Shown: piece by piece, positions 1-39,001 of the stretch
How the letters are laid out: each line of letters begins with the position of its first letter
Position numbering within the stretch: position 1 is the first letter of the stretch
Virus record (IMG/VR): IMGVR_UViG_3300017766_002981
Location: 1-39,001 of that record
Strand: one strand, 5' to 3'
Length of the DNA: 39,001 bases
Source of the DNA: a virus
Taxonomy: Duplodnaviria; Caudoviricetes
Position numbers and translations under genes: made by a program
Notes under the pieces: model-generated
Database searches by the model: none
The model's input: only the letters and a program-made list of their open reading frames with translations
What the model was told of the DNA's origin: nothing

Positions 1-1
1 C

Positions 2-139
2 CACGGGCACGATTTCCCGCGCGAATATAGCGAGCTAGAGAAGCGCCTGATCCGCACCATCGCTCGCACCAGCGTCACGGTCGCGCTGCTTTTGCAGGAG
101 CGCGGCGATCCTGTGGGAGGATCAGTTGACCCCAAGTGA
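2..139 (+). CDS. 3' end of an upstream phage gene (partial)
   Basis: Open frame from the window edge (HGHDFPREYSELEKRL...) to TGA 137-139. Confidence 0.5.
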   Translation, partial: HGHDFPREYSELEKRLIRTIARTSVTVALLLQERGDPVGGSVDPK

Positions 140-503
140 CGACGATCCGGTAACGTTGAAAGAAGCCGTCGATATCGTGTATCGGGGGAAGATCGCGGTT
201 TCGACCTTGCGCCTGCTTGCCGACCGCGGGAACGTTCACATCTTCAAAGTCGGCCGCCGCTGGTTCACCACCTTGCGCAGCGTCCGGGAAATGAAAGACC
301 GATGCCCAGGAAATCAAAAGGCGCTCGCCTCTACCTCGACCGCGAGCGCGGTCAATGGGCTATCCGAGATGGACAGAGTTTCGTCCGCACTGGTTGCGTT
401 GAGTCAGACAACGAGGGCGCTGAAAAGGCCCTCGCAGAATACATCGCCAGCAAATACAAGCCAGCCGCCATCGCCTCGCCGGCCATCGCGGATGTCCTGC
501 TAA
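126..503 (+). CDS. xis: Excisionase-like HTH protein overlapping int
   Basis: TTG start with GGAGG 5 nt upstream; N-terminal VTLKEAV..STLRLLADRG..FKVGRRWFTT is a typical Xis/MerR-like winged HTH; directly upstream of int. Confidence 0.7.
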   Translation: MTPSDDDPVTLKEAVDIVYRGKIAVSTLRLLADRGNVHIFKVGRRWFTTLRSVREMKDRCPGNQKALASTSTASAVNGLSEMDRVSSALVALSQTTRALKRPSQNTSPANTSQPPSPRRPSRMSC

Positions 504-1294
504 TCTACGCCAAGGAACGACTGCCGAAGACCAAGGCCGCGGACAAAGCCGCGCACAACATTTCGAATCTGACGCCCTTCTGGGGCAAGCTGAGAGCGGA
601 TGACGTGAACGCTGAGAACTGCGAAGCATACGCCAAGGACCGGCCGGCATCCGCCGCGCGCCGGGATCTGGAAGTGCTGCGCGCCGCCCTCTTCTACTGG
701 CACAAGAACAAGAAGCAGTTGGCCATGGCGCCGCAAGTCGTGCTGCCGGACAAGGCTGACCCGCGCGAGCGCTGGCTGACCCAGGAAGAGGCTCGCCGGC
801 TGCGCAAGGCCGCCATGAAGCACCAGCACCTTTACCGATTCGTCCTGCTCGGGCTGAAGACCGGCTCCCGGTCGGAAGTGCTGTTCAACCTGACATGGGA
901 CCAGATCGACCTACGCAGCGGCGTGATGACCCGGAAGTCGGCCGGCGAGACTGTGGCCGCCAACAAGCGGAAACCGCCGGTCAGGCTGGGGCGGTCGCTG
1001 GTCCGCCTCATGAAGAAATGGAAGAAGAAGGACGGCAAGATCAAGCACGTCGTCCACTACGAGGGCCTGCCCATCAAGAAACTGCGCCGGTCGTGGGATG
1101 CCGCGATCGTCGATGCGGGGCTGGACGAGGAAGTCACGCCGCACACCCTGCGCCACACGCGGGCGACCTGGCTGATGCAAAAAGGGATCGACCCATGGGA
1201 AGCGTCCGGGCACCTCGGGATGTCGCTAAGAACGCTGGAAAATGTGTACGGAAAGCACCATCCGGACTTCCAATCTAACGCGTCTGAGGTATGA
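302..1294 (+). CDS. int: Tyrosine integrase
   Basis: Catalytic motifs TGSR, HTLRHT, HLG and VYGKH; adjacent to a tRNA-derived att core. Confidence 0.95.
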   Translation: MPRKSKGARLYLDRERGQWAIRDGQSFVRTGCVESDNEGAEKALAEYIASKYKPAAIASPAIADVLLIYAKERLPKTKAADKAAHNISNLTPFWGKLRADDVNAENCEAYAKDRPASAARRDLEVLRAALFYWHKNKKQLAMAPQVVLPDKADPRERWLTQEEARRLRKAAMKHQHLYRFVLLGLKTGSRSEVLFNLTWDQIDLRSGVMTRKSAGETVAANKRKPPVRLGRSLVRLMKKWKKKDGKIKHVVHYEGLPIKKLRRSWDAAIVDAGLDEEVTPHTLRHTRATWLMQKGIDPWEASGHLGMSLRTLENVYGKHHPDFQSNASEV

Positions 1295-1295
1295 T

Positions 1296-1307
1296 AACTG
1301 TGCCGAA
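1296..1307 (+). repeat. Putative arm-type integrase site; further copies at 1483-1492 and 1492-1502
   Basis: AACTGTGCCGAA, CTGTGCCGAA and AACTGTGCCAA as direct repeats either side of the core. Confidence 0.65.
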
Positions 1308-1334
1308 GCTGATCCGGCCAAACAAGGGAACCGC

Positions 1335-1430
1335 GCTAAGTAGCTGATATTATGGTAGGCGGCGACGGATTCGAACCGCCGACCCTCTCGGTGTAAACGA
1401 CTGAGCCTCTATAGATATCAGATACTTAGC
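1335..1430. promoter_or_regulatory. Pair of inverted IHF-like sites flanking the att core (1335-1350, 1415-1430)
   Basis: GCTAAGTAGCTGATAT / ATATCAGATACTTAGC, 15/16 inverted match; each contains WATCARNNNNTTR. Confidence 0.7.
1353..1400 (-). other. att core: 3' half of tRNA-Val(TAC) from anticodon loop to CCA (not a complete tRNA)
   Basis: Minus strand TCG-TTTACAC-CGAGAGGGTCGGCGGTTCGAATCCGTCGCCGCCTACCA has anticodon TAC, T-loop GTTCGAATC and CCA; no D arm or 5' acceptor strand. Confidence 0.9.
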
Positions 1431-1453
1431 CCAACTGAAAAGGGCTAAAAACC

Positions 1454-1702
1454 ATGAACGACTCGGGAACATCAGGCTCAATCTGTGCCGAAACTGTGCC
1501 AAGCCGCGACTTCGAAGATACCCGCCGGGATCTGATCGCGCTCCGCGTCAAGCACGGCGCCAACACGCCCATTGGGCACCGCTGCTCCAATATCATCGAA
1601 CTCATCCAGCAGCCGGAACTCCCCACGCATTTGATCCAGCGGCAGATGGCCGAGCTGACGGAGTTGCGCACCAGCAAAGTCCCGAATGGAGATCCGGCAT
1701 GA
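1454..1702 (+). CDS. Hypothetical protein
   Basis: 82-aa ORF with ATGA coupling to the next gene; its 5' end overlaps the arm repeats. Confidence 0.5.
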   Translation: MNDSGTSGSICAETVPSRDFEDTRRDLIALRVKHGANTPIGHRCSNIIELIQQPELPTHLIQRQMAELTELRTSKVPNGDPA

Positions 1703-1926
1703 CTATCAAACCGGCGAAGTATTGGCTGAAGGCAGACGCGATTCCAGGCTCGCAATGGGCGGAAGTATCGAAAGAGGATTGGGTGCGCGCTGAGCGCCGT
1801 GCCGGCTTCCGGCCGAAACTCTGGAGCGGTGATCCAGCCTACATGACGACGTGTGCCACTGGCGGGTTCGGCGACGGACAAATCACCGGCTCGATTACAA
1901 CTGACGGCGAGCCGCCCCGTTGCTGA
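1699..1926 (+). CDS. Hypothetical phage protein
   Basis: 75 aa, GGAG RBS, ATGA overlap. Confidence 0.65.
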   Translation: MTIKPAKYWLKADAIPGSQWAEVSKEDWVRAERRAGFRPKLWSGDPAYMTTCATGGFGDGQITGSITTDGEPPRC

Positions 1927-1951
1927 CCGAACATCGAGGGAGTGAGGCAAA

Positions 1952-2092
1952 ATGAAGCTATCCAAAGAACAACGAGATTATCTTTTGCTGCACCCAGAAA
2001 GGGCAGCCGAGGTCCAAAAGAAAATTGAGAAGCATGGCAAGGACTACGATCCGTTTACCGATTGGTGGCCCAACAAATACCCCGACATGTAG
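1952..2092 (+). CDS. Small hypothetical protein (46 aa, MKLSKEQRDYLLLHPE...)
   Basis: Read manually; GGGAGTGAGG upstream of ATG. Confidence 0.55.
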   Translation: MKLSKEQRDYLLLHPERAAEVQKKIEKHGKDYDPFTDWWPNKYPDM

Positions 2093-2110
2093 GCTGTAAC
2101 ATTTCGTGAT

Positions 2111-2148
2111 TACGCGGGACTTGCGTATACGCGGGATTAGCGTATGTT
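2111..2148 (+). promoter_or_regulatory. Promoter with two abutting 17-bp palindromic operators
   Basis: TACGCgggacttGCGTA (2111-2127) and TACGCgggattaGCGTA (2128-2144) overlap TTGCGT-N16-TATGTT. Confidence 0.65.
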
Positions 2149-2263
2149 GAATGCACGGAAACGGTTCGCCGCTTCCTCCCACCCAAGCGGGGCACGCTGG
2201 GACCGACCGGGGCCTCGGCCTCGGCGGTGAAAGCAAAGAACCCAACCAGCCCAGGAGGCTAAA

Positions 2264-2437
2264 ATGTTCGCTTTCTCCGCCGAAGCCAATCTCGCCGAAG
2301 TCGTTACCCTCGCCGATGGCCGTTTGGCCGAGCGCGTCTACAATGCCCGCAAGGGAAAGTGGGGCTGGATGGTTTATGCCGCCAGCGGCGCCCGCGAAGC
2401 CTTCTACACTGACAAGCAGTGGAGGGCGGCGCGATGA
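2264..2437 (+). CDS. Small hypothetical protein (57 aa, MFAFSAEANLAEVV...)
   Basis: AGGAGG RBS; ATGA coupling to the next gene. Confidence 0.7.
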   Translation: MFAFSAEANLAEVVTLADGRLAERVYNARKGKWGWMVYAASGAREAFYTDKQWRAAR

Positions 2438-2622
2438 GCGACGCCATCAGGATTCCGCCCTACCCCGCAGCAACCGTCCAATTGCTTACCGACCGAGGCC
2501 ACAAGGTTTCTGTGCGCCAACAGGCATCGGGGAGTTTACGCTACCGCATCGACGGAGGCCGCGAACTTCAGGCGATTGAGATGGATCGGTTCTGTGCTCG
2601 GACTTATGAGCAGCGCACATGA
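2434..2622 (+). CDS. Hypothetical protein (62 aa)
   Basis: GGAGG RBS; ATGA overlaps at both ends. Confidence 0.65.
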   Translation: MSDAIRIPPYPAATVQLLTDRGHKVSVRQQASGSLRYRIDGGRELQAIEMDRFCARTYEQRT

Positions 2623-2810
2623 CCCCCACCCAATACAAAGCCGCTCTAAAGGCGCTGGAGCTATCCCAGGAACGGGCTGGGGATTGGCTTGGGATCGGGC
2701 GTCGAACTTCTCAGGGCTACGCGCTGGGCGAATACCCCGTACCTGAGCCGGTGGCTAAGCTGCTGCGCCTTTGCGTCAAGTTGAAGCTAAAACCGGAGGA
2801 CGTGAAGTGA
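2619..2810 (+). CDS. Small XRE-type HTH regulator
   Basis: MTPTQYKAALKALELSQERAGDWLGIGRRT...GEYPVP is a typical short phage HTH. Confidence 0.8.
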   Translation: MTPTQYKAALKALELSQERAGDWLGIGRRTSQGYALGEYPVPEPVAKLLRLCVKLKLKPEDVK

Positions 2811-3016
2811 GGATAGTCCACAAGAAGCGCGGCACGGTTTATGATGTCGTTGGCGCCGCAACTATCCAATGCGATCGCCCCATTGTCGATTACGACACCG
2901 TGATGATTTACAAAGACCCCTTTAGCGGGAAGCTATGGGTTAGGCCTGTTCACGAAATGGACGACGGGCGATTTGCCGAGGTGGCGGACAATCACGCCGC
3001 ACCCTCACCATCTTGA
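2807..3016 (+). CDS. DUF1653-like small phage protein
   Basis: GTGA-coupled start; HKKRGTVYDV...IY...LWVRP..EM.DGRF pattern. Confidence 0.6.
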   Translation: MRIVHKKRGTVYDVVGAATIQCDRPIVDYDTVMIYKDPFSGKLWVRPVHEMDDGRFAEVADNHAAPSPS

Positions 3017-3034
3017 GCAGACACGGAGGATAAC

Positions 3035-3226
3035 GTGGACATAAATGATATCAGAACCCAAGATCGGCTGCGGCGCGAACTCTCGATCGTGCTGGGCAAG
3101 GCCGTGATCGATGCGGTAGAGGCCGGCCTACAACCAGACGGCGCCCTCAAAGCGGTGGCCGAAATCTATTCGCAAGAGGTCAGCCTGGAGAAGTCGCGCC
3201 AAACCGCCGCGCTCTCGTACGTCTGA
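3035..3226 (+). CDS. Hypothetical protein
   Basis: GGAGGA RBS before GTG; 63 aa. Confidence 0.6.
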   Translation: MDINDIRTQDRLRRELSIVLGKAVIDAVEAGLQPDGALKAVAEIYSQEVSLEKSRQTAALSYV

Positions 3227-3331
3227 GCGGGCACGCGGGGGCTTCTGATGTCCGAAAGGCTCAGGCGCAGGTCAGGTTTAGGAAGAGCACTTCTGCCTAT
3301 TCAGCCCTCTAAATTACCACGGGACACAACC

Positions 3332-3475
3332 ATGAAACTAGCTCTCGGAATGGCCTTCACCTTTCTACTGGCGCTGGCTGCCATGAAGGGGCCGCTTAAG
3401 CCTTATGTTCCAAACTGTCCCGTGACGTTCGGTTTCTGCATCGAACGCGCCAATGCCGCAGCTACTCACTCGTAA
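3332..3475 (+). CDS. Small protein with signal or TM segment (47 aa)
   Basis: MKLALGMAFTFLLALAAMK hydrophobic N-terminus and a Cys pair. Confidence 0.4.
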   Translation: MKLALGMAFTFLLALAAMKGPLKPYVPNCPVTFGFCIERANAAATHS

Positions 3476-3485
3476 ACAGGGAGAG

Positions 3486-3710
3486 ATGGATATGCCATTC
3501 GGTAAACTGAACGACTTCCCCGGATTCGAGGAAATGCTGATCGCTGCGCAGCAGCGATATGACGCCTTGCCGCCAGATCAGCAGCGGGCGATGCGGGACG
3601 CTCAGCGTAAATCCTGGGTGATCGGCAACTTCATGCTGGATCACCCGACCGCGACCCGCGATGAAGTCGAAGAAATATACCAAAAGGTCGTTGAGGGCGT
3701 TGGGCTCTAA
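3486..3710 (+). CDS. Hypothetical protein
   Basis: GGGAGAG upstream; plausible helical 74-aa product. Confidence 0.55.
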   Translation: MDMPFGKLNDFPGFEEMLIAAQQRYDALPPDQQRAMRDAQRKSWVIGNFMLDHPTATRDEVEEIYQKVVEGVGL

Positions 3711-3749
3711 CGGTGCTAAGCGATTACTGCCACACCCCAGGAGAGACGA

Positions 3750-3974
3750 ATGGTTGCCTTCAGCAAGATCAAGGCCGGCGAAACGCTTTACGATTGCCAC
3801 AGGACACGCATGGGCAATACGACGATGAGCAAAATGGGAACGTGGACCGTAAAGGTGCTGGAGCTTTTCCCCGAAAAGCAGTCCGCACTTGTTTCCTGGA
3901 ACGGAAACCGCCCGGAGGTTTGGGGCCTGACCAGAATGCAAAGGCTCAGGCGTAGTCCAGCCAAGGCCGCTTGA
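3750..3974 (+). CDS. Hypothetical phage protein
   Basis: AGGAG RBS; 74 aa. Confidence 0.65.
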   Translation: MVAFSKIKAGETLYDCHRTRMGNTTMSKMGTWTVKVLELFPEKQSALVSWNGNRPEVWGLTRMQRLRRSPAKAA

Positions 3975-3987
3975 TCGGTGCTGGCCA

Positions 3988-4182
3988 ATGAGCACTGAAC
4001 CCACCCTAGTCCGCGTCGTCGCCCCGCATTTCGTTGCTGGGTTCGTCACAGATGGAGTCCGCGTGATCGAGGCGGCCCCGATCCTTAAATATCTGGTCGG
4101 GAAAACAGAAGCTTGGGCGCGGCACTACCTCAAGCAAAAGGGATGGAGGGCAAGCATTGTCGCACCTCCCCGATCTCCCTGA
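3988..4182 (+). CDS. Hypothetical phage protein
   Basis: 64 aa, LVRVVAPHFVAG...AAPILKY, same orientation as neighbours. Confidence 0.6.
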   Translation: MSTEPTLVRVVAPHFVAGFVTDGVRVIEAAPILKYLVGKTEAWARHYLKQKGWRASIVAPPRSP

Positions 4183-4293
4183 GGAAGCTCTGTGCTCACC
4201 AACCCACGCACCGCCCAACGCAAGTTCCTCGCCTCTATCGTTCTGGCCATCCTCGCGGTTTGCATCATCTGGGCGCTGTCGTAAAATGCCCGG

Positions 4294-4623
4294 ATGGACC
4301 TCGCCCTACGCAAAGTCGGCCACCCACAGGCCCCGAACAATTACCGCGTCATTCTGAAGATCGATGAGACGGAATACGAAGTCGGCTCGATCGGGATGCA
4401 GGTGTTTACGTCAACCGACGTCGCATGGACTTGGGGAATCGATACCGTGGTCCCGATGCGGACGCTGCAGACCGAGGGCCGCGGTAGAGACCTGAAGGAC
4501 TGCATGAGAATGTTCAAGGCGGCATGGGAGAGGTTTGCAAGTGACCCGGCGGGCCTGACTGAGTTTCTGGAGGCCAAGCGGCGCACAAAAAGAAGCCCGG
4601 CCACCTTTCGGCAGCCGGGCTAA
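4294..4623 (+). CDS. Hypothetical protein
   Basis: 109-aa ORF ending in the convergent terminator hairpin. Confidence 0.65.
   Translation: MDLALRKVGHPQAPNNYRVILKIDETEYEVGSIGMQVFTSTDVAWTWGIDTVVPMRTLQTEGRGRDLKDCMRMFKAAWERFASDPAGLTEFLEAKRRTKRSPATFRQPG
4587..4621 (-). terminator. Rho-independent terminator
   Basis: AGCCCGGCTGCC-GAAA-GGTGGCCGGGCT followed by TCTTTTT. Confidence 0.85.
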
Positions 4624-4680
4624 GTCTAGGGAGGCGTTGCCATAGGCAACAACTGCCGGCCAGAAGGAAAACCGGCAGTG
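4587..4680 (-). ncRNA. MmgR/suhB (alpha-r8)-like small RNA
   Basis: Two hairpins, single-stranded CCTCCCTAGACTT, then a GC-rich hairpin with GAAA loop and TCTTTTT; the core matches my recollection of the MmgR family. Confidence 0.65.
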
Positions 4681-4707
4681 ACGGACGGCGCTACCGGCGC
4701 CGAATTT

Positions 4708-4800
4708 CTAACCGAGCCATGAGGCCGCTTCCCACACCTTCAACCCGGTGAAAGCAACGAGAGCGACCGCCAGCAGGATGACAAAGCCGCGGACGATCAT
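4708..4800 (-). CDS. 30-aa single-TM peptide
   Basis: MIVRGFVILLAVALVAFTGLKVWEAASWLG; ATGA-coupled. Confidence 0.55.
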   Translation of the reverse strand: MIVRGFVILLAVALVAFTGLKVWEAASWLG

Positions 4801-4970
4801 TTCGCGCCCAGCAGGATCACCACGGCGGCCGTCACTAGAAGCCACCGGATGTTCATCGTGTAGAACGCCGCGATCATCGACCCGCCGCCGACCAGGATCA
4901 GCAGCACGAACGCCCACGGGTACCAGAGCGGGTAGCCGTAGCGTTCATGGAAGCTTTGGCGGTGCATCAT
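4797..4970 (-). CDS. 57-aa two-TM protein
   Basis: AAGGA RBS, ATGA-coupled, two hydrophobic segments. Confidence 0.6.
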   Translation of the reverse strand: MMHRQSFHERYGYPLWYPWAFVLLILVGGGSMIAAFYTMNIRWLLVTAAVVILLGAK

Positions 4971-5071
4971 CGCCGGTCCTTTCGCCATCGCCACCACTCG
5001 GACAGACCGAGCGCCAGGCTCAGTATGCCGATCACGATCAGGAAGGCCGCCAGCCATTGGAGCCAGAACAT
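4967..5071 (-). CDS. 34-aa single-TM peptide (not in ORF track)
   Basis: MFWLQWLAAFLIVIGILSLALGLSEWWRWRKDRR; TGATG and ATGA overlaps with neighbours. Confidence 0.6.
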   Translation of the reverse strand: MFWLQWLAAFLIVIGILSLALGLSEWWRWRKDRR

Positions 5072-5388
5072 CAACGCGACTTCGTCGGCGACGGCTCTCG
5101 GCGCAGGATGGATTTGATTTCCGAAATACCGTCTTGAACGGATTCCAGCTTGGTCTCGACGCGGGCTAGCCGCTCGGCTTGCGGCGCCACTGCGTCAGCC
5201 TTTCGTTCAAGCGCGTTCAACCGTTCGGATGCAGTCGCGCCCCACCAGACGATCCCGCCGGTTTGCATCAGGATCGCCAAGATCATGGCGATCGGGACTT
5301 TCTTGTCCAGATGCCAAGATGCGTCCGCCTCGACCTGAGCTTGCTTCACCATGTCGAGTAAACTTTCTGAGCGTCGTTCTGTGCCCAT
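5071..5388 (-). CDS. Lysis-region membrane protein (TM plus coiled coil)
   Basis: One TM (VPIAMILAILMQTGGIVWWG) followed by a heptad region; start may be 5352. Confidence 0.7.
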   Translation of the reverse strand: MGTERRSESLLDMVKQAQVEADASWHLDKKVPIAMILAILMQTGGIVWWGATASERLNALERKADAVAPQAERLARVETKLESVQDGISEIKSILRREPSPTKSR

Positions 5389-5505
5389 GGGGAGAGGTTT
5401 TCTTTACGGTTAGTGTTCATTCTCACTTCCGGCCGGTAATGGGGTTCGCGCCCCGTTGCAGGTCAGAGTCGTCGCATCGTGTCAGCGATGCGGCGGCTCA
5501 CTTTG

Positions 5506-5898
5506 TTACTTTCGGATAATCCTTGCCACGTTCTCGAATCCGCGCTTGGCGAAGTAGAACGACATGACCAGCCCGGCCCAGGTCGCGACCTCGCCCGTCA
5601 CCGGATCAGTGTAGCCGCCGGTAATGCTGCCGAGCACCTTGTCCCAGATAAGCACCTTCGCGTAGAAGACGAGCGTCACGTAGAACGCCAGCTTTTCCGG
5701 CTCCCATGGGTGCCCGATCTGCGCCAACCGCAGCGCATAGATCGACTGGATTTCGGTCTGTTGCGCAGCGATCTCACGGCCCGCGAGGTCCGCGGCGATC
5801 CGCTCCGAGGTGTTGCCGGCGGCGAGTTTCGCTTGATACGCCTTGATGAGGCCGCTAACGACGGGGCCGCCGATAAACGACATGATCGTGAGCCACAT
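5506..5898 (-). CDS. Putative holin-like membrane protein
   Basis: Three hydrophobic segments and basic C-terminus (FYFAKRGFENVARIIRK), downstream of lysin. Confidence 0.6.
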   Translation of the reverse strand: MWLTIMSFIGGPVVSGLIKAYQAKLAAGNTSERIAADLAGREIAAQQTEIQSIYALRLAQIGHPWEPEKLAFYVTLVFYAKVLIWDKVLGSITGGYTDPVTGEVATWAGLVMSFYFAKRGFENVARIIRK

Positions 5899-5900
5899 GG

Positions 5901-6374
5901 TCAGGCCGCCTTTACTTCAGCCACGGCCTCGACCTTCGCGACTTCCGCGTCAGCAACGGCCTGCGCGATAACCGGATTTTCTGCGATCACCTTGTCCGGC
6001 ACCGCGACCAGTTCGAGCGGCTTCGTCACCTTCGCCCGCAATTTCTCGACCATCCAGCCGACGGCCGAGATCAGCAGCGGCAGGCAGTTGACACCGAACG
6101 TGACGAACGCCTGATATTTTTCCGGCACAAACGGCGTGATTGCAGCCAGGTTGATGTCGCCGATCTGGGTCAGGAACGTCAGCAGCGCGCCAAGTGCCGA
6201 CAAGGTGCGGGCCGCGAGGATCGTCTCCGATTTCTTGAACAGCGCGATTTCGACCGGCTCGACCCATGCGAAGAATCCAACCGCCCACGGCTTCGACTTC
6301 AGCCACGACCGACCCCACAGGGCATAGACCAGCAGTAGGCTGGTGACGACGGCCAGACCGAGCAGGATTTTCAT
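5901..6374 (-). CDS. Multi-TM lysis-cassette protein (holin or antiholin candidate)
   Basis: Start MKILLGLAVV is ATGA-coupled to the lysin; about 3 TM segments. Confidence 0.65.
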   Translation of the reverse strand: MKILLGLAVVTSLLLVYALWGRSWLKSKPWAVGFFAWVEPVEIALFKKSETILAARTLSALGALLTFLTQIGDINLAAITPFVPEKYQAFVTFGVNCLPLLISAVGWMVEKLRAKVTKPLELVAVPDKVIAENPVIAQAVADAEVAKVEAVAEVKAA

Positions 6375-6991
6375 GACCGGACCTTTCTGATGAGCAGCAC
6401 GATCGCGGTGAGGATGCCGCCGGCGATGAAGGCGGTCAGGCCGATCTCGAGCCAGGACCAGCCGGCGGATGCTGCCGCTACCGCACCGCCGCTGGCTCCC
6501 GCTGTAGCCACGACTACCTTCTTGGCGGTCGAAACCGGTGCCGCCGGCACAGTCCCGGCGAACACGCGCTTCTGCGCCTCGATCCAGTCGGCTTCCGGCG
6601 CCGGGTACGGCTTGCCCGCCTCGTGCCAGGCTTGCGCCTTCAGGAATTTGATGCCCATCGAACTGCGCCAGAACGCGTCGTCCATGACGGTGTCGCGGGT
6701 CATGCTCGGGACGCGGTCGCAGACGAACTTGATGTAGCTTTCCACGTGATTGCCGCCGGACCAAACCGCGATGGCGTCCGCGAACCGCTTGTTGCGATAG
6801 CGCGGTGAGGTCCGCCATAGATCAAGCTGCGCACAGATCCCATGCACATAAGTTGGGAACACCGCGATGTTGTTGCCCTGCCCCGTACCGTCGTTCAACG
6901 AAATGGCTTTCTTGGCAGCGCCCCACTTGATCGCGAGGACGCTGCCCCACATTGCGCCGGGGTTTTTGTATCGAATTGACGCTGGCTCCAT
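6371..6991 (-). CDS. Putative endolysin with C-terminal membrane anchor
   Basis: AAGGA RBS; SIRYKNPGAM resembles the NNPGNI lysozyme-like family, late HEAG motif, Pro/Ala linker and hydrophobic C-terminus; first gene of lysis cassette. Confidence 0.65.
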   Translation of the reverse strand: MEPASIRYKNPGAMWGSVLAIKWGAAKKAISLNDGTGQGNNIAVFPTYVHGICAQLDLWRTSPRYRNKRFADAIAVWSGGNHVESYIKFVCDRVPSMTRDTVMDDAFWRSSMGIKFLKAQAWHEAGKPYPAPEADWIEAQKRVFAGTVPAAPVSTAKKVVVATAGASGGAVAAASAGWSWLEIGLTAFIAGGILTAIVLLIRKVRS

Positions 6992-7252
6992 AGGAAATTC
7001 CTTCGCCGAGAGGGCGTTTCGGGTTGTTCGATTTGCGGTTGTGTGGTATTGCGCCACCGCGTTAGCGGCGTGAAATCCGTTAACGCGATTCAAAGGCGGC
7101 AGAGGTTAAACCGGCTATGTCGGGTGGCTCCACGAATAACCGTTAGTAGCAACGCCCGGTCGCTCCGGGTGTGGCGGGAATAATGGGGGTCAGCAACCTC
7201 TGCTGCTGAATTTCAACCACCCGGCACCAGCCGGACAGCAGAGACGTACCCC

Positions 7253-7363
7253 ATGGGATGGAAGCCGCTCGCCGCGCTCGTCGCGGGTGCTTTGGTGCTG
7301 ACCGTTGCCCTGACCGTCATCCTGGCAAACTTTTCCCAGCCGCCTATCATTATGACCCCCTAG
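7253..7363 (+). CDS. 36-aa single-TM peptide (not in ORF track)
   Basis: MGWKPLAALVAGALVLTVALTVILANFSQPPIIMTP. Confidence 0.45.
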   Translation: MGWKPLAALVAGALVLTVALTVILANFSQPPIIMTP

Positions 7364-7403
7364 AGGACTGTTCGCGGGTGGGTTGTGGTGGTAGCAATGC
7401 GAG

Positions 7404-7511
7404 ATGTGGGGGAAGCGGCTCAAAGTAGCTGCGGTTTGGATCTTCAACATCGCGGTAACAATTGCCGGGGTGGCCATCGCCTTTTTCTTTTGGGCGACGA
7501 CGTGGATGTAA
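7404..7511 (+). CDS. 35-aa single-TM peptide (not in ORF track)
   Basis: MWGKRLKVAAVWIFNIAVTIAGVAIAFFFWATTWM; ends 13 nt before the GT-C start. Confidence 0.5.
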   Translation: MWGKRLKVAAVWIFNIAVTIAGVAIAFFFWATTWM

Positions 7512-7524
7512 CCTGGGGGCTCGC

Positions 7525-9327
7525 TTGAAACTTCTTCTTGCTTCTCTGCGCCTGTTAAGGGCCGAGGCCGCCAGTCTTTTAAAGATCGATATTCCTGCCG
7601 CGCTGATGGTCGCCGCGTTGCTGGCGCTGCTTCTCCCTCACATCACCCGGCACGCCGATAACGCCGCGATGCTGCATACTTTCGTTGATGATGAGCCGCT
7701 GTTGACCATGCAGATCGACGGCATGACGGCATGGCCGTGGGGAAACCCATCAACTTACCTCGACGCCAGAAAGCACGTTTCGCATCCGGTCCCCGCGCAT
7801 TGGCTCAACATCCGCTATGACGGGATCGTTTATTACGGCGGCCTCTACCTTGACTTGGCGGCGCTGGTTTGGACGCCACTCAAGATAGCCGGCTTGCCGA
7901 TCTTCCCTACCGTGCCGATTATTCTTCGGACGCTCAGTCTTTTGTTCGCAGCGTTCACCATTCTTGCCGTCTACAATTTCGGACGAAAGAACTTCGGACT
8001 GTTCGCCGGGCTATTCGGCGGGCTGCTTTTGCTCACCGAGTTTCATTTCATTGCGCTTGGCAGCTTCGCGCACCCGGACACACTCCTGTTTTTCTTGACC
8101 GTTCTCGCCCTGCCGCTCTGCTTAAGACACGCGAGAGAGGGCACAACCGAAAGCCTCGTCGCCATTGGCATCGTTGCCGGGCTCGCCCAAGGCGCCAAGA
8201 TGGGCGGGCCGCTGCTGGTGCCGATCGTCGTGGCCGCAATTGTCTACAGTACGCAGAACGTTCCGACGATCCTGCGCCGCGGCGCTGCCGTCTTTGGCGC
8301 TGCCGTTGCCGTGTTCTTTTTGACGACGCCTTATGCCCTGGTTGACCCATATTTTCGCCAATCGTGGACGGGGTTGACCGCACTGTTCTCCGGTCAGTCG
8401 CCCATCCAGGTCGTTACATTTACCGGTTGGCTATTGACCGTTGTCTCAAAGGTCGGCGTGCCGTTACTAATCACCGCTGGTATCGCGCTGGCGGCGGCGA
8501 TGTTGCCGCGCTCCAAGGAGCGGTTGCCCTTGCTGTTCGCGGCGCTGTTGGCCGCGTGGATCATTGCCTGGTACGCGCTATTCCAACGGTTCTGGGTCCA
8601 GCCCCAGTATCTTATCGTTTCCTACGCCCTGATCGCGGTCGTTGGCTGGAGTCTCGCCGATCGGTTGGTCGCCCTGCTGCCCATACCCAGAGCCGCGATT
8701 GCCTTGATCGCGGTCTGCACCATCGCAGCCGTCGCGGCCACGCATCAAAGCCGTGTCATCACCGGCGCATTTTCGATTCCGGTCATCATGTCGGGTTGGC
8801 GAGACGCCCCTCAATACCAGGTTGGCGAGTGGCTTTCCCGGAACAAGCAGGGCGGCGATACGGTCCTGTTCGATACGCAGGCCTATTTCGATCCTAAGGA
8901 TTTCCCGCGGCAATTCGCCAACGGCGGCCCGATCAAGTGGGACACGTTAGAACGTGTGAAACCTGACTATTTCGCGCTTACTATCTATGGCCCGTATCAC
9001 TGGATGGCCCAGAAGATGGCCAGCCAACGAAGCGAGCAGTGGGACCCGGACTATTACAACATGCGGCTTTATCAAGATCTGCTCGGCACTGACCCGGGCA
9101 ACCCGACGCCGACTAACGCTCTTCCGCACATCACCGCATTGCGCCGTTTCGACCCGCCAAAAACGGACACCGAATGCGATACCATATTCGCAAAGATCGC
9201 TTGCGCAGTGAATGCCTCGATGGGCGATGGCATGGGCGGTAGAGGTCCGACAACATGGTTATTCAAGCTAGACCACAGCGAGATGATGAAGCGCGTGAGC
9301 GAGACTAGCCCCTATAAGACGCAGTGA
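7525..9327 (+). CDS. GT-C (ArnT/PMT-like) integral-membrane glycosyltransferase, moron
   Basis: Acidic DDE motif after TM1, AHPD and GAK motifs, about 11-12 TM segments plus a soluble C-terminal domain; opposite strand to the late genes; TTG start with GGGGG RBS. Confidence 0.8.
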   Translation: MKLLLASLRLLRAEAASLLKIDIPAALMVAALLALLLPHITRHADNAAMLHTFVDDEPLLTMQIDGMTAWPWGNPSTYLDARKHVSHPVPAHWLNIRYDGIVYYGGLYLDLAALVWTPLKIAGLPIFPTVPIILRTLSLLFAAFTILAVYNFGRKNFGLFAGLFGGLLLLTEFHFIALGSFAHPDTLLFFLTVLALPLCLRHAREGTTESLVAIGIVAGLAQGAKMGGPLLVPIVVAAIVYSTQNVPTILRRGAAVFGAAVAVFFLTTPYALVDPYFRQSWTGLTALFSGQSPIQVVTFTGWLLTVVSKVGVPLLITAGIALAAAMLPRSKERLPLLFAALLAAWIIAWYALFQRFWVQPQYLIVSYALIAVVGWSLADRLVALLPIPRAAIALIAVCTIAAVAATHQSRVITGAFSIPVIMSGWRDAPQYQVGEWLSRNKQGGDTVLFDTQAYFDPKDFPRQFANGGPIKWDTLERVKPDYFALTIYGPYHWMAQKMASQRSEQWDPDYYNMRLYQDLLGTDPGNPTPTNALPHITALRRFDPPKTDTECDTIFAKIACAVNASMGDGMGGRGPTTWLFKLDHSEMMKRVSETSPYKTQ

Positions 9328-10753
9328 AATTGCAAAGCGCCTCGGTGCCGTAGAGGATTTGGCTGAGCAGGTTCGTTAGCTGCTCAGTCGCCGTAGCGAC
9401 GTTCACGCCAATCGAGGGGGGAGCCAAGTATTCGGCAACCATGTCCTGCCTTTGCTGCACAACCAATCCGGCCGACATGCTCCCGAAAGACTGATCGATC
9501 GTCCCGTATTTTCCACTGAACGCAGTCGTGCTGTTGATGCCGATGCCGTTTTTGATGACGCCCGCGATAGCCCCGGCCCCTTGATTGGCGGTGATGACCC
9601 CGATCTGCACCAGCCGATAAAGGATGTTTTCGTCAGCGAGTCCCTGGAACGTCGAAATCGAATTCGCGGACGAACCATTTTGAGCCCTGACGGATCCGGC
9701 CCCGCCGACAGACCAAGAGCTGGTTGGGTCGCCCCCCTTCATGATGATCAGGTGCTTGTTGTATGCGTTCCAAACGCCCCATTTCCGCGACTGACCGTAC
9801 GAGACGTGACAGGTCACCTGCCCGTTGGTGCCGTCCATCTGGATAGAGCCGAGGTAGAGGCCGCACTTCGCAGCCACGCTGTACGTGGTGCTGCCGTTCC
9901 GCATGGTCGCGGCGACCTTGTTGACCGGGAGACCCTTCAGTTTTTCCAGTTCGGTCGTTCCCGCTCCGAGCCCGCGCGCGCCGCTGCCTGCGGTCGCGGT
10001 CGTCCATGCCGGGCCGGTGCCGATGCGGATCGTTCCCGCATCATCGAAGGCGAAGACGTCGAGGATGGTGTTCGCTGCATGGGAGGCGACGAGGGATAGC
10101 GTCAATTCGGCAAACTCCCGAACCGCAAACGAGGTGCCGTTCGGGATCGGCACGAGATTGCCGGTGTCGGGGCGGTAGTAGACCGCGGTCGCGGCAGCGA
10201 CGTCAGCCGCCGGAAATACCGCGAGCGGCGCCGATGCCGTGCTGACCAGCGTGAGATACCCCTGCGGGATGACCTGGGTCCGCTGGAAGTTCTGGCCATC
10301 GGTGAACCAGTTTGTGCCGTCGGTGCGAATGCGGCCACCGGCGCCGGCGGGGACCGTGACCGAGGCGTCGCCGTCGATGGTCTGCGAGCCGCTGCCGTCC
10401 AGCGTGATGTCGCCGCTGCTGTCGTTCAGGAACCCGAAAACGAAGGGTGCGCCGACACCGGCCGCGTCCGGGGTGGTGATCGTGATCCCAGACGCCGAGG
10501 CACGGACGAGCTTGCCCTGGTCGGTCGAAAGCACCTGATAGCTGATCGCGGTCGACGTGACCCCAGCATCGATTTTGCCGAAGGCGTTGGTCAGGTTGGT
10601 GTTGATGTCCTCGATGGCTTCTTCGAGGGGGTCGTTGAGCTTGGTCTTGATCGTCGCCCATTTGACGCGGTTCGCCTTGGTGACTGACCCGTCATCCGCC
10701 GGCGGATTGGCGTTGTAGTTGACGATCGAGACGGAATCATAGGGTGAGGCCAT
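9305..10753 (-). CDS. Tail fibre/spike (receptor-binding protein)
   Basis: Last gene of tail module; Gly/Ser/Thr-rich beta-type sequence. Confidence 0.75.
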   Translation of the reverse strand: MASPYDSVSIVNYNANPPADDGSVTKANRVKWATIKTKLNDPLEEAIEDINTNLTNAFGKIDAGVTSTAISYQVLSTDQGKLVRASASGITITTPDAAGVGAPFVFGFLNDSSGDITLDGSGSQTIDGDASVTVPAGAGGRIRTDGTNWFTDGQNFQRTQVIPQGYLTLVSTASAPLAVFPAADVAAATAVYYRPDTGNLVPIPNGTSFAVREFAELTLSLVASHAANTILDVFAFDDAGTIRIGTGPAWTTATAGSGARGLGAGTTELEKLKGLPVNKVAATMRNGSTTYSVAAKCGLYLGSIQMDGTNGQVTCHVSYGQSRKWGVWNAYNKHLIIMKGGDPTSSWSVGGAGSVRAQNGSSANSISTFQGLADENILYRLVQIGVITANQGAGAIAGVIKNGIGINSTTAFSGKYGTIDQSFGSMSAGLVVQQRQDMVAEYLAPPSIGVNVATATEQLTNLLSQILYGTEALCNFTASYRG

Positions 10754-10803
10754 AGTTCAGCGCTCCGGCTAAAACGGTGTCAGGTCGGGGGATGTGGAAG
10801 GGG

Positions 10804-12339
10804 TCAGCGGCGGCGGTTGTCTTTGGACGCGGCGGCCGCGCTTTCGGCTTGCGGGGCGGATTTCAGAAGCTGCAGCGACGCCTTCGACCGGGCCAGCGCC
10901 TCGGTCGCCATCTTGCTGTCCCCGCCGGTTCGGATCGTGGTCTCAAGCTGCTTGACGTATCGCTCAGCCATCGCGGTGGCGAGGCGGCGGGCGCCAAAGC
11001 CCGCAGCACCGGCGGCGATGGCGCCGACAACCGGCATTCCGATTAGCGACCCGGCCGCGGCACCAATGCCGCCGCCAAGCCCCGCCGAGACGACACCGGT
11101 CGGGGCCAGCTTGCCGACGTTCCGAGCCGCGTTGCTGGCCGTGGTGCCGACGGCGATTTTCTTGATCGCCTTCTGCTCCTGGGGGGTGAAGGTCCGGAGC
11201 GCGCGCGCATTCTTCGCCAGCGACCGGAATTCGGTACGCAGGGCATTTTCGAGGCCGGATCCGGAGAAGTTCGGCGCCGACAGTCGGGCGCGCTCGACCA
11301 GCCCGTCGACGGTATCGAGCTTGGCCACCTTCGACCACAGGTCGCGGGCCTTGGTGACCATTTCGGCTGCCACCTTGGCATCGCCGCTGGACACGTCCTT
11401 CGCGCTCAACTTCGACACGAAATCATCGATCTTGTCGACGATGTGGCCCGCGATCCGCCCCTCGTCCTTGTCGAGCCCCTTCCCGGCGCCGTTCGCGACG
11501 CGCCGGAGGATTTCAAGGTTCTGGAATGAGATCGGCTGGTCCGCCACCGCCTCCATGCGCTGCAGCGCCGCCGTCGCGCGCGGGTGCAAGGTTGGGTCGA
11601 TACCTTCCTTGATGACCGTCGATTTCACATCGTCGAAGAGCGGCCGGATGGGATTGGCTGTGACCCCGGCCTCGTCAGCCCGCCTGTAGAACCCCTTGGC
11701 GGCGGCCCTGAGTTCTTCGTTCGTCGCGGTGGCCACGGCAGGCTCGGCGACCGCCGGAGCGGCTGGCGGGGCTGGCGCGGGCTCTGGGGCTGCAGCACGC
11801 AAGGCATCGTCCACGGTCGTTGCGGCAGCTTCCGGCGCCACGGCCGCCGGTGCCGCTGCAGGCTTCGGTGCCCCGGCAACCGCTTCCCGCTCAGCGGCCG
11901 CGCGCGCGATACCGGCACCGGTCCCGGCAGGGCCACCAGCCGGAGCGCCGGCGAACAGGCTGCCGAGTTCGAAAATCTCCTTGCCGGTGAGTTGCGAGGC
12001 GGTCCGTTTCCCGTCAAGCAGGTCCATGACGGCTTGGCGCGGCCCCTCCAGGAAGCCTGGCACGGCGAGCGTGAGGTTGCCCTCCTTGGTTTTGCCGACC
12101 GGCAATATCGCGCTGCGCGACGCCAGAGTATCCGGCTTCGGCTGGCTGGCGTTGATCTGCTGCAGCGCGACACCTTCTTCGGAATTGGGGTCCGGAGCGG
12201 CTTCCGGGGCGGGTGCGCTGCCGCCCTTGATCTGGGCCGCAATCGCGTCGACCTCCTTGGCCTGCTGGGCCGGCGACAGATTTAGGAAACCGTCGTCGAT
12301 GTCGACCTCGCCGATGCCGTCGATGTTCAGGACGGCCAT
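10804..12339 (-). CDS. Internal virion/DNA ejection protein
   Basis: Ala-rich helical 511 aa with Gly-rich hydrophobic C-terminal stretch; podovirus ejection-gene position. Confidence 0.7.
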   Translation of the reverse strand: MAVLNIDGIGEVDIDDGFLNLSPAQQAKEVDAIAAQIKGGSAPAPEAAPDPNSEEGVALQQINASQPKPDTLASRSAILPVGKTKEGNLTLAVPGFLEGPRQAVMDLLDGKRTASQLTGKEIFELGSLFAGAPAGGPAGTGAGIARAAAEREAVAGAPKPAAAPAAVAPEAAATTVDDALRAAAPEPAPAPPAAPAVAEPAVATATNEELRAAAKGFYRRADEAGVTANPIRPLFDDVKSTVIKEGIDPTLHPRATAALQRMEAVADQPISFQNLEILRRVANGAGKGLDKDEGRIAGHIVDKIDDFVSKLSAKDVSSGDAKVAAEMVTKARDLWSKVAKLDTVDGLVERARLSAPNFSGSGLENALRTEFRSLAKNARALRTFTPQEQKAIKKIAVGTTASNAARNVGKLAPTGVVSAGLGGGIGAAAGSLIGMPVVGAIAAGAAGFGARRLATAMAERYVKQLETTIRTGGDSKMATEALARSKASLQLLKSAPQAESAAAASKDNRRR

Positions 12340-13382
12340 TACTTCGGCCTCACCGAGAACTTGAAGCCGCCCGGGGAGACGCTACTGGTTGGCGCCTTTC
12401 CGGTTGGCGAAAGATCGATCACCACGTTGTCCGGGTCGAGCTTGTACCGCTTCGCGATGCCAGCGAAGGTCGTCGCGGCTTTGTCGTGTTGCACCGCTGC
12501 GGCTTCAAAAATCTTGTTCGCCTGCCCAAGAATTTCCGACCGAGCCTTCGTGCCGATGGTGCCCTCGCCGAGCGCTTTGTTATACAGTCCCTGAATTGCT
12601 GACGGCACACCACCAGAGTTGGAGGCGGTCGCGAATTCACCCTCTCGAACCGTCGACCCGGGGTCCAGCATCTTCATGAACTGGAACACCAGCGTCATGT
12701 CGCCCGCGCCGGTCTTGTCGATGTTGTCCAGCCGGTTCTTGGCGTCCCGCATAGTGATGAACGGCTGGGCCTGCTTGACAAAATCGTCGCGCAGGGAGTT
12801 TTCGGCCTTGACCTTCTCGTCCTTGTTCTTGAAGCCGGAGTTTTCATCGACAACACCGGCCGCCTGCAGCGCCTTGGCAGCAGCGATCTTGCCCAGACCC
12901 TCACCGGTCTCCTTGCCCTGCGCCTTGGCGGTTTCCGAAGCCAGTAGCGCGCCGGCAGCCTCGGTCTGGGTCGGTCCGGTCAGCAGCGCGCCGACCTGGG
13001 CGTCGAAGGTGGCCGGGTCGCGCTTGGCGAACGGCGCCAGCCGCTTCACGCTGTCGACCAGCGGCGAAACCGCCTTCTGGATGGCGACGGGGTCGCGGCC
13101 GGCAGCGAGGCCCTGCTTCACCGTCTCGGCAACCGTCGCCATGGTCTCGGCGATCTGTTTGTCGACGCGCTCGAGGCCCTGCTGACCCTCCGCGCGTGCG
13201 GAGTTCTTTTCCGCGAGGGTCTGCGCACGCTCGTTGATGCCGATATTGGCGTTCGCGGTCTTCTCGTTGATGTCGAGCCCGCGCGTCCGCAGCCCAGTTT
13301 CGGTGGCCAACGTCTCGCGGGAAAGCCGCTGCTTCTCGGCATCCGCCATGCCTTCCGCCGCACCGCCAAGGAAAAAACTCAT
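12339..13382 (-). CDS. Internal virion/DNA ejection protein
   Basis: Helical 347 aa with LDPGSTVREGEF motif; position in module. Confidence 0.7.
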   Translation of the reverse strand: MSFFLGGAAEGMADAEKQRLSRETLATETGLRTRGLDINEKTANANIGINERAQTLAEKNSARAEGQQGLERVDKQIAETMATVAETVKQGLAAGRDPVAIQKAVSPLVDSVKRLAPFAKRDPATFDAQVGALLTGPTQTEAAGALLASETAKAQGKETGEGLGKIAAAKALQAAGVVDENSGFKNKDEKVKAENSLRDDFVKQAQPFITMRDAKNRLDNIDKTGAGDMTLVFQFMKMLDPGSTVREGEFATASNSGGVPSAIQGLYNKALGEGTIGTKARSEILGQANKIFEAAAVQHDKAATTFAGIAKRYKLDPDNVVIDLSPTGKAPTSSVSPGGFKFSVRPK

Positions 13383-13386
13383 ATGG

Positions 13387-14196
13387 TCAACCTCCGAACG
13401 AGAATGCGCCCGCGAGCGGGTTGAAGCCGCGGCTGGCGAAATTGCTCACGCCCTTGCCGATCTCATTGGCGACCGGGCTGAAGGTCTGCCCGAAGAACTT
13501 GCCCGCCGCCTGCTGTTCGCGGGACTGCAGTTCGGCGCCGCCGGCCGCAGCCTTCACCCGGAGCTCGGATTCCAGCCGGGCATTTGCGCCCATCTGTGCC
13601 GTGGCTGCCGCCGCCAGCTTCGAACCGATGTCCGCCTGCAGATTGAGTTCGTCGAGCCCGGCCTGAAACGCGCCGCGGCGGGCCTCGAACTCCTGGTTGA
13701 TCAGTTGATGGGTGCCCTCGACTTCCTGCAGGAAGGTCTCAGCCGCGACCTTGTCCTTCTGCTGGCCGAACTCGGATTCCGCCCGGGTGAGCGCGTCCTG
13801 CCCGAAGGACGAGCCCAGCACCCGCCGGCGGGCCATGTTTTCCCGGAGATTGCCGATCGCGGACTGGCGGGCGTTCTCGACCTCGGCCAGCCGTGAAGTG
13901 CGCAGATCGGACATGCCCGGCGCGAGCCGTGCGCGCAGGCCAGCCAAGGCGTCGGCCTGATCGCCGAGCACCCCCTGAACGCCGCCGACCAGCCCCATGC
14001 GGTTGGCGTCCGCCGAGAGCGTGCCATCCTTACCGGACAGCCCGCCAGCGTTGATGCCAACCGACACCGGCGCCACCGATGTGTTCACGTTCTTCAAGCT
14101 CTGGCTGGGGCTGTCGCCGCTGCCGCCGAACAGCTTGCTCGCGCCAGCGGAAATGCCGGCCGTCGCCAATGCTCCAAGAAGTGTTCCGAGCGCCAT
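13387..14196 (-). CDS. DNA ejection/pilot protein (P22 gp7-like position)
   Basis: Gly/Ala-rich hydrophobic N-terminus, Gln/Ala-rich helical body. Confidence 0.7.
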   Translation of the reverse strand: MALGTLLGALATAGISAGASKLFGGSGDSPSQSLKNVNTSVAPVSVGINAGGLSGKDGTLSADANRMGLVGGVQGVLGDQADALAGLRARLAPGMSDLRTSRLAEVENARQSAIGNLRENMARRRVLGSSFGQDALTRAESEFGQQKDKVAAETFLQEVEGTHQLINQEFEARRGAFQAGLDELNLQADIGSKLAAAATAQMGANARLESELRVKAAAGGAELQSREQQAAGKFFGQTFSPVANEIGKGVSNFASRGFNPLAGAFSFGG

Positions 14197-14753
14197 TACT
14201 TCGTCTCCCCGCGGGTCTCAAAAACGGCCGTGGCCTGGCCGGGGTAAACATTCATCGACGTGCCGACCCGCCGCATGATGCCGTGCTTCGCGATCATCTC
14301 GAAAAACGGCTTGGCCTTGTCGTTCGCGTATTCCACCATCGGGATGGTCTTCCGGATCGAATTGAAGAACGCGACGGCGGATTCAATGCGGTTGCGCGCC
14401 GAGGCCCACGGAAACCAGATCATGTCGCCGATGATCATGAAGGGAGCCAATTGCGGGTTCGGGTGCGAGTAGAAGCCGAGCACGAGGCCGACGGGCATGA
14501 AGCCGCGGGTGGTTTCCGCCGACAGCGTCCACGCCCCGGCGTAGTTGCTCGTCACCTCGTCGACGAAGGCGAGCGCAAACGCCTCCGGGGTGAATTCGGC
14601 CTGAAACCGCGGCCCCATCGATGCCAGCGCGCCCTTTTTGTACGCCGCCCATGCGTATTTGCAGTCGGCGTCCTCGATCGGCCGAAATTCGGTGCGCCGC
14701 CGCAACGTCTTTCTCAGCCGCCAGCCGTTGGCGATCCCGGGCTCGTGTTTCAT
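14196..14753 (-). CDS. Putative GNAT-fold protein after the nozzle gene (T7 gp13-like position)
   Basis: ATGA-coupled start MKHEPG; FRPIEDAD start and FFEMIAKHG end fit GNAT-like layout. Confidence 0.5.
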   Translation of the reverse strand: MKHEPGIANGWRLRKTLRRRTEFRPIEDADCKYAWAAYKKGALASMGPRFQAEFTPEAFALAFVDEVTSNYAGAWTLSAETTRGFMPVGLVLGFYSHPNPQLAPFMIIGDMIWFPWASARNRIESAVAFFNSIRKTIPMVEYANDKAKPFFEMIAKHGIMRRVGTSMNVYPGQATAVFETRGETK

Positions 14754-16354
14754 TGCGATGCCGCTGTTCCTCGTATGCCGATTTCGTTGATCGAAAAATC
14801 GTCCGCGCCGGTCACGCCGATCCGGATCTGGAATTCGCTGGCCTGGCCGGGAACCTCGAACCTCTGACGGATCAGCCGGTTGACCAGCACCCCGAAATAG
14901 ACATCGCCGCCGAAGTAATGCCCGCCACCGAAGTGCGCCGCGCCGTCGGTGCCCGGGACATCGATCGTGATCTGCTCGCTGAATGCGGCCTCGCCCGCAA
15001 ATTCCAAGGTGAGCAGGATCTGGAACGCGACATTTTTGCGGTATTTGACGTAGCCCTCGAACCGGAAAATCTGCGCATCGAGCGGAGCGGCGAAAAGCTT
15101 GCTCAGCCACTCGACGGCAACGCTCCTCGTTCCGCCATCTCCAGACGTCCCCGTGCCCTCAAGCCGGTACAGGTGACCGCCTTCATCCCCCATAAAAACG
15201 TATTCGAGGCCGTCCAGCGGGTCGAGCATCGACATCACGAAGGTCGGCATAAACGCCATCGCGTGTTGCGTCGTCCAGCGCATCCACGGCGAAACCTGGC
15301 CGCCGCGCATAGAGGTATTCAGCACCCACACCTCGGACCCGTCGTCGGGGAACGCATAGGCCCGGTTCAGGCGGGCGTTGAAGACAATGCGCCAACCGCC
15401 GTAGCCATTTATCGAATTCGAGATCGGCGCCGTGGCATCGTCGGCCTCGGAATCGCCAAATCGGTCGGTGTCCTTCAGACTTTCAACCCGGCCCTGCCGG
15501 CCGTACAAGATATCGTTTCCGATGTAGGCAAGCGGTTCTTCGCCCGACGCCGCGGACCCGGGATAGAAATCTGCAAATGCGAAGTCGATGGCGGATTGGC
15601 CGTTCAGATTGAACATCCGGCCGCGCTCGGTTGACAGGATCGTCGATCCGAACGCCTCGACGTGACCATTGATCGGCCGGAGGTCGGGCGACAGCAGAAA
15701 GAACGGGTCTTCCTCGCTCAGCGACGACGCCGGCCGATCGGCAACCGAGATCGTCAGATAGTCGCTGCGCTTCGACCCCACCATCATGTGAGGCGATGCC
15801 CCGCCCGCATCCTTGACGTTGCTGAACATCGCTCGTTCGTTCGAGACGTTCAGGTACTTCGCGTAAAAGGTGCCGAACGATCCGCCGCCGCCCGAACCAT
15901 TGAGGAATGCCGACGACGCCCAGGTCGTGCCGTTCCACTCCTTGACGGTTTCCAGCAGCGACAAATCCGTGATCAGCACCTTGTCGTCGAGCGACCAAGC
16001 GTGGCTGCGATGATGCCCGCGCAATTTCGAGTTGGCATTGACCGTCGCGCGCTCGGTGAACGTCGTGATCCCGTTCCACTCGTAGACCTTGGCGCCCGCC
16101 TGGATCAGAAACGAGACCGACCCGTCGGCCTTCAGGAACGAGGCGCCGCCCCTGATCTCGGCCGCATTCGGCACGGTGCCGATCAGATCGAAAGGCTTTC
16201 GGTTGCGCAGTTCCCGGTTTTCGAGATCGAGGAGGAAGTTCTGACCGTCCGCGGCCTCGCGCGGGTCGATTTCATCCTCGCTGGCGCGCGTGTGCAGCCC
16301 GCCGCCGAACTTGAGGGTGAGGTCGATATCCTTTGGGCCGACTTTGCTGACCAT
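14750..16354 (-). CDS. Tail nozzle / DNA stabilisation protein (P22 gp10, T7 gp12-like)
   Basis: 534 aa beta-rich; N-terminal FGGGL..; follows adaptor. Confidence 0.75.
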   Translation of the reverse strand: MVSKVGPKDIDLTLKFGGGLHTRASEDEIDPREAADGQNFLLDLENRELRNRKPFDLIGTVPNAAEIRGGASFLKADGSVSFLIQAGAKVYEWNGITTFTERATVNANSKLRGHHRSHAWSLDDKVLITDLSLLETVKEWNGTTWASSAFLNGSGGGGSFGTFYAKYLNVSNERAMFSNVKDAGGASPHMMVGSKRSDYLTISVADRPASSLSEEDPFFLLSPDLRPINGHVEAFGSTILSTERGRMFNLNGQSAIDFAFADFYPGSAASGEEPLAYIGNDILYGRQGRVESLKDTDRFGDSEADDATAPISNSINGYGGWRIVFNARLNRAYAFPDDGSEVWVLNTSMRGGQVSPWMRWTTQHAMAFMPTFVMSMLDPLDGLEYVFMGDEGGHLYRLEGTGTSGDGGTRSVAVEWLSKLFAAPLDAQIFRFEGYVKYRKNVAFQILLTLEFAGEAAFSEQITIDVPGTDGAAHFGGGHYFGGDVYFGVLVNRLIRQRFEVPGQASEFQIRIGVTGADDFSINEIGIRGTAASQ

Positions 16355-16355
16355 A

Positions 16356-17024
16356 TCAGCCGCGCGGGTTGTAGCTGTCGCGCGGCATTCGCTGCGTCAG
16401 CAGCGTGGCGGCGAGGCCGACGCTGTTGCGATACAGGTCGCCGTCGAACTCGTTGCGTTTCTCGCGCTTCCATAGCTGGACCCAGACCGGCACCATGGCC
16501 ATGAACACGTTGTCCTTGAACGGAACGGTGTCGGTCGAGAGCGTGAGCGCCAGATCCTTCTCATACTGGTAGGTATAGACCTTGCCATTATCGTCCGCCG
16601 TCGGCGCCCGATCGACATGGAGTTCGCCCGTCACCGGGCTGATCGCGGCATAGATCGGCAGGCCTGTGTCGTCCTGCTCCAGGTCGTGGTCGAGCATGGC
16701 GTTGTAGCCGCCCGGAAACTCGAAAATCCGTTGCGCGTTGACCTTGTCGCGAAGGGGGTAGCGGAGGCGGATCAGCCCGGTTTCCAGCGCATAATCCCGA
16801 TCACCCGTCGCCAGCGTGATCGTGCCCTCCCCTTGGCCGTTCGGCTTCGGCACGTTCGAGGTCGCATACAGGTCATTGATCCCTTCGTTGATGACCTGAA
16901 CCGCGACGTCGACCGCGTTCTGCCGCGATGAACTGGTCAGCGACGTCAGGACGGCTCCGTCACCGGAGATCACCCCGACGCGCTTCAGCACTTCGTTCGC
17001 GCCGTCAAGCAGCGTTTTGGCCAT
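16356..17024 (-). CDS. Head-tail adaptor (tail tubular protein A-like)
   Basis: MAKTLLDGANEVLKRVG N-terminus and TITLATGDRDYAL motif; GAGG RBS. Confidence 0.75.
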   Translation of the reverse strand: MAKTLLDGANEVLKRVGVISGDGAVLTSLTSSSRQNAVDVAVQVINEGINDLYATSNVPKPNGQGEGTITLATGDRDYALETGLIRLRYPLRDKVNAQRIFEFPGGYNAMLDHDLEQDDTGLPIYAAISPVTGELHVDRAPTADDNGKVYTYQYEKDLALTLSTDTVPFKDNVFMAMVPVWVQLWKREKRNEFDGDLYRNSVGLAATLLTQRMPRDSYNPRG

Positions 17025-17442
17025 TGCGTTCCGCCTCGATCTTGCTGCGCATCGAATCCATGTTGTCGCGACGGCCGAGCTTGATCTGCAGCCGCTGACA
17101 TTCCTTGCGAAGTTCGTTGATGCCCATGCCGTCGAGAGACGGTTCGGCCTTCTGCTGTGCGAACTGCCGCGCCATGTCCGCCTCGGCGTCGACCGCATTG
17201 GCCTGGTCCGACGTGACGGCCGGTCCCGACGGCTGGCCGAGCGGTGCAAATTGCACGTTGGCGCGGGCCCACGCTGCGAACTGACCATTCAGCCCCTTGC
17301 TGCGGATGATCGGCCGCGCCAGCATCGCCGGCATGTCGTGGGATATTTCCTTGATGTTGCGCTCGCGCGCGAATTTGAGGATGTCCGCCTGCCTCGCGCG
17401 CTGAAGCGGGTCGCGGGGGTCGTCGATCTTGTTCAGATACAT
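17005..17442 (-). CDS. Hypothetical protein with C-terminal HeH/Rho-N-like helical domain
   Basis: LDGMGINELRKECQRLQIK pattern; AAAGG RBS. Confidence 0.6.
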   Translation of the reverse strand: MYLNKIDDPRDPLQRARQADILKFARERNIKEISHDMPAMLARPIIRSKGLNGQFAAWARANVQFAPLGQPSGPAVTSDQANAVDAEADMARQFAQQKAEPSLDGMGINELRKECQRLQIKLGRRDNMDSMRSKIEAERNGQNAA

Positions 17443-17458
17443 GCCTTTTCCTTTGAAA

Positions 17459-17506
17459 GGGGCATGGTGAGGACGAGCCGTAGCTCGCCCTCGTTCTCAT
17501 GCCCTC
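17459..17506 (-). terminator. Stem-loop after the capsid gene
   Basis: GGGCATG..GAGGGCGAGC-TACG-GCTCGTCCTC..CATGCCC followed by a short T run. Confidence 0.45.
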
Positions 17507-17509
17507 GGA

Positions 17510-18598
17510 TTAGTTGCTCAGGTTGGTCGCGCCCGTGAGGATCGCACGCGAGAAGTTCGCGTTCAGAACCGCGCCGGCATAGAAGGCCTTCCATGCCAGG
17601 GTGCGGATTTCGTTGAACGGATCGCCCGCGCCCGCCGAACCGGCGTCGTGGTAGATCATTTCGAACGAACCCTTGTTCTCGCCCGCCCGGTAAACGCCGT
17701 CGGTCTGGCGCTTGCCGAGGCCCACGGAGCCGTAGGCGTTCTGGCCATAGACCACCGTGGTGTAGTTGTCCGACCGGGACGCACCGGTCGAACGGAGGTC
17801 GGCGCCCGACAGCGGGGCGCCGGCGTTGATGTCCACGGTGGCGTCTTCCGACTGGACGAAGCGGAGACCGCGGCCTGCCTTGCCGTAGTAGCCGAACTCG
17901 CCGGGGACGAGGGCGGTCTGCTGGCCGTATTTCTCCACCGAGGTGAAGCCAGTCAGGCCGGCGACGTCGACTGCGACGTCGGGGTGGCAGATCGCCCAAT
18001 AGCTCGGCAGGATCGGCGCGGTGCCGATGTTCTGCGAACCACTGGTCATCGGGACGAACGTGCGCGCGGCGTTGCGCGAAAGTTCGTTGATCACACGGTC
18101 GAGGATACCGGTCGTCATGATCGCGTGGACGACACCCGCCGAGGCGACGTTACCGGAGTAACGCTTCGTCGAGTTGTCTTCCGCGAGATCGCGCTGAAGC
18201 ATGTTCAGCGAACGGCCGGCGGATTCGCCGAGAACCTCGACCAACTCGTCGGCGCTGCCGTTCGGGTTGTAGAGGTCGACTTCCTCGTTCACGATGTAGA
18301 ACTGACCGTACTTCGCCACGGTCGCGGTCACATCGGTGAACGTCGGCGTGTCGGAGTCCCGGCCCTGCATCCAGGACGAGGTGGTGGTGAGCTCGGCGAG
18401 CGCCGCAACAGTCGGCGTCTCCTGCTCGATACGGCGCCATTTGATGGTGGCGGTACCGGCATTCTTCATCAGAACGCCGGGGTCGGTGCCCATGAAGTAC
18501 GGGCAGTTCTGCTGTGCACGACGAAGGAACGTCTGCACGAACATTGCGTTGACTGGGTTCTGCAGTTCAACGTCGGTAGCCGAGATAGTTTGAGCCAT
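17510..18598 (-). CDS. Major capsid protein, N4-gp56-like family
   Basis: 362 aa after scaffold; KYG, ICHPDV, VEKYG..GEFG and DPFNEIRTLAWK motifs. Confidence 0.85.
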   Translation of the reverse strand: MAQTISATDVELQNPVNAMFVQTFLRRAQQNCPYFMGTDPGVLMKNAGTATIKWRRIEQETPTVAALAELTTTSSWMQGRDSDTPTFTDVTATVAKYGQFYIVNEEVDLYNPNGSADELVEVLGESAGRSLNMLQRDLAEDNSTKRYSGNVASAGVVHAIMTTGILDRVINELSRNAARTFVPMTSGSQNIGTAPILPSYWAICHPDVAVDVAGLTGFTSVEKYGQQTALVPGEFGYYGKAGRGLRFVQSEDATVDINAGAPLSGADLRSTGASRSDNYTTVVYGQNAYGSVGLGKRQTDGVYRAGENKGSFEMIYHDAGSAGAGDPFNEIRTLAWKAFYAGAVLNANFSRAILTGATNLSN

Positions 18599-18638
18599 GA
18601 CCTAAAGCCTTTCCAGTTGGGTCATGACGCCGTTTGGC

Positions 18639-19241
18639 TTAGCGCCCGAAGGCTTTCTCCTTTTCCGCCGCGAACTCCGCGTCGGTCATTCGGGAAAAGT
18701 CGGGTGCTTTGCCGCCGGGCGCCTGGTGGGATGCGCCCCGAACTGCAGCGGAAACGGCTTCACGATCTTCAGTCGCATTCTTGTCGGGCAGCTTCCCGTA
18801 TTTTGAAAACTGCTTGCCAAGCGCGCCGACCACCTGCTCGAATTTCTTCGGATCGGCGTGTCGGTTAGCCCATGCATTCGCGAGGCGCTCATCCTTTTCC
18901 GCCCGAGCGTTGATCCAGGCCTGAACGAGAGGACCATCGAAAAGTTCTTCCGGCAGATCGCCGCGAACCTTCTTGATCGTGTCGTCCATGTCCTTCTGGA
19001 AACGCTGTTGGCGGATGAATTTCGCCTCACTCAGCACAGTCTCGTTTGCGACTGCGGTATCGTTGGCCGCTGGCGCCGCTGGTGCGGGCTGTGCGGGTTC
19101 CGGCGATCTCGTGGTTTCCGTGTCGAATTCCTTCAACAGGGTATCGAGATCGTCGTCGGTCCGTGCGCTCGGCACCTCGGCGACCGGCTGTGCCGTCGCG
19201 TTGGGTTCAATAGCCACGGGCTGCGTGTTCTCTTCGCTCAT
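18639..19241 (-). CDS. Capsid scaffolding protein
   Basis: Acidic Pro/Ala-rich N-terminus, C-terminal DFSRMTDAEFAA; between portal and capsid. Confidence 0.75.
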   Translation of the reverse strand: MSEENTQPVAIEPNATAQPVAEVPSARTDDDLDTLLKEFDTETTRSPEPAQPAPAAPAANDTAVANETVLSEAKFIRQQRFQKDMDDTIKKVRGDLPEELFDGPLVQAWINARAEKDERLANAWANRHADPKKFEQVVGALGKQFSKYGKLPDKNATEDREAVSAAVRGASHQAPGGKAPDFSRMTDAEFAAEKEKAFGR

Positions 19242-19486
19242 GATTTCTCCGTTTGCGAAGTTTCGGTTACGCCCCCGGCATCGGGAGCGGATTCGGTGAG
19301 GAAGCTTTGCCAAGCCCTTTGCTGGGCGCTGCGTCCTGACCGGAATATGTAATCGGCATACTGCTGCTGAGCGTCGCCCGACGGCTTGAATTCGCGCGTG
19401 GCGGGGAGTTCAACAGCGGCGAGAAGATCGTGGTATCCGGGGTGCTGCCGGATCACGAACAGGAGTTCTTCCAGTTCTGGCGTCAT
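19238..19486 (-). CDS. Small head-module protein
   Basis: 82 aa, ATGA-coupled on both sides. Confidence 0.7.
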   Translation of the reverse strand: MTPELEELLFVIRQHPGYHDLLAAVELPATREFKPSGDAQQQYADYIFRSGRSAQQRAWQSFLTESAPDAGGVTETSQTEKS

Positions 19487-21384
19487 GCGGCTGCCGCTGA
19501 CTGGCCGGTGAGGTCTTCAAGCTGCAGCACGCCTTGCGCGGGCGACGGCGGCAGAGCGGCTTGCGGCCCGGCCGGCGGGGTCTGGTTGACCACCGCGTCG
19601 ATGTCGGTCCAGCCGCCCTCTCGCAACGTCTGATCGATCGCACCGTCGAGGTTGACGCGCGGGGGCTTGCCAAGTTGCGCGCCCATGACGTCCATCTGGA
19701 CGGCGCTGGCGAGCGACTGCATCCGGCGAGCCGACTTCTGCGCCTCCTCGGCAGGGCCACCGGAGCCGAACCATTCGAACACCGCGTTTTCCGGCAGTTG
19801 ATCCTTGCCGATCTCGACAAAGCCGCCATAGGATTCGATGAAGAACGAAATTCCCTCGCGGCCGATGGTCTCGCGGCCCATCCGGTAGGCCATGTCGAGC
19901 CAGCGGGTATAGGCTCCCTGTCCGACTTGGCGGACATAGTCGACCGTGCGCACCGCACCGCGGGTCAATTCGGCCTCTTTCGAGAACGCCGTGGTGTGCG
20001 AAACGGTCTGCGCGCCGAGGCGACCGGGCAAGACGCCGGTGAGCTCGCCGTACATGTTCAGGCCCAGCGTGAGCGCGGCCGACATCGTCGAGGTGTCGCC
20101 GCCGAGTTCGACGTGGGCCTTGATCGCGTCCGGATCTGAGGAGCCCCACTGCGCATAGGGGTAAATCTGCGGGCCGCCGTTCGCGGCGAACGTCTGGTCG
20201 GTCTTGTCGTAAGAGATCGGCGGCGCGTTCTTCAGCGCGGCGGAATCGAGCAGCCGGTTCAGCGCCTGCGTAGCCATCATCTGGACCGGCCGGCCCTTCA
20301 TCAGCGGGCTGGTCGGATACGGCTCGTCGGCGCCTTCGTAATGGTAGGGGAACAGGACATAGGAGGAAAACGGCTGCTTCCGCCACCGGAACCGCACCAC
20401 GCCCCGGGTCGCGTTGCCGCCCTTGGCTGCGCCGCCGAGGATCACCGTCACGATGCATCCCGGCAGCACCATGCTGCGGGTGGTCTTCCGCGGCAGGACG
20501 ATATCGCCCTCCATCTCGAGGATGGTCACGTAGCCCTTGTCGTCGGGCTCGACCTTCCGGAGGTTCATCGGCATCCAGCCGCCGTCCTCGTCGTCCGGAT
20601 CGGTCGACCCCTTCGCCGCTGCGATCTTCAGGTTCTCGAATTTCAGATAGTCGCGCGCGATGTGCGCCTCACCCAGCACCTGGGACGAGTGCATGGTCGA
20701 ACCCGGCTCGTCGAGGTACAGGTTCTTGATCGAGCATGGCACCAGCACCGGGATGCGCTGCTTTTCCTTCCGGACGCCGCGCGCCTCGTGGATGAAGACG
20801 TTCTTCGTCTCCATGCGAGCGCGGCCGACGCCCATCCCGTACTTGAACGCCTCGGCATTGATCCGGTCGGCGCGGGTCTGGAAATCGGTTTGGCCGAACA
20901 GGTGCAGAAGGAAGCCCTCGCACAGCTTGTCGACATTGTCCTGATTGATGCGGCTGGGCACGTCGGTTTCGTCGCCCTTGATCAGCGACTTGAAATCGAC
21001 GTTGCGCAGGTAGTCGTCGGTCATCTCGCCATGCGCGCGGAACCATGATCCGGAATCGGGGAACAGCATCCGGCGGGCGTCAGCGGTCAGGACTTCCAGC
21101 GCCTGCGCCTGCAGGGGAAGCTCGACCTCGGACATCCAGGTCTTCCCGGGGTCGACCACCCTGGTGCCGTTCTTCATGATGTATTTGTATTCGGTATCGG
21201 GCCGCATCGCGATTTGCCGGTCAATGTCTTTCCAGCACTTCTCGCGGTCGCGGCGATCATCCTTCCGCTTTTCGAACGTCTCGATCACATATTCGGCGAT
21301 GTAGTCCCAATCGCGCGCGTCGAAGCGGCGCTTGGCTTTTACGGCGCCCTCGTCGTCGATCTCTTTGGCGTCGGCCTGGGCCAT
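19483..21384 (-). CDS. Portal protein
   Basis: 633 aa from TGATG-coupled MAQADAK; AFKYGMGV and HTTAFS motifs; between terL and scaffold. Confidence 0.85.
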   Translation of the reverse strand: MAQADAKEIDDEGAVKAKRRFDARDWDYIAEYVIETFEKRKDDRRDREKCWKDIDRQIAMRPDTEYKYIMKNGTRVVDPGKTWMSEVELPLQAQALEVLTADARRMLFPDSGSWFRAHGEMTDDYLRNVDFKSLIKGDETDVPSRINQDNVDKLCEGFLLHLFGQTDFQTRADRINAEAFKYGMGVGRARMETKNVFIHEARGVRKEKQRIPVLVPCSIKNLYLDEPGSTMHSSQVLGEAHIARDYLKFENLKIAAAKGSTDPDDEDGGWMPMNLRKVEPDDKGYVTILEMEGDIVLPRKTTRSMVLPGCIVTVILGGAAKGGNATRGVVRFRWRKQPFSSYVLFPYHYEGADEPYPTSPLMKGRPVQMMATQALNRLLDSAALKNAPPISYDKTDQTFAANGGPQIYPYAQWGSSDPDAIKAHVELGGDTSTMSAALTLGLNMYGELTGVLPGRLGAQTVSHTTAFSKEAELTRGAVRTVDYVRQVGQGAYTRWLDMAYRMGRETIGREGISFFIESYGGFVEIGKDQLPENAVFEWFGSGGPAEEAQKSARRMQSLASAVQMDVMGAQLGKPPRVNLDGAIDQTLREGGWTDIDAVVNQTPPAGPQAALPPSPAQGVLQLEDLTGQSAAAA

Positions 21385-21740
21385 CAGTGCACTTTCGCTT
21401 TCATGCGGGAGAGCAGCGCCTTCGCGTGATCGACGGCGGTATTGATGCGCGCCTGCTGCTTGGATTCGTGGCCAAGCTCTGGATTGTGGAATAGGTCGAA
21501 AAACATGATGTGCCCGATGTCGAGCTTGTCCTCGCGGCGCGAGACGAAATACATCGTGGCGTAGCAGCCGCCGGGGAAATCGTTGGCTTCGACGCCGAAC
21601 TTGCTGAACGTGCGCTCCGGCGTCGCGGACTTGCCGTCGGCGATGAACACCTCGCGGCCGTCGACCGTCTCGCGCGCGACGGGGACCAGCCCGGCGGTGC
21701 GGAACATCGATTCCATTTTGTCTTTGGTTATGACTTGCAT
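21384..21740 (-). CDS. Hypothetical protein
   Basis: 118 aa, TGATG-coupled to terL and portal. Confidence 0.7.
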   Translation of the reverse strand: MQVITKDKMESMFRTAGLVPVARETVDGREVFIADGKSATPERTFSKFGVEANDFPGGCYATMYFVSRREDKLDIGHIMFFDLFHNPELGHESKQQARINTAVDHAKALLSRMKAKVH

Positions 21741-23188
21741 CAGATCCTCGTACTCGCAATCGGCTGCATCGGCGGGCCGCCGCTGTGGCCCATTCTCGAA
21801 ATCACAGAGAGCGAAACGCCGTACCGCTTCATCATGGCCGCGTAGAAGACGGCCTTGAGAATGTCGTCACGCTTCGCCTGGATGATCCCGTCCTTGCGGT
21901 GATAGCTTCGCTTCTCTTCGAAAAACTCGGCTAGATGCGCAAACACCTTGAACCGGCCGGTCTGCATCCGCTCCAGCATCTCGTCCACAATCGGCTCGAC
22001 CGGTTGCGGTCCGCCCTTTTCGTCCTCGCCCGGAACCTTCGGATAACGCGCCGACTTGTTCAGCATGTTGACGCCGTGGTCGCGGTAGTGATCCGCGAGA
22101 TTACGGCCGCCAGACTTCTCCCGGTTCATGCCATCATGCGGCCACGCGACCGGGACTTGCCTGTTCGTCTTGTTGAACCATGCCGCGTGATACGGCGCTT
22201 TCTCGTTCGCCTTGCGGTAGCAGTCGATCAGATAGATGACGTCCTGATCACGATCCCAAGCCAGTTCGCAGCCAGCGGCCGGATGATCCATGCCGAAGTC
22301 GCAGCCCTTGATCCGCGCCCAATGTTTCGGGATCGGGAAAGCCTCGACCCTGATCTCGTCGTCGCCGATCGGGAAAATCGCGCCCTCGCCCATCATCGGA
22401 ATGCCCTTCGTGCGGGCGTCCCGTTCATGCGTTCGGTACGATGCTCCGAGGCGATCCTTGTCCTCGCGCGACAGATGCGGCGCGTCTTCCCATGTCGCGC
22501 CCTTGAGAAACACGCCGGAGCCGTCGACGCCGCCCAACTCCTGAAAGTGCTGCACCAGATCGGTCAAACCGCTCAGCGGCGTGAAGGTCACCAGAACAAT
22601 CCCGTGCGACGTCAGAATGCGGGTCTGCGCTTCCGAGAAAATCTTGTAGTCGTCGGGCTCCTCGTCCATCCACACGACATGCGGCGCGGTGCCCTGCCAC
22701 TTCTGCCAGCCCTGCTCGTATGTTTTCAGCGAACACGTCGACAGCCCGCCGGATTTGTGGCGCACCGTGAACGTCTCGACCACGTCCTTGACGCCGGCTT
22801 GCCGCGTCCTTGGCGAGCCGACCAGCGACCCGCGCGGCACCCAGCCGGTCCCGAGCTTTTCACCGAGGCCGCCGAGCAATTCCGCCTGAACGATGTCCTT
22901 CGACGTTTCGTTTGTCGGCGATCCGGTCCAGATCAGCACCGGATGCGCAAACCGCTTGCCTTCCCACCAGGCCGGGTAATCGCCGGTCATGTGGAACACG
23001 ACTTCCGCCGCGGCGCCGACCGTCTTTCCAACCCGGTTCGCCGCCATCAACATGCGTTCGGGATGACCGACCCCGGCTGCGTGAAACTCAGTCTGCCAAG
23101 GATACGGCTTGTATTTGTCGATCTTCCGGCCGGCGAGCTGCCATTCCAGCTTGCGGGTGAGTTCGGCAATCTTCGCGAGATCAGTCAC
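21740..23188 (-). CDS. terL: Terminase large subunit, P22 gp2-like
   Basis: PYPWQ, Walker A AANRVGKT, Walker B VWMDEE, coupling motif TFTP, nuclease GCDFG..HP, WPHDG and DD. Confidence 0.95.
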   Translation of the reverse strand: MTDLAKIAELTRKLEWQLAGRKIDKYKPYPWQTEFHAAGVGHPERMLMAANRVGKTVGAAAEVVFHMTGDYPAWWEGKRFAHPVLIWTGSPTNETSKDIVQAELLGGLGEKLGTGWVPRGSLVGSPRTRQAGVKDVVETFTVRHKSGGLSTCSLKTYEQGWQKWQGTAPHVVWMDEEPDDYKIFSEAQTRILTSHGIVLVTFTPLSGLTDLVQHFQELGGVDGSGVFLKGATWEDAPHLSREDKDRLGASYRTHERDARTKGIPMMGEGAIFPIGDDEIRVEAFPIPKHWARIKGCDFGMDHPAAGCELAWDRDQDVIYLIDCYRKANEKAPYHAAWFNKTNRQVPVAWPHDGMNREKSGGRNLADHYRDHGVNMLNKSARYPKVPGEDEKGGPQPVEPIVDEMLERMQTGRFKVFAHLAEFFEEKRSYHRKDGIIQAKRDDILKAVFYAAMMKRYGVSLSVISRMGHSGGPPMQPIASTRI

Positions 23189-23804
23189 TGAGCCAATGCT
23201 TTCTGATCCATGGCTCGTCAGTCAGTTGATGCGGCTTCTCGTCGCCGTGAAAGTAGACGATCCGCGCATCGCGCAGTCCGTGCTGCTTCACCGTGCCCTT
23301 GTAGGAAACGACTTGGCCGGGAAACAAATCGTCGATGAGAGCGTGCTTCTGCGCGCGCATCCACGCCATGTCGTTTTCGCCGTTCCAGTCACGGTAGACG
23401 CCCTGTTGACCCGCCGGAACGAGCGCGACGCCGTTGCAGGCAATTTCCATCTGGTTCGGATCTCGAGGCAGCGCGATGGGCACGTCATCCCGCAGGCAGT
23501 ATTGCGCCATATGGTTCAGCGGGCCCGTCACTACCGTGTCGAGGCCGACCAGGATCATCGGCACGCCAAGCTTGTATGGCTCGATGCAGTCGGCGTATCC
23601 CGGCGTCGGCGCCTTCATGCCCTCCTGCAAAATCTCCTTCGGAAGATCGCGCTCCCGATCGGTGAACAGCACGAACCGCCACGGCACATTCAGGTTGCGC
23701 GCGAAGCCCTCGTAAAGCCGCGTCACCCAGCTTTCGTCGTAGCATCTCGAAAACGGATAGGAACTCGCGTTCGCGTCCCAGAGCAGCGATGCAATTGTGA
23801 TCAC
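23181..23804 (-). CDS. GT-A fold glycosyltransferase-like protein
   Basis: RLYEGFARNLNVPWRFVLFTD, GLDTVV at the DxD position, IVYFHG.EKP; GTGA-coupled. Confidence 0.7.
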   Translation of the reverse strand: MITIASLLWDANASSYPFSRCYDESWVTRLYEGFARNLNVPWRFVLFTDRERDLPKEILQEGMKAPTPGYADCIEPYKLGVPMILVGLDTVVTGPLNHMAQYCLRDDVPIALPRDPNQMEIACNGVALVPAGQQGVYRDWNGENDMAWMRAQKHALIDDLFPGQVVSYKGTVKQHGLRDARIVYFHGDEKPHQLTDEPWIRKHWLSD

Positions 23805-24319
23805 GCTTCGATCATTCTCTTTTCGCGCCACTCCGGCTTGATCGGAACCATGCCGCCGTCACGACGTAGAAGAAAATCAGCCGGCACATCGTGTCGCGCA
23901 GTCGCATTCGCCGCCACCATCGCGCGCTTACCGATCGTCACGCCGGGCAACACCACCGCATTTGCGCCGATGCTCGCGCCGTCCTCGACGCGCACCGTCA
24001 CAAAGCCGCGCACCAGCAAATCCGGGCGGAAACCTTCCTTGTTCGTGGTCGGCCAGAAGTCGTTGCACAGCACCACGTTCGGACCGATGAACACGTCATT
24101 TCCGATCACGAAGCCGGGGCCGATGTCGACCCCTGGCGAGATGATGCAGCGGTCACCGATCTTCGGTCCGTCGAGCGTGGCACACGACGCCACGACGCAA
24201 TCCTCGCCGAGCACCGTTCCGCGGATCACGGAAGCGAATTGCCAGACCCGCGTGCGCGCGCCGATGGTTGCGCCGTCGACATGCGCCTTCTCATGGATGT
24301 AGGCGCTGTCGGATATCAT
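23801..24319 (-). CDS. Hexapeptide-repeat (LbH) acetyltransferase, WxcM/FdtC-like
   Basis: IGARTRVWQF, IGNDVFIGPNVVLCND, GASIGANAVVLPGVTIG; GGAG RBS. Confidence 0.85.
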   Translation of the reverse strand: MISDSAYIHEKAHVDGATIGARTRVWQFASVIRGTVLGEDCVVASCATLDGPKIGDRCIISPGVDIGPGFVIGNDVFIGPNVVLCNDFWPTTNKEGFRPDLLVRGFVTVRVEDGASIGANAVVLPGVTIGKRAMVAANATARHDVPADFLLRRDGGMVPIKPEWREKRMIEA

Positions 24320-24854
24320 GGGCGCTCCACAGTCCAAGAATACGGCTAGAGCCGGGTGGATCATCGGTTTGCCATTGCGGTGCGGGCAGCCTGAACGGGG
24401 CGGCCTGCAGATTGAGAGGCCGGAAGTCGCCGGCGCGCTGGATATCGTCGTTCTGCGAATTCGTGTGCGACGTCATGAGCAGCCATTCCGCGGCGCCCGT
24501 GAAATTGCGAAGCACCTTCCACACCGTCGCGTTGGGAAGATGTTGAAGGAAGTCCCGGCTCAGGATCAGATCCACCGTCGGCAACACGCCTTCCGCGATG
24601 TCGCCGACCATTACGTTCGGCTGGTGCAGCTTCGCCGTTTCGATATGCCAGCGGTCGAAGTCGACGCCGAAATATTCGATCCCCTTCAGGCTGACGTGGC
24701 GCATCCAGTTCAGGTCGCCACATGGCGCATCGAGAACGCTCTTGACGCCGAGGTCGTGAAGCAGCGCCGGAATCTGTTCCCGGATGTGCGCCGTCGCTTC
24801 CATTGTCGACCCGCCGCCGCACAGCGTCTCAGGCAGGCCGCCGGAGAAGTGCAT
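24291..24854 (-). CDS. Class I SAM-dependent methyltransferase
   Basis: SVLDAPCGD motif I, YFGVD, DLILSRDFLQHL; start could be 24872. Confidence 0.85.
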   Translation of the reverse strand: MHFSGGLPETLCGGGSTMEATAHIREQIPALLHDLGVKSVLDAPCGDLNWMRHVSLKGIEYFGVDFDRWHIETAKLHQPNVMVGDIAEGVLPTVDLILSRDFLQHLPNATVWKVLRNFTGAAEWLLMTSHTNSQNDDIQRAGDFRPLNLQAAPFRLPAPQWQTDDPPGSSRILGLWSAHDIRQRLHP

Positions 24855-25483
24855 CACGGCGCGCCCAGCCATTCTCTCGTGCGCCCGCTCATCGAGCGCA
24901 CCTTGTCATCGAAGGCGAGTTGCTTCGCCCGCTTCCAGTGCTGATCCATCCCGCCGCCAACCGGGCCCGCGGTTTCCGTCGAGGCGAACGTCGTCTTCCG
25001 CCACGGCGGTTCGCCGTTGTGCGGCCCGTCGTCGAGCGGCAGACCACACAAAACGATCCGCTCATATCCAAGCCCGATCGCCACCAGCACGGCGCCGAGG
25101 CCCGACGTTCCATGTCCGCCCCACGGCCACCGCCATTTGACGCCCTGGTTGCAGGAGTGAATGTGCTTCGGCTTGGCGCAATCGGTGTATTCCTGCCGGC
25201 GAGCGGCGATGAACTTGTGCAGGATGTCCGGCTGGTTCGAATAGCAGTGCTCGATATCGCCGGGCAGCATCTCGACGATCTTGTTGACCGTCATGATATC
25301 CCAGCCGTCCTTTCGAACGGTCCCGCACTTGCTGTCGTCCCGGAAACCGAAAGCCTCGAGATCGTCCCATATGCAGCGCGCGTCCGCGCAGACCACGACG
25401 TTCTTTCCGGCATAGGTGCCTGCGATCGACGGCAGCGGGAATTCAAACCCGCCATAGCCCGTCATCAGATCCCTAAGCGCCAT
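24854..25483 (-). CDS. Putative Maf/DUF115-like (sialyltransferase-type fold) transferase
   Basis: GTSGLGAVLVAIGLGYERIVLCG motif and IMTVN strand. Confidence 0.5.
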   Translation of the reverse strand: MALRDLMTGYGGFEFPLPSIAGTYAGKNVVVCADARCIWDDLEAFGFRDDSKCGTVRKDGWDIMTVNKIVEMLPGDIEHCYSNQPDILHKFIAARRQEYTDCAKPKHIHSCNQGVKWRWPWGGHGTSGLGAVLVAIGLGYERIVLCGLPLDDGPHNGEPPWRKTTFASTETAGPVGGGMDQHWKRAKQLAFDDKVRSMSGRTREWLGAP

Positions 25484-26099
25484 AGACGAACTGTCCGATG
25501 TGGCCGAGCTTGATCGATGGATCGCCCATGATCTTGAAGCCCGCCTCACGCGCCTTACGGCAGAAATTGTAATCCTCGCTCTCGAACACGCCGTTGTGGA
25601 TCAGCGTGTCGTAAAGCAGCGGCACCTCGCCGTGCGGGCCCTGGTATTTCTGCGCCCTGCCGACCAGTTCCTCGATCACCTCGCGCTTGATCAGCATGAA
25701 GCCGGTGCCGGCGTAGTCGACCTCGAACGGTTCGGCCGGGCAGTCCTTCAGATCGACCAGCTTTCCCGCGCGCCACGCCGCGACCGGATTGTCGAGCCGC
25801 TTCATCGCGTAGAAACCGACGGCGACGTCGACCTGATGATTCCAAAGCCTGGCGACATCTTCCGGACCAAAAACAATATCGGCGTCGAGCCACATCAGAT
25901 GCGAGTGCTGCGACTGAAGGAACGTCGCCGTCATCTCGTTGCGCGCGCGGTGCACCAGGCTTTCGTTCCAGCCGATCAGCCAGTCATGCGCCACACCGGC
26001 GCGCGTGAGTTCTTCCTTCAGGTTCATGCAGGATTGAAAGTGCTGGGCGGTGAGCATCCCGCCGTAGCATGGCGTGCAGAACAAAATCGACGACATCAA
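25473..26099 (-). CDS. GT-A (GT2-like) glycosyltransferase
   Basis: TPCYGG, SLVHRARN, WLDAD (DxD), GTGFMLIKR, SEDYNFC and LGHIG. Confidence 0.85.
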   Translation of the reverse strand: MMSSILFCTPCYGGMLTAQHFQSCMNLKEELTRAGVAHDWLIGWNESLVHRARNEMTATFLQSQHSHLMWLDADIVFGPEDVARLWNHQVDVAVGFYAMKRLDNPVAAWRAGKLVDLKDCPAEPFEVDYAGTGFMLIKREVIEELVGRAQKYQGPHGEVPLLYDTLIHNGVFESEDYNFCRKAREAGFKIMGDPSIKLGHIGQFVYGA

Positions 26100-26356
26100 T
26101 TATATCCGCGCTTGTCGGTGGTTGCGACGAAGCCCGGCGTTGCCTTTGACAGCCGCCCCCTTGCCCCCGCCTTCAACGTGACTTCCTCGCGCGCCGCGCC
26201 CTTCATGTGTTCGACCGTCCGCCCGAGGTCGCGATATTGCGGCAGGCCTTCCATGTAAAAGTCGACGGGCAGTTCCAGAATTTCCGTGGAGACGGTCGGC
26301 GTGCCGATCTGAAAAGCACCCAGTTGAAAAGCGTTTGGCTGGAATGCGTTCGGCAT
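26096..26356 (-). CDS. Small protein with N-terminal AFQ repeats
   Basis: MPNAFQPNAFQLGAFQ; abuts or overlaps both neighbours. Confidence 0.65.
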   Translation of the reverse strand: MPNAFQPNAFQLGAFQIGTPTVSTEILELPVDFYMEGLPQYRDLGRTVEHMKGAAREEVTLKAGARGRLSKATPGFVATTDKRGYN

Positions 26357-27031
26357 TTAGGGTTGAACCACCCACTTTTGCGGCGAGAACAGGCCGAACT
26401 TAGCCGAAGTCCAATTGCTCAATTTCGACATCACGTAGAGCAGATCGGACGGCTTGTAATATCCGAAGTAAAGCGCTTCAGAGATCGTCTGTTTGAACGC
26501 CGCCAATTCAGTACGGAAGTAGAACGACACGAAGGCAGACGCCGGCACCGATACGCCGGATGTGATCACCGGCCTGAACAGGCTATTAAACGAGACGCCC
26601 GTCACCATGAAACCGATCGTCGGGTCCATCAGCACGGGCACCGTCCCGAGCGTCAGCAGTTGAACGTGGTTTCCAGCATAGCCGCCGTTCACACCAACCG
26701 CCTTTTGATTGTCGGTATCGACGCCCAAGAGCGCGGCCAGTTTCCACATGACCGTGACATAGGTGATGCATGTCAGGGTCGCCGCGTTCAACAGGTCAGG
26801 CAGCGCCCAAACGTCAATGCCGGAAGGCTCCGCGCCATAGGTCGAATTTTCGTAGGCAAATACGCAGCAGAACGCGAGCTTGATCTGATCCTCGGACCAC
26901 GTTGACGACCAGCCCGCCGACCCGACGCCAGGGTGAGCGAGGAACGCGGTCCTGCGAGCGTCGTATAGAGCGACGACCGCATCCGGATCCGCGCGGACAT
27001 CGGCGAGTTCGCAGGACGTAAAAAATGGCAT
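26357..27031 (-). CDS. Transglutaminase-like (Cys-His-Asp) protein
   Basis: LTC88ITY, GNH122V and LMD136PT have the order and spacing of the transglutaminase-like core. Confidence 0.6.
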   Translation of the reverse strand: MPFFTSCELADVRADPDAVVALYDARRTAFLAHPGVGSAGWSSTWSEDQIKLAFCCVFAYENSTYGAEPSGIDVWALPDLLNAATLTCITYVTVMWKLAALLGVDTDNQKAVGVNGGYAGNHVQLLTLGTVPVLMDPTIGFMVTGVSFNSLFRPVITSGVSVPASAFVSFYFRTELAAFKQTISEALYFGYYKPSDLLYVMSKLSNWTSAKFGLFSPQKWVVQP

Positions 27032-28965
27032 CAGGTGTACTGCCCGCCGGTTGCCGCTGATCCCGCGGAGTTGCCGGGGAAATAGCTTGCCCCTCCTGCG
27101 TTGGTGTACATGACGCCATTCGCGTTCACTTCGTACCGCTTGCCGGTCACAGTTCCACCGTTCGTGAACGTCATTCCGAACGCCCCCAAATATCCTAAGT
27201 TCGAGCAGTAGAAATTCGCAGAGAAGAACGCCGGAGAGTTCGAATAGGTGATGGTTCGCTGTTGAACCACGACGTAGCCATTGTTCAGAATGTGATAGGC
27301 GGCGCCGCCGCTTACGGCGTAGTTACCCGTTGCAGTGATGAAGCTGCCCGACAGCGCGTACATATGCGCCGTAGTAGCCGATCCGAAGTCCAGGCTGTCG
27401 AAGTTGACGGCAGAGCCGTTGCTGACCTGAATGCACGCTACGGCCGAGGTGTTCGTCAACTTCATGCTGTTGACTTGCCACTTCGCGCCGGCCGAACTCG
27501 TGATGCAGTTGGAGGCACCCGTGCTGATGATCGTCGTCGCACCGACGCCCGTCAGGATGGGCACGAGAGATCCGAGAACGACCGGAAGATCGAGCGCCGC
27601 CGTAAATGTCCCCGCCTGAACCGAGATCGTAAGCTGGTAAGGCCCGCAATCGAGCGCGCCAGCGACGGCAAGGGCTTTCGTGATCGTCAGGAACGCGCCG
27701 CCCGAGGTGTTCGCCAGGCCGTTATTGCTGTCGCTGCCGTCCGTTCGAACGTAGTAGGTCGTCGCCCCGACCAAAGTAGTGCGTCCGCCAGCAGCGGCAG
27801 CCCATGAGGGAAAGCCCGAGGCAAGGGTCAGAACTTGCCCGTCAGAGCCCTTCGCCAGCCGCGACCACGTCGATGCGCCGCGGTAGAGGATATCTCCAGA
27901 AGCCGCACTTCCGATGAAGTCCAGCGCCTCCGAAAGCGTCAACTCTTCCGCGTCGCCCGCCGATGCTGTCTTGCGGCCGAGCATCCGGCTCGTGGCCGAA
28001 ACGTTCTGCAGCTTCGCATACGTCACCGCGTCGTCGGTGATTTCTGCCGTGGCTATCGTCGTGCCGACCGACCATGCGTCGGTCCCGGTTCGGCGCGCCA
28101 GGCCGGTCGAGGCAAGAGCCTCAAGCGCCGCAAGATCGTTGGCCAGCGCCCACGCCGGATTGCCCGCAATACCGGCGGGATTGGAAATGGTGATGCCGGC
28201 CGCCGGTGCGGTCAGCGTTCGCGCGGCGCCCGTGCCCGCTCCCGTGTGCGCCCAGAACCCGTCCGTCGAATTGGCCGCCAGCGCCGACAGATCCGCATCA
28301 AAGGCCTGGACGTTCGTCCCGATGACCGCCCCAATCGCCGCCCGCGCCGCCGTCGCATCCGCCAGCGCCAGAAACGCCCGCCCGTAGGAGGTGGTCGTGA
28401 GCGCAGCGATCGCCGTCAGGTCCGAATCCAACGGCTGGAACCCCGTCCCCAGCGCCGCCAGATCCGTCATCAGTTGCGCCAGCGTCCGGTTCACCCAGGC
28501 CCCGGACTTGCGCTGTATCACATCGTCGTTCGACGGGCTGATCCCGGCAATCGCCGTGAGATCACTATCCAGCGGCTGATACGCCGCATTCCCCTCCGCC
28601 GGCGTCAAAAAGAAACTGTCCACCAGCGCCGCCAGCGCCGTCGCATTCGCAAGCTCAAGCAGCCCGCGGCCAAAGCTCGTCGTCGTCAGCGCCGCGATCG
28701 CGGTCAAATCGCTGTCCAGCGGCTGCTTCGCGTCCAACGCCGCCTGAAGGCTCGCAACGTCCGAAATCGCGATCGCCAGGAACGTCTTCACATCCGCCGC
28801 CGTCAGCTCCTCCGTCGCACCATCACCGCCCGTCAGCCGGCCCAGCAGCCGCGACGTCGCCTGAACCAGCACATGCTCCGCATTCCACTCGTCCGGCCCA
28901 ACCTCGTTCGGGTTGTGGTCGTCAGCAATCGGCGACGTAAACGAATGCTTGAGCGAGATCACCAA
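27031..28965 (-). CDS. Second fibre protein (head or auxiliary fibre) with C-terminal beta-helix-like domain
   Basis: 644 aa, Ala/Thr/Gly/Ser-rich; QPLDSDLTAIA repeats; YYVRTDGSDSNNGL..AFLTITKAL beta-helix cap motif. Confidence 0.75.
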   Translation of the reverse strand: MVISLKHSFTSPIADDHNPNEVGPDEWNAEHVLVQATSRLLGRLTGGDGATEELTAADVKTFLAIAISDVASLQAALDAKQPLDSDLTAIAALTTTSFGRGLLELANATALAALVDSFFLTPAEGNAAYQPLDSDLTAIAGISPSNDDVIQRKSGAWVNRTLAQLMTDLAALGTGFQPLDSDLTAIAALTTTSYGRAFLALADATAARAAIGAVIGTNVQAFDADLSALAANSTDGFWAHTGAGTGAARTLTAPAAGITISNPAGIAGNPAWALANDLAALEALASTGLARRTGTDAWSVGTTIATAEITDDAVTYAKLQNVSATSRMLGRKTASAGDAEELTLSEALDFIGSAASGDILYRGASTWSRLAKGSDGQVLTLASGFPSWAAAAGGRTTLVGATTYYVRTDGSDSNNGLANTSGGAFLTITKALAVAGALDCGPYQLTISVQAGTFTAALDLPVVLGSLVPILTGVGATTIISTGASNCITSSAGAKWQVNSMKLTNTSAVACIQVSNGSAVNFDSLDFGSATTAHMYALSGSFITATGNYAVSGGAAYHILNNGYVVVQQRTITYSNSPAFFSANFYCSNLGYLGAFGMTFTNGGTVTGKRYEVNANGVMYTNAGGASYFPGNSAGSAATGGQYT

Positions 28966-29240
28966 CGCAAACCCTTCCTCATCGCGATGATCCCCTCAGA
29001 AGCCCGTACAGCGCGCCCGTCCGCAGCAATGCCACCAAGCCCAGCCAATCGAACCCAGCGCACCCACGCCGCCCCGCAGAGTCAGCAAGCCGCCTTCCAG
29101 CACGTTCGCCAGACCTCAATCACCGATGTCGTTTGAAACGGCCGCGCGTCAGATGGGGGCTAGAGCTCGAACCCGACGACGGCAGGGGGTGCCCCGGCCC
29201 CTCCCCCAGCCACCAGGTGGACAAGGTCGAGAACGGCTGC

Positions 29241-29339
29241 TAACCTATTGATATTGCTTGCGAGAAAGACCGACATCACACATCGCATAACTGCCATTAT
29301 GGAATGTTTTCGTAATTCCTTAATGATATCAATGCGCTG
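29241..29339. promoter_or_regulatory. Two oppositely oriented IHF-consensus sites (29241-29253 minus, 29327-29339 plus)
   Basis: TATCAATAGGTTA is an exact WATCAANNNNTTR match; TATCAATGCGCTG has one mismatch. Confidence 0.6.
29280..29307 (+). other. XerC/D dif-like recombination site (11-6-11)
   Basis: ACATCGCATAA-CTGCCA-TTATGGAATGT versus E. coli dif GGTGCGCATAA-TGTATA-TTATGTTAAAT; 7/11 identity per arm with intact inner CATAA-N6-TTATG. Confidence 0.65.
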
Positions 29340-29487
29340 ATGAGTGTGATGTGTGCAGATCATGCGCTGCGGACATGGCTCAAAGGCCTATTTCAGCCTG
29401 AAAACCCGCCCTCCTGGCCCGTTTCAATCCACACACACACGGGCGCGGTCTAGTACAATCCAGCCCCTTTGCTGGTCATCCTGCTGG

Positions 29488-30000
29488 TCAGTGTTTTGTG
29501 GCGCCTTCGTCGGGCAGCGTGACGCCGTGCTTTGCGGCGATGATGTGCGCGTCGATGCCGGTCAGGGCTGCGAGGTCGCGGACGGTCTGGATGGGATCGT
29601 GCTGGCTGGTGACGTCGCGGATTTGCTCGACGTGATGGCCTGCGACCTTGCCGCGGAGCTGCTCGGCCTGGACCGCGGCGCCGATGTTGCCGCTGTTGAG
29701 GGCGATTTCCTTGAGGCGTTCGAGTTCGCGAAGATGGCCTTCGAAGGTTACGACGGCGGTCCCGAGGCCGGCTTGGCGGGCGGCGGACAGCATTGCAGAG
29801 ATATTGGCCTTGGCGCGGAGGCGCGAGGCGGCCTCGATGATGGTGGAATTCAGCATGTTCGAGCAGTCGTAGGCCATGCGGTAGGCATCGGCCCCGGTCT
29901 TGCCGGCGAGTAGGCCTTCAACGAACTTCTGCTGCTGTGCAGTGAGGTCGGGCAGTTCGGCCGCTGGCTCGGTGGAGCCTGTGAGTTTCTGACGCGGCAT
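29488..30000 (-). CDS. terS: Terminase small subunit
   Basis: LTAQQQKFVEGLLAGKTGADAYRMAY...AASRL HTH; AAVQAEQLRGKVAG; AGGA RBS. Confidence 0.85.
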   Translation of the reverse strand: MPRQKLTGSTEPAAELPDLTAQQQKFVEGLLAGKTGADAYRMAYDCSNMLNSTIIEAASRLRAKANISAMLSAARQAGLGTAVVTFEGHLRELERLKEIALNSGNIGAAVQAEQLRGKVAGHHVEQIRDVTSQHDPIQTVRDLAALTGIDAHIIAAKHGVTLPDEGATKH

Positions 30001-30070
30001 GTGCACTTTTCCTGGGCTTGCTGCTGCAGCGTTTTCTGTTTTTGAGACAGGTGCGGATGCAGCAGTATTA

Positions 30071-30220
30071 TTATGGTGTAGCCGGACCCTGTCCCACGGA
30101 CGTTTTGGGACGCGCCCCGATGACCTTCCAGACGGCTTCGTTGACGTAATTCCCGGGTGCGATCGGGACCATTGTGGCGCCGTCGGTCGAGCGAATATAG
30201 GGCTGGTCGAGCGCGCTCAT
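30071..30220 (-). CDS. Small hypothetical protein (49 aa)
   Basis: TGATG-coupled start MSALDQPY. Confidence 0.45.
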   Translation of the reverse strand: MSALDQPYIRSTDGATMVPIAPGNYVNEAVWKVIGARPKTSVGQGPATP

Positions 30221-30435
30221 CAGCGCACCAGCTTCCACCCGTACCCGCCGCCACCTGGCAGGAATCCGAGCAGTGCGTTGATGACGATCAGCGCGAGGAT
30301 CAGGATCAGGATGATGCGGACGATCTGACCGATGGGCGCTGGCAGCGGGATCAGGCCGAGGATGGCGTTGATGGCCCACCAGATGACGCCGACGATGAGC
30401 AGAACGATCAGGAGGTTGATGAGTGCGGCGATCAT
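30220..30435 (-). CDS. Small two-TM membrane protein
   Basis: MIAALINLLIVLLIVGVIWWAI...IPLPAP..IVRIILILI; GGAG RBS. Confidence 0.75.
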   Translation of the reverse strand: MIAALINLLIVLLIVGVIWWAINAILGLIPLPAPIGQIVRIILILILALIVINALLGFLPGGGGYGWKLVR

Positions 30436-30466
30436 GTGTCGCTCCGGGTTGCGTGATGCGCGCCCC

Positions 30467-30505
30467 AACGAAAACGCCCGCCACCGGGATGTCCGGGAGC
30501 GGGCG
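30467..30505 (-). terminator. Terminator just downstream of the putative late promoter
   Basis: CGCCCGCTCCCGG-ACATC-CCGGTGGCGGGCG followed by TTTTCGTT. Confidence 0.6.
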
Positions 30506-30526
30506 CAAATCACTATCTTGCGCTGG

Positions 30527-30555
30527 ACAATGCCTTAACCCCCGGGGTTGTCAAG
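30527..30555 (-). promoter_or_regulatory. Putative late promoter
   Basis: CTTGAC-N17-CATTGT overlapping the stop codon of the late regulator. Confidence 0.5.
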
Positions 30556-31132
30556 ATGTAGCGTGATACACCGTCGCGCGGTCCACACTCTCGACGTCGG
30601 TGACCTCCGGCCTCTCGGGCCTGAACGTGCGCAGCCGGCTCGAGGTCTGCTGTGGGGGAAACCAGCGATCGGCGAGCTCGGATAGCCCGGCACGCAGTGC
30701 ACGGCCGGCGGCTTCCCGGGCTGATCGGGTATCGCCCCCGAACAGGATCGCGCAATCCTCGATCTTGTAGCCCAGCGCGCAGACGCGGTGCACCATGGCG
30801 TAATCCTTCGGGTAGAGCACGCGCTTGGCCACGCTCAGCACCTCGCACGCCGCGAGATAGTAATCGCCGGGCGGCATACCCTTCGCACCGCCACCGCGGG
30901 CCCGGTCGAAGTCCATGGATCCGCCGGTCTGGCCGATCACCCGGTCGTGGCTGTCGCGGTATCGCTCGCCGGCGCGCAGTTCGCGCTCGTTGATCTGCTT
31001 GCGCTTGGCCATGGCGGCGAGCGTGTCGATCGTGCGCTGGATTGTCTCGACGGCGCCCGGGACCGTCGGGCTTGCGACCCTGGCCTGCTCGGTGCGGTTC
31101 GGAATCCTCGGCTTGCTGTGCTTGTTGCTCAT
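30551..31132 (-). CDS. Putative late-gene regulator (DUF6456-like, Q position)
   Basis: DTLAAMAKRKQINERELRAGERYR and C-terminal LRAGLSELA; last early gene before the late promoter. Confidence 0.6.
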   Translation of the reverse strand: MSNKHSKPRIPNRTEQARVASPTVPGAVETIQRTIDTLAAMAKRKQINERELRAGERYRDSHDRVIGQTGGSMDFDRARGGGAKGMPPGDYYLAACEVLSVAKRVLYPKDYAMVHRVCALGYKIEDCAILFGGDTRSAREAAGRALRAGLSELADRWFPPQQTSSRLRTFRPERPEVTDVESVDRATVYHATS

Positions 31133-31141
31133 GGTCTGCCC

Positions 31142-31744
31142 CTATGCTGCCGCCGTACCTGTCTCATGCTGCTGTTTTCGCCTGTACCAGGTCGTGCGGC
31201 TGACCCCTTCCGACACCCATGGCTGTTGGCCTGTCAGCGATTCCGCGAGGTACTCAGCCCGTGTCTTCGACCCCTTCTGACGACGCATCCGCTCCTTGCG
31301 TAGCCGGTCTTTTTCGCGGCGTTGGGCTTTGCGTTCGTCCTTGGTCTGGTCGATTGCGCCGATCGTGGTGATGCCCAGCATTGCCCGTTCCTCCGATGTC
31401 AGCCGCAGCCGCACGGCAAGTTCGTCCGCGGTCCACGCCTCCGGCTCGGCGGTGGCCTCGGCGATGATGTGGATCCGCTCGACCTCGGGCAACCACGGCA
31501 CCCATATCTCGAGCCAGCGATCGGCCGCATCGACGCGACCCCGCAGCCGCACCAGATGGTGCGCCGCCACCAGCATGTCGTCCCTGCCCGCGTCGTCGTC
31601 CGGGAGCGTGATCCCGTACCGGTGCTTGAACAGCCGCGCGAGGTCGTTCAGCCGCAACCCGACAAGCTGCATCGGGGAACGACGTCCCTTGCGCTTGCCC
31701 TTCTGGCGATTGGAGAACCATCTGACGTTCGCGCGCCGCGGCAT
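31142..31744 (-). CDS. Basic DNA-binding protein with Rep-like C-terminal HTH
   Basis: C-terminal PWVSEGVSRTTWYRR after an R/K-rich helix. Confidence 0.6.
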   Translation of the reverse strand: MPRRANVRWFSNRQKGKRKGRRSPMQLVGLRLNDLARLFKHRYGITLPDDDAGRDDMLVAAHHLVRLRGRVDAADRWLEIWVPWLPEVERIHIIAEATAEPEAWTADELAVRLRLTSEERAMLGITTIGAIDQTKDERKAQRREKDRLRKERMRRQKGSKTRAEYLAESLTGQQPWVSEGVSRTTWYRRKQQHETGTAAA

Positions 31745-31999
31745 TCATTCCGCTGCCTCTTGGTACGCAATCCCGATCCCCAATTCCCGGCGCGCCGTGA
31801 CGCTCAGCGCGAGGTCCGACGGCGGCACCAGCCCAAGGTCGGCATATTCCCGACACACCCGGTTCAGCGCGCGCTCCCGGGCCTCGGTGTTGCTGCGGAT
31901 CTTGTGGCTGGGCGCCTCGGACACGCGCGCGTCCAGCATCGCGATCAGTTCAGCGAAGCCGTTGCGGATGTATTCGGCCTGGTCGGTGGCGTTGCTCAA
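31745..31999 (-). CDS. Hypothetical protein
   Basis: 84 aa, TTGA-coupled. Confidence 0.6.
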   Translation of the reverse strand: MSNATDQAEYIRNGFAELIAMLDARVSEAPSHKIRSNTEARERALNRVCREYADLGLVPPSDLALSVTARRELGIGIAYQEAAE

Positions 32000-32610
32000 A
32001 GCACCCTCAACATCGGCTGCGTGAAGCCGCGCCCGATCGCCGGACCTGGCTCGATGGCGATGGGCGCCGGGTCCATGGCACGCTCGATCGTCAGCGCGCT
32101 CAGCAGCATGTTGAGATGCGCGATGGTCTGCTTCACCGGTTGCAGAAGCTGCATGACGGCGTACCGCAGCTCAGCGGGCGCCGGCGCGAAGCGGTAGTTT
32201 GCGTCCTTGCCGCCGCCCTCACCGCGGTGCCAGCGGCGGATGGTGGCGGCAATCGCCCATGGCGGCAGATCGTCGAGCCCGGCCAGATACGCGGTGGCGC
32301 GTGCCCTGCCCGCCTCCTCGCTGCCAACAGCCATCGGGTAGGCCATCAGCATGGCCGCTACCATTCCGAGCCGCGCCTTCTGGTTTTCCTGGCTGTCGTC
32401 GGCCTCGGAGACGTCGCGCAATTCGGCGATCTTGGCGCACATCCGCGCGCGCTGCTCAGCCGTCAATGTTAACCCGCCCGGAAGGTATCTCCGGACCCGC
32501 ATCCCCGGGTGCTGGACCGTGCCCAGCGATATCCGCCGCCACGCTAGACATTCCGGCGAAGAAGTCAGAGCTTGCAGATCGACGCTGCGTGTTGAAATTT
32601 CGCGTGCCAT
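31996..32610 (-). CDS. Putative helicase loader (lambda P position)
   Basis: Follows the initiator; YLAGLDDLPPWAI..RRW..FAPAPAEL; GGAGG before ATG 32610, start uncertain. Confidence 0.55.
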   Translation of the reverse strand: MAREISTRSVDLQALTSSPECLAWRRISLGTVQHPGMRVRRYLPGGLTLTAEQRARMCAKIAELRDVSEADDSQENQKARLGMVAAMLMAYPMAVGSEEAGRARATAYLAGLDDLPPWAIAATIRRWHRGEGGGKDANYRFAPAPAELRYAVMQLLQPVKQTIAHLNMLLSALTIERAMDPAPIAIEPGPAIGRGFTQPMLRVL

Positions 32611-33256
32611 TGGCGCCTCCGGGTTGAGTTTCATCGGCCCAGCACCCAGCGTTCAGCCAGGTTGTCGGGTGTTTCGTGTATTGCGGGTCGGTGTTTGCTG
32701 CCGCGTATCGCTGCACGCCGGCCATAAGATCGGCGAACGTGACGATCGCGGACTTGCGGACCGTGGCGAGCTTTTTCATCGCCGCCAGTTTTTCGGTTTT
32801 GCGAGGGTAGGCTTGCCAGAACAGATCGCCGAAATTTTCCGGCCAGTCGTCGGCGAGCGCGGGAGCGCGAGTTATCTTTTTCTGTTCTGTCTCTGTATGT
32901 GTTTCTGTCTCTGTCTCTGGGGACGTTTCAGAAACGTTTCGTTGCCCGTTTCTGAAACGTTTCACTCGCTCGGTTGAAACGTCCGATTTGTACTGGCGAC
33001 CGTTCCAATTGTGCGGTGCGAATCCCGTTTCAGTCCTGTCGATCAGGCCGGCAGTCACCAGCCTGGTCAGGTACTCGGCGGCCTTGACCGGCTTCACACG
33101 CAGGCTGAGCGCGACGATCTCGATCGCCGGCAGAACGCCGTTGTTCTTCGACGCGATGCACAAGAAGGCGACCCATACCCAGCGCATCGCCTCCGGCAAG
33201 AGCAGGATCTTCGGATCGTTGATGACGTCATCGTCGAGGCGAAACCACCGGCTCAT
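32456..33256 (-). CDS. Replication initiator (lambda O-like organisation)
   Basis: N-terminal WFRL..DPK wHTH, internal iterons and ETETE linker, C-terminal FWQAYPRK...HPTTWLN. Confidence 0.85.
   Translation of the reverse strand: MSRWFRLDDDVINDPKILLLPEAMRWVWVAFLCIASKNNGVLPAIEIVALSLRVKPVKAAEYLTRLVTAGLIDRTETGFAPHNWNGRQYKSDVSTERVKRFRNGQRNVSETSPETETETHTETEQKKITRAPALADDWPENFGDLFWQAYPRKTEKLAAMKKLATVRKSAIVTFADLMAGVQRYAAANTDPQYTKHPTTWLNAGCWADETQPGGANGTRNFNTQRRSASSDFFAGMSSVAADIAGHGPAPGDAGPEIPSGRVNIDG
32881..32984. repeat. Putative replication origin: GAAACGTTTC palindromic iterons plus 6-bp TCTGTC repeats
   Basis: GAAACGTTTC at 32931 and 32954, partial copies near 32923 and 32976, inside the initiator gene. 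Confidence 0.7.
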
Positions 33257-33435
33257 GCAGTTGCCCTCGCCAGTTCGCGCGCGGCCAGCGCCCTTTGGTC
33301 GCCGCGGCGCGCTATCTCCTTGGCCCGCAGATCGGCCTGCCGGGCCGCCTGAGAGCGTTCGGCGCGGAGCGCAGCCTGCAGCAGCACCTCGTGGAAGGCG
33401 GCCAGCGCTTCATGTGAGAGCTTCCGGTGAGCCAT
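33253..33435 (-). CDS. Hypothetical protein (60 aa)
   Basis: TGATG and ATGA coupling. Confidence 0.6.
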   Translation of the reverse strand: MAHRKLSHEALAAFHEVLLQAALRAERSQAARQADLRAKEIARRGDQRALAARELARATA

Positions 33436-33875
33436 CAGAATTCCTCGACCTCCCACCCGCCACCGGCCTTCTTGGCCTTGGCTGTCACGGCCTTGAACTT
33501 GAACGGGAACATCGACGCAGCGACCTTGATCTTCACGCGCGCGTCGTCCTGCCAGAAGCCTTTGACCTCGTGGATTTCCATCGAGAGGTCTGCGAGCAGC
33601 ACCGGATAATCCGGGGTGTAGAACGTGTTGTCGGCCAGCCGGAATTTGAGGCCTTCGAAGCAGAACCAAAGCACCTCGCCGGCGTGCTTGCGCTCCTCGA
33701 GATGTCGGCCGTATGCGGCCTCGGTCTTGTTCATCTCGCCGGTCTTCAGTCGACCGAGCGCGAAGTTGCGAGGCGGGGCAAATGGCGGGTTGGCCGTGTT
33801 CGGCGCGCGCACGGCGCCGCCTGGCACGCCGGTGCGCTCCAGATGGTCCGCGAGTTGCTGCTCGGTCCACCGCAT
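33435..33875 (-). CDS. DUF1064-like PD-(D/E)XK nuclease (possible resolvase)
   Basis: MNKTEAAY, YTPD and HEVKG motifs. Confidence 0.75.
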   Translation of the reverse strand: MRWTEQQLADHLERTGVPGGAVRAPNTANPPFAPPRNFALGRLKTGEMNKTEAAYGRHLEERKHAGEVLWFCFEGLKFRLADNTFYTPDYPVLLADLSMEIHEVKGFWQDDARVKIKVAASMFPFKFKAVTAKAKKAGGGWEVEEF

Positions 33876-34297
33876 CAGTTTGACAGTTCGAACAGCGCGC
33901 GCATGAACGCCGCACGAGGCTTGCGCAGGAACAGCGGCGGCGGCTCGGGTGGGACGATCGCGTCAAACAGCGCGTCCATGTCAGGTTCGAAGTCCCGGCG
34001 GCATTCTTGCGGCAGCGGCGGGCTGATGATCGCCATGCAGCGCCGGCGCGCGAACACCGAGAACAGTTCGGGGATGTAGTTTTCCTCGTCAACAAAGGAG
34101 CCGACGGACCCTGCTGCGACTGTCACGGTCGAGGTGTCCGCCGGCGTCTCCTGCTTTCCTCCCGTTGCCGTTGAGGATTCGCGAATAGTCACGGCCGCCG
34201 GGTCCGAGGGATCAGTTAGGCTCGGGCCAGCGACCGTATCCACCACCCTTGCGAGTGCCAGCGTGGATTCGAATGGGTTTTTCAGGGCGTTGTGCAT
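33875..34297 (-). CDS. Hypothetical protein
   Basis: GAGGG RBS; TGATG-coupled to next gene. Confidence 0.45.
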   Translation of the reverse strand: MHNALKNPFESTLALARVVDTVAGPSLTDPSDPAAVTIRESSTATGGKQETPADTSTVTVAAGSVGSFVDEENYIPELFSVFARRRCMAIISPPLPQECRRDFEPDMDALFDAIVPPEPPPLFLRKPRAAFMRALFELSN

Positions 34298-34354
34298 GGT
34301 GTCCCTCGGTGATGCTGAAACGGGACGCGGTACTAAAACGGGCGGCGGCGCGGC

Positions 34355-34927
34355 TTATCCCCGGCGCCGGCCTTTGGCGTGAGCCACCGGGCCATCCACA
34401 GCGCGATTGCTGTCCGGACGTAGAAAGCCCAAGGCAGTTTCTTTTCGGGCAAAGGCGGTCGAGAGTTTTCTTGATGCATCTGCGTTGCCTTTGGTGAGAC
34501 GTCGCGCTGCCGCGGTCGGTTGAAGTTGGGCTTCGAGCTGCAGGGCTTCCTGCGTTGCTTCGGCGGCGAGACGTCTTTTCGCGGCCTGGGCCATCACCTG
34601 CTTCGTCCAGATCCACCACGCCGGCTCCGCTTCGGCCATGAGTGCTTCCAGATATTCGAAGCCGTCATCGCCGTGGATCAGCGCCTGCAGTTCTTCGATC
34701 GTGTAGGAAACCGAATTCGACAGCCGCGATTTCGCAGATCGCTCCTTGATGCCGAACAAATCGCAGAGATACGCCCAAGCCTTGGTACCAGCGGGTTTCT
34801 TTGATTTGATGATGTCGGTGATCGCGATCTGAAGATCCGAAACAGTGCAGGTTTTTGGGAAAACAGTGCAGGTTTCCGCACCCCCAAAATTTGCGGAATT
34901 CGGCGACGCGGCTAATGCTCTCGGCAT
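34355..34927 (-). CDS. Putative CII-like regulator
   Basis: Downstream of cro; HTH-like LCDLFGIKERSAKSRLS. Confidence 0.55.
   Translation of the reverse strand: MPRALAASPNSANFGGAETCTVFPKTCTVSDLQIAITDIIKSKKPAGTKAWAYLCDLFGIKERSAKSRLSNSVSYTIEELQALIHGDDGFEYLEALMAEAEPAWWIWTKQVMAQAAKRRLAAEATQEALQLEAQLQPTAAARRLTKGNADASRKLSTAFARKETALGFLRPDSNRAVDGPVAHAKGRRRG
34840..34875. repeat. 15-bp direct repeat AAACAGTGCAGGTTT x2 (21-bp period)
   Basis: Exact copies at 34840-34854 and 34861-34875. Confidence 0.85.
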
Positions 34928-35236
34928 GAGTTACGTTCCTACGCTGATGGAAATTGAAAATGGAAAAGCTGATGATCATCAGCGCGACGATCTGCCTCAC
35001 GGCGATCTGGCTGGTAGCGTGGTGTTGATGTGCACGACACCGTGCGTGCAAAGATGCTGAGAAGTGCAATCATCGCGCGAGTTCCTGTGTCGGAACAGCA
35101 CATGGTGCGCGACGGAATCGAATGTTCCTGCGTTCACGAAATTGTCGTGGACCGGACACAAAGGTTGTGCCAGCTTTTCCCTTCGCCTTGTGCGGCAGGG
35201 GGTAAAAAGAATGAGCGAGATAATTCGCTTCGAAGA

Positions 35237-35491
35237 TCATGCGCGGACCTCGTCGACATCGACGGGCTTGCGCTTCGGCAGAGCAGCCAATTCGGCCATC
35301 ACCTCAAGCGAGATTTCCGACTTCCCGGCGTCGCCGGCCAAGCGCACGATCGCGGCCCAGCGCGGGCCCGGGATGCCGCGCTCGCGCCACCCGCTCACGG
35401 TGGAAGGCAACTGGTCCAGAGCGGCTGCCACCTCGCCGGTGCCACCGAGCGCGTCGATGATTGATCCCCAAGTGCGTGCTGTGTCATTCAT
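35237..35491 (-). CDS. cro: Cro-like repressor
   Basis: IIDALGGTGEVAAAL...TVSGWRERGIP; divergent from cI. Confidence 0.85.
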   Translation of the reverse strand: MNDTARTWGSIIDALGGTGEVAAALDQLPSTVSGWRERGIPGPRWAAIVRLAGDAGKSEISLEVMAELAALPKRKPVDVDEVRA

Positions 35492-35499
35492 GACCGACG

Positions 35500-35547
35500 A
35501 TATAGTTCGCAATTCGCGAACCTGTCAAGCCTTCGCAACATGCGAAG
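35500..35547 (-). promoter_or_regulatory. PR-like promoter with two 17-bp operators
   Basis: TTGACA-N17-CTATAT; operators GTTCGCAATTCGCGAAC (35505-35521) and CTTCGCAACATGCGAAG (35531-35547). Confidence 0.85.
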
Positions 35548-35582
35548 CGACAAATCCCCGGAATTCGAGGACAATCAGTCCT

Positions 35583-35885
35583 ATGGATACGGATATTGAA
35601 GTCTCAAATCGACTTGCTGCATTGCGGGAAAAACTCGGCCTGGATCAGGTCGCGTTCGCAAAATCGCTCGGCATCGAAAAGAACACCTACAATGCCTACG
35701 AGCGGGGCAAGCGCCCGCTGACAATTGAAACCGCCAAGAAAATACGCCGTCGCTACGGCATTTCGGTCGATTGGCTGCTGTTTGGCGACATCGGGCAGCC
35801 GAATCATCAGTTCCTCATGGACATCCAGCCGGCCTCACCGGTCGCGCGGCGCGAACCGGTTCGCAAGAAGCGATCGGTCGCATAA
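35583..35885 (+). CDS. cI: CI-like XRE repressor (100 aa, no S24 peptidase domain)
   Basis: RLAALREKLGLDQVAFAKSLGI..NTYNAYERG...VDWLLFG; flanked by operator pairs. Confidence 0.85.
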   Translation: MDTDIEVSNRLAALREKLGLDQVAFAKSLGIEKNTYNAYERGKRPLTIETAKKIRRRYGISVDWLLFGDIGQPNHQFLMDIQPASPVARREPVRKKRSVA

Positions 35886-35886
35886 A

Positions 35887-35940
35887 GTTCGCAAACCGCG
35901 AATTTTCCTCTTGACGGGTTCGCAGGTTGCGAACTAAGGT
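35887..35940 (+). promoter_or_regulatory. PL-like promoter with two 17-bp operators
   Basis: TTGACG-N18-TAAGGT; GTTCGCAAACCGCGAAT (35887-35903) and GTTCGCAGGTTGCGAAC (35918-35934). Confidence 0.85.
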
Positions 35941-35964
35941 GATCTCCAGAAACGGAGATCGCCC

Positions 35965-36315
35965 ATGTCGCGTGAACTGCACTACCGCTTCGAAGAACTC
36001 CCCCTCGTCATCGAAAACGGATTCAGCGCCGGCCTCGTCAACGGCTCCGCGCTCGTCAGCTACTGGCTCGACGGCCAGTGGGGCGTTTCCCAGATTTACC
36101 TCGACGGCCACAAGCGCAAGCCGGCCGCCGATCTCCTGAAGCAGATCCCCGGCGCCAAGCTCTGGGACGAGCGCGACGTGCAGCTCGACCGCGGCGACCG
36201 CATCCACGCGATCATCTGGGACCGCCTTGAACACGATTGGCGCGCGTCGGTTCAGGAAGCCGTCAACGAAGCGATCGACGCAGAACGGGTTTCCCGTCGG
36301 GAAGGTGCGCGATGA
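35965..36315 (+). CDS. Hypothetical early protein
   Basis: GGAG RBS; first gene after PL. Confidence 0.75.
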   Translation: MSRELHYRFEELPLVIENGFSAGLVNGSALVSYWLDGQWGVSQIYLDGHKRKPAADLLKQIPGAKLWDERDVQLDRGDRIHAIIWDRLEHDWRASVQEAVNEAIDAERVSRREGAR

Positions 36316-36437
36316 GGCGCAGACCTGACCCCGTGGAAGTCATCAAGATCGCGATCCCGGTGCTCGCCGAAGTCGTCGCCGTGGTGCTGTTCCTCTGCAT
36401 GATCGCGATTTACGCCGCGCTGGCGAGCGGGGCCTGA
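36312..36437 (+). CDS. 41-aa TM peptide
   Basis: ATGA-coupled; long hydrophobic stretch. Confidence 0.55.
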   Translation: MRRRPDPVEVIKIAIPVLAEVVAVVLFLCMIAIYAALASGA

Positions 36438-36438
36438 C

Positions 36439-36786
36439 ATGGTGTGGGTCTCGACATGGACACCGGAATCAGAGGCGCTGCTGCTGCACAAGCGGAACGA
36501 GCAGCACATGCGCTGGGGCGACATCGCCCTCGACCTCGGCAAGTCGACATCCTGCTGCCACCGGCGCTGGAAGGAGTTGATGGGCGAGCAGCCGCCGACG
36601 GCGCCCAGCATCGTTCCTGAGCAGCCCCGCCGCCGACCACTGCACCAAATTCTCGGCATCAAGACACACACTCACCGGCAAGCCATTCTCGCCGATCCTC
36701 GCATTGGCCAATGGGATGAAGTCGCCCGCGTCTGGAGCTTCAACCACCTGTTCCGCGAGAGCATCACGCTGGCGGGTGCAGCATGA
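36439..36786 (+). CDS. Myb/SANT or GcrA-like HTH protein
   Basis: WTPESEALL...RWGDIALDLGKSTSCCHRRW. Confidence 0.65.
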   Translation: MVWVSTWTPESEALLLHKRNEQHMRWGDIALDLGKSTSCCHRRWKELMGEQPPTAPSIVPEQPRRRPLHQILGIKTHTHRQAILADPRIGQWDEVARVWSFNHLFRESITLAGAA

Positions 36787-36995
36787 GGCCCGGCGGTTAC
36801 CAGAAACGCATCCTCCCGGTCATTCGGGAAGGCTACTGCAACACCTCGCGCGACCTGTCCGACGTAACCGGCATCCCGGTGTCGAAGTGCTCAGGCGTAA
36901 TCTACAACCTCGCTCGCATGGGCATCGTGAGGCAGACGGACCGCTACATTTATGACGGGCGATTCCGGATGCGGGTTTTCGAGGTGGTCACATGA
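36783..36995 (+). CDS. Small winged-helix protein
   Basis: TSRDLSDVTGIPVSKCSGVIYNLARMGIV. Confidence 0.6.
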   Translation: MRPGGYQKRILPVIREGYCNTSRDLSDVTGIPVSKCSGVIYNLARMGIVRQTDRYIYDGRFRMRVFEVVT

Positions 36996-37927
36996 AGATC
37001 GACAAACCAGGCATCTATCGCGGCGTCGAGGCGGCGCATTACTTCGCTGACCCGTGCCCCGAGCCGTCGTTGTCGCAGTCGCTGGCGAAGATACTGATCG
37101 AGCGCTCGCCGCGTCACGCGATGATCGAGCATCCGCGCCTGTGTCCACCAGAAGCTGTCGACGACGAGGCCGAGAAATACGTCAAGGCCCAGGCAATCGG
37201 CAACGCCGCGCACAAAATCATCCTCGGCCGGGGCAAGGAGATCGAGATCGTCAAGGCCGACGACTTCAAGACCAAAGCCGCGCGCGAGATCCGTGACGCC
37301 GCCAATGACGCCGGCAGGGTACCAATCCTCGAAAAACACATGCTCGACGCCGAGCAGATGGTCGCAACGGCGTGGACACAGATCAAGCGGCATGAGGCCG
37401 ACGACTGTTTCCGCAACGGCGCCGGCGAGGTAGCGCTGATCTGGCAAGAGGACGGCATCTGGTTTCGGTCGCTGGTCGACTGGCTGCACGACGATCTGCG
37501 CACCATGGACGACTACAAGTCCGGCGGCGTGTCGGTTGCGCCGCATGTCATCGGAATGCGGATGGCGGATCAGGGTTGGGACATCCAGGCGGCGATGATC
37601 GAGCGCGGGCTCGCCGTGTTGGACCCCGACGGCGCTGGCCGGCGCCGCTATCGCTTCATCGCCCAGGAGAACCACGCGCCCTTCGCGCTGACCGTCTGCC
37701 AGCTTTCGGAATCGGTCATGACGATGGGGCGCAAGAAGCTACAGGTCGCCGTCGATCTCTGGCGTCACTGCGTCGAGAACGATAGCTGGCCCGCCTACGT
37801 CAATCGCGTGATCTCGCCGGAATACCCGGGCTTCAAGGAAAGCCAATGGCTTGAACGCGAGGTCAACGAATTCTCGGAGCCGCCGATCAAGCGCGGGCCG
37901 ATCCTGAAATCCTTGATGGGAGGCTGA
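36992..37927 (+). CDS. RecE/exonuclease VIII-like PD-(D/E)XK nuclease
   Basis: PGIY..Y, LSQS..K, IGNAAH, RSLVDW, DYKS and DIQAA motifs. Confidence 0.85.
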   Translation: MKIDKPGIYRGVEAAHYFADPCPEPSLSQSLAKILIERSPRHAMIEHPRLCPPEAVDDEAEKYVKAQAIGNAAHKIILGRGKEIEIVKADDFKTKAAREIRDAANDAGRVPILEKHMLDAEQMVATAWTQIKRHEADDCFRNGAGEVALIWQEDGIWFRSLVDWLHDDLRTMDDYKSGGVSVAPHVIGMRMADQGWDIQAAMIERGLAVLDPDGAGRRRYRFIAQENHAPFALTVCQLSESVMTMGRKKLQVAVDLWRHCVENDSWPAYVNRVISPEYPGFKESQWLEREVNEFSEPPIKRGPILKSLMGG

Positions 37928-37928
37928 T

Positions 37929-38849
37929 TTGACATTCCACTTTGCGCCCGCCGTTCGCGAATCCGTGACGCTGCTGATCGCCCTCGCCGGCGCATCCGGT
38001 AGCGGCAAGACCTATAGCGCGCTCCGGCTCGCCAAGGGCATGGCCCCGACGGGCAAGATCGCCTTCATCGACACCGAGGCGCGACGCGGCCTGCACTATG
38101 CCGAGGAGTTCGAATTCCTGCACTCGGACATGCGCCCGCCGTTTCGTCCCGCCGCTTTCATCGAAGGTATCCTCGCAGCCGAGGCAGCCGGCGCCGAGGT
38201 CGTCATCATCGACAGCTTTAGCCACGAGTACGACGGCCAGGGCGGCATCATGGATTGGGCTGATCAGTTGCAGGCCGATGGTGTCAAAGGTCCGGCTGCA
38301 TGGAAAGATCCGAAGGCTGCTCACAAGAAACTAATGAACGCACTACTGCAGTGCAGGGCATCCATCATCTTCTGCCTGCGCGCCGACGAAAAGATTGAGA
38401 TCGTGCGCGAGAACAACCGAACCGTGGTGCGCCCGCTCGGTTGGATGCCGATCTGCGAGAAGCGGTTCATGTTCGAAATGACCGCGAGCTTTACGCTCAC
38501 GCCCGACCGGCCAGGCATCCCGCATTTCGATTTGCCGCACAAGCTGCAGCGCCAGCACCGCGGCATGTTCACGGACACAAAACCCATCGGCGAGGATTCC
38601 GGATTGGCCCTCGCAGAATGGGCGCGCGGCGGTGCGCCAGCCCCCACCGTCGCGCAATTCAAACCGACGGACGACAAAACCGCCGCCGAGTGGGACGTCG
38701 ATCTCGGCGAGGCCGCGAAGCTCGGGACGGTCAAGTTGCAGGAGTGTTGGGCAAAGATCCCTCGCGACATGCAGACAATCTGCAAGGTCGCCCTCGACAC
38801 CCGGCACAAAGCGAGTGCGGCGCGAGCGGATAAAACTGTCGCAGCCTAG
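37929..38849 (+). CDS. AAA ATPase (Sak4-like recombinase partner)
   Basis: Walker A GASGSGKT, IDTE, IIDSFSHE; follows the exonuclease. Confidence 0.8.
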   Translation: MTFHFAPAVRESVTLLIALAGASGSGKTYSALRLAKGMAPTGKIAFIDTEARRGLHYAEEFEFLHSDMRPPFRPAAFIEGILAAEAAGAEVVIIDSFSHEYDGQGGIMDWADQLQADGVKGPAAWKDPKAAHKKLMNALLQCRASIIFCLRADEKIEIVRENNRTVVRPLGWMPICEKRFMFEMTASFTLTPDRPGIPHFDLPHKLQRQHRGMFTDTKPIGEDSGLALAEWARGGAPAPTVAQFKPTDDKTAAEWDVDLGEAAKLGTVKLQECWAKIPRDMQTICKVALDTRHKASAARADKTVAA

Positions 38850-38912
38850 CGCTGCTGAAGCAGAACGAGTGCCGCGCGTTGAAATGACATAGCAACTGAG
38901 GGGATTTATCAG

Positions 38913-39001
38913 ATGAGCAGTTTCTGGATGGGTTTTCTAACGGCGATCGGCTGCTATTTCGCTTTCGGTTTCACGCTGGGCGTGATCGTCGTCATCAAAA
39001 A
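38913..39001 (+). CDS. 5' end of a small membrane protein (partial)
   Basis: GAGGGG upstream; MSSFWMGFLTAIGCYFAFGFTLGVIVVIK runs off the window. Confidence 0.5.
   Translation, partial: MSSFWMGFLTAIGCYFAFGFTLGVIVVIK

Follow-up and report, generated by a model that had tools for sequence, protein, structure and literature searches.

A dif-like site beside the terminase small-subunit gene of a temperate podovirus-like phage, a candidate target of host XerC/XerD

Described recombination systems and the phage site

In phage P1, a tyrosine-recombinase site (loxP) lies near pac, just downstream of the packaging start, and its recombination by Cre has been proposed to circularise redundant DNA. The temperate podovirus-like phage analysed here (record estimated to be 98% complete; "the window" is the whole stretch of 39,001 nt that was analysed) carries a dif-like site beside terS, at which the recombinase would instead be host XerC/XerD. 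The record holds no Cre-like gene, and hence no phage-encoded cognate recombinase of the P1 kind.

Chromosomal dif sites of Rhizobiales, recombined by XerCD with FtsK, share the 11-6-11 layout of the phage site (predicted sites in supplementary file 2 of PMC3025954, and the passages on dif in PMC2731167). Alignment with host dif, as the preliminary description of this DNA had advised, gave 10/11 matches in the XerD arm, 8/11 in the XerC arm and 1/6 in the centre against these Bradyrhizobium/Rhodopseudomonas sites, and Bradyrhizobium-type dif also has an IHF-like box. The phage site differs in lying beside terS, in its centre, in having boxes on both sides, and in the absence of a permissive KOPS array. 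Plasmid cer and psi sites (ColE1, pSC101), as section 9 of PMC5357621 presents them, are similar in that host XerCD acts on the element's own DNA, at a core unlike host dif and next to accessory sequence, for which the phage has a candidate. However, the candidate accessory protein of the phage is IHF rather than PepA, ArgR or ArcA, its centre has 6 bp (8 in cer), and its site is linked to packaging genes, in a tailed phage that itself encodes an integrase. Elements that integrate by host Xer (IMEX: CTXphi, VGJphi, TLCphi/XafT, GGI) likewise carry a phage-borne dif-like site and rely on host Xer, but they are filamentous phages or islands that integrate at host dif (PMC5357621, PMC6744903), whereas the phage here has an incompatible centre and a separate tRNA att with integrase.

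No description of a dif-type site beside a tailed-phage terminase was found in the open-access literature; judging by titles and the openings of abstracts, the reports retrieved there dealt with phages that have no tail, or with other subjects (the search did not extend to subscription journals or to supplements on bioRxiv).

The site, its flanks and their resemblance to host dif

The genes and attachment site to which the dif-like site is compared are as follows.

302-1294, plus strand: tyrosine integrase, the sole one in the record (PF00589)
1353-1400, minus strand: attP core, corresponding to the 3' portion of a tRNA (TAC anticodon, by inspection of the sequence), with IHF-like boxes at 1337-1349 and 1416-1428
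21740-23188, minus strand: terL, P22/LUZ24/phiEco32 superfamily (PF03237 and PF17289)
29488-30006, minus strand: terS, terminase small subunit (PHROG 51, E 5e-8; 248 homologues, of which some bear this name)

The terS product matched PHROG 1595 as well as PHROG 51, and had no Pfam match. terL lies 6.1 kb downstream of the site and is not adjacent to it, with tail-like, methyltransferase and glycosyltransferase genes between. This gap of ~6 kb between terS and terL (23181-28965) contains tail-fibre-like, glycosyltransferase-like, methyltransferase and hexapeptide genes, a possible virion or surface modification cluster. Separately, a membrane glycosyltransferase gene (PMT_2) on the opposite strand (7462-9327, plus) may be a moron involved in lysogenic surface conversion. 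The att core is common to tRNA-like contigs. ARAGORN detected no complete tRNA, no attL/attR junction was seen, and the core had no match in 5 + 5 Rhizobiales genomes. Two statements made from the sequence beforehand, that the att core and the dif-like site have no sequence in common and that there is no second recombinase, proved correct: the att region and the island have only 7-mers in common, and there is one Phage_integrase match in this near-complete record.

29241-29253, minus strand: predicted IHF-consensus box, XerC side (0 mismatches)
29280-29290, plus strand: putative XerC arm ACATCGCATAA (8/11 to the B. japonicum/R. palustris dif XerC arm; its inner 8 bases belong to the 16-base core of 151/201 genomes)
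29291-29296, plus strand: central hexamer CTGCCA (1/6 to GGTATA; differs from host dif centres, with none in the 150 host matches listed)
29297-29307, plus strand: putative XerD arm TTATGGAATGT (10/11 to the B. japonicum dif XerD arm)
29327-29339, plus strand: predicted IHF-consensus box, XerD side (1 mismatch)

The dif-like 28-mer ACATCGCATAA-CTGCCA-TTATGGAATGT (29280-29307) lies 180 bp beyond the terS stop at 29488 (terS being on the minus strand), within an island (29241-29339) of 38% GC in a genome of ~60% GC. Its core, CATAA-N6-TTATG, occurs once in the 39,001-nt window and in 0/100 shuffles. The preliminary description had reported an AT-rich island about 180 bp past the terS stop, an 11-6-11 site with a dif core, and two opposed IHF-consensus boxes bracketing it; all three were confirmed, the boxes with the strands and mismatches given above. 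A small ORF overlapping the site (29160-29363) is treated as spurious. Boxes were called with the IHF consensus, which was not above chance across the window (6 found compared with 8.8 expected), with 4 of the 6 situated at the dif-like site or the att region. In side and orientation the XerD-side box agrees with the box found most often at other phage sites and with that of Bradyrhizobium dif. A genome scan requiring dif together with an IHF box returned ~170 chromosomal sites, mostly Bradyrhizobium, with the box ~19 bp beyond the XerD arm, and therefore the pairing is not exclusive to phages. Among Bradyrhizobium-type chromosomal difs this box is conserved, while it is rare in 30 unselected Rhizobiales difs.

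Under the rule of a 6-bp centre given in PMC2731167, the site has the layout of a dif site, with two 11-bp arms like host XerC and XerD boxes around a hexamer. The 16-base core was found in 151/201 genomes of Rhizobiales (the order of Bradyrhizobium), nearly always once, and a reversed control in none. The site is set apart from a chromosomal dif by its place in a phage record and by its hexamer, CTGCCA being absent among the matches listed (150 of the 160 Rhizobiales core matches). By these comparisons the phage site is a mimic of host-type Rhizobiales dif arms with a private centre. An mmgR/suhB-like small RNA predicted at 4580-4654 (minus strand; 36.4 bits, below the Rfam cut-off of 41; E 5e-4) likewise points to an alphaproteobacterial host.

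Recurrence near terminase genes in other phages

The core was found in ~290 IMG/VR stretches (26 plus an estimated 260), compared with 30 for a shuffled control. The 146 loci taken forward fell into 120 clusters, of which 91 with long flanks entered the gene count and 29 with flanks of ~300 bp did not. Terminase genes were detected using seeds from PHROG-confirmed loci, and PHROGs were run on the nearest or longest ORFs of the remaining loci (211 of 230 picked ORFs, with 12 scanned earlier and 7 beside phage-plasmid-like loci skipped; 55/55 control ORFs). A terminase gene lay within 2.5 kb of the site in 47/91 clusters and 0/20 controls (P 5.5e-6), a contrast that is inflated by seeds taken from the test set and by controls that are mostly coding. 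The site was inside a long ORF at 0/47 terminase-linked loci and 14/20 controls, and since control matches fall mostly in coding, AT-rich DNA, the background for intergenic sites is understated. The direction result is not inflated in this way: TerL was downstream of the site in 41/41 placed loci. The site followed terS in 20 loci and preceded it in 5, orientation was the same as in the window in 41/46 loci, and in two more near-complete records terL lay across the contig end. A 50% identity threshold divided the 39 site-linked TerLs, for which a quick tree was also made, into 18 groups, and a 30% threshold into 10. Dif-type arms near terminase genes are present in dozens of tailed phages that are unrelated to one another.

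The same arms occurred near a rep gene at phage-plasmid-like loci (13/91 clusters). At 13 loci in large phage-plasmid-like contigs, the alpha-type dif is mostly 400-550 bp upstream of rep (PHROG 22671), and is likely a host-Xer dimer-resolution site. In two further viral contigs (L274 and L282, the latter also with head genes), alpha-type dif cores adjoin a tyrosine integrase gene, suggesting possible dif-integrating tailed elements.

IHF-like boxes were found within 50 bp of 30/41 terminase-linked sites, 3/13 phage-plasmid sites, 6/20 controls and 2/30 unselected host difs. The predicted boxes are thus enriched at terminase-linked sites relative to host difs, and are candidate accessory sequences of the cer/psi kind.

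Sites with beta/gamma-type arms were present in ~450 stretches (80 loci, 64 clusters), with a terminase nearby in 22/64 (two of them weak matches) and the site upstream. The E. coli-type centre TGTATA was seen in 0/22 terminase-linked clusters and 15/42 other beta/gamma clusters (P 0.0013 in a test that used 14). Among the 47 alpha sites there were 35 different hexamers, two of them host-type. The 6-bp spacing was kept, the XerD-proximal A was retained in 40/41 sites, and arms were preserved while hexamers and flanks diverged across clusters. Members of one TerL family (70-83% identity) differ, some having alpha arms and some beta/gamma arms. This switch argues for host Xer, rather than TerS, as the reader of the site.

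A blastn search of the island against cultivated models returned chance matches only, 15/16 cultivated or deposited phage regions had no site within 2 mismatches, and five whole phage records had no Rhizobiales-arm site near terL. Liberibacter phage SC1 has an annotated cos region between terS and terL, with no dif there. The cultivated Pelagibacter phage HTVC106P carries a symmetric palindrome resembling dif at the corresponding position, upstream of terL, as do related contigs of the HTVC010P type (loci L536:614-635, L550, L556, L558 and L570), with a terL match in 9/27 loci that have the pattern. P. ubique is reported to be without dif or Xer (PMC2731167), and a search for a SAR11 host dif found none; given that report, the HTVC106P palindrome counts against a host-Xer reading.

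Close relatives of the phage mostly lack the site: it was found within 3 mismatches in 2/28 terS relatives (with a few more in other relative searches), and the exact core in 1/9 near-complete relatives. Among the phage's gene products are exonuclease VIII and a Sak4-like ATPase, which could circularise DNA by homologous recombination, and because of this and of the relatives without it the site is an optional aid. The earlier proposal of a host-Xer system next to terS stands in part, being favoured by the host-type dif mimic, its recurrence beside terminase in many unrelated phages, the enrichment of IHF boxes and its distinctness from the integrase att, with its absence from most close relatives, and the IHF-like box beside dif on Bradyrhizobium-type chromosomes, on the other side.

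Candidate roles of the site

Three further elements lie around the site.

29131-29163, minus strand: element E2, a direct repeat of E1 290 bp downstream, candidate terminal-repeat signal or promoter (conserved after terS in the lineage)
29185-29207, minus strand: G/C-run element downstream of the site (G5/C5 runs), with one KOPS-like octamer directed away from the site
29421-29453, minus strand: element E1 (CTAR...TYSAAAC, 33 bp) in the upstream flank, candidate end or packaging signal or promoter (conserved in terS relatives whether or not they have dif)

The dif-like site is located between the 33-bp direct repeats E1 and E2, which are the only two strong copies in the window; held-out relatives also score. 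Their spacing is 200-360 bp in 8 relatives of the lineage, and both persist where dif is absent; they may signal the ends of a short terminal repeat or serve as promoters. Within 250 bp downstream of the site, C5 runs lay in 31/46 loci and G5 runs in 22/46, compared with 5 and 2 upstream, and the runs track terminase direction in most loci. An identity of the G-runs with KOPS was rejected, as the motif showed no clear enrichment (8 in 34 kb near the site and 25 in 162 kb far from it) and the runs followed terminase rather than dif direction. Contig ends fell within 300 bp of the site at 14/37 truncated sides (P 5e-5), on both sides of it; several coincide with G/C runs, where sequencing may have broken off. 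Depth over assembled contigs was flat and revealed no ends. TerL of the phage is 38% identical to that of P22, 40% to LUZ24 and 35% to phiEco32, and neither TerL similarity nor the tree decides between headful and short-repeat packaging.

We consider it somewhat probable that host XerC/XerD carry out recombination between two copies of the site within phage DNA, most plausibly circularising the incoming linear genome. If the first cut fell within terS or close by, or else at E1/E2, the site would be present at both virion ends. After injection, XerC/D would bind the two direct copies near the ends, and IHF would bend the flanks and aid synapsis without FtsK. Strand exchange would probably follow the FtsK-independent, XerC-first route of mobile elements, and the resulting circle would be the substrate needed for integration or replication. 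The private hexamer would block exchange with host dif and permit exchange of the site with itself. Xer recombination needs FtsK or accessory factors and is mostly FtsK-independent in mobile elements (PMC6744903), and mobile-element routes are set out in PMC5357621, including section 9. Should the first cut be at the downstream G/C run, with packaging proceeding in the direction of terL, there would be no second copy of the site, and none of the 5 records searched had two core copies.

A broader form of this circularisation proposal is tentative, and in our judgement rather more apt to fail than to hold: many unrelated terminase lineages, in several host classes, would have independently evolved a host-matched dif mimic in a terminal repeat, XerCD with IHF would be a common unrecognised RecA-independent means of circularisation, and here E1 and E2 would mark the ends of a ~290-bp repeat.

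Host XerCD could alternatively serve to resolve dimers of the circular phage genome, or to process concatemers formed in replication, in the manner of cer/psi, with no circularisation of virion DNA, which we regard as unlikely though a genuine contender. Private hexamers suit any reaction of a site with itself, resolution is the obvious role where the same arms lie near rep in the phage-plasmid-like clusters, and small plasmids exploit host Xer in this way according to section 9 of PMC5357621. Resolution would work from a site located anywhere, yet in every placed locus, across many TerL groups, terL lies downstream of the site; the fixed position could, for its part, merely reflect a shared main non-coding region.

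It is distinctly improbable that the site only binds proteins and is not productively recombined, with XerC/D or a phage protein, next to the packaging signals and together with IHF, giving the DNA a shape suited to cleavage by terminase, or halting a translocase. IHF aids packaging in lambda and P1, and the site lies between conserved E1 and E2, ahead of a G/C-run element that tracks terminase direction. The SAR11-type palindromes would also fit, being symmetric and in a host reported as Xer-less (PMC2731167). However, members of a single TerL family differ in their arms according to host-type dif, which is unlike a TerS site, the 6-bp spacing and the XerD-proximal A are retained, and E1/E2 persist without dif.

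Integration at host dif through a second attP, as in IMEX (CTX, VGJ, TLC, GGI), is very unlikely. Intact arms would bind XerCD, and IMEX use dif-like sites, some tolerating partial central mismatch in the account of them in PMC5357621. The phage hexamer, however, shows no homology on its XerC side to the centres that are common in hosts (1/6 to GGTATA, and at most the last 2 bases matching GATGCA-type hosts), and no copy of the phage site was found at host dif. A terminase was beside 0/80 host dif loci from the dif + IHF genome scan and none of 13 atypical or second host sites, which together with hexamers that avoid the host centre argues against such integration. The phage moreover has its own integrase and tRNA att, and integration at this site would split terS from terL. 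Least probable of all is a neutral remnant of host terminus DNA from aberrant excision or packaging, with which the patchiness in close relatives and the neighbouring IHF box of Bradyrhizobium dif are compatible, but not arms kept while hexamers and flanks diverge, nor a position and orientation fixed across unrelated lineages.

The closure of phage genomes after injection, whether short-repeat or headful, is understood in few models. The host-Xer route to circularisation, if true, would be a third exploitation of XerCD besides plasmid resolution and IMEX integration, and would make xerC, xerD and ihf host factors for many environmental phages. In metagenomic phages, dif-type arms could also help to predict the host and to locate genome ends.
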